The notes beneath the pieces were generated by a model, which had not been told where the DNA came from, did not search any database, and was given only the letters and a program-made list of their open reading frames with translations. A stretch of 62,141 nucleotides of DNA, counting the filler. It is 12 parts of 12 records of this genome, joined end to end, with 100 filler letters (N's around TTAATTAATTAA, not from the genome) between each part and the next. Parts side by side here need not be neighbours in the genome. Positions count along the whole stretch, not along the records: positions 47,130 to 54,987 come from SRR15195285_2262; 11 more parts are not named here. One strand, written 5' to 3'. Position 1 is the stretch's first letter; each line of letters opens with the position of its first letter. This document shows, piece after piece, positions 1 through 62,141 of this stretch. The position numbers were made by a program, and so were the translations under genes.

Positions 1-262
1 ATATATCAGCACTCCTCCGATTAGGGGATACACCGCGTACGTACTGATCATGCGTGCACGGGCCGGATTCCCGCGCGGCGGTCTGCACACGGCTGATGCC
101 GGCGGCGGCGCGGCGGAGCTCAGTGACCTCCGACGTGCGCTGATGATCGCCGAGTAGCATATCCAGCTCCTCTCTAGAGAGATCCACGGCAAATTTCTGA
201 CTAGGATTGACTACGTGCTACCACCTCAGTGACTACGGCACGCACTGGCAACGCAGAACGCG

Positions 263-1399
263 ATGAGTCGCCAGCAGCACGACACAGCATCAGCGCTTGT
301 GCCTGCACCAGTGGTTCCGCTAGTCCCTGACGCATCTCCCGTGCCTCTTCCAATGCCACCTAGAACGGACATCGCTCGAGCACGGTCAGAGGACGTGTCT
401 GACCAGGCAACACAGCTGGGGCCAGTAGCGGACACCAATCGTGCGGCTCAGCCTGAGGGGGCACCAAAGTTTACATTTCATGGAGAGGTGATTGTAGCTG
501 CTCAACTTGAGAGCGCTGCGGTGCGCATACAAAAGAAGTTTCGCCAACGAAGAATCCAGAAGGCGGCTGTCAGACAGGTAGAGGAGCGCTCTGCCAAAGA
601 GAAAAGCAAAAGGCAGCGGCGGAGCCGTCGGCGCTCTCTGTGCGTGGCATGTGCACTGCTTGTTATCGTTGGCCTGGCTGCGCTTGCGGTTCGCGTGGTT
701 GGCAGGTCTGAACTAGTACACCTGGCCACGTGTGGTAGCGACAGCGATGCAGGGTTCGCAGATGCATACGTGCTGGCAAACTGTACTGAGCGTTCACACT
801 GTGGCACGTACAGACGCGCGACGTCTCGCTGTGACTGCGTGCCTACTTACCGTATGAATGCCACGAACAGCGACGCTGCTCGTGTGCTATATCGTGGGTC
901 GAACGAAGATGATTCCTCGGTCTGGATAGTAGGTGAGGATGCTCGCGCCAATGACTGTGGACTCGCAGCCGCAGACTACACACTTGGGCTCAGTACAGGC
1001 GTGGGCTCTAGATTGCAAGCCTCGACCCTTTACTACCTCATGTCGGGCAATAGCCGAATTCGAGCCACTCCAGATGTCGGGTATGGTGGGTGGCGGGAGG
1101 TTAGCGCAGTCTTTGGCAATGTCCCGGCCTCGCCAGACTTCGCAGTGACCGCTAGCGACGGCGGTGACCTCTGTCGTGGCGTTGATTGTGGTGACGGTGG
1201 AAATTGCGCGACTGGCCAGTGTGTGTGCACGGGGCTGCATGTCGGTTCTCACTGTGCGGACGAATGTGCCTGTAGTGGCAGGGGAGAGCAGACAGCATTG
1301 CAAGCAGCCAGAGCTACGGGCAGGTGTGCCGATGGCAGCTGCACGTGTAGTGCAGGCTCCACTGGACTGTTTTGCGAGCTGGAGGACGCTGGGAGGTAA
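263..1399 (+). CDS. Type II membrane protein: IQ-like motif, one TM helix, C-terminal EGF-like repeats
   Basis: 378-aa ATG ORF. AAVRIQKKFRQRR is IQ-like. A basic stretch precedes hydrophobic SLCVACALLVIVGLAALAV. The C-terminus has EGF spacing (CGDGGNCATGQCVCTGLHVGSHC; CSGRG...GSCTCSAGSTGLFC). Confidence 0.75.
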   Translation: MSRQQHDTASALVPAPVVPLVPDASPVPLPMPPRTDIARARSEDVSDQATQLGPVADTNRAAQPEGAPKFTFHGEVIVAAQLESAAVRIQKKFRQRRIQKAAVRQVEERSAKEKSKRQRRSRRRSLCVACALLVIVGLAALAVRVVGRSELVHLATCGSDSDAGFADAYVLANCTERSHCGTYRRATSRCDCVPTYRMNATNSDAARVLYRGSNEDDSSVWIVGEDARANDCGLAAADYTLGLSTGVGSRLQASTLYYLMSGNSRIRATPDVGYGGWREVSAVFGNVPASPDFAVTASDGGDLCRGVDCGDGGNCATGQCVCTGLHVGSHCADECACSGRGEQTALQAARATGRCADGSCTCSAGSTGLFCELEDAGR

Positions 1400-2493
1400 A
1401 ATAAAATATCTGTCACTTTTATCACTACTACTGGTTGCGAGAACAACCTGCATTGTACTCACTTTGGAGCACCAATTGACATACGACCGTGCTTCTGAAA
1501 CACCCCATACCAGTTGAGGCCCCCACTCACAAGCCCATCGATACCAGCGGCAGTGGTCCCAGCTGCGGCAGATTTGCTCTTCTGAGCATTACTCTTGCTG
1601 TTGCTCAAATTGTCTTTGTGACCGGGTCTACCCGGGCTGTCATGGTGATCTGTGTCTGCACGTGTGTCCACGTCGTTCTGTGGTGGTGTAGCGGTCGCGC
1701 TTGCCGTGATTTTAGCGATGTGATTGTCGGCAACTCCTTTGGATTCTACTCGTAGCCACTGTGGTATTCCTTTTTCCTTGCGGCGCGATATCTTGGGAGC
1801 TAACCACTGTGTCGCCCCTGTCAGCCGGTTGGCGTAGAAAAATTTTCCAGAGTCCTGTGTAATCCATCAAGGAGCATCAATTGTACGGCATTAGTTGCAA
1901 CTGCCATCAGCTCTCGAGAATAACTCTGAACAGAAAAACTCCGACCTGCACGTGCAGCAACGCGCGCACTTGTGGGTGGCCTGAAGCGCACCGAATCGAC
2001 CTGACGTTCCCACGCTAGATCACGCAGCTCACAGCAGGTCGTGCACGCACAGATCGCTTTGTTGTGCCTTTCCACCTCGACTTTTGCCAGTCGAGCTTCT
2101 TTGAGCTTTTTTTGCCGAGCGACTTCTTCCTGTTGTGCGGAAACCCTCCAAATGTGAGACGAGAGACCATCCTACAGGATGGTTGCGCAACTGCTAACGG
2201 CGAGCTAACATGAACAGTGGGTGCTAAACGAAAATGGCGCAGTGGAGTGCCTTGCACGCACGGCAAGAAATGACTGCATCGCAACCAATGCAGTGCCATA
2301 CCGTCGTCGCTTCTGTAGCTCGAGCACTGTGTCTGCGCCACCACTGACGCTGAGGCTTGGCGGGACGTTCTTTCCAGTGAATCGACCATCCTGGATTGCT
2401 TGCAGCTGTTTCTCTGCCGATTTACTGTCCAGGAAGTGATCGCGCACGACATGAAAGTCAGGCTAGAATCAATTGCGCTCAGGCGTAGGCATG

Positions 2494-3903
2494 CTAGCGC
2501 TCCTGTCTCCACAGCGATCCCGCGGACATAATGATCCTAAAAACGAACGCGGGCACGCACTCATCTAGCTCATCCCGTAACTCTTCAATCACACCGAGCG
2601 GTGCTGCCTCATAAACCTCCCGAGCGCGACGCTTTGCTGCTACCTCTGCTGGCTCCTTGCCGAGCGAAGCCGTTGTCGACAATCGCATCGACTCAGCTAG
2701 GCGGCGTCGGCGGCGTTGCCACCCTTGCCACTGCCTTGACAAAACGCCGATGTCAATTTCACCGGTGGCAAGCTGCTTTGCCTGCGGGCGATTGCGCCCA
2801 CATCCACCGTCTGCAACTCTCCTGCTCTTACCTTGCGCGCCGCGCCGTAGCCACCGTTGTTGCGGTCGCTCATCCTCATGTTCCTCACCAGCAGCTGCAA
2901 TCTGAATGGCCAGCTGCCTCGCCTGCTCATTGGAAATGCTGAGTCCACCACTACGGACGGCGGTGCCGAGCTGATTGCTTTGTAGTCGACCGCTGCTCGC
3001 CACGTCTTGTCGCCGTAGTAAGGCTGGGAGGTTTGCCTTCCGCTCCTCCATTTCTTCAAACAGCGTCGCAACTAGTGGCGGTAGTGAGGCTGCCGGTGGA
3101 TCTAGGTGGCCCGTGACCTTTCGAAGACCCGGTGTGTCCTGATCCGGCAAGCTCTCGCGTCGTCTAGGAGTCTCCGGCTCCGGCTCCGGCTCCAGCGCAC
3201 GTGCCAGTCCCTGCTTGGGGCTGATTACCTGCCGCTCGACTGAGCTCTTTGAAGCTTCCTCTTCCGGCGTTGAGAGCTGCATACGAGCCGTGTTACCGGA
3301 GAAGGCAGCCGCGACGATTTTTGCGATTTCTGTTTCGGGCTGGTCCATTCTGAGCCTTGCCTCTCCGCCACTGGCCACTGCGAACTCATCCTCCACCCGC
3401 TCGATGGCGAGTTCTACGTCGTCAATGCGCGATTTCAACAGCATTGCACTCCGCCAAGCGTCCGGATCGTCCGCAAGATCCTCCTCGCCGACCCGATGCG
3501 CCAACGCCCACGCCCGCTCTGCATCAGCGTCCAGCGCCGCGTGCTCCGCAAGAACGTGGTCGATTTCGGCCTGCACAGTGGCTCGCTGGCGAGAAGCAGC
3601 GACCGTCCGATGATCGAGAGCCTGCTCGAGCCGCTCAACCAACGTGGCGTGCAGCGCCACGGAGTGCTGCCCATATCGCACGTCCTCTACGAGCGCTGTA
3701 ATTCGCGCCGCCTCCTTGGTCAAACCCGCTGGGCTGGTGAGCGCTGCCAGTGTGCCGAGGCCCTCGTCAACGCTCTGAGAGGCGTGGCTGGCGCCGATTG
3801 CGGGGAGCTCCGACGAGGATGTCCCGAGATTGCGACTGGCGAGGCTGAGCTTCGTGGCGCAGTCTTCACAGAGCACTTCCCCGCGGACGGCGACCGCTGT
3901 CAT
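2494..3903 (-). CDS. Coiled-coil protein with a degenerate EF-hand-like segment; probably spliced further downstream
   Basis: 469-aa ATG ORF, rich in heptads, with a PEPEPE tract and LRRQDVASSGRLQSNQL (EF-like). A GTGCGT donor after ELDE (~2560) suggests more exons toward ~2000-2450, which I could not resolve. Confidence 0.6.
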   Translation of the reverse strand: MTAVAVRGEVLCEDCATKLSLASRNLGTSSSELPAIGASHASQSVDEGLGTLAALTSPAGLTKEAARITALVEDVRYGQHSVALHATLVERLEQALDHRTVAASRQRATVQAEIDHVLAEHAALDADAERAWALAHRVGEEDLADDPDAWRSAMLLKSRIDDVELAIERVEDEFAVASGGEARLRMDQPETEIAKIVAAAFSGNTARMQLSTPEEEASKSSVERQVISPKQGLARALEPEPEPETPRRRESLPDQDTPGLRKVTGHLDPPAASLPPLVATLFEEMEERKANLPALLRRQDVASSGRLQSNQLGTAVRSGGLSISNEQARQLAIQIAAAGEEHEDERPQQRWLRRGAQGKSRRVADGGCGRNRPQAKQLATGEIDIGVLSRQWQGWQRRRRRLAESMRLSTTASLGKEPAEVAAKRRAREVYEAAPLGVIEELRDELDECVPAFVFRIIMSAGSLWRQER

Positions 3904-4111
3904 ACCTCTTGCAAAATCGATGCGCTAGCACAGACCCGCCACGAGGGCGCCCCATACATCATCATTACACGTGTCGACGTGCGCTGACACCCATGGAAAG
4001 TTCCGTCGAGAAGTTCCTAAACGGGGCACTTGGCACCCTTACGTATACCCGGCGCGTTCCGCTTAGGGGTGCAGCACCGGAAAAAGCGGCGGAGTTATCC
4101 ATTCATGCATG

Positions 4112-4211
4112 NNNNNNNNNNNNNNNNNNNNNNNNNNNNNNNNNNNNNNNNNNNNTTAATTAATTAANNNNNNNNNNNNNNNNNNNNNNNNNNNNNNNNN
4201 NNNNNNNNNNN
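4112..4211. other. Artificial contig-join spacer (N44-TTAATTAATTAA-N44); first of 11
   Basis: Identical 100-bp spacers with six-frame stops at 4112-4211, 8070-8169, 11551-11650, 17411-17510, 21779-21878, 26980-27079, 31959-32058, 36293-36392, 42022-42121, 47030-47129 and 54988-55087. Confidence 0.98.
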
Positions 4212-4481
4212 CTGTAAGACTGCGTAGAGACAACTCAGCAGATGGTTCTGCCGCACTCGAGCAAGATAACCGACACGGCACAACCTCCAGTGGCCCAGAA
4301 GGCCAGCAAAGAAGGTGGCAACCCAAGGAAACCATGACATTTCAACACGTAGAGCCCACGACGGTGGCTTCTAGCACTTCTGTATGTTATTGCTCACGCC
4401 TGGGCAGTTGACTGAGTGCGAGGTGAATTTTGGGGATAACAACCTGCTAAGCTTAGCAGCATTTTATACGAGAAATGTAGC

Positions 4482-7400
4482 CTAGACAGGTGCCGTTTCT
4501 GGGGGGTCAAATCGCTTCCCTGCCGCCGCCAACTCCGCGTAGACTTTGTTTAGCGCCGCATCTTTGCCGTCCCACACGGACTCCAACACGGTCTGGTATA
4601 CCTCCTTGGGCATCCTGTCAGAATCTGTGCGTGCGCGAGTTATCAGCGCCTGGCCAAATGCCGTTTCAAAATCTTGCTCCGCCTCGAATTGGTCCATTTC
4701 ATAGTCATAGTCTGCATTTGACAGCAAGTTCTCTTGAACGGCACGCGAGAACGCCGTTGTGGACTCAGTCTTGTCCTTCACGTCCGCTGCAGTCTCACCG
4801 CGAAAAGTCACCACCGACCAAACCACAACTGCCAGCACGAGAAGAGCGTCGAAAACCAGAACGTGCGGACGCAGTAGGTGGGTATGATACGTGTGATTTG
4901 GCGAGATGCCCCCAGCAGTTGCGTACAGCCAGATCCCAACCAAACCCTTGATCACGATAGCCGCCGATGCGATGTAGAAGAATCCACCGAACTGGTTGAA
5001 CACTGGCGGGAACAGCAACAGCGTGTGCGATCAGGGTCAAAAGTGTGCTACCAACAAACAATTGACGAGGATGGACGGCGAAGGGGCGCAGCAGCAGTGA
5101 CAGTAAACGTACTGCTGTCGCTTATAAGCGGTGGCTTCTGGTAGCGGCGCAGCAAGCACCACTTCTCCACCCAAAACTTTAGCGTGAAACCAAAGGTGGC
5201 CACCCACAGCAGCAATGGGACGCCACTGCTATAGGCGAGCGTTACAACCAGCGAAAGCAGCATCTCGCCGTAGCTGGCAGCTAGGTTCCACTCCTTGGCG
5301 GATGACTTGTACGCCATATTCATCTGGTTCTGTGTAATCGCCCTGCCAGCTTTGATGCGGCCGATCAAGTTGAATACCGATGTCTTGGTAAAATGCACAC
5401 AGCCCGGCATGCAGAAGTTCACTGTCATCGTCTTGATCAGCGGAGACCCAACGGCCGCATACCATTTGGCGCACACATTTTCGTATTTCTCGCTCGGCAG
5501 CACACTCATGGCTGGGACGTCTGCGCGTAGAATCACGACCAGGACGCCAGTCATGCAGAGCTGAAGCAGAAACACTCGGAACGCAATGCTGCCCATGTCC
5601 TTGCCGATGTTGTGCAGACCCATTGCCGGCTGGGTGGCGACAATCACCTTTTTGATGATCACATTGATAGCTACGACAACAAATGTAGCAAGCAATTTAA
5701 ACTTCTTCAGATGGGCGCGGTACTCTCGGTAGCTATCGCAGTATTCGTCATCAACCGTAGGAGTGCATCCAGGCGCAGTCTCGTTGTAACCCGGCATGCC
5801 TGGCTTCGGATCCTCACACTCACATATGCACATGTAACAGATCGCATCTTTGTCCGCGAATTTGAAGATCGCTGCTTCGATGGCTGGAGATGTAACCCCA
5901 CCTACAGTAATCTCCGTCGGCTTTGCGTCAACGCGGTGACAGTTCTGATCACGCGCCGATTTCCACGTCACAGCATCATCATACTCACAGCAGCCCTCCA
6001 TGCTCTCGCCTTCGTTGACATCACACTGATAGTCCGCTGGGTACGTCCGCGGGCGCGTAGTGTCAGGAAGAACGGACACCGCTCGCGGGAACTGGCCATC
6101 CATGCCCACCTCGTCAATGAGATTGAGAAAAGCCTCGCTGTAGAACTGCTGGGCTTCTAAGCCTGCCTGGTCCAGCTCTGTCTCGCGCATGGTGAAGGGG
6201 TCGCAATAGCCAAGAGTCCCACTGGGCGCGGAGGCATCGACAGTCATTTCATCTCTGCAGCTGATCAGATAGTCCAGGTTGCCCTTCAGAATATCTGTGA
6301 TGACTACGCCAGCGAAGCCACAGGCTAGCACGACGATGGTGAGCACCAGGATTCCACAAGACCGCATCTTCTGTGCAGGCGGCTGTATGTGCAGTCGATC
6401 CCAAAACAGGGTCTCAGGCTCGGATGCCGCGCAGAGCACACATGCTTGATCATGAAACTCCATGCTGCCCTTCGTGTTTTCGATTGCAGCCTCCTTTTCT
6501 GCTATGGATTTGAAAGTTACCCAGGCCTCCACCGACTTGGCGCGGTTTGTGCGTTCTTGGTCCAGCTCCAAGTTCAACGTTTTGCACGTTTGGGCAGCCT
6601 TGTTTACATTCTTGAGTGTCTTGTCCGCCCACTCGTCATTGTGCGCTGTTGCGAGAGTCACCTCTAGAGCACGCATCGCTGCAACTTTCTTCTTCGACAA
6701 TTGGATGGTCTTGGCTTCGTCGTATGCGAGCCAGATAGCCGGTTTGCCGCTGCTACCTGGTAGTTCCGCGACAGCATCTGGTGTGCCCATCTTTTCTTCG
6801 ATACTCGCCTTGAGCTTCTCTTTGAACCTGTCTGCCTGCTTTTCGTCCTCATCTGACCGGTCGAACTGATGGTTGTCCAGTGCCAGCCAGCCTTCTGTTG
6901 GGCGGACACTGACAGTGTAGTCTGCCATGGTCAAACTGCTTTTATCCGAATTTTCAACTACCTCGGCTTGCATCCCCGGCCATTTCAGCACAAAGTCCAG
7001 CAACACAAAAAGAGACAGGCCGTCCAAAATCACGCGCACGAACATGTCGATCTGCGCGCCGTCATTTAGAGCCTCTGGGTCGGCATATACAGACCCAAGC
7101 GTGCTTCGTGCGCCGAAGGACTTATACTGCTTGGTCATGTCTGGTGCATCGTACATGTTGTCCTCGCCGTACAAGTTGGCCAGTAAGCTCGGCGTGTTGA
7201 GGACGGCAAGCTTCAGAAACAGATACGGCAGCTCGGACAGCAGCCTGAAGTAGAGCCGCACGCCTGTGCCACCGATGGTACCCAGCTCCTCCAGTGTCGT
7301 GTCCCACAGCGGCCAGGGCTCTATGTTTTCTGGGTCGATCGTCTCGTAGCCTCCAGCGAGCTCGAGCACTTCGCGCTTCTTGCTTTTCGTGTCGATTTCA

Positions 7401-7822
7401 GATTGGGCCATAAGACACTTCCTGTACGTGTCCCCTTTCGTAGCATCTGGCCCACCTGCCCACCAATCGATGCTCTCTGTCTTGTCCGGCACGGGCTGAC
7501 CCCCCTTGCCAATTTGCGTGGGTTTTACTCGCGATTTACGTTTCGGCGAGCGCCACTCATCAGACAGCTGCGCCCCCTCGCCCATAAGCGGCTGGTCCTC
7601 CGTTGTGGACAGGCGCGACGGAGAACCGCCAGCCATCCCCGCACTCAGCGCACCCGTCGGCTCGACGCCGACGTCCACCTTCGAGTCCCGCGACAGGGGC
7701 CCATAGTCTTTCTCCATCCTCCCGCCGCCGCCCGTCGGTGGGGTCCGTGGCGCCTCGCTACCGCTCTCGTTTGCCGCCACCGAAGCGTACCTCACCCCCT
7801 TCGACGCCCGCCTTCCGTACAC
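4482..7822 (-). CDS. OSCA/TMEM63 (CSC1-like) mechanosensitive cation channel; 5' end uncertain
   Basis: Motifs GTGVRLYF, LTMADYTVSV, ASEPETLFWD, YSSGVPLL and KFWVEKWCLLRRYQKPP, plus many TM helices. Intron 5003-5112 (GTACGT...CCGCCAG) joins the 924-aa and 178-aa ORFs as DS-MFNQFGG. Confidence 0.85.
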
Positions 7823-8034
7823 CTGCCATCATCCAGAAGGTGCGCGGGTGAGTGGGACGGCACCGGTTTTCGTCCAAAGCTAGAGGGGAGGAGCTCTACA
7901 GCTGAAGAAATACAGAGGAGGAGCTCCATCGTGCGGCGGTCTCAGAAGAAGAAACACCGACGGAGCCACGGAGGGAGTTAGCCTTCCCTTCATAGCTGAC
8001 AGCGCTGCTCAAGCTCGCCGATCTCTCTCATCGA

Positions 8035-8069
8035 AGACAGACAGACGGACGGACGGACGGACGGACGGA
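8035..8069. repeat. (GACA)n(GACG)n microsatellite at a contig end
   Basis: The tetranucleotide run abuts the spacer. Confidence 0.9.
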
Positions 8070-8458
8070 NNNNNNNNNNNNNNNNNNNNNNNNNNNNNNN
8101 NNNNNNNNNNNNNTTAATTAATTAANNNNNNNNNNNNNNNNNNNNNNNNNNNNNNNNNNNNNNNNNNNNACGCGAACAACCCACGAGTGGGGGCGCGGCA
8201 CCCGGACGCATTACAAAAAAACCTGGTTGCCGACATGTGTTACGTGCTGGTTGCCGGCCCCCGATGGGTATCCTGCCAGTGGCGGTCCCGCGTTACGGAC
8301 CCTCGGATTGACATTCAGCGGCATTGAAAACGCTTCATCCCCCGTGCTTGGCTCCCACAATGCTTGGTGAGGAGTTGTGTGCCAGTGTGTGCATTCTGCC
8401 TTACCGTAAATCACATTGTGATGACCAGGGGAAAGCTAGAGCCGTCCCGCTAAGCGAG

Positions 8459-11423
8459 ATGGCGACGGCGCCGACCAGCGCTCCAAGCTCCCGACCGGCG
8501 CAGCTGCCGCCACCACGGATGCTGTTGCTGGTAGTCGTGGGAGTGCTCGTCGCCGGGGTGCGTCCGGCCGTGGGCTGGCGCTGCAGCGGCTGCCCTGCGG
8601 ACCCGACCTGCAAAGGGCGCTGCCCGAAGTGTGACAGCTTGTGCGTCCACGGCAGCTGCGTCCACGACCAGTGCGCCTGTGCTGAAGGGTTCGCCACTCG
8701 TGGACACGGGTGCGTGACCTGCGCCTCCGGGACCACCGGCACATATCCGAACTGCAGCGGGAACCCACCGGCCCCGCCAGGTCCACCAGGTCCTGCGCCA
8801 AGCTGGCTGCCACGGTACGATGCCACGGGCGTCTACACAAATTCACTCTGGAAATCAGCGGAGAGCACGCCTTTCCGCTTCAACGGCAGGATGTACGTTA
8901 TGGAAAGCGTCGAAGGTGACGGGAACTTCTTCAATAAGACCACGCAGGGCGGCTCCTACTTTCGCATCACTGACCTGACCACGGGTATCGTGCTTCGAAA
9001 CGTCAGCGAGTCGATCGGCCACGCGTTCTTTTCAGCGGTAGTGGACGATGAACGTGGAGTCGTCTGGGTGTTCGGCGCTGCACACCACCGCGGCTGGGAC
9101 AACCTCGGTCCATGCGACGACAACTCCAAGACGGGGGGCTCGCCCGCGAAGGGCTGCTACGTTGGTGCCTGGAAGTCGAGCGACCTGACCAACTGGAGCA
9201 AGACATTCAAGACAGTGACTTTCCCCGACGGTAACTACACTCAAAACAATGATGTCACGTGGGTGCGACCGTCGTACTTTGACTGGGAGGCGCGGCACGG
9301 TCGCGCGCTACCGAGGCACCAGGCTGCAATGGCTCTGGAGGCTGAAGGCGGGAATTTTGGCGTTGCGATCAATATCGGAACCGACGGCGATCTGTCGCGC
9401 GCAGCGGAGTGGAAAATCGTGTCAAGCGTCCAGCGCATGCCGGAGCACGCCTGCCCAGCGTTCCGTTACGACCCGATGCATGGTGATTACTACCTCACGG
9501 GCGGAGGGGAGACGCAGGAGGGACCGTACCGTTCGAAGGACCTCCGATCGTGGACGAAAAGTCCTCTGTCACCGCTGACACAGAACTCGGTTACGCTCGC
9601 AAACGCGTACATGCGGAGTCTGGCAGATCGGGACGGAAAGATCAGTCCTTTTTACAAAGAGAAGTGGGCAGAACTGTCACCTGCTGAAACCGATCTGCAA
9701 AAATTGTTTCTCGCTAACATCTCAAAGTGGAGCTGGGGCCACTCGGACTTCGACTGGTGCTGTGATGACAACAAAGCTCCTACATACTTGCTCTACATGG
9801 TGACGCAGCAGGGCCACCCAGACGGATGGAACTCTCACACTCAGGGTTCATGGTTCCAGGCTATGGGAATGGCAAACACTACGATCATCGACTGGCTACG
9901 GGGCTACTTTCCGGAGGCACCACTGCCAGGACCGACACCACCGGGACCGTCACCGCGGCAATGGACGACTCAGGACAATTTCAACTACATCGCGGACAGG
10001 AGCTGGAACAAACCAGGCGCTGGGCCGTTTCCGTTGCTGGGGGCGGTCAAGACTGTGACCGCGTGCCAAACGCTCTGTGCAGCTGTTTCGAGCTGCCATG
10101 CGTACACGTATCTACTCCAGCCAATTGTTGCCATAAAATCCATATCTTTGCTTGTGATTGGGCCTAAACTGTGTACGCACTCCCAGGTACAACTCCATGG
10201 ATCACAAGTGCATTGGCCGTACGGACGGTCACTACACTGCAACACCAGCAAGTCGGTTCTTTTCCGGTCACGATCCTGCGGCCACGCCTCTACTACCACC
10301 AGGTACAGGGCCACGGTCTGTCTCTCCAGTGCCACCCTTCATCCCAGGAGTATGTGGCGCCGTCAAGCAACCGTGCAGCTCTGACAGCGACTGCCCGAGC
10401 GGCTGTGGCGACTGTCGTTGTTTCAACGCTAATGGTGCTGCGGCCGACAAGAATGCGTCCGTGTCATGCCCGATGTCCTATGGCGGACTCGTACACCAGG
10501 GCTTTTGCTCCAACGATACGACCTTCCATGCACCCGATTGCTGGGAGCACCCATGTGGTTCGTGTGGTGGGCCGCCGTTTCCAAATCAAGATTGGTCTAA
10601 AGGGAAGAAGCAGTACTTGATGATAGGCGACTCCGTCTCTCTCAAGATGTGGGACGCAGTTAATAATAGTCTGCTCAATTCGACCACAGATGTCGCGCCT
10701 TTTCACGTTCCGATCAACGCAGGTCCAGCAGGAGAGGGAGTGCGTTGCATCGCTGAGTGGCTGGGCGCCGATCCTGACCGGTGGGACGTAATCACCTATA
10801 ATTTTGGCATGTGGAACATCGGCCCGGACGACTGCAACCTTACACAGTCCAATTATGGGCGTTATGTGGATACCGCGCTGGAGACGTACATTGGTGGGCT
10901 GGCCAACATCACTGCAACCCTTATCCAGACACGTGCAGGTAAAACTGGCAAGATATTTTTCGTGAACACAAACCCGACCGCGGACGTGAAAGAGTGCTGC
11001 ACAAGCTCACCACACGAGCCACCTCTTGCCAAAGGAATGCTCGGCACGCACTCGTGTTATCAGCGGACGAACATCTACAATGAGGCCGCAGCGGCGCTCG
11101 TCACGCCACACAATATCTCGGTGATCGACATTTACGGGTGGGCAGTGAAGCGCTGTGGACCGCCTGAGACGTGGGGATATGGCTGCGATATCGTGCCGCA
11201 GCCCAACTGCAACATCCCGCAGCCTGGGCAGACCTGCCCAGAGGGGCAGTGCCACGATAAGCAAGCATACTGCAACTCGACGGACCACAACTGCTACAAT
11301 ATGACAAACTGTGACGCATGCCAGGTACACCCATCCTCTAGGCCGGGACCGACTGGCTTCATGAGCGGCGGCGACTACTTCTCAATACCAGTCGCGGAAG
11401 CTGTGAAGCAAGCACTTGCCTGA
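8459..11423 (+). CDS. Secreted modular protein: EGF-like + glycoside-hydrolase-like beta-propeller + PAN/Apple-like + SGNH hydrolase
   Basis: Signal peptide MLLLVVVGVLVAGVRPAVG (8519). Propeller repeats WKSSDLTNWS and YRSKDLRSW. Intron 10108-10186 restores the PAN-like CHAYT-YNSMDHKCIGRTDG. SGNH blocks MIGDSVS, NAGP, WDVITYNFGMWN and VHP. Confidence 0.8.
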
Positions 11424-11928
11424 CGTTGAATTTCGTCATCCGAGCTCTTAAGAAATGGACCTGACCGTAAATTGGGAGCGACGGTCGTTGAACGGAGCTA
11501 CGGGACACAATTAGGTATCGTGGTGACGCCGGCAACGAGGCGGCATATGCNNNNNNNNNNNNNNNNNNNNNNNNNNNNNNNNNNNNNNNNNNNNTTAATT
11601 AATTAANNNNNNNNNNNNNNNNNNNNNNNNNNNNNNNNNNNNNNNNNNNNCGTGCGCTAGCTACATGGTTGCATGAAACCGATCCTGGTCGGCGCGAGAG
11701 CTATGCTGAGTTCGCAGCTTCTGAGGCTTTCCAAGCGATGCGCCCAAGAGAGCATGTCGATCTGAGGCAGGTGTGGACCGGCGGCAGTGGCGAGCCTAGC
11801 CGTCTATAATAGCACATGCATGATGGGTCTCGTCCCGTGCTATCTTGTTTCATTGGTAAGCTGTACAGCAATTTGCTGTCCATGTCGAGTGTTGCACTCA
11901 ACCTGCCTTTCCTAGGAGCGAGGCTGGT

Positions 11929-13170
11929 TCACAGCTTGCTCGAACTAGCTGACGCAACTGTCTCATACTTCGTAAACCCGTCTCCGTCGATTGTCATTTT
12001 GCTGACCAGACCGTCCTCCGATTCAGCAAGGCCTTGATAGCCACTCGCCATCGTCTCCTTATGCTTTCGCTCCGGAGGAACAATCGCGTCCGCAACGTAA
12101 TTCTCAGGTCGAGCATGGCCCACCAGCTTTTCTCCGCGCTCAGAAAGTTCGAGCCCAGCAAGCTCACGTGGGGTGAATGGCCGTGCGAATCCATTGTTGA
12201 CGAAGAGGCCACGGTACGGTGACGGGGACTTCTTGCTGCGATACGAGATTTGGAACTCGGGGCGTGGCTCTTCTGAGTGGTTGGCTGTACCGCGATGGAA
12301 AATGCGTGGGTCTTGTATCCAAGCATCACCCTTCTTGAGGACGTGATGCATCGGAGTAAGAGGCTGAACATGTCCCTGCTCCATCTTGACAATGTCATGG
12401 AACGTGCCATCCAGCAGCAATTGGTTGTAGTCGTGTCGATCAAAGCCGTAGTCGTCCATTTTATGCGTCCCCGGGACAATCTGAATCGCCCCGTTCTCCA
12501 TATTTGTGTCCACCAGCGCAAACTTCAGCCCCACCGCTCGCGTGCGGCCGTGTGGCACGCCGTCAGTTGGTGGATCTTCAAGCAGAGTCTTGTGGTCGTA
12601 GAAGTCAGGACCACCGTCCCTATGCCACTGCTGGAACGTCGACCCCGGCGCTGGGCTGTTGACGTACAGTGTCGTTAGCGAAAACTCATCGTCACCCCAG
12701 TACCGCTGCAGAAACTCCAGAATTGTCGGATTTTCATATATGTGTGGGTCAGCGAACGGCTTTGTCCATGGCAGGGTAAGGTTGTAGCGATTCGAAGGCA
12801 GGCAGCGGCCATGCCCATTATCAAACAGGTCCTCGTCCGTTGGTGACCGCATGGAGTCGGGTGAGTCGCTCTTGTGAGAGGTTTCGTCGAAGACATCGAG
12901 CACGTCACCTGGTGATGCAGTCTCGGGGATCATCACCTGGATTTCTTTGCCCATCGGAGTTACCACCTGGACCTTGTCACCGAATGTGTCGCCCTGCTGG
13001 ACTGTGTAGGTACCTTTCATGGACTGCTCTCGCGCCAAGACCTTCTTGTACAGGCGCATGTATTCTGGGTAGATCCCATCAAGCACCTCATGGTCAAACA
13101 GCTGCTCGAAGACCACATATCCTTGCTCGTTGAACTCCCGCAGCTTCTGCTCCATATCATAGTACGGCAT
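11929..13170 (-). CDS. Phytanoyl-CoA dioxygenase (PhyH) family Fe(II)/2-oxoglutarate dioxygenase
   Basis: FNEQGYVV N-terminus, QQWHRDG (HxD), DTNMENGAIQIVPGTH, and KGDAWIQDPRIFHRGTANHSEEPRP (distal His and Arg). Confidence 0.92.
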   Translation of the reverse strand: MPYYDMEQKLREFNEQGYVVFEQLFDHEVLDGIYPEYMRLYKKVLAREQSMKGTYTVQQGDTFGDKVQVVTPMGKEIQVMIPETASPGDVLDVFDETSHKSDSPDSMRSPTDEDLFDNGHGRCLPSNRYNLTLPWTKPFADPHIYENPTILEFLQRYWGDDEFSLTTLYVNSPAPGSTFQQWHRDGGPDFYDHKTLLEDPPTDGVPHGRTRAVGLKFALVDTNMENGAIQIVPGTHKMDDYGFDRHDYNQLLLDGTFHDIVKMEQGHVQPLTPMHHVLKKGDAWIQDPRIFHRGTANHSEEPRPEFQISYRSKKSPSPYRGLFVNNGFARPFTPRELAGLELSERGEKLVGHARPENYVADAIVPPERKHKETMASGYQGLAESEDGLVSKMTIDGDGFTKYETVASASSSKL

Positions 13171-13560
13171 GCTGATCTCAACCACCTCCGAGCCACCACG
13201 TGATCACCTCCACGCTGCACGACCTGCGACGACCGTATACGTCTCGGCGCCACGCGACACGTTTGGTGTACAGTGCTGTCGTGCCGAGGTGCCGTTGCTT
13301 TGACAGAAGGCTTTCTGATCTTGCCTGAGGCTGAGGCTGACTTGCGGCACTAGCAGGTTCGTTCCGTAACAAAGCAAGTCGCCGCGATAAACGCCACACC
13401 ATGCAGGCGGCGCGCGGCGGCGCGCCCGCCGCGGCCGCGGCGCGCTGCGTGCATGCTAGTAGAATGCGTGGGAGCTGCGATGGCGCGCGATGAGCTCAGC
13501 CCACAAAAATGATTCACTGCTGGCGATGTCGAAAACACCAGACGTGCGTGTCACTGCTGA

Positions 13561-13722
13561 TTACATGTACCGGTACATGTACTATTTACATATGTGTACT
13601 ACCTAGCTAGCTATTCGAATAGTATTCGAATACATGCGGTGCACTGTACAGCTGTACAAGGACGGGCGGTACATGTACCGGTACATTACTATTCATACCT
13701 AAGGTATTCGAATACTAGTAGT
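13561..13722. promoter_or_regulatory. Palindrome-dense AT-rich patch upstream of PhyH, next to a GC-rich GCGCGC tract
   Basis: Perfect palindromes TACATGTACCGGTACATGTA (13562-13581), TGTACAGCTGTACA (13645-13658), TATTCGAATA x3 and TACTAGTA. The promoter role is inferred from position. Confidence 0.55.
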
Positions 13723-14172
13723 AGAGCAAAGGCGCTTTCAATACCGAATACGCTCCGGCGATAGAACCTGCCTTAGTGAAACTGTGAGTGTGACAGCCTA
13801 GCCGTTTCGGTATGAGAAACAGACCTGCCGCTGCGCACCTCAATTTGTGGAGCAGGGCCCAGCGAGAATCGAGTGGGGTCGCAGACGGAATTTCCAAGCG
13901 GTACCAAAAAACGGCTTCGCTAGTGTGTCTAATACACCGTGCAAACTAAAGCTGCACTTATAGACTCGTACTTTTTGGAACGTTGGATTGTCAAAAAAAT
14001 CGCATACTGGCGTAGTGACTCAGGCTCTGACCGCGCTATGGAGATCGACGTGGAGAGTCCAGCAAGTAAGAAGCGGAAGACATAGCCTCTTAGCTTGTGA
14101 GAGTAAATTCATTGGCAAGAACGCCTTGATGCGGCCATCGTAGTGTTTGCCATCCGTACGGCACACAGGGTG

Positions 14173-14227
14173 TGTCACCGGGCATAAGAGCTGTCACCGC
14201 GCATAAGGGCTCTTATGGCCGGTGACA
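14173..14227. repeat. Three copies of a 19-bp unit (two direct, one inverted)
   Basis: TGTCACCGGGCATAAGAGC (14173-14191), TGTCACCGCGCATAAGGGC (14192-14210), and inverted TGTCACCGGCCATAAGAGC (14209-14227). Confidence 0.9.
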
Positions 14228-14274
14228 AAGCTCCGCACAACAAGCAGCGAGCTCGATGAGAGTCAAGAAACAAA

Positions 14275-17233
14275 CTAATTTGTTCGCACGAGCCACACTT
14301 CTGCAATCTGACACCCACGACCATTGCCATTCTGACATGCGCCTAGTGGCTGGTGGCACTCCAGTCGTAGCTTACCATTGCGAGTGACGGTAGTTGGTAT
14401 GGCGAAGCTGATCCGTTGAGTGGGGCTGGGCGCGGGCATGAAGCCATGAAGTACTGCGTGAGAGGCATTTCGACCCGGTGCTTCATCGCTGTCATCCACT
14501 GCAACCAAGCTCGAAAGCGGTAACGCTTCAAACCCAGCGAATGCGTAGACCAGCGAGATGTTGTATGCGGCGGCCTTGTCCAGCTTGGTGTACCGCAGGA
14601 CCAACGGATGGTCGCCATAAATTTGGGCGTAGTGGTGCCACGCAACACGTTGTGGTGAGCCTTGCGTGGTCATCGGCCAACGCGTGTAGTCCTCATCAAA
14701 CTGTATCATAGGTGCAAACGTGTACTGTGGATCTGCTGTTGGTCCAAAGCCTCTCTCTAGCCGAGCGCTCCGCGGTATCCCGCCTAGCTCATCGTAGAAG
14801 CCACCAGGTCCCGGATCTTTCCAGCTAATCAGCGAAGTAAGCGCCGAGCATCGCTCACTGACTCACAATAGATGGCAACAGAAGCATTGCTGCACTGATC
14901 AGACCAATGCAATATGATGAAGCGGAAGATGGCAGGCAAGTCAATGAGGTCATCGAGCTTTGCTAGCTTTCGGGATGAAGGAATCAGTATGCCGGTGGCA
15001 TGGATGTATTCACGCACCGCAAGTTGAGTCGAGATATGTTTGTCAGCTCTGATTTCTGGAAGGCCGTGTCGCTGAGAGCTGGAGCGTCAATGAACCCCGG
15101 GAGTGACTCCCCTTCAAGGGCAAACCCTGATAGTGAGAGAGATGGATTTTGCGACTCTAGTACCGCCATTCCACCTTCCCGGCACCCTCCGCAGAGAGAT
15201 GCGCTGGTATTTATCGCACGTGCAAGCTGATAGGTGCGGGCTCGCCAGCGAGTTGCCTCAGAGTTGTTGAATGCTGTGGCGAGCACCTGCAAGGCAGATA
15301 CTGTGGAGCAGCCTGTATCACCAGTCTCAGCAAGCGCTGCAACGATCGCGTCCTTTGCGGTGTTTTCGCGTTCCCATTCAAACCGTGCCCGAGCCTGTAC
15401 GTAACCATCGAAGTACGCCCGCATGAGATGCGACTGCAGCCGCCAGTTATCTGATTTATCAATGTCCTTTCCCAGCGTGTGAAACAATCGGTCTGCGATC
15501 GCGACAGTCGAGAGTACCTGGGAGTTGGGGAAAGGGTTTCAAACCAGTCGAAGTTCCACAACAACCTGAAGCTGGGTTGACACAAGGCTACATGTATCTG
15601 ACTATTCGAATATATGCACTCTGCACAGGCTGAGTCGCTGCATCTGTTCACATAGCGAACGCACCTGGCTGTTCGTTCGCGCGTCGCCGACCCAGTTTGC
15701 TTCTAACCCATACAGTAGCGCAGCCCCGTCATTATCCTTGGTACTGGCCTCCTTATACAGCCCCTCATCGTTGCCCAAACTATGCACGGGCGGCAGCACT
15801 GGCTGCAGAAAGTGGCGTGCGTACTGTTCAGTGAGACGGTCTACGCTCAACCCCGGCTCCATATACAGTGCTGACCAAAGGGCTTTGTTGAAGTCATCAG
15901 CGGCGCCTTCAGAGTACCCACCAAACCCGATCGCTCGCTGACTAAGCGAAGCATTTGTGTTCATCTTGATCACGTCAGCATAATGCCGAGGTAGTGGATT
16001 TACCACCTGCCGGCCGTGCGTGTTTGCCCAGATGAAAGACCAATCAGGTACTGGATACATAGCAGTGAGCGTGTGGCAGATATCGGGATACAGCCGCACT
16101 CTGTAACCCATTGGCAGCCTTGCTAGCATCTCGGTCTCGCTGCCCAGCGTCACTGGTCCCCAGGAGACACCGGTTAGCCACTGTTTGACGGCTGCCGACT
16201 CGAGTGATGCGTACCATGCGTCCATCCAGGCAGCTGTCTCTCCACCAGGCGACCACCACACTGTTGCATTTGGATGATGCTGTCGCACCGCAGCCGCCAC
16301 TTCCTCGAGATTTTTAAGCACTGACTGCATTGCAGCTGAGCTTAATGAGCTGTCATTGGGCAAACGCTGCTGCGCGTTTGCAATAGGACCACCTCCACCT
16401 TCGTGTAGAACTGCATCGATGCGTGCCATCGTGGCAAATACCGCCTCGGTTGTGTTTGATGGCCACTCTGGCTGAAACACTGAGACATAGACGCCATACT
16501 TGTCGCAGATCCTGCTAAACCGCACCAACGAATTGGCGTCACCGCGGCTATATGTAATGTGGGCAAACTCGATCTGATTTGTTCCAAAAATGACGAGATC
16601 CTTTACAAACTGTTCGAAGGCGGCATCTGTCATGTAGAAACCCCAGTCTGTGACTTGATGGCCACGCATCGTGGCCCAGGGCGGCGGCGCGACAAACAGC
16701 TCCAGATCAGCTGCAACCCGTACTGCATGGCCAGTTCCGCCGACCATTTGATGGACGCGAAGCTCTCGAATGAGGCGACCGACCCCCAGCACCAACCCAC
16801 GCGTGGTGACCGCTACAACGGACACATTCTGCGGCGACATACACACGGCAAAACTCTGTTCGGAAGCGGCAGCGACTTGATTTGCCGTCAAGTTACCGCA
16901 CGCTGCAGCCGCTTCCGCGTGATCCCGGGCACGCCTGAGATTCACACACAGCGGACCGTCTGCAGAACACTGCGGCACCTCTCCCTCGATCGCGAGGCGC
17001 CAGTGCCGAACACCCTTGCGCCGCAGCTCCTCCTGCAGCAGGTCCTCTGCCGCGACTCTCGCTCGCCGCGCGCCCGCCCACTCCGGCGCCAGGTGGATCG
17101 TCGCGTGCTCGGCCAGCAGGAAGTGCCCCGCACCGTCGGATGTCGGCGTAGCGCCAGCAGTCAGCTGCAGCACAAGAACGGCCACCATCGCGACAACCAT
17201 CGCCAGCTCCCTCCATGCGTGCATCATCAGCAT
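14275..17233 (-). CDS. Secreted glycoside-hydrolase-like protein of an uncharacterised bacterial-type family; 3 exons
   Basis: Signal peptide and GH20/GH67-like N-domain (RGLVLGVGRLIREL). Motifs RGHQ, FGTNQIE, YPDICH..YPVPDW, YSEGAADDFNK, NWRLQ..RAYFD, DPGPGGFYDELG and GNGRGCQIAEVWL. Introns 15518-15664 and 14858-15017 (both GTGCGT..CAG) give one open frame. Confidence 0.8.
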
Positions 17234-17674
17234 CTTAAATGGGCTGCTGCTGTCGGTGTTTCATCGCCGCCGGCACCGGTACGTATATGCACACGCGCCC
17301 TGGCGCGCATGGCGCATGCGCACTACGCCGGGTCCGACCGGGTATATATTATAATCTCGCGCGGCGCGCGCGCCCGGCGCCACACCCGCAGAATAAGTCG
17401 ATTTTGCGCCNNNNNNNNNNNNNNNNNNNNNNNNNNNNNNNNNNNNNNNNNNNNTTAATTAATTAANNNNNNNNNNNNNNNNNNNNNNNNNNNNNNNNNN
17501 NNNNNNNNNNTCAATTTTCGAATTTCAACCTGGGTACTAGATCTACTAGTAGTACCGGTACATGCATTTGAAGACCAGCTGCGCTGATTGTTGCTGGCCG
17601 GCATGCCGCATGGGGCCGGCGCCCTGGCGGCGGGTCTAGCTATATCTGCGTGCCAGTGTGCGGCGGGCGGCGGG

Positions 17675-19883
17675 ATGCTACTGCTGCTGGCCTACGCGCT
17701 ACCGGCAGTGTTTGTGGCGCAGCACGGCAGCACAGGCCATGGTCGGGATGAGCACGCCGGTGCAGCCACCAAGCGCACCAGCAGCGGCAGCACTCCTTCA
17801 CTGGCCTTTGCAACGACACTCGGAGACGAGATGGTGTTGCAGGCGTCGCCAGCTCAGTCGATCGTCTGGGGCCCGCTTGGAGACCAAGCGACCGCCGTGT
17901 CTGTCAGCTGGGAGGCGACAGGAAAGACGCTACCCAAGTGGCATCAAGTGGGGATGGATGCAGGGATCGCTGGCGCAGTCAAGGCCAAGACGCAGGACTG
18001 GCTCGGACTGAAGATATGGACCGCGAAGCTGCCCACAATCGCGGCATCTTTCACCACGTACACAATTACGGCCAAACCTGACGTCGGCCCGTCCGCGTCG
18101 ATCGCGAACGTGACTTTTGGGGAGGTCTGGCTTTGCTCCGGTCAGAGCAATATGGGCTACACCGTCGCCCTCGATACCCACTGCTTCAACAAGACTAGGA
18201 ACACTGACGGCACTCCAAACTGCTCGAAAGAAGTCTACGGAACATGCGGTGGCAGAGCATGCGTCTGGAATGCCGGTGAGGAAGTCGAGGACATGCGCAA
18301 CTACCCACATATCCGCCTGATGGATGTGCAGACGCCACCGAGTCCAAATAATCGGCCATTTTTTTCGCCTGTCCCACAAGCGAACAGCCTCGGGTGGCAT
18401 CGGCCCGACCAGTATGCTGGGGAGTGCCGTGGCAACCACAGTGATTGTCGTCTAGACGCATGGGGAGTCAACCACTGTGGCTGCACCAATTACAGCTCTG
18501 CAACAGGGTGTTGCAGTCGCGATGGTACTGGAATCTGGCGCCAAGATGAACAAACCTTCTCTGCCGCCTGCTGGTTCTTCGCACGCGATCTCTATGCCTC
18601 TCTGGACCCACCACGCCCGGTGGGAGTGATGAACAATGCAGTGGGTGGCACTGCTGACCAGCTATGGTCGCCTCCAGATGCACTGGATCGCTGCAAGGCG
18701 ACCAAAGCGGGGCAACCGCCGTGGGGTTGGCCAGCTAATTACTCCTCTTCGCACCTTTGGAATGCACTTGTTGTGCCACTCAGCCGCCACGTCATACGGG
18801 GTGTGGTGTGGTACCAGGTACAGCCCACACCGTGGTCTGTCTTGCTACAGTATTATCGTACCACGCCTATGACTCACGCGCTGCTGTTGCTTCGTTACGC
18901 GTCCTGTTGATGCCTCTATGCAGGGAGAGGCCAATTCTGCCAAGTCGCCACCTGGCTCGACGCAGAGTTTTTGGTGTCACCAGTGCTTGATAGGCGCACT
19001 CAACTGCAGCACAGCCAGAAAGGTTCAGTGCGAGACGCCACAAAACCCAGTCGCTGACGGACGCACGTATCTTTGCAGTTTCCCAGCAATGATAGATGCA
19101 TGGCGCGCACTCTGGTTCAACAACACAGATGGTGCAACTGACATCAAATTTCCTTTCGGATGGGTTCAACTCAACTCAAACGGGCAGCCAGATGGACCAC
19201 TCGCTCACCCACAAGCGTTGCCATCGGCCGTGCAAAACGGAACGCAAGACCCGTTTGGAACGTGGCGACCAGGGTTTCCGAGCTTACGGTGGGCGCAGAC
19301 GCAGAGCCTCTCAAAAGTGGAACGTGGGTTTATGGCTGTGGTGCTGGATACCCCCAGCCCATCAGGTGCCATCCACTCCTGCCACAAGCAGCCGGTCGGC
19401 TCGCGACTGGCGCGAGGCGCGTTAGCAACTGCTTATGGACGCATGGACCTGAAGGCAAGCGCAGCCATTAGCGGCGCCGCTGTTGCGCCAGACGGGCGAA
19501 GGCTCACAGTGTGGGTTGCGAATGCCACCGGACTGGTGATCCGAAACCACCTTGGATTTGAAGTGCTTGCTGGCGAACCAAGCGACATTACGACGTGGCG
19601 TTGGCACTCTGCCCCGATCTTGTCGACTGATCGCATCCAGACGCTGGTTCTCTCGCTCAACGAGGTGTTGTCACAAGGTGCTACTATATACGGTACGCCC
19701 CATGTCCTGGCGGTGCGCTATTTGTGGGGAACCTCGCCGTGCTCTTTGGAGATTTTCAACTGCTCCGTTTACGTCCCGGTACAAAAGCTCGGGTCATTGA
19801 CTGGGGAGAATGATACTTTACCACTGGGGCCTGCTATGCTTCCTGTTGGTAAGCTGCGGCATGATTGGTCTCGAGACCTGTAA
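17675..19883 (+). CDS. Sialate O-acetylesterase (SASA/SGNH family), secreted
   Basis: FGEVWLCSGQSNM, FSAACWFFARDLY, PFGWVQL and IHSCHKQPVGSRLA. Intron 18818-18923 restores VWYQ-GEAN. Confidence 0.93.
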
Positions 19884-20084
19884 AGCTGGCTGCAGAGTAG
19901 CTGCAGGCACTGCGTGTGCATGTTCTCGGATTCGACAGGCGCAACTATGACAATGTCGTGCGGCTATGTAGTCAAAGATAATTACAAGGATAGTTCATCA
20001 ATGTTTCTTGTTGGGAACACTGCCAAAATCATCAGGTTTGAGTACACAATCGCAGAACCTCAGGTCTGGTGCCTGGTGGCCTCG

Positions 20085-21746
20085 CTATCGTCGCACGCCA
20101 TCCGCATCAGAAAACCCACCAGATTCGGCGTCCGACATGTGGCCCGGCTTCGTATCTTGCTGATGTCCCACGCCAAGTGTACCAACTCCTGACCCAGCCA
20201 CGTTGGCGTCCAGTGGCCCGAGCCTGTGTCGCTCTCCATCAGCTTGGCGCTGCTGCAGTTGTGTCATGAGAAGCTTCACTTGCTGCTTGAGCTTCGCGAC
20301 TTCTCGTCTCGCCTTCTTTTTGTTTGCTTCACCTTGCGCAACGGCGGCTTTATGCAGCTCATGCTCCCTGCCTACTGCACGTTTCAGAGAGTCGACCTTG
20401 GCTGCCCAAGCCGATCGCTCCTTCGCGTGTGCACGTCTGCGCTTGTCAATCTCTGCGGCCGCTGATTTGCCGGCGTCACGCAATACGTCGTGCATCTCAA
20501 TTGCCTTTTGGTGCCGCTCTTCCAGAGTATCACGCTCCTGGTGCACGTCCTGGAGGGCTGACGCCCTGCCTGCACTCTCGTGCTGCAGTGATTCAATCCT
20601 CGCGCGGAGTTTCTCGACCTCGTGGTCCGCCTCGTTCTTCTCAGTCTCCATCGACGCCAACTCCTCGGCTGTGCGGCGTGCCTCGGCTTGCACTAAAGCT
20701 AGTTGCTCCTCTGCCCCAGTCACCTGCTCGACTTTCTCCGCGTCGAGCTCCGCCACCTTCATCGCAGCCTGTTCAACCTCTCGAGCCATAGCCTCCGCGC
20801 TCTGCTGCATGCGCCCTCGCTCCTCGTCGAACTCGTTCAGCAGGCTCTGCCGCTGGCTCTGGTACATCCGCTCTGCTCGCACGATGTCGTCCTTCAGCTC
20901 TTCGATGCGGGCCTTGGCAACAGTTAGCTCGGCACCCAGCTCAGCCTCCCGCTGACTATGCTCGCGCTCCTTTTCGAGCAGCCGTGATTCCATCGCGTTG
21001 CGCTCCGCGCCGAGCACATTCGCCATCTCCTCCTGCTTCGCTCGGTGCGCGTCGGTCTCCTCTTGCAGCCGAGCCATCTGCTGCTCGAACGACTCCTGCG
21101 GCCCCTCCCCGAACTTCTGCTCCAGGTGAGCGCACCGACGCTCAAGCTGCTCTTTCTGCAGCAGCAATGTGCGCGCCGCCATCACCTCATCTGCCACCGC
21201 CTTCGCGGCCGCGGACGCCGCCTTCTCCTTGTCGATGACGGCTGCCTCCTTGGCCTTCCGCACGTCTTCCAGCTCCGACAGCAGCTGCTTCATGTTCCCT
21301 TTCAGGGCGATATTCTCGCGGTAGAACGCGGCGAAACGCTCCTTGTCCGTCGTGTCCTCCGCCAGCGCCTGCATTGACCGCAGCCGCGTGCGGAGCTCGC
21401 TCAGCTTCAGCTCGTACTCGTCGCGCAAGCCCTCGATCTCACGGACGTGCACAGTCGCCAGGCTCTCCAGCTCCTCGCGCAGCACGCCCGTCTCTCGGCG
21501 CTGCGCGTAGAACTGCTCGCGCGAGAGCTCGAGCTCCTGCTGCAGCTGCTCGAACCGGCTGCGGTACGGGACCTCGAGCTCTTCGATGAGGCGGATGCGC
21601 AGCATCTCGAACTCGCGCGGCGCCACGAGTCGCTTCTTCGTTTCCTCGAACTCGCGCTTCTGCGCGTCCAGCTGCTTGCGCAGGTGGTTGCTCTGCTCCT
21701 CGTACCGCCGCTGGATGGTGGTCTTCTCGTCGCGCACGTGCGCCAG
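20085..21746 (-). CDS. CEP83: Centriole distal-appendage protein CEP83-like coiled coil (5' partial)
   Basis: PREFEMLRIRLIEELEVPYRSRFEQLQQELE resembles the conserved CEP83 segment as I recall it ([23 protein letters not shown]). The exon starts after a CAG acceptor preceded by an intronic (TG)n. Confidence 0.7.
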   Translation of the reverse strand: MAHVRDEKTTIQRRYEEQSNHLRKQLDAQKREFEETKKRLVAPREFEMLRIRLIEELEVPYRSRFEQLQQELELSREQFYAQRRETGVLREELESLATVHVREIEGLRDEYELKLSELRTRLRSMQALAEDTTDKERFAAFYRENIALKGNMKQLLSELEDVRKAKEAAVIDKEKAASAAAKAVADEVMAARTLLLQKEQLERRCAHLEQKFGEGPQESFEQQMARLQEETDAHRAKQEEMANVLGAERNAMESRLLEKEREHSQREAELGAELTVAKARIEELKDDIVRAERMYQSQRQSLLNEFDEERGRMQQSAEAMAREVEQAAMKVAELDAEKVEQVTGAEEQLALVQAEARRTAEELASMETEKNEADHEVEKLRARIESLQHESAGRASALQDVHQERDTLEERHQKAIEMHDVLRDAGKSAAAEIDKRRRAHAKERSAWAAKVDSLKRAVGREHELHKAAVAQGEANKKKARREVAKLKQQVKLLMTQLQQRQADGERHRLGPLDANVAGSGVGTLGVGHQQDTKPGHMSDAESGGFSDADGVRR

Positions 21747-21752
21747 CTGCGC

Positions 21753-21778
21753 CACACACACACACACACACACACACA
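21753..21778. repeat. (CA)n microsatellite, intronic, at a contig end
   Basis: CA run abutting the spacer; it explains the spurious MCVCVCV ORF starts. Confidence 0.95.
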
Positions 21779-21955
21779 NNNNNNNNNNNNNNNNNNNNNN
21801 NNNNNNNNNNNNNNNNNNNNNNTTAATTAATTAANNNNNNNNNNNNNNNNNNNNNNNNNNNNNNNNNNNNNNNNNNNNACGATTGACTGGGGCGAAAAAG
21901 CGGACTTTCCAGTGTGTGAAAGAGCGGGAGGGTAGTTGCCGGAGACCGGTGGGCG

Positions 21956-22738
21956 ATGGAGGCTGACACGATGGCGGCGCTTGACGAGGCGAGGAAGGCT
22001 AAAGAAGCGCGCCTCGCGAAGATAGGCGGCGCGCCGCCCAAGCCGAAGCGACCGCCGCCGCAGCGGCCGAAGGCATTTGTCCCAGGGACGGTGCTCACCT
22101 CGGCCCAGCACAAGAAGCATCTCACGACGCACCTTGCGAACTGTGAGCTGCAGTCGGGGACGTTAAAGACCCACCTGGCAGAGCATGCAGAGAAGCTGTT
22201 CGACGGTGTGGAGCTGAATCCCGCCACGTCTGCCACGCCACAGCCAGAGCCGGTTTCGGTAAGCGCTGGTGACGCACCGCCGGCGAGGAGCAGTGACCCC
22301 AGACCGCAGTCCGCTCCTGCCTCGCCAGGTGACGCTATGGAAGCGGCGAGGCGAGCGAAGCTAGAGCGGCAGCAGCGGGCGCGAGCGGCAGCTGCTGCTG
22401 GAAAGCTGGAGACCTCGCCCAAACCAGCTTCTCCGGCTGCAGCCGCTGCCCCTGCGAGCAAACCGTCGCTTACGCCACGGCGCACGGTGAGTGAGGAGGA
22501 CCGAGCCGCGGCAAGGAAGCTCCGTGACGCGAAGCGATCTAGCGCGCGCAACCTCAACAGCTCGCCACTGCCGTCGACGCCGGAGGCTGGTGGACGCCCC
22601 ATGACTCCCGGTAGTCCCAGCGCGGATTCGCCGTCGCGGCGCACAGTGAGCGAGGCAGAAAGAGCAGCGGCACGCAAGGCACGCGAAGAAAAACACCAAA
22701 AGGCGCGCGAAAGAGCAGCAACGAAACTAGCCCAATGA
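21956..22738 (+). CDS. Hypothetical basic Ala/Pro-rich protein with an internal repeat
   Basis: 260-aa ATG ORF with the duplicated motif RRTVSEEDRAAARK / RRTVSEAERAAARK. No recognised domain. Confidence 0.6.
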   Translation: MEADTMAALDEARKAKEARLAKIGGAPPKPKRPPPQRPKAFVPGTVLTSAQHKKHLTTHLANCELQSGTLKTHLAEHAEKLFDGVELNPATSATPQPEPVSVSAGDAPPARSSDPRPQSAPASPGDAMEAARRAKLERQQRARAAAAAGKLETSPKPASPAAAAAPASKPSLTPRRTVSEEDRAAARKLRDAKRSSARNLNSSPLPSTPEAGGRPMTPGSPSADSPSRRTVSEAERAAARKAREEKHQKARERAATKLAQ

Positions 22739-23526
22739 GGTCAGTGAGCCGGGTGGTGGCATCAGTAGTTGAGTTTGCGCGTGAATAAGGCGGTGGACGT
22801 GGGACGGCGCACTTTCTTGCACCTTCCATGGAGAGCGCAGTGTCTGAGGCGGCTCTTGAGCATCGCCAAGTATGAAATGCATACACGTGCACTGTCACTG
22901 AGATTGCTAAGGGTCCACGCCCTGTTCGTACCCATGCCTGTGTGTCGGACCATAGGCACAAGCTCGGCGTATACTCAACGCATCAACGCACAGTGGCACA
23001 ACATATCCCACCGCGAGCGCGACCCGAAAGATGGCTTGCCCTGTACGCGAATGACTAACAGTATCGACGTAGTCTTGACAAAAACTGGCACGTCTACTTG
23101 ATGTCGACAGCGCATTAACGATAACAGCTACGGGTAAGGTGCGCTCGGAGCTTTGTCTCATTCAGACGGCCGGGCTGCTTTGCTTGGAGATGAGTGGTTG
23201 CCACATCCAGCATGTGCGACGACGAATTAACTACAATCATGTGCTCCGAGCACGCGCAACGTAATCCAGCGCCTGATACTAGCATCGCTAACTCGTTAAC
23301 TACTAGTTGCGATTGCGTGGAGAGGTGTGATTACTGAGGCTGGTCGCAATCCAGTTTCGTTTGCAACACCGACATAACGCCCCACTCTATCTTCACGTAA
23401 TTCACAAGCTGAGACAATTAAAAGGAAGACCATATTCGCGGCCACAAAGACAAGGCCGCCACTCATACACTTCGATGCCACGGCCGGCTCAGTGTGTTCT
23501 GACGCACACCGTCTCTCCTCTAGAAT

Positions 23527-26370
23527 CTACATCCGACTGTTCTGCTGGTCGTACTGGCGCCGGTAAATGCCCGACTTCTTGTAATTCTTGCCGTTTGTGT
23601 CCATGAGCCCGACTGACATGTTGACCGCTTCCTCATAGATCGCGTGAATCTCTTGGGTAGTTTCATTCGGGGCGTACTCGTTGTCGAGGTCGACGAGGTA
23701 GGATATGTACAGAGAGTTGATGATGACCAGCACACCGCCAGCGAGCAGCTGAAGCGTGAGATACGTGATGATGCAAATTACAATCGCCGGGACAAGGGGC
23801 ATGAAGGCCGACTCTAGCATGTCATCGGGCAGGACAGCCCCGAGGATGAAGTAGGACAGCACGAACATGATGAGGGCAACCGCCAAGGAAAAGAAGTTGA
23901 GCGTAATGTTTGCAAAGCGTTCGATCATGATGCCTTCCATGTAGCAGCGATAAAACATGCCCATGGTGCGCTTGCACGATGGCCAGAATTCGCCATTGGT
24001 GATGGCGACAACGATGGTGGACATCTTGGTTATGAACTGGATCCAGGCTTCGAGAGTCTCCGCGATGCACCTGAGGATGCACATGACGAAGACCATCGCG
24101 CCGCCCTCCTCTCGAGCCTTCCGCTCCGCCTCTTGAATCATCATGATAATGATTCGGACGACGGTGAGGATGAAGGCTGCCATCGAGAGGCTCCCGAAGC
24201 CACTGGTCAGGGACCACTTCAGCGCAGTGAATGCAGGGCTGGACGGCATGTCATAGCTCTCATCGTCTCGGTGGAAGTACCACATCGCGGTCGCACCAGC
24301 GATGGTGTGTACCAGAATTTCCATGAACAGCATTCCGACCCAGATAAGCATGAACATGTGAAAGTAGCGCGTGACGGACGCCCCGTAAGCAAAACCGCAG
24401 ATCTCCGTGCAGTCGAAATTGCCAGTCTCCTGGTACATCTGCGTCCAGTCGGCCGACTGGAAGTAGGAGGTAACATTGAACACCACCACAGGCAACGTAA
24501 TGAAGAGCTCCATCACCATGAGAATTCCCTTCACCGGGATGAGGCCGCCGTTGTCGAGCAGTGTTTGGCTCGCCATCCCGAGCAGCTTTGCAGTCACCTC
24601 GATCTGGGCCCGCCAGCACATGATCATGCAGACAGCGAGAGCCGCGAATATCCACAAGACAAATGCAAAAATTGCATTAAAAGGAAGCATAAACAGGCCG
24701 ACAAGGAACAGCATGATGGGGAAGAAGAGGTTCGCAGCCCACGTCATGCAGCGCGGGTTTTCGCGCAGCAGGTAGATGTACGCGACGCCAGCGAGAGCCG
24801 CGAACAGTACGCAGGTGAATAGGGCCGTCACCATCCCGCCCAGGAAGCTGCCTCCGGTGTAGCTTGAGCTTTGTTTCTCGCCCTCCTTCTTCTGCTGAAG
24901 GGTCTTGTGTTGTGTCTTCTTCGCGATGCGCACTTCTTCTTCTGCCGCGGCCGCAGCATACTCCGCGGCGTAGTCCCGCGGTCCCTGAGTCTTGCCTGAC
25001 GCTGTGTCGGCACAGCACACCAACGCACGGCGCAGTTCCGGGCAGTCGGACGCGCACTGCATCTTCTTGTTGTCGATGGCTGCGGCAGTTACGTCGGCCA
25101 CGTTTGCACCGCCCAAATACGCCGTTGCCGCAACGTGACCGCCGTCGCACTCGTCTGCCGCCCAGGCCATCGACCCAGATACGGTGCAGCCACCACCCTT
25201 CCCGTTCACAATCTCTTCGGCGGTGCACAGGCGTGCGTTTTTGCTGGCGCACTTTTGATTGGCTTCCGACCAGGTGAACATTTCAAACCTGTCAACATGA
25301 CCCAGGTCTCGCACCTCGAAGGTCATGTAGTCCGAGCCTGAGTAGTTGGCCGCGACAGCGTAGTTGTTGGCGGGCGGCGGTGGCGCGGGCTGTCTGGATC
25401 GTCTGGATCGACTCGTCTGCAGCATGCGTCGTCCAGATCCCCCGCAGTCGGCCAGGTCCGTGCCTACGGGACAGATTTCGGAGCCCCCTTGGCCCACCTG
25501 GTCACACTCGCCATCATTCTCGTACTCTGCGCTGCAGGTTCCTCCAGTGGGAGTCGGCGGATCAGGGCAGGTACCGTACGAGCTCGACGACCAGCCTTTG
25601 TTATGTGGCGGCTTGCACGTGCGTGAGTCCGCGTCATCCACCCAGGTTGCAAGATCGCCAGCACCGCAGTCCCCAGTGCTTTGGAATGAGTCCCACTCGG
25701 GAAGGATCGGAGTCTGCCTTTCGCTCGGCCCGTCGAGTGTGTACACGACGTATCCGTGGGTGGCATCGCTCTCGCCCTCGCTCCACGTTGTGCACACACC
25801 GGTAGTGTGTTTGTCATCGAGCTTGTCCCACTTCTCACCCGTCACCTTGATGGCATTGTTGATCTCGTAAAAACCGAGGCCGTACTCGACCAGAAAACAG
25901 ACGAGGAAACCAATGCCCCACACCAAGTCCGTTGCGTTGCGCTCCTGTGCGATCTGCCGGACAATCTTGGCCTCGAGCACGGCCTTTTCCGCAAACCCTG
26001 CGTTTGCAGGAGCATCCGAGTCCCCATCCACTACCTGTGCTTGCGGTGCACCTGCAAACGCAGGGTTCGTCGTGTCACTGACCGGCACCGCAGTCGCTGC
26101 CACGACGGGCGGCGGAGCAGCCACCGCGATGTTGAAACTCTGCCCGGGCCCGACGCCGGCGGGTACCTACACAAAGGGTCCCAGGCGCACAGGGGTTCAC
26201 CTCACAGGGCTGCGGTGATTGCAAGCTGCAACCCACGGGAAGGACGTGGCGAGGGAAGGCTGTTCACACACCTGCACCGTCATCATCTGGCCGTTCACAT
26301 TGACTTGGATCATGTCGCCGGTGTTGGAAGTCGGCGGACACTGCACTGTCATCTGCTGTTGAGCCATCAT
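23527..26370 (-). CDS. Choline transporter-like (CTL/SLC44) protein with an enlarged extracellular loop
   Basis: ERNATDLVW, TIAGATAMWYF, SLTSGFGSLSMAAFIL and AITNGEFWPSCK. Exon 1 (26272-26370) and intron 26167-26271 join in frame as MMTVQ-VPAGVGPGQSF. Confidence 0.9.
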
Positions 26371-26519
26371 CTTAGGCGCCCTTTGTCACGAACCCGTGCC
26401 CCCCTCTCTCACGCCCCAGAGTCTTGTCTCCTTTACGGTGTTCGGTACTCGAGCACGTACGCTCTTCGCCTCTGCTTCATGCTCGCGCACTGCTGACAAC
26501 CTGCCTGACATGCTACTCG

Positions 26520-26810
26520 CATTATAGTACTACAGCTGTATTCATATCTAGGATAGTAGTACCTCCGCATTCCGCTTCAGGCCTGCACACACCACACAGT
26601 CCGGCTTGTTATGAGGATTCAGTCGTACAGTACTGGTACCAATTTTCTGCGTACGATATGATACTTGATAGGCACTGTACTACATGTATCATAGTACGTA
26701 GTAGTAAGTTGGTACTTGAGTACCTCAGTACTATTCATTGTACTATGGTACTATTCGAATAGTACTAGTAGTAGCCGGCAGAGAACATTGGTACTCAAGT
26801 ACGATGAATA
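26520..26810. promoter_or_regulatory. Palindrome-dense AT-rich patch upstream of the CTL gene
   Basis: GTACTATTCGAATAGTAC (26748-26765, perfect 18-mer), TAGTACTA, TACAGCTGTA, TACATGTA, TACTAGTA and many GTAC. Confidence 0.55.
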
Positions 26811-27079
26811 GACCTGGAGCCCAAGCTCCACCTTAGTTAGGCAAATTCTACCTCATACAATAAATATACTAGACCTAGCACGTGCATTACAGCTGTCCAT
26901 ACTAAGGGCCGCCCGCATTTTTTTTTAAAAAAATGGTGGAATGCAGTCCCGTCGGCACTGGAGTGGAGCGGCGGTGGAGNNNNNNNNNNNNNNNNNNNNN
27001 NNNNNNNNNNNNNNNNNNNNNNNTTAATTAATTAANNNNNNNNNNNNNNNNNNNNNNNNNNNNNNNNNNNNNNNNNNNN

Positions 27080-28765
27080 GAGAGCCACAGCCAGAGCCAG
27101 AGCCAGAGCAGCCAGCAAGCAAGGGACTCAGCTCCGCGTTGTCCCGAGGCAATCTCTTCAAGGCGCTGGCAGAGAAACCTGCGGGGGAGGAAGAGGCCAC
27201 TTCAGTGACCACAGATGGCAGTGTGCAGCAAATTGCGGATGTACATGCCCGTGCCGGTAACTTTTTGGTTGTGATCCAGCAGTTCATAGAGCTTGAGTCT
27301 TCTGTCGACGAGCTCCTTGCGTTCGCACAGCAAGCAGACGTGGGCAATAGCGCAACGCCGGGCGAGACCACTAGCGCGGAGGAATCAGCGCTGAAGGAGC
27401 TGGCGGGAGCTATAAGAACAGCAGTCACTGGCCTGATGAGCTCAGTCCGAGCTTTCTGCGACGCAAACGTGTCTCGTGCAAAGTGCGAAGTGGACGCCGC
27501 GCAAAAGGGATCGGACTGCATTGCCAGCATGTGGCAGCTTCTAGAAGCATTAGGTGCAAAAGTCGCCGCGGCTGACGAGGCCGGCGCTGAGCTTGCGGCA
27601 CGCGCTGGTGTCCATTCGCCGAACGGTGCGGCACTTGTACAGAGCGCACTGGCGACGTTGGCAGAGCTTGGTCAACTATGGAAGGATTCCATAAAGGTGG
27701 AACTACCTCAGAAGCAAAAAGGTTCCTGGGTGGATGGCCTGGAAGCTCTGCTTCAGGCCGTCACGCAGGTATCCGAGAAACATGAGCAGGCCATGTTAGC
27801 GCGCGCGCAGGCAGAATTGAAGAGCGAGAGAAACGAGGTCAAGCGGCTGCGCGCGCAGTTGGACGACCTTGCGTATGCGAATCGGCTGGCAACAGCCGAC
27901 AAGGAGGCTGTTGCGGAAGAAACAATGGCGCGGGAAGCTAACGTACGGGAGTGGGCTGGCGCAGTAGTCATAGACTCAGTGTGCGCCATGGGAGGCGAGA
28001 TGATCGCTGCGCGCAAGCGGGCATGGACATCCGAGGACGCAGCTGAGGGTCATAAATGGTCAGATACGAAATTGCTTGCGGCCGTTGAGGAACTTCAGCA
28101 ACTGGTTGCGTTGCCACCGCCGCAGCCAGAAAGTGAGGAGGGGCAGAAGGAGCACTGCACGGCAGTTGGGCAGCAGAATGCAGGGGACAAGTGTATTTCC
28201 GCAGCCCCGCCGCCCGTGGATGAATGGTTGGCATCACTAACAGACACGATGAACACTCTGCTGCATGCTGGTACGAAGTTCATGCGCGAAATGGTATCAC
28301 AATACTCCCGGATGCGCGAGGACGTAGTCCGATATGAGTAAGCATGCACGACTCTCAGCGCTTGCTTGTTGGGTTTGCGTCTTCTTGGACACTCGCAGAT
28401 TATCCAATTGGATGGGCTGATCAGATTGTGCATTCTGCCTCAGAATCATGAAGCTAGATGCAAAACTGGAGTCGATGAGCTCGAGGGATGCTTTTTCGAA
28501 ATCTTCAGATCATGCTGCCAAGGCTCGGAAGGTAGCTTCTGATGAGCATACCCGTCTCCAGCGCGAGCTGCAGACCCTTCGCTCCGAGAGAGGCCTTACA
28601 AAGGGAGACGGATCATTCGACAGTGCGTGGCAGCATCGTGGCAATCCTCTTGCGAGGTCCCCGAGAACTGAAGGCGAAGCATCAGAAAGTTCTACAGCAC
28701 CGGATGGCGAGCCGAGTACACGTGGGGAAACGAAGGTCCAGTTCCGAAGCCCACGCACTCGCTGA
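27080..28765 (+). CDS. Hypothetical coiled-coil protein (5' partial)
   Basis: The frame is open from the contig edge (EPQPEPEP...). Intron 28338-28443 (GTAAGC..CAG) joins RYE-IMKLDAK. Confidence 0.7.
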
Positions 28766-28844
28766 AGGTCGGGTGAAAATCGTGACTGGGAGGACAATGA
28801 AAAGCTGTATGTCTATTGCAAGCAGCTACTTGCCGCAAAGCGCA

Positions 28845-31817
28845 TTACGGAGCCACAGCCCATCGTGATGATGGCTCGTGTGCTGGCACTGGGCTTAGTC
28901 TGCTCGTTATGTCCCAGTCCGTCGTCTCGCGCTTACGCTGAAGCATGAACTTATCAAGGGCAGCCTTCTTGATCAACGTGTCTTGCGACTCTGAGGTAGC
29001 GCAGTCATACCACCACACATCCATCACGCAAGTAGAACGAGTGTGAGTTAGTCTCGTATCGATGCCACCACAGGCAACAAATTAGACCACTAGTGCTTTA
29101 CCCACCGTTTGGAATGAACATCATCAACAGCACTTTCGCAAGGAGCAATATATGTTCCATTGCCATCACGCAGACCCATAGGCCTGCGTCCTGGTACCGT
29201 GACGAGATGTGCTCGAAGAGGTCCATGTCGTGCACTAACACTGTGGACGTGAAACCAACCATCATTGAGTTCGTGACCACCGAGACCACAGAAACTGCAT
29301 CACCACCACACATTGATATTTCACACCCAGATGTCAGCCATCGGCACCTTGCCGTACAACAAGAAATTGACGCAGACTCATTGAGCAGTGCGTGTGTGCA
29401 GTGAAGCAGGACGCACTGCACTGCAGCACAGACATCCACGCGCCGATACTCTCCGAGTCACTATAGCGCGGTCGGCGCGTCATCGTCAGCAGCACGTGGC
29501 CGTCAAACCGAAGCTCCAGAACGTTATTGAGCAGTGCAAACGCAGCGCCGAGAGGGTAGGCGACTGCGAATATTGCGACAAATCCGAATTGAATGCAGAC
29601 TACAGTTGCACAGCACACACACCACAGCATCATCCACATTGTGAGAACGCAAACACTGCTCGCCTATATAGAAAAACGATTGCAGGCAAGCGAGCAGCCA
29701 AGCAGTTGCGCGAGCTGGTCAGTTTGATCATCATAGATGATGCAGGATTGGCAGGCATCAGCGGCTCGTGTCGCACTTTCTTCGAAGTTGCTGTAAGTCG
29801 TGCCGCCCTCGTACTCTGGGCTGTCCCAGAGGTGTTGCTCCTCAAAGAGCTCACGGTGGTGCTCTGCGGCCGAGCCTTCTTCGTCTTCCACACTTTGCCC
29901 CTGCTGTAGCTGCCGCCAGCACTGCCTGATCTTCGGGCTCGCAAGCTCCCAGATCTGCTGAAGGACCGTCTTGACGACAAAGACGACGAAAATCTGCGTC
30001 CCGAGGTCATTGATGCAGTCAGGGATGGGTGCAACGCCAGCCCCGTCAGCTTCCTCGTTGACTGTGGTGCACGTATCTGGGGTGCCGAGGAACTCGCCGT
30101 CTTTGAAGAAAGCAATGTAGAACAGGACAAAGTAATGAATGACGAACTGCAGGGCAAAGCCTTTGACGATCATCGAACCAGCGTGTTCGGTGTAGGTGCG
30201 GTGTTGCTCGTGTTCTGTCAGTTCCCGCACGATCCTCTCGCAGATTGGCTGCAGCAAAATGATGCAGATGAGATTGATGAACGATCCCCCGTACGAAAGC
30301 CAGGTTGCGAGAGATGGGATCTCGGTGCAGGAATGATCGGTCTCTTCCAACGTTTGCTCAGAGTCCTCGGCAGTGCCTGCAGGCGGGTCATCGAGCGTGC
30401 CAGGGTCCACGCAGGCTTGCGATGACACGTACGCACCGAGCGCCTTGATCCAGAGTGGTATTCCAGCGACCAGGCACAGGGCCACGCACAGCGCTAGCAG
30501 TGTGCCAAAAGAAGCTGCTACCAGCTGCAGCTTCGGAGCACCGCCGCGTTCCTCTAGTTCGCGCTGCTGCTGCACGCTTGCTGGGCGCACGTCGTCGTAG
30601 ATATCGATATCTTGGCTGTGTCGCACAGCCTGAGCAGTGCCCCAATCGTGCTTGAGCTCGTTTTCGCGCCGTTTCCACATTTCCAGGAACATCGTTGACC
30701 ACAACGCGATGAAGACCGAGTACGCGATCAGCCAGTCACCCATCTCGTTAAGCGACACTGCCCCCGTGCCCCACTGAACGATGTATATAAGCAGTCCAAA
30801 CGCTGCCGGCGCGCGCAGGTAGGTCGTGAACAGTTCCAGCCACGCGAAGTACAGGCCGATAGTGGTACCGAAGTACCGGCGGATGGGATCGAGCGGCAGC
30901 GGATTTGCTGTGAAGAGATTGCCGACGGTCGTCCACTTCTCCTGCAGCCAGGCACGTTCTGACTCACAGTGCAGTGGATAGATATCGTCCAGGTACAGTT
31001 TTTGGTTGCCAGACCGTTCTCCTGGGCCTCCCGGCGGGTGCTCCGTCTCCGACATTCTGCGCGCCTCAGGACCGCCAGCCATCGAAGTGCTAAACAAGTA
31101 ATGGTACTCGGGGCCGTGTTTGTGCTCTTGCCCAAACTTGCTCATGTCGTTCTGCCAAAATACGGAGTTCATCACCGATTTGACGAGCCGCTGCCGCTCT
31201 CCCGAGTTGAAGAACCGCTCGCGCGTGAAGAACTCCGCCTCGTCCGTGTTCATATGCGTCGGGTCCTCGAACCATTTTACGTGCTCATTATCCAGCCCCT
31301 TAGTGAACGGGGCGTAGCCGAGAATCTTGCCTGTCTGCCCTTCGCAGTTGGTCGTCCAACCATCCGCGTAGTGCTGCGTCTTGCGCCCACGCTTCGACAG
31401 GCCGTAGTCTTGGCTGTCTTCGTCTTCCAGCTGGATTACGCGTTTCAGGAAGCCGACCTCCTGGGCCTCGGACATCAGCCCTTCGTCATCGTAAGCGCCG
31501 ACGCGCAGGAATACCTCCTTTCCCGATGCCGAGATCTTGAAGTCAGTCCGCAGCACACGCTCGCCGTTCGGGCCGCGCACCCTCTCGAACGCCGCCTGCA
31601 GCACTATGTACGGGTTCTCTTTATCCGGGAGCCGCGCCATGGCCTGCACATCTGCAACCGAGCCACCGAAGACGATCACCCACTCGTACAGGTCGTCTTC
31701 GTCGAGGTCCTTCGGCCCGGGCCGGCGCGGCGTCACCGACACCGGGCTACCGTACGCGCTCCGCCCCACCCCCGGCAGCTGCCGGAAGCCGCTCGGTCGA
31801 CTGTCGGCGCGAGGCAT
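28845..31817 (-). CDS. Anoctamin/TMEM16 Ca2+-activated channel or scramblase; 4 exons
   Basis: PLDPIRRYFGTTIGLYFAWL, FLEMWKR, EQHRT, LFYIAF, IQFGFVAIFAVAYPL, NNVLELRFD and IGAW. Introns 29600-29776, 29295-29416 and 28991-29105 keep the frame. Confidence 0.93.
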
Positions 31818-32352
31818 CTCCGCCGCCCGCCACCAGAGCAGCCCACCGCAGAGCACCCAGCAGCCGCCACGCAGCACCGCGACCGGAGCGCCACGCGCGG
31901 CCAGACAGCCAGCCAGACAGCCGTCAACGCACCCAGCAGCAGCAGCAGCAGCAGCAGCNNNNNNNNNNNNNNNNNNNNNNNNNNNNNNNNNNNNNNNNNN
32001 NNTTAATTAATTAANNNNNNNNNNNNNNNNNNNNNNNNNNNNNNNNNNNNNNNNNNNNGTCATGGGGGTTTCTGCCGGATCTGTCGATGGCTGGTCGGAC
32101 GGCAGGGGCCGCCAAAAAGCGTACTGCGTCGGCTCCGACGGCGCTAGAGAAGTCCAAGAACATGCCGGCGCCGGTCAAGCGCAGCAAGAATGGCTAGCCT
32201 AGTTGACACACCAAGCCGGAAAGCTCGAACTGCATGCTGTGGATACTTGAATCGATTTTAGTGTAGGTACTGCTCTAGGTGCTCACAGTCGCGCACACAC
32301 TTTCATGTTCGGGTATGAGATCATCCCTTGTATGTTGACTGTACACACTTCG

Positions 32353-33345
32353 TCACAGCCGCATTTGCATCCACGTGCTGCCGAGTGACGGCACAACGCC
32401 TCGCACAGGTGGCGTGCTCGCCATGCCGTCCATGTACTCGACCAGCTCAGCCGGTAGTGGGCCACCTGCCGCACACGCAGCATTGGCGGCAAGCTGCTCT
32501 ATCGAGCTGGCGCCTAGGATGACTGCGTCACCGTACTCGCGCCGGAGCGCCGAGTGAAACACGGCCCAGCGGATCGCTGCTGCTGCAAGGGTGATCCCGT
32601 GTCGGTCGCACACAGCCTGGAGGGCGCCGACGCTTTCGAAAAGCTCTTTGCGCCACCATCGCTCCCCCCATCGGCTCGCTGCACCACCGTCGTAGCGACC
32701 TTCGGTCGGCACTGTGTCGAACGAGTGCTTGCCTGTGAGCAGGCCACCCGCCAGAGGAGAGTAGGCGTAGTACCGGAGGCCGTGTGCCCGCAGTGCTGGC
32801 AGCAGCTCCTCTTCGGCTTGGCGCTGCAGCACATGATAGGATCCCTGGTACACCGTCGGCTGTGCAATCCCATGCGCGCGGCAGTGCGCTACGATCTCGA
32901 CAACCTGCCACGCTGCAAAATTGGACAGCCCCCACTCCCTCACCTTGCCCTCACCCACAGCCTCATCCACTACCCTGAGGGTCTCCTCCAGCGACGCGGA
33001 CGCGTCGGGAGAATGCAGGTACCAGAGATCCACCGACTTCCGGCGCAGCGCAGCGAGCGACTGTGCTAGCTTGAACCGGGTCGCGTCGTAGCCTAGCGGC
33101 GGAGCGGCCTTCGTGGCGACAAAAGGCAGCGCCTCCGGGCCCTTCTTCGCCTCGAGCCTCTCCAGCGCCGCCCCCAGCGCCAGTTCGCTCTCACCGCCGC
33201 CGTACCCACGCGCAGTGTCGAGTTCATCGAGGTTGAGCTCGGCCATCAGCTCCAGCGCCGCATCGACGTCGGCCAGACGCGTGCCGAACTGATTGCAGCC
33301 AATAACGATGCGCACGCCCAATGCTGACGACTCGATGGCCGCCAT
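32353..33345 (-). CDS. Aldo-keto reductase, AKR7 (aflatoxin aldehyde reductase)-like
   Basis: LDTARGYGGGESE, ATKA, DLWYLHSPD, WGLSNFAAWQV, PTVYQGSY, YSPLAGGLLTG and HSALRREYGDAVILGASS. Confidence 0.93.
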   Translation of the reverse strand: MAAIESSALGVRIVIGCNQFGTRLADVDAALELMAELNLDELDTARGYGGGESELALGAALERLEAKKGPEALPFVATKAAPPLGYDATRFKLAQSLAALRRKSVDLWYLHSPDASASLEETLRVVDEAVGEGKVREWGLSNFAAWQVVEIVAHCRAHGIAQPTVYQGSYHVLQRQAEEELLPALRAHGLRYYAYSPLAGGLLTGKHSFDTVPTEGRYDGGAASRWGERWWRKELFESVGALQAVCDRHGITLAAAAIRWAVFHSALRREYGDAVILGASSIEQLAANAACAAGGPLPAELVEYMDGMASTPPVRGVVPSLGSTWMQMRL

Positions 33346-33748
33346 CCTTCGTCAAGCCTCGGGGCACGACGGAGAGCAGATAGCCTCGAAGCTCGCTGCT
33401 GACCCATGCACGGCGCGCGCGCGCTCGCGCGTAGCGTATCGCGTATCACACCCGTGCGTGACGCGTACCTCAGGCTAAGGGCGCGCGCGCGCGCGCGCGC
33501 CGAGCTGCAGCTGGGTCTCATCCGCATTCTCTCATATATATGACAATGACAATTTCATATATATCCATATGGACCAGGCTTGGGGATGGAATATTGGTTG
33601 ATTCATACAATATTTCTTGATCACACAGCGCGGGCGGCGCGCGCGCGCGCAAGTTAGCACGCGCCGCCGCGCGGCCCACCGCGCGGCGGCGCCCCCCGCG
33701 GGCGCACCATCGGGGCAGAGAGGAGTTTCTTCGGCGTGTGGCGCACAT
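33346..33748. promoter_or_regulatory. Putative bidirectional promoter: AT-rich core flanked by (GC)n tracts
   Basis: Lies between divergent ATGs. (GC)10 at 33481-33500, ATATAT-rich core at ~33530-33620, and GC tracts again at 33628-33705. Confidence 0.55.
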
Positions 33749-35770
33749 ATGGAGCCGCCCGCTGAGGAGGGTCTACCGCCAGATCAGCAAACCGAGATCA
33801 CGCTTGAGCCACTGCGCGAACAAGAGGCGGCTCTTGGCGCCATGCGCATCCGCGCGCTGTACAAGCGTGCGGAGGAGTTAAAAGTCGATGATGCACTGCT
33901 CGATGCGGCCGAGGATGCGGACGACACTAAATCGGCGATCATTGACTTGATTCTCAGCGCCGAGGGGCGTGATCTGCATGCCGCCGGCCATGACTGCCCG
34001 GAGCCCGAGCTCGGCGGAAGCAGTCTCGCTCTGAGTTCTCCGGGGCGAGCGCCAGACACAAAGCAGGCGTTGGGGGGTCACAGCATCCACAAGAAGAACG
34101 CACGGGTGCAGGCGTCGCTCGAAGGACTGCCAAGCATCTTTGCTGACCTGGCAGGTGCTGATCAACTGCTTCGATTTTCAGAGTTCAAGGAGGCGCTGGT
34201 TGTGCGGCTGCAGATTTCTCTCAGCGAGCACGAGATTGAACGGATATGGCATCGCCTTGTCGGTGAGCGGATGGTACCTGTGCGCAACGGGGTCGACGTC
34301 CTCGAGGCAAAGCTCACGCTTTCCGAATTTTCAGAGGGCGTGCAGCACGTTTCCTTCTTGCGCTGTTGTGTGCCAAGCCTTCAAAAGGGTGGCACCGAGT
34401 TTGTGATCTCGTCAAACTACAACTACAGCACGTCGACGAACGATAATTACGGCGTGGCTACTTCTGAAGCAACGCTAGTAGGAGAGTATGTGTCGATCCG
34501 AGAGTCACGCGACTACTCATATCATACGCACTACACGCCAGAGCGACAGCGTTGGCAAGATTTCGCGATCAAAACTGTAGTGTCACGCACCGAGCGGCAG
34601 GGAAATCCGTGGATCGTATATACCTGTGGGCCGATGGGAGCAGGCAAGGGTTTTGCGCTGTCTTGGATGTCGCGCAACGGCTACTTTCCACTCGAGGACA
34701 TTGTTTGCATTGACCCGGATCACTTTAAGAAGATGATGCCGGAGTGGCCACACTACGTTTCCGCGGGGAGTGATGCAGGAAGCTTGTGCCACCGTGAGTC
34801 CGGCTTTCTGCAGGAGATCGCTCAGGAAGTTGCAATGAAAAATTCGCAGAACTGTTGGGTCGACGGCTCGTTGCGAGATTCTGCCTGGTTTGCGCAAGTG
34901 TTTAAGTCAATCCGCCGCCGGTTTCCACACTACAAGATTGCTATTTTCGAGGTAGGCGCACCTGAGGAGGTCGTGCGGGAGCGCATCAAGCAGCGCGCCG
35001 AGCGTGAAGGTCGGGACATTCCTGAGCACTTGATCGTTCAAAGCCTGGCCTCGGTCGCCGAATCGCTCGATGTGCTCACGCCACTAGTGGACTTTGTAGC
35101 ACGAATTGACAACTCTGGGTCGTCACCCAAACTTCGAGCCTATATCCGTGTCACCGCAGACGGCAACTGGAGCCATATCAAACGCCGGTTTGCGAGGCCC
35201 GAGAGGGCAGGGTCCTTCCCAGGGGCGTTGGCGCCGTTGCTGCTTCGTAGCGTACCAGAGCCGTCATCAATGCTGCTTTCCACCCAGGCAAGTGGCTCTG
35301 GTGACGGCTCCGCCCTGGTCCGGCCTCTTGAGTTTGACGTGCGCTGCTCTGCACTCGACTCTATTCGTGGCGCATTTCGTGAGGTGAAGATGATTCTATC
35401 GCCAGGGTCCGAGGTGACCCTTCAAGGTGCCGCCCGCTTGTCAGCGGGCATCCCGACGGAAGCCACTACATTTGCCTTTGCATACCCGGTGAAGATGGAT
35501 TGGGCTAAGGTACCAGACGTGACGAGGCACAGCTGTGAAAGCCTGGCGGCAATGGCGGGCAGCTTCGTTTACTTTAATGCCGTGGGTGCCGTTTGTGGGG
35601 TCAATGCAGTTGCGTCGTTCATGGATGATGATGATGATGATGGCCACAGTACTGGTGTGGGCTGGCAAGCACTTGTGCAGAGAGGTAAGAAGCCGGCCAC
35701 TATAAACCCAAAACTCGCTGCATTCAGAGACAGGCGCAACCGGCAACGTGGCAAATTGCTGTGTGACTGA
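33749..35770 (+). CDS. Zeta-toxin-like P-loop kinase domain protein with N-terminal helical and EF-hand-like modules; true 3' end probably displaced
   Basis: Walker A TCGPMGAGKG, IDPDHFK, HRESG, VDGSLRD and RAEREGRDIP. Sequence after the poly-Asp at 35624-35641 looks non-coding. Confidence 0.8.
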   Translation: MEPPAEEGLPPDQQTEITLEPLREQEAALGAMRIRALYKRAEELKVDDALLDAAEDADDTKSAIIDLILSAEGRDLHAAGHDCPEPELGGSSLALSSPGRAPDTKQALGGHSIHKKNARVQASLEGLPSIFADLAGADQLLRFSEFKEALVVRLQISLSEHEIERIWHRLVGERMVPVRNGVDVLEAKLTLSEFSEGVQHVSFLRCCVPSLQKGGTEFVISSNYNYSTSTNDNYGVATSEATLVGEYVSIRESRDYSYHTHYTPERQRWQDFAIKTVVSRTERQGNPWIVYTCGPMGAGKGFALSWMSRNGYFPLEDIVCIDPDHFKKMMPEWPHYVSAGSDAGSLCHRESGFLQEIAQEVAMKNSQNCWVDGSLRDSAWFAQVFKSIRRRFPHYKIAIFEVGAPEEVVRERIKQRAEREGRDIPEHLIVQSLASVAESLDVLTPLVDFVARIDNSGSSPKLRAYIRVTADGNWSHIKRRFARPERAGSFPGALAPLLLRSVPEPSSMLLSTQASGSGDGSALVRPLEFDVRCSALDSIRGAFREVKMILSPGSEVTLQGAARLSAGIPTEATTFAFAYPVKMDWAKVPDVTRHSCESLAAMAGSFVYFNAVGAVCGVNAVASFMDDDDDDGHSTGVGWQALVQRGKKPATINPKLAAFRDRRNRQRGKLLCD

Positions 35771-35848
35771 CACGATTGTGGTGTGTCACTGTCTCTGGAG
35801 CCACGAGCTCAGCACAGCTCGGACCCGTCTCGAACTTGCATGGCACTG

Positions 35849-36292
35849 TCAAACTGCCACGGGGAAGTAGCAGCCCTCGTGCTTGGCTGGGAAATACCCT
35901 TCGAACTCGCCGATCTGCTTGATGCCTGAGGAACTTGTTCTGTCTAGACTACCGTCTCTTACCGCCTCAAGCGCAGCCTGCAGCGTTGAGGGCCGGAAGA
36001 CGTACACAAACGCGCCCGATTCGGGAGACAGCGCTCCCGGAAGCTGCTCTCCTGGCTTGATCCAGGCAAACGCGTACGCGCCCTTAGCGAGGAGCGCCGC
36101 TAGCGTCACCGGACGCAGACGGCCAGCTGCATTCAGCATCTGGTAGCTCTCCTCTGGCAACGGCAGTGGCGGGCAAAACTGCACGAGCAGCTGTACGCTT
36201 GGCAACCCACTCGCCACAACGCTGCTACTAGCGTCAAATTCCTCAGGCGCATCATCCTCATTATCATCATCATCATCATCATCATCATCATC
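35849..36292 (-). CDS. Open frame starting in (GAT)10; probable inverted C-terminus of the zeta-toxin-like gene
   Basis: No ATG; the frame is open from the contig edge (D10-NEDDAPEE...). RPVTL..AYAFAWIKP..GAFVYVF mirrors SEVTL..ATTFAFAYP..GSFVYF in the + strand gene. Confidence 0.65.
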   Translation of the reverse strand, partial: DDDDDDDDDDNEDDAPEEFDASSSVVASGLPSVQLLVQFCPPLPLPEESYQMLNAAGRLRPVTLAALLAKGAYAFAWIKPGEQLPGALSPESGAFVYVFRPSTLQAALEAVRDGSLDRTSSSGIKQIGEFEGYFPAKHEGCYFPVAV

Positions 36293-36670
36293 NNNNNNNN
36301 NNNNNNNNNNNNNNNNNNNNNNNNNNNNNNNNNNNNTTAATTAATTAANNNNNNNNNNNNNNNNNNNNNNNNNNNNNNNNNNNNNNNNNNNNTCTGGCGG
36401 CACTGCCACAGCCGAGGCACGCAGCGTCGGCCACGGCTGATGTGGTAGCTTCGCACACAGGTCTATGCGGCCCCGTACTCCCGATAGAGGGTGCTCGGAC
36501 GTATGGTTCCGCCATCAGCACGGGCGCTGTGGCCGTTTTTGTGCGTTTCAAGCAGCCCGATCTCGCGCGCCGCGCGGTTGCCGTACCGCGTACTGTGCGG
36601 GGGCTGAAGAACTGATCCTGATTCGCCTATTCAAGTTTGCATATTGATTATATACCATTCTGTGGGCCGC

Positions 36671-36786
36671 GCAGACCTCAGCTCAAGCCGACGCTTGGTC
36701 GGTCGGGAAAACACACCGCGAAGGTCGTGGGTTCGATTCCAGGTGCTGCAGGTCCAAGGACAACCCGCATTCCCCGCTGTTTTTTT
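36671..36786 (+). pseudogene. Degenerate tRNA-like element (tRNA pseudogene or SINE head)
   Basis: A-box-like AGCTCAA, variable loop/B-box AAGGTCGTGGGTTCGATTCC, imperfect acceptor pairing GCAGACC/GGTGCTGC, and T7 at 36780-36786. No clean D or anticodon arm. Confidence 0.5.
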
Positions 36787-37132
36787 CGGATCGCCGAGCC
36801 TCGCACATGCTTTTTCGTTTTTGCTTCTCCCGCAGCGAACTACGAAAAATAGCACACCACAACAATCCCTGTTCTGCTGGTGCGGTTGTTCCAGAAGTCA
36901 TTGCTGAACGAACGGCCCATTGCCACTGCCCGGGCTGCCGCACTGTACTGTAGCCACACGGGGCTGCCGCTGCTGCTGCTGCTGGGGCTGCTGCCGCTTG
37001 GTGCCGTGGCTGCAGGGGCTGTGGCGCAGCAGCAGCCTGGGCGGTTGAGTGCGATGGGGGTGGCTGTGGGTCGGGGAGGGTCTTGGCTGCCCGCTTTGTG
37101 GTGAACAAGTTGGACGGAGGCACTGGGGGCGC

Positions 37133-40100
37133 ATGAACATTGCGAGGGCTATGCAGGAGGAGGGGCAGGGGGAGGAGGAGTACGACGGGGACCGGGAGGA
37201 TGCGGAGGGGGAGGAGGGGCGGCTGGCGCAGGGGCGGGACGTGCTCGTCAGGGAGGAGGAGGAGACGGAGGACGAGACGGTGGTGCGGTTCGCGAGCAGC
37301 GAGGGGCGGCGGCGTCCGAAGCAGGAGATGCTGACCGCGCACATCTCGGGGCTTACGGCGGCGCTCAAGAAGGCCAACTCGCTGCTCATGGAGTGCCAGG
37401 GGACGCTGATTGCGGAGCGCGAGGAGCACGGTAAGCAGGTGGCGCTGCTGCGCGCACGGGGCGCCGCCCACCGCATCGTGGCCTCCGAGCGCGCCACCAG
37501 ACTGGCGGCGGACTTGTCCGCCACCGAGGCCAAGGCGGCGCACGCCGAGGCCGAGGCCGCGGAGGCGCGCCGGCTGCTGGGCGCCGCGCAGCAGGCACTC
37601 ACCGCCAGCCAGCTCGCGCAGCGGGCGGCGCAGGACGAGGCGTCCAGGGCAGTCGCCACGCAGCGGACGGCAGAGCGGAAGGCTGCGTCGATCCAGGAGA
37701 TGCTGCAGTCCCGTGAAGCTGACCATGCTCGGTCTGTGATGCGCTGCGAAGAGCTGTCGCGTGAGCTCGCGGCGCACGGGCGGGAGTCGGCACGGGCTGC
37801 TGCCGGAATGCGCGACGCGTGCGTCGGCGACGACAGCTCCGCCGCGCCGCAGCTTCGTGACGTGGGCTGCCAGGCCGCCGCTCCGCCCCCGCTGCCGACC
37901 GCCGACCCCGTTGAGTCCACAGTGCTGGTCGCGGCTGGTTCCGATGTGTCTACTGGCGGCGACGCGAGTGGACGTCGGCGAGCCAAAAAAAGTCCGCCTG
38001 TGCAGAGCAAGTCCATGAACCGCCAGCATCGCCTCGTCCGTTCGCGGCTCAAGGCGGTGTGCGCCGCCGCGGCAGCAGCTGACGTAGACCATCAGCGCAC
38101 AGTTGTGCAGCTGCGTGACACACAGCGCCAGTTGCTCGCGCTCCACAAGCAGCTCCAGGACCAGGCGGCTGATCAGTCCGGCGCAGAGTCCAAGGTGACG
38201 ATGAATCCGTCCAACCGTGAGGAACTGCTGCGGCTCCGCTCGTCGTGCCAAGCGCTCAACACCGAGTTTGCACAGATGTCCGCGGCTGTGCGTGGCCAGC
38301 TCATGGCGGTGTCTCCGCAGATGGCAGAGATGGCGCTTACTGTGCAGGAGGCCATGAGGCGAGCATCATCGTCAGAGGCACTGCGCCAAGTGCGCGCCTT
38401 GCTGACGGAGGAGCAGGAGCTAAAGGCCATTGCAGTGGCTCGGTACCGCAAGGAGATGCTGCAGCGCAAAGCAATGTACAATCACCTGATGGAACTCAAA
38501 GGAAACATCCGGGTGTTCTGCCGCGTCAGGCCGCTGCTTTCAACCGAAGGCTCGAACGATTTGAGCGACGGCAGCAGCGGCCTTATGCAGCTGCCACCGT
38601 CGCTGGCCGATTCGCAGCGCAACGGTAACGGGCCCAACGATGCGGGTCTGCCTTTGGGTGGGTTAGTCCGGTTCGGCGATGATGGGGAGATAGAACTGAG
38701 GAACTCCTCGGATGGTCGACGCCACAATTTCGAGTTCGACAGTGTATTCCAACCACACCACGGACAGAGCGACGTGTTTGGTGATATTGAACCACTGCTG
38801 GTAAGCCTGGTCGATGGCTATGACCTCTGCATCTTCGCGTACGGTCAGACTGGCTCGGGTAAGACCTACACAATGGAAGGCGCCAGTCATGTTGCAAACA
38901 CAGCACAAACGGGTGCGAACGCCGACACAATTGCAACAGCGGCTTCATGCGAGATTGACAGCGAGGGTGTGTACGGTCGGACGATGCATTCGGTCTTTGA
39001 CCTGATGGCTGATCGAGCCGATGACCACGAGTACGTCGTCTCTCTGTCGATGCTGGAAATTTACAACGAGACCATCTGTGATCTCCTGTGCCACAATGAT
39101 GGCGGTGGCGCCAACACCAGCAGTCCACCGGCGACGCGTCAGCGGAACACGATCCGAATTCGTGACCGAGGGAACGGTACGAATGACGTGGGGGACCTGA
39201 GTGCCGTGGAAGTACACAGTGCAGAGGAGACGATGGAATGGGTTGCCCGCGGGCGTCGCAATAGGGCAACGGCATGCACGAACCTCAACGAGCACTCCAG
39301 CAGAAGCCATTGTGTCCTATCTCTGCACGTCAGAGCGATCAACAAGCACGAGTCCCTGCAAGGATCCGGTTCCGCAGCTGTCACTGAGAGCAGGCTGCGC
39401 CTGATCGACCTGGCTGGCTCAGAGCGTGTGTTCAGATCTGAGGCCACAGGTCAGCGACTGGAAGAAACAAAGGCGATCAACAAGTCGTTGTCAGCGCTCG
39501 GTGACGTCATCGCCGCTCTGAAACAGAAACAGGCGCACATTCCGTATCGCAACTCCAAGCTGACGCACTACCTGCAAGATTCCCTGAGCAAGAAGGCGTG
39601 CAAAACGTTGATGCTTGCTCAGGTGAGCCCGGCGGCAGATGATCACGACGAGTCACTGTGCACGCTCACATTTGCCCAGCGGGTTCGCGCTACAGAGCTA
39701 TCGCCGGTGTCGAAGAAGCAGAAGGGTGCTAAGGCGAAGGCTAAAGCGGCGGCTGCAGCGGCTTCGGCCGCATTTTACATCAGCTCCCAGGCTAGTGCAG
39801 CTGCTCGGACGCACTCCACCAGTACCAGCACCGGCAACAGGAACACCTGTGATGATCCTGCAGATAGTCCCAGTTTGGGTGGCAACGGTGACTCTCGCCA
39901 GATGCAAACTGCGGGGAAGTGCATGCCAAATTCCAGCTCTCCTGGAGGCGAGGCGTTGAGTTCTATGGAGGAAGGCAATGCAAAGCCTAGGAGCACAAGT
40001 AGCGGTTATCAGGACCCCATGAGCGACAAGCCAGGGCGCACACAGCAGGGGCAGCACGAGGAACGCCCTCAAGCACACCATTTAGACCATCTGCTCAACG

Positions 40101-40621
40101 ACAACAGTGTGGCTACGGAATCCCAATCTCGCCATGGCCGCGCCGGTGCCAGTGGTGGCAGCAACAGTAGTACTGGAGCCCCAACTTTGACAATTTTTGT
40201 CGACCCACCGGACACGCTTAGTGCAAAGCCAAAGCAGAAGCAAACTGCATTACGGTCGCCAGCGTCATCGCTTTATGCGAAAGTGGCTGCGCTGGAGGCG
40301 GCAGACAAGGAAAATCCTGACACCTACCAGTTGCACAAGCTGGCCAAACGAGGTGCTGTGGCGAAAGGAGTGTCCGAAGGTACGCCACATTGCCATTGCC
40401 ACCCCTGGCCCTGCCTGGTTGCTGATTCGTTCATGTGTGATGCAGCGACCCACCTAGGAAGTGGTGAGGAGAGCAGTGGCCACGATACCACCAGCGGCTG
40501 CAGAAAGCACCATGCGACTCAACGGCAACGCAAGGGACTGCGAATGGCGCATGCTCTACTGAACGAAAACAGCAACCGTGATGGGAACGGGGGCTACAAG
40601 GTGCAAACGGCGCGAGTGTAA
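37133..40621 (+). CDS. Kinesin-14 (KIFC-type) motor protein
   Basis: Coiled coil, then the neck RKAMYNHLMELKGNIRVFCRVRP, FAYGQTGSGKTYTM, NEHSSRSH, LIDLAGSER and HIPYRNSKLT. Possible in-frame intron from 40380. Confidence 0.95.
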   Translation: MNIARAMQEEGQGEEEYDGDREDAEGEEGRLAQGRDVLVREEEETEDETVVRFASSEGRRRPKQEMLTAHISGLTAALKKANSLLMECQGTLIAEREEHGKQVALLRARGAAHRIVASERATRLAADLSATEAKAAHAEAEAAEARRLLGAAQQALTASQLAQRAAQDEASRAVATQRTAERKAASIQEMLQSREADHARSVMRCEELSRELAAHGRESARAAAGMRDACVGDDSSAAPQLRDVGCQAAAPPPLPTADPVESTVLVAAGSDVSTGGDASGRRRAKKSPPVQSKSMNRQHRLVRSRLKAVCAAAAAADVDHQRTVVQLRDTQRQLLALHKQLQDQAADQSGAESKVTMNPSNREELLRLRSSCQALNTEFAQMSAAVRGQLMAVSPQMAEMALTVQEAMRRASSSEALRQVRALLTEEQELKAIAVARYRKEMLQRKAMYNHLMELKGNIRVFCRVRPLLSTEGSNDLSDGSSGLMQLPPSLADSQRNGNGPNDAGLPLGGLVRFGDDGEIELRNSSDGRRHNFEFDSVFQPHHGQSDVFGDIEPLLVSLVDGYDLCIFAYGQTGSGKTYTMEGASHVANTAQTGANADTIATAASCEIDSEGVYGRTMHSVFDLMADRADDHEYVVSLSMLEIYNETICDLLCHNDGGGANTSSPPATRQRNTIRIRDRGNGTNDVGDLSAVEVHSAEETMEWVARGRRNRATACTNLNEHSSRSHCVLSLHVRAINKHESLQGSGSAAVTESRLRLIDLAGSERVFRSEATGQRLEETKAINKSLSALGDVIAALKQKQAHIPYRNSKLTHYLQDSLSKKACKTLMLAQVSPAADDHDESLCTLTFAQRVRATELSPVSKKQKGAKAKAKAAAAAASAAFYISSQASAAARTHSTSTSTGNRNTCDDPADSPSLGGNGDSRQMQTAGKCMPNSSSPGGEALSSMEEGNAKPRSTSSGYQDPMSDKPGRTQQGQHEERPQAHHLDHLLNDNSVATESQSRHGRAGASGGSNSSTGAPTLTIFVDPPDTLSAKPKQKQTALRSPASSLYAKVAALEAADKENPDTYQLHKLAKRGAVAKGVSEGTPHCHCHPWPCLVADSFMCDAATHLGSGEESSGHDTTSGCRKHHATQRQRKGLRMAHALLNENSNRDGNGGYKVQTARV

Positions 40622-41010
40622 TGGAGTGACACTAATTCGGCAGCCTACTTTCATGAGTTGTCACACTATAGATCAAGATTCACTGACTCATCGCGTTGAC
40701 GTTGCCCGTACAAGAGCCACCGGGTTGTGGGCGCAGTGCAATTCAGCTCGGGGAGCGCGTTGTCAGCATCGCTCGCGCCGCAGTTGCCGACTCCGTCCGT
40801 TTGTTTGCCCGCCAGTGGGTCGGGCGTGCACGCGTCATCTGCCGACGCGTTCTACAAGAAGACCGTTCTACAGTTCCCTGTACCGCTGCCAGGAGTCCTC
40901 TGGGCCGGGGCCGAACCATCCCCTTGGTCGTGCTCGGTGTGGTGGCCCGGTTACGTGCCAGTGGCACGGCACTCGAGCACACTGTTCGAGATCAAGATCA
41001 CTGCGCTCGG

Positions 41011-41952
41011 TCAGGTCGACCCCACGCCCGTCGTTGGTGGCACCGTCATGAGGTAGTTATTGAGCTGCTCGTACGTCACAAACGTCACTGCGGTCGACGG
41101 GACGACGCGGATGAGGTTGACGCCCAGGCCGCGGTACATTCCTGAAAGCCCTTCGCCGCGCAGGATCTGCCTCAGCGCCCCGAGCAGTGAACCCGAGCCA
41201 TTCTTGGATCGCTGGTCCTGCATCTGGGCGCGCACGACCTCGTGCGGGTAGGTCAGCGTGGAGGCCACGAGCTTGCTGGTCGTCGACGCGACCAGTACGC
41301 CCGTGCTGGAGGCGCTGCCGTCGCCACCGTCGGCGAACACGGCCTTGAGCGCCTCGTACAGCGGGAACTGCACGGCGACGTGCGAGAGCCCGAGGAACGA
41401 CGCGGTGATGCCTTTGTACAGTCCCCGGAAGCCCTCCTGCGCCACTACGAGCCGCATCGTCTGGAACGTCCCGGTGTACTGCGGCGCCTCGCCGCTGTAC
41501 TTGACGTGAAGGTGCTGCGAGACCAGCCGCGTCCGCACCACCCACAGCGGGTTGGTGGCGACGTCGGTGATGAAGCCGCCGAGCACCGCTGCGCCCATGT
41601 GCGCCAGCGGCTTGTGGCGCTCCTCGCAGCGCGGGAGCAGGAACTGCTTCGCGGCCCGGTAGCACGGGAAGTAGACGCCCCAGAACAGCGGCACGGTCAG
41701 CATCGCGGATTGGTAGCCGCGGAACCAGCCGCGCACCCCCTCCTCGCGGTAGATCCCCATGAGGAACGGGACGAAGCCCGAGGGCGCGCGCTGGTGTACC
41801 TTGACGATCGCGTCCTGCACCTGCATGCGGGTCTTCACCACGTCCAGCGGGCTGCAGACCGTCGTCGTCAGCGCCCCCGCCCCGGCGCCGCTCAGCGCGC
41901 TGACGCTGGTGCTGCTCAGCCCGTATCGCCCCCGCGTCGAGTCGCCCGCCAT
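41011..41952 (-). CDS. Mitochondrial carrier (SLC25), NAD+ transporter NDT1 / folate-carrier-like
   Basis: Three carrier signatures: PLDVVKTRMQ, NPLWVVRTRL (Trp variant typical of NAD/FAD/folate carriers) and YPHEVVR. Also HVAVQFPLYE. Confidence 0.92.
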   Translation of the reverse strand: MAGDSTRGRYGLSSTSVSALSGAGAGALTTTVCSPLDVVKTRMQVQDAIVKVHQRAPSGFVPFLMGIYREEGVRGWFRGYQSAMLTVPLFWGVYFPCYRAAKQFLLPRCEERHKPLAHMGAAVLGGFITDVATNPLWVVRTRLVSQHLHVKYSGEAPQYTGTFQTMRLVVAQEGFRGLYKGITASFLGLSHVAVQFPLYEALKAVFADGGDGSASSTGVLVASTTSKLVASTLTYPHEVVRAQMQDQRSKNGSGSLLGALRQILRGEGLSGMYRGLGVNLIRVVPSTAVTFVTYEQLNNYLMTVPPTTGVGST

Positions 41953-42139
41953 CCCAGCCCTGCCGCCGCCGCCTTCGCCGCCGCCGCCGCCGCTGCTGCT
42001 GCGGCTGCTGCTGCGGCTGCTNNNNNNNNNNNNNNNNNNNNNNNNNNNNNNNNNNNNNNNNNNNNTTAATTAATTAANNNNNNNNNNNNNNNNNNNNNNN
42101 NNNNNNNNNNNNNNNNNNNNNCCCCTTGCATCCCATGCC

Positions 42140-43267
42140 ATGCCAGAGTACCTTCATACAGTTTCTGCGAGTGGAGTACAGGTCGATGGTGAACGACTGC
42201 CAGTTGGTTGGGACTCGCCACGTATGCGTCGAGCACTTGCAATAGTTGGCGTTGACCCAATGAAGCTGCTTCCGAAACCTGAAGGATGGAGTCAGCAAAA
42301 AGCCCATGGACGCCTCAGAGCGGGTACTTGCACAAGAACAAAGGTGTCAGATGGCACAGCCTGGGTAGCAGAGGCGTATAGACAGGAGCACTACGACGAG
42401 ACGCAGCGTTTGAAATTGCTGGCCAGAGTTGTGAAGTGTCGCCACAGCATTGTGGCAGCAGGTGGCAAAGGGCTGCCCGTCCAACCGAAGACTTTGCAGA
42501 AAAGCCAGCTCGAGCTGCAGCACCATGGGGTTCGTGACGAGCAATCTTTGCGGCCACATGGAATAAGTAGTGTACGTGATATCAGATCAGCTCAGCCATC
42601 GTCACTCACCCGACGAAAAGCCACTACGGCTCGTCCGGACTGGGTCGTGACTCCACGAGCAACGCGAACACCACAGCAAGTCGCTGAGCCCAGGCTCTCA
42701 GCGATCCAGCTTGCGCTGAAGCGGAAGATCGACTCAAGACTTAAGATTGCTGCCCCTCCAAGTAGGAACAACTGCACAACTGCTGGCGCTGCGAGAGTGG
42801 GGGCGCTAGATCTTGGCAGCTGCCGAATCGGAGACAAAGGAATGCGGTTGCTCAATGCGGCTCTCCGTGTGCGCGCTTCCACGTCGCAAGTAGGGTTGCC
42901 TCTCACTGCTATCTACCTCAACGGCAATGGGCTGACGGCAAAGGGTGTGTGCGAGCTGGAAATTTTGCTCGGGCAAAAGTTTGCCGCCCCAGGTTTGCAG
43001 GTGCTGAATGTCAATCATAATCCAGCACTGGGCGATGATGGGATTTGCAAGATAATCAATAAACTGCCCGCTACGATTCAGCAGCTGCAGCTGTCCGGCG
43101 TTGGCTGCGGGGACGTCAGCATGGCAGCACTTGCGGCACGAGTCGCCTCGCTACCGTCGCTGGAACAGGTGTCGTGCGGCAACAACGAAGCCATCAGTGA
43201 AAGAGGATGGACAGGACTCGCTGCGGGATTGCGTGCCAAGAACAGCTCGTTTGAAACTTCCTACTAG
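42140..43267 (+). CDS. Leucine-rich repeat protein (RNase-inhibitor-like); 5' end uncertain
   Basis: LDLGSCRIGDKG, IYLNGNGLTAKG, LNVNHNPALGDDG, LQLSGVGCGD and VSCGNNEAISERG. Confidence 0.8.
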   Translation: MPEYLHTVSASGVQVDGERLPVGWDSPRMRRALAIVGVDPMKLLPKPEGWSQQKAHGRLRAGTCTRTKVSDGTAWVAEAYRQEHYDETQRLKLLARVVKCRHSIVAAGGKGLPVQPKTLQKSQLELQHHGVRDEQSLRPHGISSVRDIRSAQPSSLTRRKATTARPDWVVTPRATRTPQQVAEPRLSAIQLALKRKIDSRLKIAAPPSRNNCTTAGAARVGALDLGSCRIGDKGMRLLNAALRVRASTSQVGLPLTAIYLNGNGLTAKGVCELEILLGQKFAAPGLQVLNVNHNPALGDDGICKIINKLPATIQQLQLSGVGCGDVSMAALAARVASLPSLEQVSCGNNEAISERGWTGLAAGLRAKNSSFETSY

Positions 43268-43948
43268 GATATGTGGCGACGGTCCGTGTCACTCTGCTGT
43301 TCTGAGCCGTGAATCTTCGTTGATAGAGATGCAGGTACATAATGACAATCATTCGATACAGCTGTACATATGATTCTAAATCTGGTAGCGCGCACAAGCA
43401 ATCTCACTGATGGTGATCGCACTGTCACACTAACTCCCGGTTATCATCATGCTTTTGGAGCACCGCTTGAAACTCGCAGGAAAGATTTCCATCCACCGTA
43501 CATATACGAATCATAGTCTCGCGCGAAGTTACAATTCGGTGCAGTTCTGTTTAGTCAACATAACCCGCGTCAAGTCGAGTTTGCAGGCTTGCAGTCCTCA
43601 TCCAAACTCGACCGCATTTTCCTGCAATCCCAAGAAGTCTGAGTTTGAACGAATGACACCACCCTTCTTCACTTTATGTAAGCAAGGGCTCACTTGATAC
43701 ATACAGTATACTACGCTAGTATGCTCGTGTACCTCGTGCCTGACGGGCACGCGCACCACGCGCGCGAGGCGCCCTCGATTTTCCTGGTGGATCTCGAACG
43801 TGTCGGCGGTGACACGCGCGCGGCCGGCGCCGCCGCGGCTCGAGTCGTCACGCACGGACCCGCGCGGGCGCGTGCGTGCCCTGAGTGGCTGCACACGTGC
43901 AGTGCACGCTGACAGTCGGTGCACGGTGCGCAAGGTGTACGCAACACA

Positions 43949-45667
43949 ATGAGAATCCTGATGGTGACGCTGGAGCTGGCAGACCCTGTGTTCTCTGGCA
44001 ACGGTGTCTACGGTAGGACGATCGTGGAAGCGCTCACTAGCCACCCAGGCACGACAGTCGACGTCGTGTGTGGCTCTCCACCGGGCGACAACGACGAGGT
44101 GACCCCGCCGTTTGCATCACATGCCGCACTGACGGAAGCGGTCCGCGACTCACGAGTGCGTGTCTACCGAGTGTCGCTACCGGTCTGGGGCAAGGTTGAC
44201 CGCACCGCGGCCTGGGAGGCTTTCGGCGATAGAGCCGTGCTGGCCCGCTTCGCGGCCACCTGCCAGGAACCGTACGACCTGATGATCGGTGTGGATTGGA
44301 CAGCAGCTCGCGCAGTGGACGCACTAAAGGAAATGTTGCCAGGGCCACCGAAGATCATCCACATGAATTTCCGTGTGTTCTTTGCTCAGCTGGAGCTACT
44401 GCAGGGCGGTGCGGACGATGCCGAGTTCTACACGGCGATGGAACGCGAGGCCTGTGACCAGGCCGACAGTGTAATCGCTCTCACCTCTGCTGATGGAGCA
44501 TCCATCGCTGGGCTGTTTCCTGCACCTGCAAATTCTGTTGATGCGAGGACTCAACTTCACCCAGCCGTTCTCAACCCACCACTACGACCCGATATCGCCA
44601 CTCTAGCTATGCGAAATCCGCTTAGCGTATCTAGACGCTTCGTCACCATCTGTGCACGAATATCCGAAGAGAAGCGCGTGCTGGAATACGTCGGGATCGT
44701 TGCCGGTGCCCGGTGTGTGATTTTCCAAGCATTTTCGATTAGTATGGATATGGACTTTTGTCCAGACGGCAAATGGTTCAAAAATGCTGCATCTGGTGGA
44801 GCAGGGATGCACTAAAGCAGCGTGGTCTTGTGCCCCTCCTCATTGGGGCTAAAACATCCCCTGAGTATGCGGAGCGATGCATCGGTTAGTATCAGTTCTG
44901 CTGTTGTATAGCTCTTCGCTTGCTTGCAAGAAGTAGCTCTGAGGTTTGTTTCTGTATGTCAGAGGCTTTGAAAGATGCCTTCCCAGGGGAGGAATCCGAG
45001 GTCAGAGAGTTTGGTACGATCGGCCGAGAGCGTTTCTGACACAAAACGTCAGGATGGATGCCTGAGCATGTGCTGGGGGGTTCGACGTTGTGCACAGGAG
45101 GACCAGAAGAGCTCGCAGCAGTGTGGCAAGAAACGTTCATCAACGTCCACACAGCACTCTATGAGGCCTACGGTTAGTGCGGCGTGTTTGATTAGGATTT
45201 CTTGTACCACATGTGCTTTTGTCTGGTCTGAACTTGAGTTCATCTCAGTATTTTGCGTCAAATCAGCACTGCTTCCACTGCTTCGTGGCAGGGATGACAA
45301 TTGTCGAAGCAGCAGCGTTTGGCGTGCCTACTTTGATGCACAATGAAAGTTCATCAATTGGAGCGAAAGACCTACTTCCAGAGTCGGCCAGGTTTGTGGC
45401 AGACATGGCTGACGTCGCGGCCACTGCCAATGTATTGGGTTCTCTTGTGCGGTGAGTTTACCAGTCATAGTACTCGTTACAGTGTGCAAACGGTGGAAAA
45501 CTCAAGGTGTCCTGCGTCTGCTGTGTCTGTTTTCACGGCGATGCGCCTGTATCCATTCAAGGGATGGGGAGGAGACAATTGCATCCGCGCGAGCGCCTGC
45601 GAGGGATGCAGCGCTCGGATGGGACCTGGGAGCATTCCAGGCAAAGTTGATTGACCTGCTGGAATGA
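43949..45667 (+). CDS. Glycosyltransferase family 4 (GT-B), about 6 exons
   Basis: MRILMVTLE..FSGNGVY and ARISEEKR. First intron 44713-44804. Splicing of later small exons gives NVHTALYEAY-GMTIVEAAAFGVP (EX7E motif). Ends WDLGAFQAKLIDLLE. Confidence 0.85.
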
Positions 45668-45819
45668 TAGTTCTGCTACTACCGTCGCACGGACCTAGCT
45701 GCGACAGTATGATCAGACATATGCAAAAAAGACCATAAAGATTGCATAACCATGTCGGATTTCGCGCTAGCACTGGTCGCCAAAACTGAATCTTCTGGGT
45801 GTTCGATCTGGGCTGCAAG

Positions 45820-46914
45820 TCAAGCGTCACTGCACTGTGATAGCAGCACGTCCACAGCTGCCACAAGCTGTTTGAATGCCGGCTTGCTTTTCAGCGCGTC
45901 GAAATCGCGCAGCTCCCACACAAAACGAATTGGAATCCGGGAAGGGTCATGACCACGGTAGGCAAGCTCCCCGCAATAGACATACCTGTGCTCGGCACAT
46001 AATCACATACAGTTCAGAGTCGCTAGCAAAGTTGCAACGACAAAAACAGCCGGCAGCATGGATCCGTGCTCGCACCCGCAGCCCTCGTTGCGTGCAAACA
46101 GTAGAACTGGCGTAGCTTCGACCTCCTCCGCCAAACCGTCATCATCCGTAACGACACCTCCGGCAGAGTTGATCATACGCTGAATCACAGGCGTGCCTTC
46201 CCACTGGCGCGGCTGAGCGAACCAGGTCACCTCCTTACCCTTGTCTAGGAACACGTTCTTGTAGCCGTCGCCGTAGACATTGATGAACAGACACACCGCA
46301 TTTTGCCACTCCTGAATACCGCTCATGCGAGAGAAGCTCGGCGAGCCCTCGGCCGACGCGGCCTCCATCGCAGCGCGCTTCACCTGACCGCCCATTGGTG
46401 GAATAATCTCACCAAGGAACTTCGTGTACAGCCCCTCGAGATCAGCGCTGAGATTCTTGCACGACCGCGTGTTTGGCGATTTGGCCGCCGCCGCCGGCTT
46501 TGCGTGGCGGTTCGCGTGCAGGATCTTCTGGCGCTTTGTTAAGGGTATGTCGTCCGCGGGCTCGTCGTCCTTCTGCTCAGTGCCAATGGCGGAAGAGCGC
46601 GCTGCGCCACCCCGCTGCGCTTCCTCCTGCAGCTTCGGTTCGGAGTAGTCCGGAGTTTTCTTGTCCAGATTCCTCGCGGAGCGGCGCTCAGTTCCGTCGT
46701 CGACGCGAAGCCCACGCCGTGGCACCGCGCGTCGACGGCGCGTCGTGGCTGTGGGCGCCATGCGGCCGCTGGCGGTGCTGGTGACAAGGGAGACGCTGAT
46801 GCCGAGCGAGCGCAGCATCTCCTCGTTCCGCCGTATGTTCTCCAGCCGGAACTGCTCATACTCGGACAGCCCAGAGCCTTCCTCGGCAGAGGTACCCACC
46901 GCACTCGCCGCCAT
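45820..46914 (-). CDS. Nuclear-type protein: LSxYExxRxxNIxRN helix + DUF3427/PUA-like domain
   Basis: N-terminal LSEYEQFRLENIRRNEEMLRSLG and basic RRSAR motifs. Intron 45986-46075 restores PVLLFARNEGCG-YVYCGELAYRGHDPSRIPIRFVWEL. Confidence 0.75.
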
Positions 46915-47304
46915 GCTGCCGACACCACGGCACCGGGCGTGCACCGCGCGACGGACGTGTCGCGCAACTTCAATCTTCATATTCGATTCATTGGCACGCG
47001 CTGCGAGATGTACGTCATTCAGGCGTGTGNNNNNNNNNNNNNNNNNNNNNNNNNNNNNNNNNNNNNNNNNNNNTTAATTAATTAANNNNNNNNNNNNNNN
47101 NNNNNNNNNNNNNNNNNNNNNNNNNNNNNATGAATGGGATTCAATACTCGGAATACACGCGCCTTTTGGTCACGATACCGACGAAAACGCTGGCTGCTGA
47201 GTATCATTTTCTGGCGAAACTCGTCTATTGAAGTGCAATGGTTCACATACTTGGTTCCGCAAGGACACCTTGAGGTCGCGAGTGGTATTGCTTCTGACAT
47301 GTGA

Positions 47305-50300
47305 TCAATCCAGCCTGACCTGCACCGGTGTTCGGGCATCTGCGTCTCGACGCGCTTTTTTCACCCGTATCTTTCGCTTGACGCGCAATGCCTTTGTCGC
47401 GAGAGCAGTTGTCTGTTTCAGTGACAGCGCACCGCTGTGCCCGAAATTACTCCTGTCATCGCTAGATTGCACCATGCCTGGCAATGCTGCCAGCGTAATG
47501 GACGACGTGGCTTTACCACGCTCAATGTCCTCCTGGTGACTGTCCAGCTCGCCGTTGTCTGCATCGTCTTCGGGTCCAAACCCAGCAACTCCCGCTGAAG
47601 CATTGGGCAAAAATGTTGCGTTGGTCATGGGATCATTAGGTTCCAGAACACTCATCCATCGGCTGTGTGCGCGAGTCAGCCCGCCGATTCCCAACATCCC
47701 GCGTAGCTCACCTAGATTGCGCGGTACAGTGCTTGCTGGCGTGATTCCTGACGGGACGACTGCAGCAATACCCGTCGTCGGAAAATCCATTGGAGCCGGC
47801 GGGATAACGTCTAGGGATAGGTGCAACGGCTCTTTCTTCCAACCAGACGCGTCTGCAACAAAAATTTCGACAGGCAACTCAGTGCCGAGTTCAGCGTTTT
47901 CAGCTGCCTGAATGGCAAGCTTTGTCGGTGCAGGTGGCACATCGGCGACAAACTGTAGCTTCAAGCGCACAAATCCAAACGGATGCACCCCTGTCGCACG
48001 CCGCCTCCTAATTTGCTTCTTCACGGAGCGGTCAGCAAAATTCTGCAGCTCACCCTTGCGTGAGTCGACCAACGGCCACTCCTTTGGTTTTGTCCAGCCA
48101 TGACCCCAGCCTGCATGGAACTCCTTCTCCAAGTCGATTTCAACCATACCAAGGAAATCATCGGCGCTTAGCTTGTCCCAGTCATAAACGGTAGCAGAGA
48201 GCACCAGTTGATCTGACGGCACGTCGTCGCCCAGCTCAAACTCGAAAATGGTTTGCTTCGACTCAGGTCCCTCACTTCGGTTGAATCGAGGGTTCAACGT
48301 CTGCAGCACAGTGTGGGTGCGCTGTGGCTTGGGATCGCCACCGACAGTCACCTCCACGAACGGATCTGATTGGCCATTGGCGTCCGCTGCAAGCAGCCCT
48401 CTGCATGTCAGCACAACAACCTGCAGCCTACCTGCAGGTCGGCGGGATGGCTCCTTGAAATCGATTTTCAACCGCATCGTCCCGTACGGACTGTCATCCC
48501 CAGCCTGTACACGTTTCTTGATCTGCTTTTTGATTGACTTGTCCTGGTCAAGTAATTTCTCTTCGTCAGTGAGAGCTCGTGTCCACTCCGCCTCCTCAGT
48601 CAGCCAGGACACACCCTCTCCTAGCTCCTCTATCAGGTCGATTGAAACCTCACCGATGAAGTCGTCGCTCAGCATGGACTTCATGCCGGGAACTACCACA
48701 TCCTCATCCAATACCTTGAGCTTGAGGCTGCGCAAGTCCTCAGTCGACACCTGACCTGGAGTCAGGAACCACTGGAAGCTCTCTTCAAACTTTGGATTTA
48801 GGGTTTTGGGTTGCACTCTCGTCTCCTGTTGCTCGAGATCGCCTAGGCAAGCAGTAATGTATGGATCCGACAGACCGTTGCGGTCTGCAGCAAGAAGGTT
48901 GCTGCACCCGTCGACGCGTATGGTGAGCACGCCTGGGCACGGCGGCGTAGGTGCAGGTGGTTGAGTTGGGTCTGTGAACCCCACTCGAATCGAAATGAAC
49001 CCAAGACCATCAAATCCATACACATCCGATTGTTCTTTTCCTTGGCGCTCCAGTATCTGACGCTGGGCATCTTTGTTCTTCTCGAGCTTGCCGTCCAAAT
49101 CGACCAGAGGCCGGTGCCAGAGCACTCCTCTTTGCTGGTCACGCCAGCTTTCACCCTCGCCAAGGATTGTAGTCAAGTCGACTTCGTAGCCGCCAAGGAA
49201 ATCGTCACCCACCAAGTCCTTGTCGAACACAGAGAGCCGCAGCTGTAAGTCCTCGACAGGCATTTGAGCTGGCAGATCCCACCAAACAGTCTCACGGAAG
49301 ACAGGATCCAGAGTCTTATCTCTGACGCCTGTAGTATAGGAGTAATGTCCACTACCTCCAAGTGTGACTGTGATGAACGGATCAGACAACCCGTTGCGAT
49401 CAGCGGCAATGAGTTTGCTACAACTCAATATGGTTATGCTCAGTTCGCCTGGGCATGGCGGGGAGTCTGGCAAGGACATGACAACCATATGTGAGCGAGC
49501 ACGCTTGTTTTGAACATGCTTGCGAGACACTTTGGCGTCAGGATCGATGCAAATCGACTCGTCGGCAGCCTCGTATTCGTGATGCTCGAGTTGACTAGAA
49601 TCCTGAGATTCATCTTTATGTGGTGTCACGAAGAAGTCTTCAACCAGCGCCTTGAACTCGTCTACAGCAATTGCAGTATCCCAGCCGTCTTCACTACTCG
49701 ACCAAAGATGTTTCAAAAAACCATGCACGACAGAATCAATCAGAGACAGACCAACTGACTCGCAACCCAAACGCAGCTCCTCCGCTGTCACCGACCCCGT
49801 CACTGCCTGTTGCGTGTAAGCACCATCACCTGCCACAACAGAGTCAAACAAAGTCTGGATCTTCCGAAGGCGAACCTCAGGATCCTCGTCGTCGTCCAGC
49901 TCCTCTTCTAGTTCTGACTCTTCAACCACAGTTTGCTCATGGCTTGTGGTGCCGATAGACTGACCTGCCGGAGATTCAAGTCCCAAGCGCCGCGTTTCCT
50001 CCTTGGACAACAGGGTGATTCCGCGAGGGGCCTCTAATGCTGTTCGCATGCCTGCTGGAGCATTCTCGATGACAATGAAGGACCAACTGCCTCGAGTGAC
50101 AGCAAGCTTCCGTGTCTTTAGTCGGATCGGCGGTGGTTGATCACCAACTGTCCCGTGTTGCCTAAGTACAACCCAGTCTGTTTTTGACCATGCCCGAGTA
50201 CGGCTGGTGCTACTTAGGTCAACAAAAACACGACCTATCTCGTCGTCTTCGTCCTGGTCTTCATCCATGCAACGCAGCTCCAGGCACCCAGGCATCTGAG

Positions 50301-53300
50301 GTACCCAAAACTGCATCTCATATCCGTCATCTCCCCACTGTGGAGCTGTACCACCTTCATGCAGAGTCTCAGTTCTGTCTGCGAAGTCTGACACTGCTTC
50401 CGAGCCTCCGGCATCAGAGTGTAGAACCTCTAACCCATCTGGATCCTTCTCCTCGCCTGCGACATCTTCAGGAGATCGCATATGCACCAGCACGTTAACG
50501 TACGGGTCATTTTCACCCACCGCGTCCATCTGTCGGAGCCCTTTGCCCTTGAGTACAGTCACACGAAGCAAGCAGTTCGTCAGTTTGTCACTAGTTTGCC
50601 ATTCATCTGTGTCGTTCGCTTGCAGGCCTTTCCTCGCTCCAGGATCCCACAGTACAATAACCTGCAGAGCACCGGCACTGCGTTCTCCATTATGGTATTC
50701 ATCCAGGTCTTGGCCATCTCCGGCAATCAGGTCGTCATCACTGAGCAAGTAAGCATCGCTGATTTGCTTAGTTTTGTTGCGCCGCTGTCGCATGCAGCAG
50801 CACAAACACAGCAGACAACAACAGCAAACGCCCCCAGCACCGATACCCCCGAGTATCATGAGATCAAATTTCTCTATCACGGCATCTTGCTCGATAGGAG
50901 CAACAAACGTGATCGCAGCTGAGGTATCGACAACCATCTCACTGGTGTTGACACCGATGTTTTCCAACACACCGTTGATGAAGTCAGGATTTTCAAGTTG
51001 TGTGGCGAGCTCATTTGGATCCGACGCCGGGCCAAGTATAAGCTCAAACTGCACCTGGGTAGAGTAAGTAGGAGCATCAAATCTCGGGGGAATCGCGGTG
51101 ACAACGCGACCAACCAATTCTAGACTTTCAAGCTCACCGCTATCCAGACCCTGTGCTACCAGCGTCTCCGTGATGAAAGTGTCACGCGCGGCGGCCGCAA
51201 AAGATACGGCAAAAAGTGCTGCGAATCCTGTGTCACCATCGGACTCAAATACCAGGGAGATGTCTGACGAGGATACGAGAGTTACGTCAAACACGACTCC
51301 TGTGGTGGATACTGCTTGAAGTCGTCGCCTTGCCTCACCAATAGAGTTGAGGGTGACATTGTCGATATTGACCCTTCCTGGTTCAGCAACACCTTTTTTC
51401 ACCATGTATCGCTTCGCTCTGCATGCAAGTGAATCGCAGCTGTAATGCTCCGAAGATTGTCGGAAAAACGGTGAGCTCGGAAGTGTGACCATGGTGTTCA
51501 CTTGTTGTTCATACAGTGACAGGACAGCGACAGTCCCTGTGCCAGCTTGTTTGCTTAGCTCTTCAAGCATACCTGTCACGTTGACAGACGGTCCCGTAAA
51601 GGAGGCAACTGTAACAATGCGCGGAGCTGGCGGGGGAGGAGGCGGTGCTGGCGGCTCTGGCTCGGGCTCTGGCAGCGGTTCGGGCTCTGGGATCGGTTCA
51701 GGCTCAGGCTCGGGTGCTGGCTCTGGCTCTGGCGCCGGCTCAGGCTCTGGTTCCGGGACGTATATCAAGTCAGCCCAATCAAAGGATCCCGATCCGGAAT
51801 CATCAAACAGCTCTGGCCACAGGCATGAACCATCATCCACGTTGGCTGTAGGGTTGAAGTTGATGGCTGTAGAGTTCATGCAGCCCTGCCGAATGCGGAT
51901 ACAGGAATACCCGTCGCCCATGTAACCATCGTTGCAATCGCAAATGTGGGACTCGGCAGTCAGATAGCACGATGCAACCGGGCTACAGTCATTTTCTGCT
52001 GCGCTACATAGAGCATATTCACACGACCCATCATCAGTGTTCGCGTCTGGATCGTAATTCGCCGCGCGAGGATCTATACAAGCGTAAACTCGTTCAATCT
52101 CGCACGTCTCACCAATGTACTCCGCAGTACATGTACACTCGAATTGATCCAATGGCAAGGACGATAGTGTTGAATCGCTGCAGGCTCCATGGTGCATGCA
52201 TGGGGTGCTGAGGCACTCGTCAACGTCGAGTTCACACTGTACTCCTTCAAGACCCGGCGGGCATATGCACATGAACTCGTCGAAATCACTCGCAGTGGAG
52301 CAGCCCGCAGGGCATGCCGCTGAAAAGTCGGTCTCTTCTGACAGGTCGCAAACTGGGGTGTATGCCAGCGTGTGCGTACAGCCGATGGGACACTCGTCCG
52401 ATCCGTCAGCAACGTTGGCAAAGTCACAAGTCGGCGTATGTTCGCTCACATAATCACAACCGGTTGCACATGAACCATCTTGCTGGAAACTGCAATTTGG
52501 TTGAACATCCGGCACTTCCGCCGTATAAACGCAGCCCGCTGGGCAAGACCTGGCAAGCCTGTCAGGTCCCATGGAAAATGCAGTTGCACAGTCAGGTTGT
52601 GGGACTGCAGAACCTACCGGAACACACCCAACCAGGCTCACATTCAACACTGCGGAGAAATTGGTCCAGCATCGGTCAATTGCTGCAACCATTCCGACTG
52701 CGCCGCAAACGAGATCAAACGGATCAGCACAGTGCGCTATATCTGGTTCTGACGCTGCTGCTGGTTCCAAAGGTAGGACCACAGATCCAACAGGAACACA
52801 AGTGCTGCGGTTACCGGCGCTATTCAAGCACTGCTCAGCTGAAGCAACCATCCCAACCGCGCCACACACACCATCAAATGCATCTGTGCAGGGCGGATAG
52901 TAGGGCTCCGGCTCCGGCTCTGGCTTCGGCTCCGGCTCTGGGTTCGGGGGATCAGCGCAGGCAAAGCACGAAGCTGGGCACACAGACGAGATCAGCGTGC
53001 CAACCGGCAACTCTGGGATGAAAATATGGAGATCTGATTGACAATCTGCGACAGTGAGAAGCAGAGGGCATGGCAGTGGCCCTAGAAGGCCGTCTGGGTC
53101 ATCCAGACATCCTGGCGGCTCTGGCTCTGGCTCTGGCTCGGGTGGCAAATCTGGCGCGGTGCAGGTAGCTGCAGAGCCAACAACCAGTGTCGCGGTGCCT
53201 GTGCACGAGGCTGCAACTGGATCGGCTGTACCAATGCATGCAGCTGGGACGAAGTTGGCTGCACCCCAGCACAGCACCCCAACGGTTCCAGGCGCGAGCT

Positions 53301-54987
53301 CAGAACCAACACAATCACCAGCAACACAGGGATCACTGGTGCATTCGTCCACATCAATCCCACAGTTTCCACCAAGTGTGACAGCACATTCAGCAGAATA
53401 TTGGCTGATGTAATCGTATTCACATACGCCATTGGCAAACCCAGCGGCACAGACGCATTGGTATGCGTGAGCCGGGATGCTACTGTTGGTGCCAGACTCC
53501 AGACAAGTGGCACCGTTTTCACATGGGCTGCTGGCGCACTCGTCAATGTCAATGTCGCAGTTGCCAGTAGAGACACTGTAATTCCCGCTTTGTAGACAGA
53601 GCTCAGCATATTCGGGCATTGCTTCGTAATCGCAAATGCCATTCGCGAACCCCTCCTGACAAGTGCACCAGTAGGTGCCGAAGCCTGTGGAAACCGCACC
53701 GTGCGACTCGAGACAGCTCGCCCCGTTGTCACAGGGGCTACTAGAACATTCATCTACATCGATATCGCAGTTTCCGACCTCGTGACCAATAAGTCTCCAA
53801 GTGCTTTCTGCATCGTCAAGACTCTCTAGCACAGTGCACTCGGTAGCGTATTCGGTAATATAGTCGTACGCGCATGCGCCATTGGCAAATCCAGCAGCAC
53901 AGCTGCACTGATAAGCATGTGCAGACACAGTGCTGTTGTCGCTGGCAGACTCAATGCATGTTGCTCCATTCTCGCATGGACTGCTAGCGCACTCGTAGAT
54001 ATCGAGATTGCAAAGAATTCCAGCCCATCCGTCTGGGCATACACATTTGTATCTATCGATTCCGACACTGGTCCCGTGTGATCTCGGAATGCACACGCCA
54101 GTTGTGGTGCACTGCTCCATCCCAATTGCGGAGCACGGGCTTGTCGTCGAGCAAGCTGCAGAGTCCCGGCAGATTCCGCCATTCAAGCATGGGAAGCTGA
54201 GACATTCGTCACTGTCTTGATCACAATTGAGACCTTCATATCCAGCCATGCAGTCACAGGCATAAGAGTCCAGCACCGTCGCCGGCATGACAGGCCGACA
54301 TGACGCACCGCATGAGATCATTCCGACAAATGCACAGGGCTCTTCCTGCGTGGGTCCCTGACCGCTGCACAGACTGGACTCGTAGCATGCCGCGCCGTGG
54401 GCACATGGACTGCTGGCACATTCATTCGTGTCGGCATCACAATTTCCGTGACCTGTGCTATCTAAGACAGAGCACTCTGCTGTGTAAACAGGCGCCATTG
54501 AAACACGGTCACTCCACAATTCACCGACTGCAATCGGAACAAGTGGGTCGCAAACGCCGTTTGCAAACCCGGCAAAGCATGTACAGCGGTACGCGTTGCT
54601 AGGCACTGGCGACAGCTCGTCAAGATGAACGCTGGTTGAATCGGTGCAGGTCGCTAGATTTTCGCACGGCATGCTTGCGCACTCATTTATGTCAATATCA
54701 CAATTGCCAAGACCTGGACCAGCGGTAGAGTCCATAGCACTGCATTCAGATTCATACTGCGCGATGACACCTTCTGCACATACACCGTTTGCAAAACCGG
54801 GAGCACAGCTGCAGCGGTATGCGTGTAAAGGGATATCTGAGTTGCTTGTGGAGTCTGTGCAACTACTGCCGTGCATGCATGGGTTGCTTGCGCACTCGTC
54901 AATATCGACATCACAGTTGCCGTGCAGCGATTGAATGCACAAGCCACTGTCCGGAACGCAGACCTGGCCGCATGACATGAACCCGAC
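47305..54987 (-). CDS. Giant single-pass membrane protein: Ca-binding EGF repeats, TM helix, four C2 domains (partial)
   Basis: 2557-aa ORF open from the contig edge. Repeated CDxDIDECASxPCxNGAxC, two AxN(Y/F)xPxANxDDGSC repeats, (PE)n linkers, TM LMILGGIGAGGVCCCCLLCLCCCM-RQRR, and C2 starts MDAVGENDPYV, ADRNGLSDPF, ADRNGLSDPY and ADANGQSDPF. Probably spliced onward at ~47320. Confidence 0.92.
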   Translation of the reverse strand, partial: VGFMSCGQVCVPDSGLCIQSLHGNCDVDIDECASNPCMHGSSCTDSTSNSDIPLHAYRCSCAPGFANGVCAEGVIAQYESECSAMDSTAGPGLGNCDIDINECASMPCENLATCTDSTSVHLDELSPVPSNAYRCTCFAGFANGVCDPLVPIAVGELWSDRVSMAPVYTAECSVLDSTGHGNCDADTNECASSPCAHGAACYESSLCSGQGPTQEEPCAFVGMISCGASCRPVMPATVLDSYACDCMAGYEGLNCDQDSDECLSFPCLNGGICRDSAACSTTSPCSAIGMEQCTTTGVCIPRSHGTSVGIDRYKCVCPDGWAGILCNLDIYECASSPCENGATCIESASDNSTVSAHAYQCSCAAGFANGACAYDYITEYATECTVLESLDDAESTWRLIGHEVGNCDIDVDECSSSPCDNGASCLESHGAVSTGFGTYWCTCQEGFANGICDYEAMPEYAELCLQSGNYSVSTGNCDIDIDECASSPCENGATCLESGTNSSIPAHAYQCVCAAGFANGVCEYDYISQYSAECAVTLGGNCGIDVDECTSDPCVAGDCVGSELAPGTVGVLCWGAANFVPAACIGTADPVAASCTGTATLVVGSAATCTAPDLPPEPEPEPEPPGCLDDPDGLLGPLPCPLLLTVADCQSDLHIFIPELPVGTLISSVCPASCFACADPPNPEPEPKPEPEPEPYYPPCTDAFDGVCGAVGMVASAEQCLNSAGNRSTCVPVGSVVLPLEPAAASEPDIAHCADPFDLVCGAVGMVAAIDRCWTNFSAVLNVSLVGCVPVGSAVPQPDCATAFSMGPDRLARSCPAGCVYTAEVPDVQPNCSFQQDGSCATGCDYVSEHTPTCDFANVADGSDECPIGCTHTLAYTPVCDLSEETDFSAACPAGCSTASDFDEFMCICPPGLEGVQCELDVDECLSTPCMHHGACSDSTLSSLPLDQFECTCTAEYIGETCEIERVYACIDPRAANYDPDANTDDGSCEYALCSAAENDCSPVASCYLTAESHICDCNDGYMGDGYSCIRIRQGCMNSTAINFNPTANVDDGSCLWPELFDDSGSGSFDWADLIYVPEPEPEPAPEPEPAPEPEPEPIPEPEPLPEPEPEPPAPPPPPPAPRIVTVASFTGPSVNVTGMLEELSKQAGTGTVAVLSLYEQQVNTMVTLPSSPFFRQSSEHYSCDSLACRAKRYMVKKGVAEPGRVNIDNVTLNSIGEARRRLQAVSTTGVVFDVTLVSSSDISLVFESDGDTGFAALFAVSFAAAARDTFITETLVAQGLDSGELESLELVGRVVTAIPPRFDAPTYSTQVQFELILGPASDPNELATQLENPDFINGVLENIGVNTSEMVVDTSAAITFVAPIEQDAVIEKFDLMILGGIGAGGVCCCCLLCLCCCMRQRRNKTKQISDAYLLSDDDLIAGDGQDLDEYHNGERSAGALQVIVLWDPGARKGLQANDTDEWQTSDKLTNCLLRVTVLKGKGLRQMDAVGENDPYVNVLVHMRSPEDVAGEEKDPDGLEVLHSDAGGSEAVSDFADRTETLHEGGTAPQWGDDGYEMQFWVPQMPGCLELRCMDEDQDEDDEIGRVFVDLSSTSRTRAWSKTDWVVLRQHGTVGDQPPPIRLKTRKLAVTRGSWSFIVIENAPAGMRTALEAPRGITLLSKEETRRLGLESPAGQSIGTTSHEQTVVEESELEEELDDDEDPEVRLRKIQTLFDSVVAGDGAYTQQAVTGSVTAEELRLGCESVGLSLIDSVVHGFLKHLWSSSEDGWDTAIAVDEFKALVEDFFVTPHKDESQDSSQLEHHEYEAADESICIDPDAKVSRKHVQNKRARSHMVVMSLPDSPPCPGELSITILSCSKLIAADRNGLSDPFITVTLGGSGHYSYTTGVRDKTLDPVFRETVWWDLPAQMPVEDLQLRLSVFDKDLVGDDFLGGYEVDLTTILGEGESWRDQQRGVLWHRPLVDLDGKLEKNKDAQRQILERQGKEQSDVYGFDGLGFISIRVGFTDPTQPPAPTPPCPGVLTIRVDGCSNLLAADRNGLSDPYITACLGDLEQQETRVQPKTLNPKFEESFQWFLTPGQVSTEDLRSLKLKVLDEDVVVPGMKSMLSDDFIGEVSIDLIEELGEGVSWLTEEAEWTRALTDEEKLLDQDKSIKKQIKKRVQAGDDSPYGTMRLKIDFKEPSRRPAGRLQVVVLTCRGLLAADANGQSDPFVEVTVGGDPKPQRTHTVLQTLNPRFNRSEGPESKQTIFEFELGDDVPSDQLVLSATVYDWDKLSADDFLGMVEIDLEKEFHAGWGHGWTKPKEWPLVDSRKGELQNFADRSVKKQIRRRRATGVHPFGFVRLKLQFVADVPPAPTKLAIQAAENAELGTELPVEIFVADASGWKKEPLHLSLDVIPPAPMDFPTTGIAAVVPSGITPASTVPRNLGELRGMLGIGGLTRAHSRWMSVLEPNDPMTNATFLPNASAGVAGFGPEDDADNGELDSHQEDIERGKATSSITLAALPGMVQSSDDRSNFGHSGALSLKQTTALATKALRVKRKIRVKKARRDADARTPVQVRLD

Positions 54988-55420
54988 NNNNNNNNNNNNN
55001 NNNNNNNNNNNNNNNNNNNNNNNNNNNNNNNTTAATTAATTAANNNNNNNNNNNNNNNNNNNNNNNNNNNNNNNNNNNNNNNNNNNNTGTACTTGTAATA
55101 AACTGTAATCTGTAATCAGATAATGAACGATTTCGTCCAAGGACTTTTTGCAAAAAAAGACAGGCGCGAGCTGCCACACCAACACGCAACAGGTGAGTGA
55201 GCACTGCAGCTGTAGGTGCTCACTCCTCACTGGCTGGAACCGGCCGCCCGCTGCACCGGCGAGCAGGTGCCGGCGGAAACGCGCGCTCGTCCTCGCGTTG
55301 GTGGCGCCGCGCCGCGTCATCGTTGGACCATCGCTCCATCAGGCAGGCGCAGTGGATCTAGTATCGATCAGCAGGGTGTGGTGCTACTGGTCTGACGCGT
55401 CTACGCTGCCCTGAGGGCCA

Positions 55421-56443
55421 ATGAACCCGTACACGGGCCTTGTCGCGCTCACGGCGAACGGCATCCCGCCCATTAAGGTCTCCGAGCAGAGGACGCCGGC
55501 GCGGTGGGCGCCCTCACACGGCTCGTGGAGCGCGCGGAGGGCCCCAGGAACACGAGAGCTGCGGAAAGTGAAGACGCCCGCGTCGCTGTCGGCGCGGCTG
55601 CCGCCACGCGTGCCCCAGCCGCCACCCAAATCGAACGTGGTCGCGCGTGTGACGAGCTCGTTGGGGCCGCTGGGAAAAGCGGGCCGACCCCCGCAGTACG
55701 CGAGGCGCTTTGGGTGGTCCAGCGACGAGCAGCGGCAGTGGATGATGCGCCAACGGCAGAAGCTGTGGCAAGGCGAGGGAAGGGTCGGACCCGGCACGGA
55801 GCGGCCACGGGTCGGCCTCGTTCAATGCGAGGACAGCACCAGCAGTGTTGGACTTCCGGTGCCCGATGTGGAGAGTCTAGACACGCGCGTGCGCTGGTGT
55901 AGGAAAGCAGGCAAGTGGGTGCAAGATGCTCCTTCGGGCCATCCAGCACTCACCGAGGCTGCGAGTCGTAATGGCATTGCACCAGCAGTTGTAAGTTATG
56001 CCCCGCTCCCTGGGCAACACGTCTACCGGTTGACCACGATTCTGTTGGTCGCTTTGCAGGCTGCAGCGAGCCGAGTACTTTCGCAGGCGAGTCGTACAGC
56101 ACTCCTCGCAGGCAGCGAACATGCAGAAGCAGGCGAAGCTGAGGGCCTAACAGTGCCGAGCATGAACGACGGCCTCGACGACGGGAACGGTGCTTGGTGG
56201 GAAACCCAGGATGATCGCAAGGGCGGGATTTTCCCGCCTGTGAAGCCCACGCTCCGAGACGACGTATCCGCGCTTGCCATCCGGAAACTCGTAACCCCGC
56301 GAGAGCGTGCCAGGCGGCGTGAGCCACTCTCGCTCGCGGGCAAGCACTCCCAGCAGTTCTATGGCGTGGAGGTTCTGGAGCATCTGGACACTGTACGCAA
56401 ACACCTCAGTTCCCCGCTGCAGAGCACGATTGCTCACGTGTAG
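55421..56443 (+). CDS. Hypothetical protein
   Basis: 340-aa ATG ORF filling the space convergent with EMC6. No recognised domain. Confidence 0.45.
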   Translation: MNPYTGLVALTANGIPPIKVSEQRTPARWAPSHGSWSARRAPGTRELRKVKTPASLSARLPPRVPQPPPKSNVVARVTSSLGPLGKAGRPPQYARRFGWSSDEQRQWMMRQRQKLWQGEGRVGPGTERPRVGLVQCEDSTSSVGLPVPDVESLDTRVRWCRKAGKWVQDAPSGHPALTEAASRNGIAPAVVSYAPLPGQHVYRLTTILLVALQAAASRVLSQASRTALLAGSEHAEAGEAEGLTVPSMNDGLDDGNGAWWETQDDRKGGIFPPVKPTLRDDVSALAIRKLVTPRERARRREPLSLAGKHSQQFYGVEVLEHLDTVRKHLSSPLQSTIAHV

Positions 56444-56846
56444 CAAGGGACTGGCAGCACGCGGGAGCTTGTAACTGGCAGCACGCGGGATGCTCCCGCA
56501 GCCTATTCCTGGCAGCCCTGCCGATCCACAGATGCATAACAACCACACGAGTTCAGCAGCGGCGAAACTCCACAGACCTTCACTGTTCCTTCATCCGTTG
56601 ACCTCGCTGTGGGCAGCATACATGCCGCGGCGAGGAAGGTGGCGAATGCTCGTCTCTAGCCACCCTCACCGAATGGCGAAATGTGAAGTGCGGCTGCCAG
56701 CCCAATACATTCATTGAGTGGGTGCATCCCTGGCTCCAAACAGGACCCACTGACTCTTCCCACCCAGGTGTTCGTCGCTCGTCTCTCTTGCGTCTCTCCT
56801 GCACCCAACAGCGGGGTCTGCTTGCCGCTGGCTGGGAATTGTTTAT

Positions 56847-57493
56847 CTAGTATAAGTGGCATATGTCATAAAACAACGTCCAAAACAGCATGAATGACAA
56901 CGCCCCTCCCGTGATACCGTTCGTCAGCACACCCTGCAGCCCGTATGGATAGTAAGGCTTAACGTCGAACCCCATCTTGAGGAGCAGCATCCCCGACGTG
57001 ACCTGACGCGCGCACTCCCTGTTAGCATCTGCAGCGAACCCGTAGGGGCTCAACAGGATGCAGATGGGGTGGCCACGGCGCACCAGCTGCGCAAGTAAGT
57101 AGAAGGCGAATCCATGCAGACCAGTCAAGCCCAGGACACCCGCCACACACCCTGAGAAACAACTCATCCAAGTTTTCCTGCCGGAGGGGCGGCAGTGCAG
57201 ATACATGAACGCAGTCAGCAAGCGAGCGCGGAAGCCAAGGTCTCCGGGGGGTGCTGAGACCGCACGTCAACAGCCAGCAGGCCCACAGGCAACACAGGAA
57301 GCACAGGAAGCACAGGAGCCGGGCGCAGGAGACAGGCACACAGCCAGAGGAGCGAGCGCAGCCAGAAGAGCCAGGGGAGGGAGCGTAGCCAGCCTCACGC
57401 GTAGAACTGGATCTGCTCGTTCTTGCGCATGCGCCCCGGGTGGATCGCACGCAGCGCCGGGTTGCCCAAGCCATCGTCGACCGGCGGCTGCAT
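56847..57493 (-). CDS. EMC6: ER membrane protein complex subunit 6 (Rab5ip family); 3 exons
   Basis: Exon 1 MQPPVDDG..RKNEQIQFYA; introns 57178-57398 and 57003-57083. SGCVAGVLGLTGLHGFAFY and SFMLFWTLFYDICHLY. Confidence 0.88.
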
Positions 57494-57772
57494 CTACTCT
57501 ACAGCGCCCGCCTAAACTGCCCCCAGCCGCCTGCAGGGAGCTCTCCTCCCGTCCTTCACTCGTCCCGCCGCCGGCCTCGCGCGCGCGCGGATCGCGGGAG
57601 CGCCGCCGCCATGTATGCAGCGCAGCACTCGAGAAGTAGCCTGGCTCACACAACCTGGGTACTGCCTGACCTTCGTACTATTTAGATACTAGCTACTGTG
57701 GCCGCGCGCGCCCGCGGCGCGATCGACCGCGCGCGCGCGGCGTTAGCAGTTCGGCGTGCTGGAGGCGCCCCG

Positions 57773-59830
57773 ATGTTGCTCTTAGCAACCCCCTCGCTCC
57801 TTTTGCTGCTGCTGGCCCGCTCCAGCGGCGCCAGCGAGCGAGTCTGGTTGTTGGTCGACCCCGTCGTGGTCGCCGATGGTGGAGCTAGCAGCAGCTCCGC
57901 CGGCTGGCAGGTCGAGCTGCCTGCACCAATCAAGGAGCCAGAAAACCCGCTGCTGGTAGAGGACAAGCTGTGGGACGTCCGCTGGGACAACACCTACCCG
58001 ACGACGCGCTACGACGCTGACGCCAAGCTCTACAAGATGTGTGAGTGGACTGTCCTGTTGCTGTCTGCTGCCGCGACACTACTCAACTGACTGACGACCA
58101 CGCTCTCTTGTGCGTATGGCTTCAGGGTACAACGCGTTTATTGGCAATTTTCACGAGCACCCCAAGTGGGCCTCCCAGTTCCCACACAGCACGCCGTGCA
58201 AAAACAAGGTTGGATGCGACAGCGCCACGCTTTACGCCACAAGTATAGACGGCGTGGCCTGGAGCAAACCAGAGCTCTCCGTGGTGGACTACAAATGGAA
58301 CGGTACAGCGGCCGTCTCGGTTGGCCCGAACAACATGCTGCTGCTTGCGCGTGGCAACCCGGACCGAGGGGTGATGCACGACGCGCACGAGCGCAACAGC
58401 TCGCGGCGGTACAAGGCCTTTGGTTCTTTCTGGTCGAACCTTTGCCGAGGCGAAAACAGCACCGCGCCGACCACCGCGCACGACGGCTCACTCTTTCCGC
58501 CGTGTCACAACCTCGGCGTGGCGTTCTCTGCAGACGGTGTGCACTTTGATCACGCGCAGGATGAGGATGCCTATGACCCGGGCAACGTCCCGGGTCTAGA
58601 CAAGGTCGGGCAAAACGACGGGGCGCTCGACCTGGCGATGTGGGACACGGATTTGGGCAGCTACTGGTCAGCTTCGCTCAGCACCTACGTCTTCCGCTGC
58701 TTCTGCGACGGTACTGATCTTCGCTGTCTGTTTGCAGGGGCTTGGTTAGGCTTGATGTCAGTATCAAGGAGATGGACAAGGCACCGAGTGGCTTCCGCCG
58801 CACTGGTATGTCCTGTACTTTTGAAACCCGCGTTTGCTAGAACTTTCAATCACGACGACACCTATAGCAAGTTGATTCTGTTGGCTGCCATGCCAGGTCG
58901 CTTTGAGACCAAAGACTTTAAGACTTTCACCGCCGGTGAACAAGTCTTCCACGGCAGGCTGGGCTATGAGATCTACACGATCCAGCCGTTCCGACTGCCG
59001 AGCTACCGCCCGGGTTACTACATGGCGACCGCTATGTTCTACAACACGAGTAGCAAGGAGGGTCACGTCAACTGCGAGCTGTTGCAGAGCCCGAATTTCG
59101 GCCGCAACTGGAGCCGGATCGCGCCGGAGGGAACGCAGTACATACCTAGGGGGCCGAACGGGACATTTGATTCGCACACGCTATACACGGCGTGGACGGG
59201 AGATAGCGAGGCGATGCTGGACCCCGCAGACGCTGGCACGACGCTGTTCTATTATGTGAGCAGCTACAACTCTACTGTATCGGCTTGCCTGCGTGCTAGC
59301 TGAGTTGTTGGCTCGGGCGTCTGACTCGCTTGCTGTGCGCCGTGCAGTCAGGTGGGAACGGCCCGCACAGCGGCAATAGAGACGACTCGATCGGCCTCGC
59401 TCGCGCAAAGACCCACGCATATGCTGGGCTGCGCGCTGCCTCCTCCGGAGCACGGCCGCTCCGGACGAACCCTCTGACGTTAGCATGTGGTCGAATCGCA
59501 GTGCTTGCATCACTGCATGGTTCGACTGCATCAATCAAAGTTGCAGCCGCTACCCACAACAAAACCCATAGCGCTGTGGACCACGATGTGTGGCAGCGAG
59601 CAGCACCCATAGTCTCGGCAGCTGCGCCAGCGCCGTTGCTGGCGGCGGGAGAGATCAAGTGGTTGGAGCTAAGCTGGGGTGAAGAGACCGAGACAGAGAT
59701 AGCAGGGACAGGCACAAAGACACAGACGGGCTCTGGCAGCGGCCGGCTTTTCGATGGAGACGAGGCATCTGTGACGTTTCAGCTCGAGGTGTCATCCGCG
59801 ACGGTCTTTGCAATCCGTACCCTCTGCTAA
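57773..59830 (+). CDS. Secreted five-bladed beta-propeller glycoside-hydrolase-like protein (GH32/43/130 clan-like); multi-exon
   Basis: Signal peptide; KEPENPLLVEDKLWD, YKM-WYN (intron 58041-58125), YATSIDGVAWSKPEL, AFSADGVHF, SPNFGRNWSR, FYY-GGNGPHSGNR..IGLAR. Later exon borders are approximate. Confidence 0.75.
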
Positions 59831-60180
59831 GCACACACATGCGCGAGCAGATACACTCTGAGGCACATAGTTGTTGCGGCACAGGCAAGCTCAGTACTGT
59901 TGCAAAAAACATGCATTAGAACACGTTTCGATGGAACTAATGCCAAGTGGGGATACTGCGAGCCGTCCTCCGCCTACTGAGCTCAATATTTCCAACACCA
60001 CGTCCTCTGTGCTAGGCCACATGATCCTCAGTGTTCTGTCACACCGGCGAAGCATCGGCAATCACCACCTAAGCGACTGGTTAGAACACACCGAGTCAGG
60101 CCATACGATAAGAGAGATTTGCATCCACTCTCAGAGTGCCACGCATGCAGCGCCGCCGGTAGAGGGCTCATAGCACAGCC

Positions 60181-62009
60181 TCACCCCTGTGATGGCTGTG
60201 GTGGGCAGATGCCGGCCGAACCTGCGCAGGGTGCATGCGAGCAGAGGTCGCAGTTGAGCGTGGGGGGTGGCGACTTGCCGCTGGGAGGCTCCGCCACCCA
60301 ACCTGCCGGTGTGCCTGGGGGGCCAACAAAGGCAGTGCTGCCGTTCTGCACGTAATACTTATTTTCGCCAGACTTCGCGATGCGCCACTTGCCATCACGA
60401 GCCGACGCGTAGATCTGGTGCGCTGCGTCTTTGTAGAAGAGCTCCTGCCGGCCTTGCACTCGCGACCATGCCGTGCAGCCGCTCGTCTGCACCCGCGTGT
60501 ACAGCCCGTTGCAGGCCGCGCATCCAGCCCCGCTGACGGTGACGGAGGCGGCATTGGCAGCATGGCACGCGGCAGGCACGTTGGGAAGAGGCACCTGCGG
60601 CGGCTCGTAGTGGCAGCGCTTCTGCTTAGCCGGTGGCACCAGATCGCGAGGGTGTCTCCCTTCGTATACGATCACCAGCGCACCAGTGCTGAGATCACGC
60701 GTTGCGTGCGGTGCGTGCGCAAAAGCTGGCACGAGCACTGATGCGTTGGGAGCGGGCACGCCAGACTGCAAATCGTAGGGGTCGCCACCTGCAATTGGAG
60801 CTAGCTGATACGGGCCTTCAGCGTCGGCTGAGACAGCGTGCACAATCTGCGAATTCGTGATGTAGTCGTTGATCGTGCAATGGTTGGTCATCTCGACGGT
60901 GAACACATGGTACTTCTGATCGGTCTTGTCCCAAAATGGGTTACCACCCCACCCGTTGAAGCCCTGGCGACGGTAGCCGCCACTCTTCTTGGCAGGCAGC
61001 AGCGCAAGCACCCCGCAGGACTCACCGGACCACTCGATGTCGCAGTGACACTTCCCATCCTGGCAGGAGCCATTGAGGTTGCAGGACTCGTCGCTCTCAC
61101 AGGCGCCGCCTCCAGCAGGCTCATTGCAGGTTGGACCAGTCCAGCCAGATGCACACTCGGAAGTGCTTCGTACAGGCTGCGACTGCATCCATGAGTCGGG
61201 GCCGTTTGGCTCGACGACAGACGTGAACAGCACACGCGGGGTGCTCCAGTTTGTGTCCAGCAGCAATCCTGGCCGCTCCCGCCGGCCCATCACCGTCCAC
61301 GTGCCGTCGCTCCAGCTGATGTTCTTGGTGTACGCAGGAATCTCGGAGAACGTCCAGTGCGTGCCGTCACGTGAAAAGCTGTGCCCACCGTTGTAGTATC
61401 GGTTGTGATCTCCATCTTGCCAGTGGTGGATCATGTGCAAGTTGCCACGCTTGTCACCTGATGCCATGGCGCAGGAGTGTGATGCAAGTGTGAGGATTGC
61501 GGTGTGCAGCCAGTGGGATCACGCACGCCACATGAAGGGATCCTCCGCATTGTTCATCGGAAACGGCTGCTTGTTATTATCGATCGACTTGTAGCCACTG
61601 GCCCAGCTGGGCGAGGCGGCCACCCAAGGATGCTCAGGCCCGGAGCAAGTTCGCCCGGCGAGGAGCGAACTGCCGTTCGGCAGGATGAGCAGCGTCGGAT
61701 TGTCAATCCCATAGCCCGAGTACCATTCCTTCTTCGCACTGGGTGCGGACGGCCTGTTGCGCGACCGCGTACGGTGAGCTGGAGACGGACAACGGAGACG
61801 ATACCGGAACGTGCATTCTGTGGCGACGCACGGTGCGTGAACGGAACTCACTCGTAGATAATGGTAGGTCCATGCCACGGCCCAGCCGCTGCGCCACTTG
61901 GCGACGAAAGCGCCATGACCCCGGTGCACTCCGGGTTCGTCGGCTGCGCCTTGACCTGCTGGGCCATTAGCGCGAACACAGCAGCACTGTGCATCATCAT
62001 CTGCATCAT
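60181..62009 (-). CDS. GH43-like beta-propeller protein with internal EGF-like module; 5' end uncertain
   Basis: Introns 61754-61851 and 61458-61526 give GPW..DNPTLL..EDPFMW-RDKRGNLH..GGHSFSRDG..RRERP, then CNLNGSC..CHCD..WSGESC, WGG, NSQIVHAVS..GPY and FAHAP. Confidence 0.8.
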
Positions 62010-62141
62010 CACTGCATCGTCATCCCTGAGCAGCAACGCGTTCGTTAGCCGAAAACGCGTCGATGAGACTCAGACTGCATCAGTGCCCAGGTTGAGCTGG
62101 AGAGAGCTACTAAAACTCGTACGAATTGTAGGACAGTAGGC

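Follow-up and report, generated by a model that had tools for sequence, protein, structure and literature searches.

An EGF-repeat protein of an uncultured marine protist with four C2 domains predicted on the opposite side of the membrane

Can a single polypeptide carry an array of EGF repeats on one side of a membrane and an array of Ca-binding C2 domains on the other? Membrane-anchored multi-C2 proteins are cytoplasm-facing machines with almost nothing across the membrane, and the tails described for EGF-repeat receptors are of the signalling or adaptor type. The question is raised by a locus in a stretch of 62,141 nucleotides (the window), which is composed of 12 contigs with 11 artificial linkers (N44-TTAATTAATTAA-N44) in between. 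A first-pass annotation had described here an uninterrupted frame of >2,550 aa with about 10 EGF repeats and a recurring spacer, Cys-rich modules, (PE)n stalks, an RRRLQ site, one transmembrane helix ending in a poly-Cys cluster, four C2 domains with acidic Ca-ligand loops and an EF-like helix pair. It regarded the protein as a candidate new receptor/tether class and knew of no family that joins such an EGF ectodomain to multiple C2 domains.

The gene-bearing contig (47130..54987) is flanked on both sides by artificial linkers (47030-47129 and 54988-55087). It carries one open reading frame on the minus strand (47305..54978), to which all features described below belong, encoding 2557 aa from the first ATG, plus the stop, in a single frame. 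No stop codon is found in this frame up to position 54987, where an N44-TTAATTAATTAA-N44 linker starts. Because the frame is open to the contig edge, the gene is 5'-truncated; with the 5' end off the contig, any signal peptide is missing, and none is seen. Strain variants within the ORF comprise 15 synonymous and 21 non-synonymous changes among the 36 listed of 65, no more than a modest sign of constraint.

The N-terminal part of the protein is an array of eight Notch/Delta-like cbEGF modules (aa 22-555; 53314..54915, minus strand), established by Pfam EGF matches (seven stretches in aa 1-560, E 2.2e-29), regular-expression counts and PDB matches. The latter comprise Delta-like 1 and Notch1 EGFs at E 3e-21 and weaker, and in a protein search the ectodomain aligns with Crumbs, EYS and Notch of animals (25-30% identity). 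A [DN]x[DN][EDQ]C signature opens eight EGF modules (by regular expression). Five of the eight modules in the array are followed by a two-Cys spacer of the FANGxC type, whose five copies are located by regular expression at aa 62, 138, 364, 444, and 514. The motif CxSx[PA]C is kept in nine EGF modules and Cxxxx[ST]C in five; we take these to be O-glucose and O-fucose consensus sites, respectively.

The array is followed by a Cys-rich region (aa 556-903; 52270..53313, minus strand) with two short PE linkers and internally repeated Cys motifs, which has no Pfam family and whose sole match is the low-complexity Trypan_PARP. A second EGF block (aa 904-1053; 51820..52269, minus strand) contains an EGF end, a cbEGF (aa 918-959) and an EGF_3 module (aa 991-1026), together with two flanking motifs of ~22 aa that each end in DDGSC. 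Pfam finds two EGF stretches and one EGF_3 in aa 901-1150, which brings the protein to about 10 modules. PE/Pro linkers are present at aa 612-622, 678-693, and 1075-1119. The last of these is a (PE)n/poly-Pro stalk (51622..51756, minus strand), recognizable by a low-complexity Trypan_PARP match and a repeat pile-up of unrelated contigs.

Between the stalk and the membrane lies a family-specific juxtamembrane domain (aa 1120-1371; 50866..51621, minus strand), which is conserved among the homologues P0002, P0013, and P0037 (71%, 34%, and 34% identity, respectively). It contains the RRRLQ site (aa 1217-1221; 51316-51330, minus strand), a basic RRR[LM]Q sequence ~150 aa ahead of the helix whose basic triplet is retained in P0013. 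No Pfam family matches aa 1135-1372, and comparison with PDB sequences gives matches only at E > 1. The ESM Atlas returns unnamed clusters with a best score of 0.88, a SEA cluster at 0.76 being below the useful range, and the AF2 model is unusable (mean pLDDT 38.8).

The single transmembrane helix (aa 1372-1396; 50791..50865, minus strand) includes the best hydrophobic 19-mer of the protein, with a Kyte-Doolittle score of 2.27 at aa 1375 against 1.76 for the runner-up. Eight Cys residues are packed into its cytoplasmic half (aa 1385-1395). This cluster varies in the family, with none in P0013 and a few in P0037. Cys density falls from 6-14 per 100 aa ahead of the stalk to 0-3 beyond the helix, while K+R content, 0-3 per 100 aa at first, climbs to 6-15. 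Both trends are consistent with an N-out type I topology, and from this composition we predict a single-pass type I protein with the EGF repeats outside and the C2 domains inside. The post-membrane segment (aa 1397-1446; 50641..50790, minus strand) starts as a basic stop-transfer sequence and continues with a conserved acidic motif. The motif has many invariant columns in all four aligned sequences and is kept by all family members whose sequence extends over it, with its [DE]xxL[IV] element retained in five of five. The helix-proximal region is among the most conserved parts of the family alignment.

Four C2 domains follow. C2-1 (aa 1469-1612; 50143..50574, minus strand) is matched by Pfam in two stretches, as an insertion of ~45 aa splits the domain; scanned alone, it gives E 1.6e-9 (38.3 bits), and the homologue fragment P0019 has PF00168 as well. 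C2-2 (aa 1843-2001; 48976..49452, minus strand; Pfam C2 E 3.6e-18, aa 1844-1938) has synaptotagmin matches in the PDB and a helical insert that precedes the last strand. C2-3 (aa 2015-2174; 48457..48936, minus strand) and C2-4 (aa 2183-2344; 47947..48432, minus strand) match Pfam C2 with E 8.1e-18 (aa 2016-2117) and E 3.8e-19 (aa 2183-2288), respectively, and the best single PDB stretch for C2-4 is an otoferlin C2. The best solved relatives of the C2 part are the C2 domains of otoferlin, synaptotagmins 1, 3, and 7, and PKC, with otoferlin giving the top whole-sequence PDB score (E 2.1e-21). In the alignment, the five acidic positions predicted to be Ca ligands (D..D in loop 1, DxD...D in loop 3) are complete in all four domains. 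Three of the four carry a helical insert; its motif [KR][KR]Q[ILVM] was considered as a general multi-C2 trait and discarded, as it occurs in only 6 of 149 proteins and 7 of 390 C2 units.

A candidate EF-hand-like helix pair with degenerate loops is located at aa 1700-1784 (49627..49881, minus strand). The segment has no Pfam match; its low-confidence model (mean pLDDT 57) shows a helix-loop-helix twice. Foldseek returns nothing at E <= 0.001, the best match being calbindin D9k at E 0.26, and nine of the best ten are calbindin D9k, S100 or calmodulin, the tenth being squid myosin S1 chain C. EF-hand clusters in the ESM Atlas reach only 0.87-0.88, and loop positions 1 and 3 read as non-canonical in the sequence. 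We therefore treat the assignment, which draws on a model and weak matches, as a lead. The C-terminal tail (aa 2345-2557; 47308..47946, minus strand) has no Pfam family; at its end lies a polybasic cluster (aa ~2529-2545), which P0012 retains. The architecture as first described, from the long single frame to the four C2 domains, was confirmed, the EF-like pair being at the level of a lead.

The central issue is whether the EGF and C2 halves truly belong together. The metagenome orthologue P0002 matches aa 959-2504 collinearly as one HSP (69.7% identity, 1580 columns), which runs from the last EGF block into the C-terminal tail and takes in EGF_3, the stalk, the juxtamembrane domain, the helix, and the four C2 domains. 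Two independent DNA runs from different studies provide contigs that span the helix (X1 record 5, 50081-50950, one mismatch; X2 record 29, 50762-51849) and tile aa ~1044-1633, with no assembly joints reported across the helix in this tiling. A chimeric join, raised in the first-pass annotation as the outcome that would overturn its reading, is thus not seen. The transcript evidence that it called for exists in metatranscriptome contigs from two studies (X14 and X15), which lie on both the EGF and the C2 halves with 0-4 mismatches per piece. As RNA-library contigs may contain DNA, transcription is likely rather than proven, and the gene is probably transcribed. We conclude that the two halves form one genuine gene, from an uncultured marine protist. 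X11, labelled as a rhizosphere metagenome, shares 0.49 of the words. Motif patterns from the post-membrane segment and C2-1 matched 598 stretches in JGI metagenome contigs, none of which was confirmed; this search gave no longer contig and did not recover the N-terminus.

Domain tests place this C2-bearing EGF protein outside Notch, synaptotagmins, ferlins, MCTPs, and extended synaptotagmins (E-Syts), and whole-protein Pfam scans detect no LNR, NOD, ANK, FerI/DysF, SMP, or PRT_C domain. Synaptotagmins (Syt1, Syt7) share the N-out single pass predicted here, the Cys cluster at the cytoplasmic helix end, the linker, and the Ca-type C2 domains, and their acidic Ca-ligand positions in loops 1 and 3 are occupied by acidic residues in this protein. 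Passages of PMC2823689 and PMC5987875 describe synaptotagmin as having a lumenal N-terminus, one helix, a linker, and cytoplasmic C2 domains, and the latter also describes the helix Cys residues as palmitoylated. In contrast to synaptotagmin, with its short lumenal N-terminus and the C2A-C2B pair as its only C2 domains, >1370 aa are predicted outside in this protein, ahead of the helix at aa 1372-1396, and Pfam finds four C2 domains. One insertion-split C2, three C2 domains with a helical insert, and the EF-like pair are further additions relative to synaptotagmin.

With Notch, Delta, Crumbs, and EYS the protein shares tandem cbEGF modules (Pfam EGF and EGF_3, Notch1 and DLL1 matches in the PDB), a predicted single-pass type I layout, and a basic juxtamembrane site, but it differs in its longer C3-C4 loops, the FANGxC spacers between modules, and the C2-array tail. 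Laminin-G and DSL domains are absent by Pfam, as are LNR, NOD/HD, and ANK. In particular, the families of the Notch LNR and NOD/heterodimerisation region (PF00066, PF06816, PF07684) are not found in the whole protein or in aa 1135-1372 at E <= 5, and for the cytoplasmic RAM/ankyrin part no Ank family appears in Pfam scans of aa 1151-2557.

Ferlins, MCTPs, and E-Syts/tricalbins are similar in having at least three Ca-type C2 domains in an array that is anchored in a membrane. Ferlins are tail-anchored and contain FerI/FerA/FerB/DysF domains; here, the helix is N-terminal to the C2 domains and no Fer or DysF families are found by Pfam. MCTPs have C-terminal hairpin helices, and E-Syts combine an SMP domain with a hairpin at the N-terminus. 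In this protein, Pfam scans give neither PRT_C (PF08372) nor SMP (PF17047), and no hydrophobic segment is present beyond aa 1396. To our knowledge, no large ectodomain occurs in ferlins, MCTPs, or E-Syts.

EGF and C2 domains as such do co-occur in known proteins, with the C2 extracellular. Perforin combines them. In the Notch ligands Delta, Serrate, and Jagged, C2 and EGF are found together, and the extracellular C2 binds phospholipid according to PMC8490980. The Notch ligands and perforin have a single C2 on the EGF side, whereas here four C2 domains are predicted across the membrane helix. No named protein with an EGF ectodomain and cytoplasmic C2 domains was found in the protein searches made, and the titles and abstracts retrieved on EGF-ectodomain/C2 architectures and on Picozoa and EGF describe no such layout. 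An EGF exterior with four intracellular C2 domains appears, from sequence, to be a rare combination. P0167, for which precomputed Pfam lists EGF and C2, was rejected as an instance of the same layout, as its partial C2 (aa 5-60) precedes a hydrophobic segment and the EGFs.

The ectodomain itself is not isolated. A search with it returned 705 proteins at E <= 1e-3, and the top non-animal matches, which have this cbEGF+spacer unit too, are 37-49% identical across roughly half of it. Of 35 non-animal homologues inspected, 29 contain a FANGxC-like motif, in up to 11 copies each; the repeated unit of this family, a cbEGF ending in FANGxC and then a two-Cys spacer, is present five times here. Marine-protist proteins with this ectodomain unit (e.g., P0161, P0164, P0190, P0191), several of them type I, either have tails of their own, with Arm/UBA, with SAP, or with caspase plus TRP-like helices, or lack a tail. 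Arm/UBA/SAP domains in P0164, P0190, and P0192 and a caspase domain in P0191 come after a single helix behind a Cys-rich part. The four-C2 tail is shared by P0002 only. Since the ectodomain is common to a large marine-protist family with interchangeable cytoplasmic modules, we regard the protein as a tail-swap variant and not as a stand-alone class. Of the proposed new class, the architecture is real, in one frame and reproduced; judged by its relatives, the protein belongs to a modular receptor family as one of several tail variants. Among named organisms, the closest relatives of the ectodomain come from Picozoa single-cell genomes, with the EukProt proteins P0165 and P0170 from Picozoa sp. 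COSAG02 and SAG11. A Picozoa link of the gene is a lead, drawn entirely from paralogous EGF matches at ~40% identity. The core that is specific to the family, from the juxtamembrane domain through the helix and the post-membrane motif to C2-1, was found in metagenome fragments only and in no named organism.

Its domain content suggests that the protein may be a receptor for capture or adhesion under Ca regulation, its tail resembling that of synaptotagmins. The prey-capture receptor of the first-pass annotation, with its coupling to Ca-dependent tethering or exo/endocytosis, is likewise a proposal drawn from domain content. Overall, we lean towards a type I EGF receptor whose four-C2 tail would couple bound cargo to uptake or fusion. 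With its rigid Ca-EGF array, the protein would attach to particles, colloids, or other surfaces. Upon a local rise in Ca2+, the four C2 domains would dock at the inner leaflet by engaging its acidic phospholipids, next to a helix whose Cys cluster may be acylated as in synaptotagmins, and this docking would couple the bound cargo to local membrane bending and uptake, or to fusion.

An unlikely alternative is an adhesin that delivers itself. It would reside in a secretory or extrusive vesicle, much like synaptotagmin in synaptic vesicles, with the EGF repeats in the lumen and its own C2 array acting as the Ca2+ trigger of a fusion event that would then display the adhesive array on the surface. 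The conserved [DE]xxL[IV] motif, which could be a sorting signal, would suit such a protein, as would the synaptotagmin-type layout from a lumenal N-terminus to cytoplasmic Ca-type C2 domains (passages of PMC2823689 and PMC5987875), but four C2 domains replace the C2A-C2B pair. Less plausible still is a static tether or scaffold, whose C2 array would hold the membrane to another membrane or to the cortex under an EGF coat or matrix. Multi-C2 arrays are typical of tethers in the manner of E-Syts, tricalbins, and MCTPs, the long proteins most similar to the C2 part are multi-C2 homologues with 4-9 C2 motifs, mostly without a strong hydrophobic segment, and the polybasic C-terminus is kept in P0012. 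However, the missing SMP and PRT_C domains and the complete Ca-ligand sets point the other way, the latter favoring regulated over constitutive binding.

Notch-like proteolysis, in which a maturation cut at RRR, ligand-dependent shedding, and intramembrane cleavage would free the C2/polybasic tail as a signal, is improbable. The EGF modules are Notch/Delta-like, RRR[LM]Q is kept in P0013 at 34-38% identity, and the polybasic C-terminal cluster could serve as a nuclear signal; yet LNR, NOD/HD, and ANK are lacking by Pfam, and C2 domains bind membranes and are not transcription factors. An artefact (an assembly chimera, or two neighboring genes in one frame) is very improbable and largely refuted: the contig is short and of metagenome type, the window is made of concatenated contigs, and PE repeats draw unrelated contigs and spurious joints (bins 51584-51845 and 52894-53155), but P0002 preserves a continuous order through the helix at 69.7% identity, P0013 (38% identical) has the juxtamembrane domain and the helix together with C2-1 and one more C2, the helix is spanned by contigs of two studies, and the region near it is among the best conserved.

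As for the favored receptor with a cargo-coupling C2 tail, a protein that joins EGF repeats and C2 domains would be evidence that one polypeptide can unite ligand capture with Ca-triggered membrane remodelling. In a bolder and less likely reading, the protein would exemplify a hitherto unrecognised receptor logic in a picoeukaryote, in which an EGF array is tied through an acylated helix to a four-C2 Ca2+/lipid machine and the ligand binder would also sense the Ca that drives local uptake or fusion, within a plug-and-play family with C2, caspase, Arm/UBA, and SAP tails. If true, complex transmembrane signalling would have been invented independently outside animals. The swapped tails across the wider family suggest that domain shuffling has been extensive among marine-protist surface receptors, a view that fits the enrichment of EGF-like domains in heterotrophic marine protists reported in a preprint (10.64898/2026.04.17.719054). 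Passages of PMC3608682 report that Picozoa feed by endocytosis on colloids under 150 nm, and the protein would be a concrete molecular candidate for particle uptake by tiny uncultured heterotrophs.

The ORF at 47305-54978 (- strand) comprises 2557 codons in one open frame, counted from the first ATG, and no other gene lies on its contig (47130-54987). Upstream of the ATG the frame is stop-free up to 54987, where N44-TTAATTAATTAA-N44 begins, in line with the single uninterrupted frame of >2,550 aa (47305-54987) of the first-pass annotation. The gene is 5'-truncated, and a signal peptide is therefore not to be expected. Eleven such linkers of 100 nt each are found (4112-4211, 8070-8169, 11551-11650, 17411-17510, 21779-21878, 26980-27079, 31959-32058, 36293-36392, 42022-42121, 47030-47129, and 54988-55087). 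The window is therefore a set of 12 separate contigs (about 3.4-7.9 kb each) joined artificially, and the ORFs beside the gene are not its genomic neighbors. Clearly eukaryotic proteins on other contigs include a kinesin, a mitochondrial carrier, an anoctamin, and a choline-transporter-like protein. A 673-aa ORF (33749-35770, +) with Pfam Zeta_toxin/AAA_33 kinase-like domains (E 4.3e-20) is also located on a eukaryotic contig. A 428-aa ORF (60181-61467, -) matches Teneurin-EGF weakly (E 5.3e-8, under the curated cut-off) and failed the motif and Cys-density filter.

The ectodomain begins with eight calcium-binding EGF (cbEGF) modules (aa 22-555; Pfam EGF in seven stretches, E 2.2e-29), five of which end in FANGxC followed by a short two-Cys spacer. 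A Cys-rich region with two short PE linkers and no Pfam family (aa 556-903) leads to a further EGF block (aa 904-1053), where Pfam detects an EGF end, one cbEGF, and EGF_3 (E 3e-9). Together, the two blocks bear out the Ca-binding EGF repeats and spacer described earlier, and in a PDB sequence search the EGF part hits EGF structures of Delta-like 1 and Notch1 (E 3e-21 to 1e-11). Around EGF_3 are two copies of a ~22-aa motif that ends in DDGSC and has no Pfam family (52015-52080 and 51820-51882; aa 967-988 and 1033-1053). CxSx[PA]C is kept between Cys1 and Cys2 in nine EGF modules, and Cxxxx[ST]C between Cys2 and Cys3 in five (53314-54915 and 52203-52220; aa 29-551 and 922-927). We take these motifs to be the Notch EGF consensus for O-glucose and for O-fucose, in which case matching glycosyltransferases may be present in the organism. 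A PE/poly-Pro stalk (aa 1075-1119) and a juxtamembrane domain (aa 1120-1371) complete the ectodomain. The latter contains RRRLQ (aa 1217-1221), a conserved RRR[LM]Q motif at which dibasic processing may take place.

The sole strongly hydrophobic segment is the membrane helix at aa 1372-1396 (DNA 50791-50865; Kyte-Doolittle 2.27, next best 1.76). Eight Cys lie within its last 11 residues, as expected from the poly-Cys end already noted, and a basic stretch comes next. Cys content is 6-14 per 100 aa ahead of the stalk versus 0-3 beyond the helix, and K+R climbs from 0-3 to 6-15 per 100 aa; together with the basic stretch, these trends fit a type I (N-out) topology. The acidic post-membrane motif (aa 1397-1446) is conserved, its [DE]xxL[IV] is kept in five of five sequences, and we take [DE]xxL[IV] to resemble acidic dileucine sorting signals.

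All four predicted C2 domains are recognized by Pfam. C2-1 (aa 1469-1612), split by an insertion, reaches E 1.6e-9 when scanned alone (38.3 bits versus a cut-off of 22), while C2-2, C2-3, and C2-4 have E-values of 3.6e-18 to 3.8e-19. An alignment of the units confirms the acidic Ca-ligand loops, with two loop-1 Asp and the loop-3 DxD...D retained in each. By sequence, the best-matching solved structures are otoferlin (E 2.1e-21), synaptotagmin 3/1/7, and PKC C2 domains. The tail (aa 2345-2557) has no Pfam family and ends in a polybasic cluster.

A helical segment (aa 1700-1784) separates C2-1 and C2-2; scanning aa 1531-1800 gave no Pfam match for it. Its low-confidence AlphaFold2 model, from a 3-row alignment (mean pLDDT 57; block means 56-72 over residues 1-90), shows two times a helix, a loop with a short strand, and a helix. 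Foldseek with this model returned nothing at E <= 0.001 (top match apo calbindin D9k, E 0.26); calbindin D9k, S100, or calmodulin appears in the titles of nine of the ten best rows. EF-hand clusters appear as Atlas leads (scores 0.87-0.88), and in both loops positions 1 and 3 read as departing from the canonical pattern. We therefore treat an EF-like, probably Ca-insensitive segment as no more than a lead.

The EGF-to-C2 join is genuine by three lines of evidence: an orthologue, an exhaustive homologue search, and contigs across the helix. Searching 5.8 billion proteins with aa 1380-2400 yielded P0002, an ENA protein of 1564 aa on a 5116-nt contig with Pfam C2, PARP-like, and EGF_3 domains. 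It aligns to aa 959-2504 in a single HSP (69.7% identity, 1580 columns); from the last EGF block through to the tail, the order of parts is therefore shared by a second organism. HMMER with aa 1140-2330 against 1.84 billion representatives found 2192 matches at E <= 1e-3, just a handful of which match the family-specific part. These few include P0012 (81% identity, 650 aa), P0013 (38%, 882 aa; query 16-540), P0019 (57%, 223 aa), P0031 (65%, 136 aa), P0037 (37%, 257 aa), and P0063 (85%, a 61-residue stretch). P0013 begins without Met within the juxtamembrane domain and continues through a helix, the post-membrane motif, C2-1, and one further C2.

Among the matches listed, 19 runs from 15 studies contain the stretch, and most of them are seawater metagenomes. 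Record 5 of run X1 matches 50081-50950 with 1 mismatch (aa ~1343-1633) and record 29 of run X2 matches 50762-51849 (aa ~1044-1406); jointly they cross the helix and the stalk, and a chimeric join, considered in the first-pass annotation, is not borne out. In the four runs compared, contig joints are found only in PE repeats, which unrelated contigs cover by the thousand. Over the PE-repeat DNA (51584-51845 and 52894-53155), the depth of unrelated contigs ranges from hundreds to tens of thousands of units in four of four runs, an indication that (PE)n-coding repeats abound in such marine communities. Transcript evidence comes from metatranscriptome contigs of two studies (runs X14 and X15) on both halves (8 pieces each among those listed, 0-4 mismatches), from RNA libraries that can contain DNA. 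The 36 strain variants listed inside the ORF (15 synonymous, 21 non-synonymous) argue only modestly for constraint.

The ectodomain (aa 1-1140) as query retrieved 705 proteins at E <= 1e-3, with 120 matches listed. The top matches are marine metagenome proteins and EukProt COSAG02, SAG11, and SAG22 (37-49% identity across roughly half the query), followed by animal Crumbs, EYS, and Notch (25-30%). PMC10268365 lists 'Picozoa sp. COSAG02' as a single-cell genome, and SAG11 belongs to the Picozoa SAGs of the Schön et al. preprint, whose text makes no mention of SAG22. FANGxC-like motifs occur at least once in 29 of 35 non-animal relatives picked from the 120 listed matches, with up to 11 copies. 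After the Cys-rich part, a single helix precedes Arm and UBA domains in P0164, and Arm and SAP domains in P0190 and P0192. P0182 and P0191 contain a caspase, likewise behind a membrane helix and in P0191 followed by TRP-like helices; a caspase-tailed EGF receptor is no less unusual than a C2-tailed one. Precomputed Pfam adds EF-hand, REJ, LNR, and TIG/LTD domains.

Pfam C2 is present in just two among the 120 ectodomain matches listed, P0002 and P0167. The latter does not share the layout, its C2 match being partial (aa 5-60) and at the N-terminal edge. P0002 alone matches the EGF patterns among 159 proteins from the C2-side searches. Searching with aa 1140-1840 returned three ENA fragments only and no named protein, and none of the JGI metagenome contigs scanned carried the EGF-helix-4xC2 family. 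The EGF-helix-4xC2 proteins therefore form a small lineage-restricted family, which looks like one tail-swap product within a large modular EGF receptor family. The new receptor/tether class proposed earlier is thus real and rare as an architecture, but a variant inside this modular family rather than a separate class.

The protein most resembles synaptotagmin in membrane-proximal working logic and Notch/Crumbs in its extracellular part. By sequence it belongs to neither family: defining features of each were tested and found absent. Known proteins do combine EGF with C2, but with an extracellular C2. Notch ligands are an example (PMC8490980). Perforin is a further example. For an EGF ectodomain with cytoplasmic C2 domains, no description was found in the literature at abstract level.

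The observation is confirmed and its interpretation partly supported, and the function proposed here is a prediction from domain content. The ectodomain would form an extended, Ca-stiffened rod on the PE/Pro stalk and bind particles or surfaces. The Cys cluster may be acylated in the manner of the synaptotagmin helix (PMC5987875). On a Ca2+ rise, all four C2 domains would bind acidic lipids in the inner leaflet, and this docking would concentrate the receptor and its cargo where uptake or fusion occurs. A vesicle-resident, self-delivering adhesin is the foremost alternative, albeit an unlikely one, and a static tether is more doubtful still. Notch-like proteolytic signalling, with the Notch-like ectodomain and candidate processing site on one side and the absent Notch features on the other, is very improbable. 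An artefact can practically be dismissed. For the proposed Ca-dependent receptor, a plausible setting would exist if the organism is a picozoan: Picozoa are reported to feed on colloids <150 nm by endocytosis (PMC3608682).
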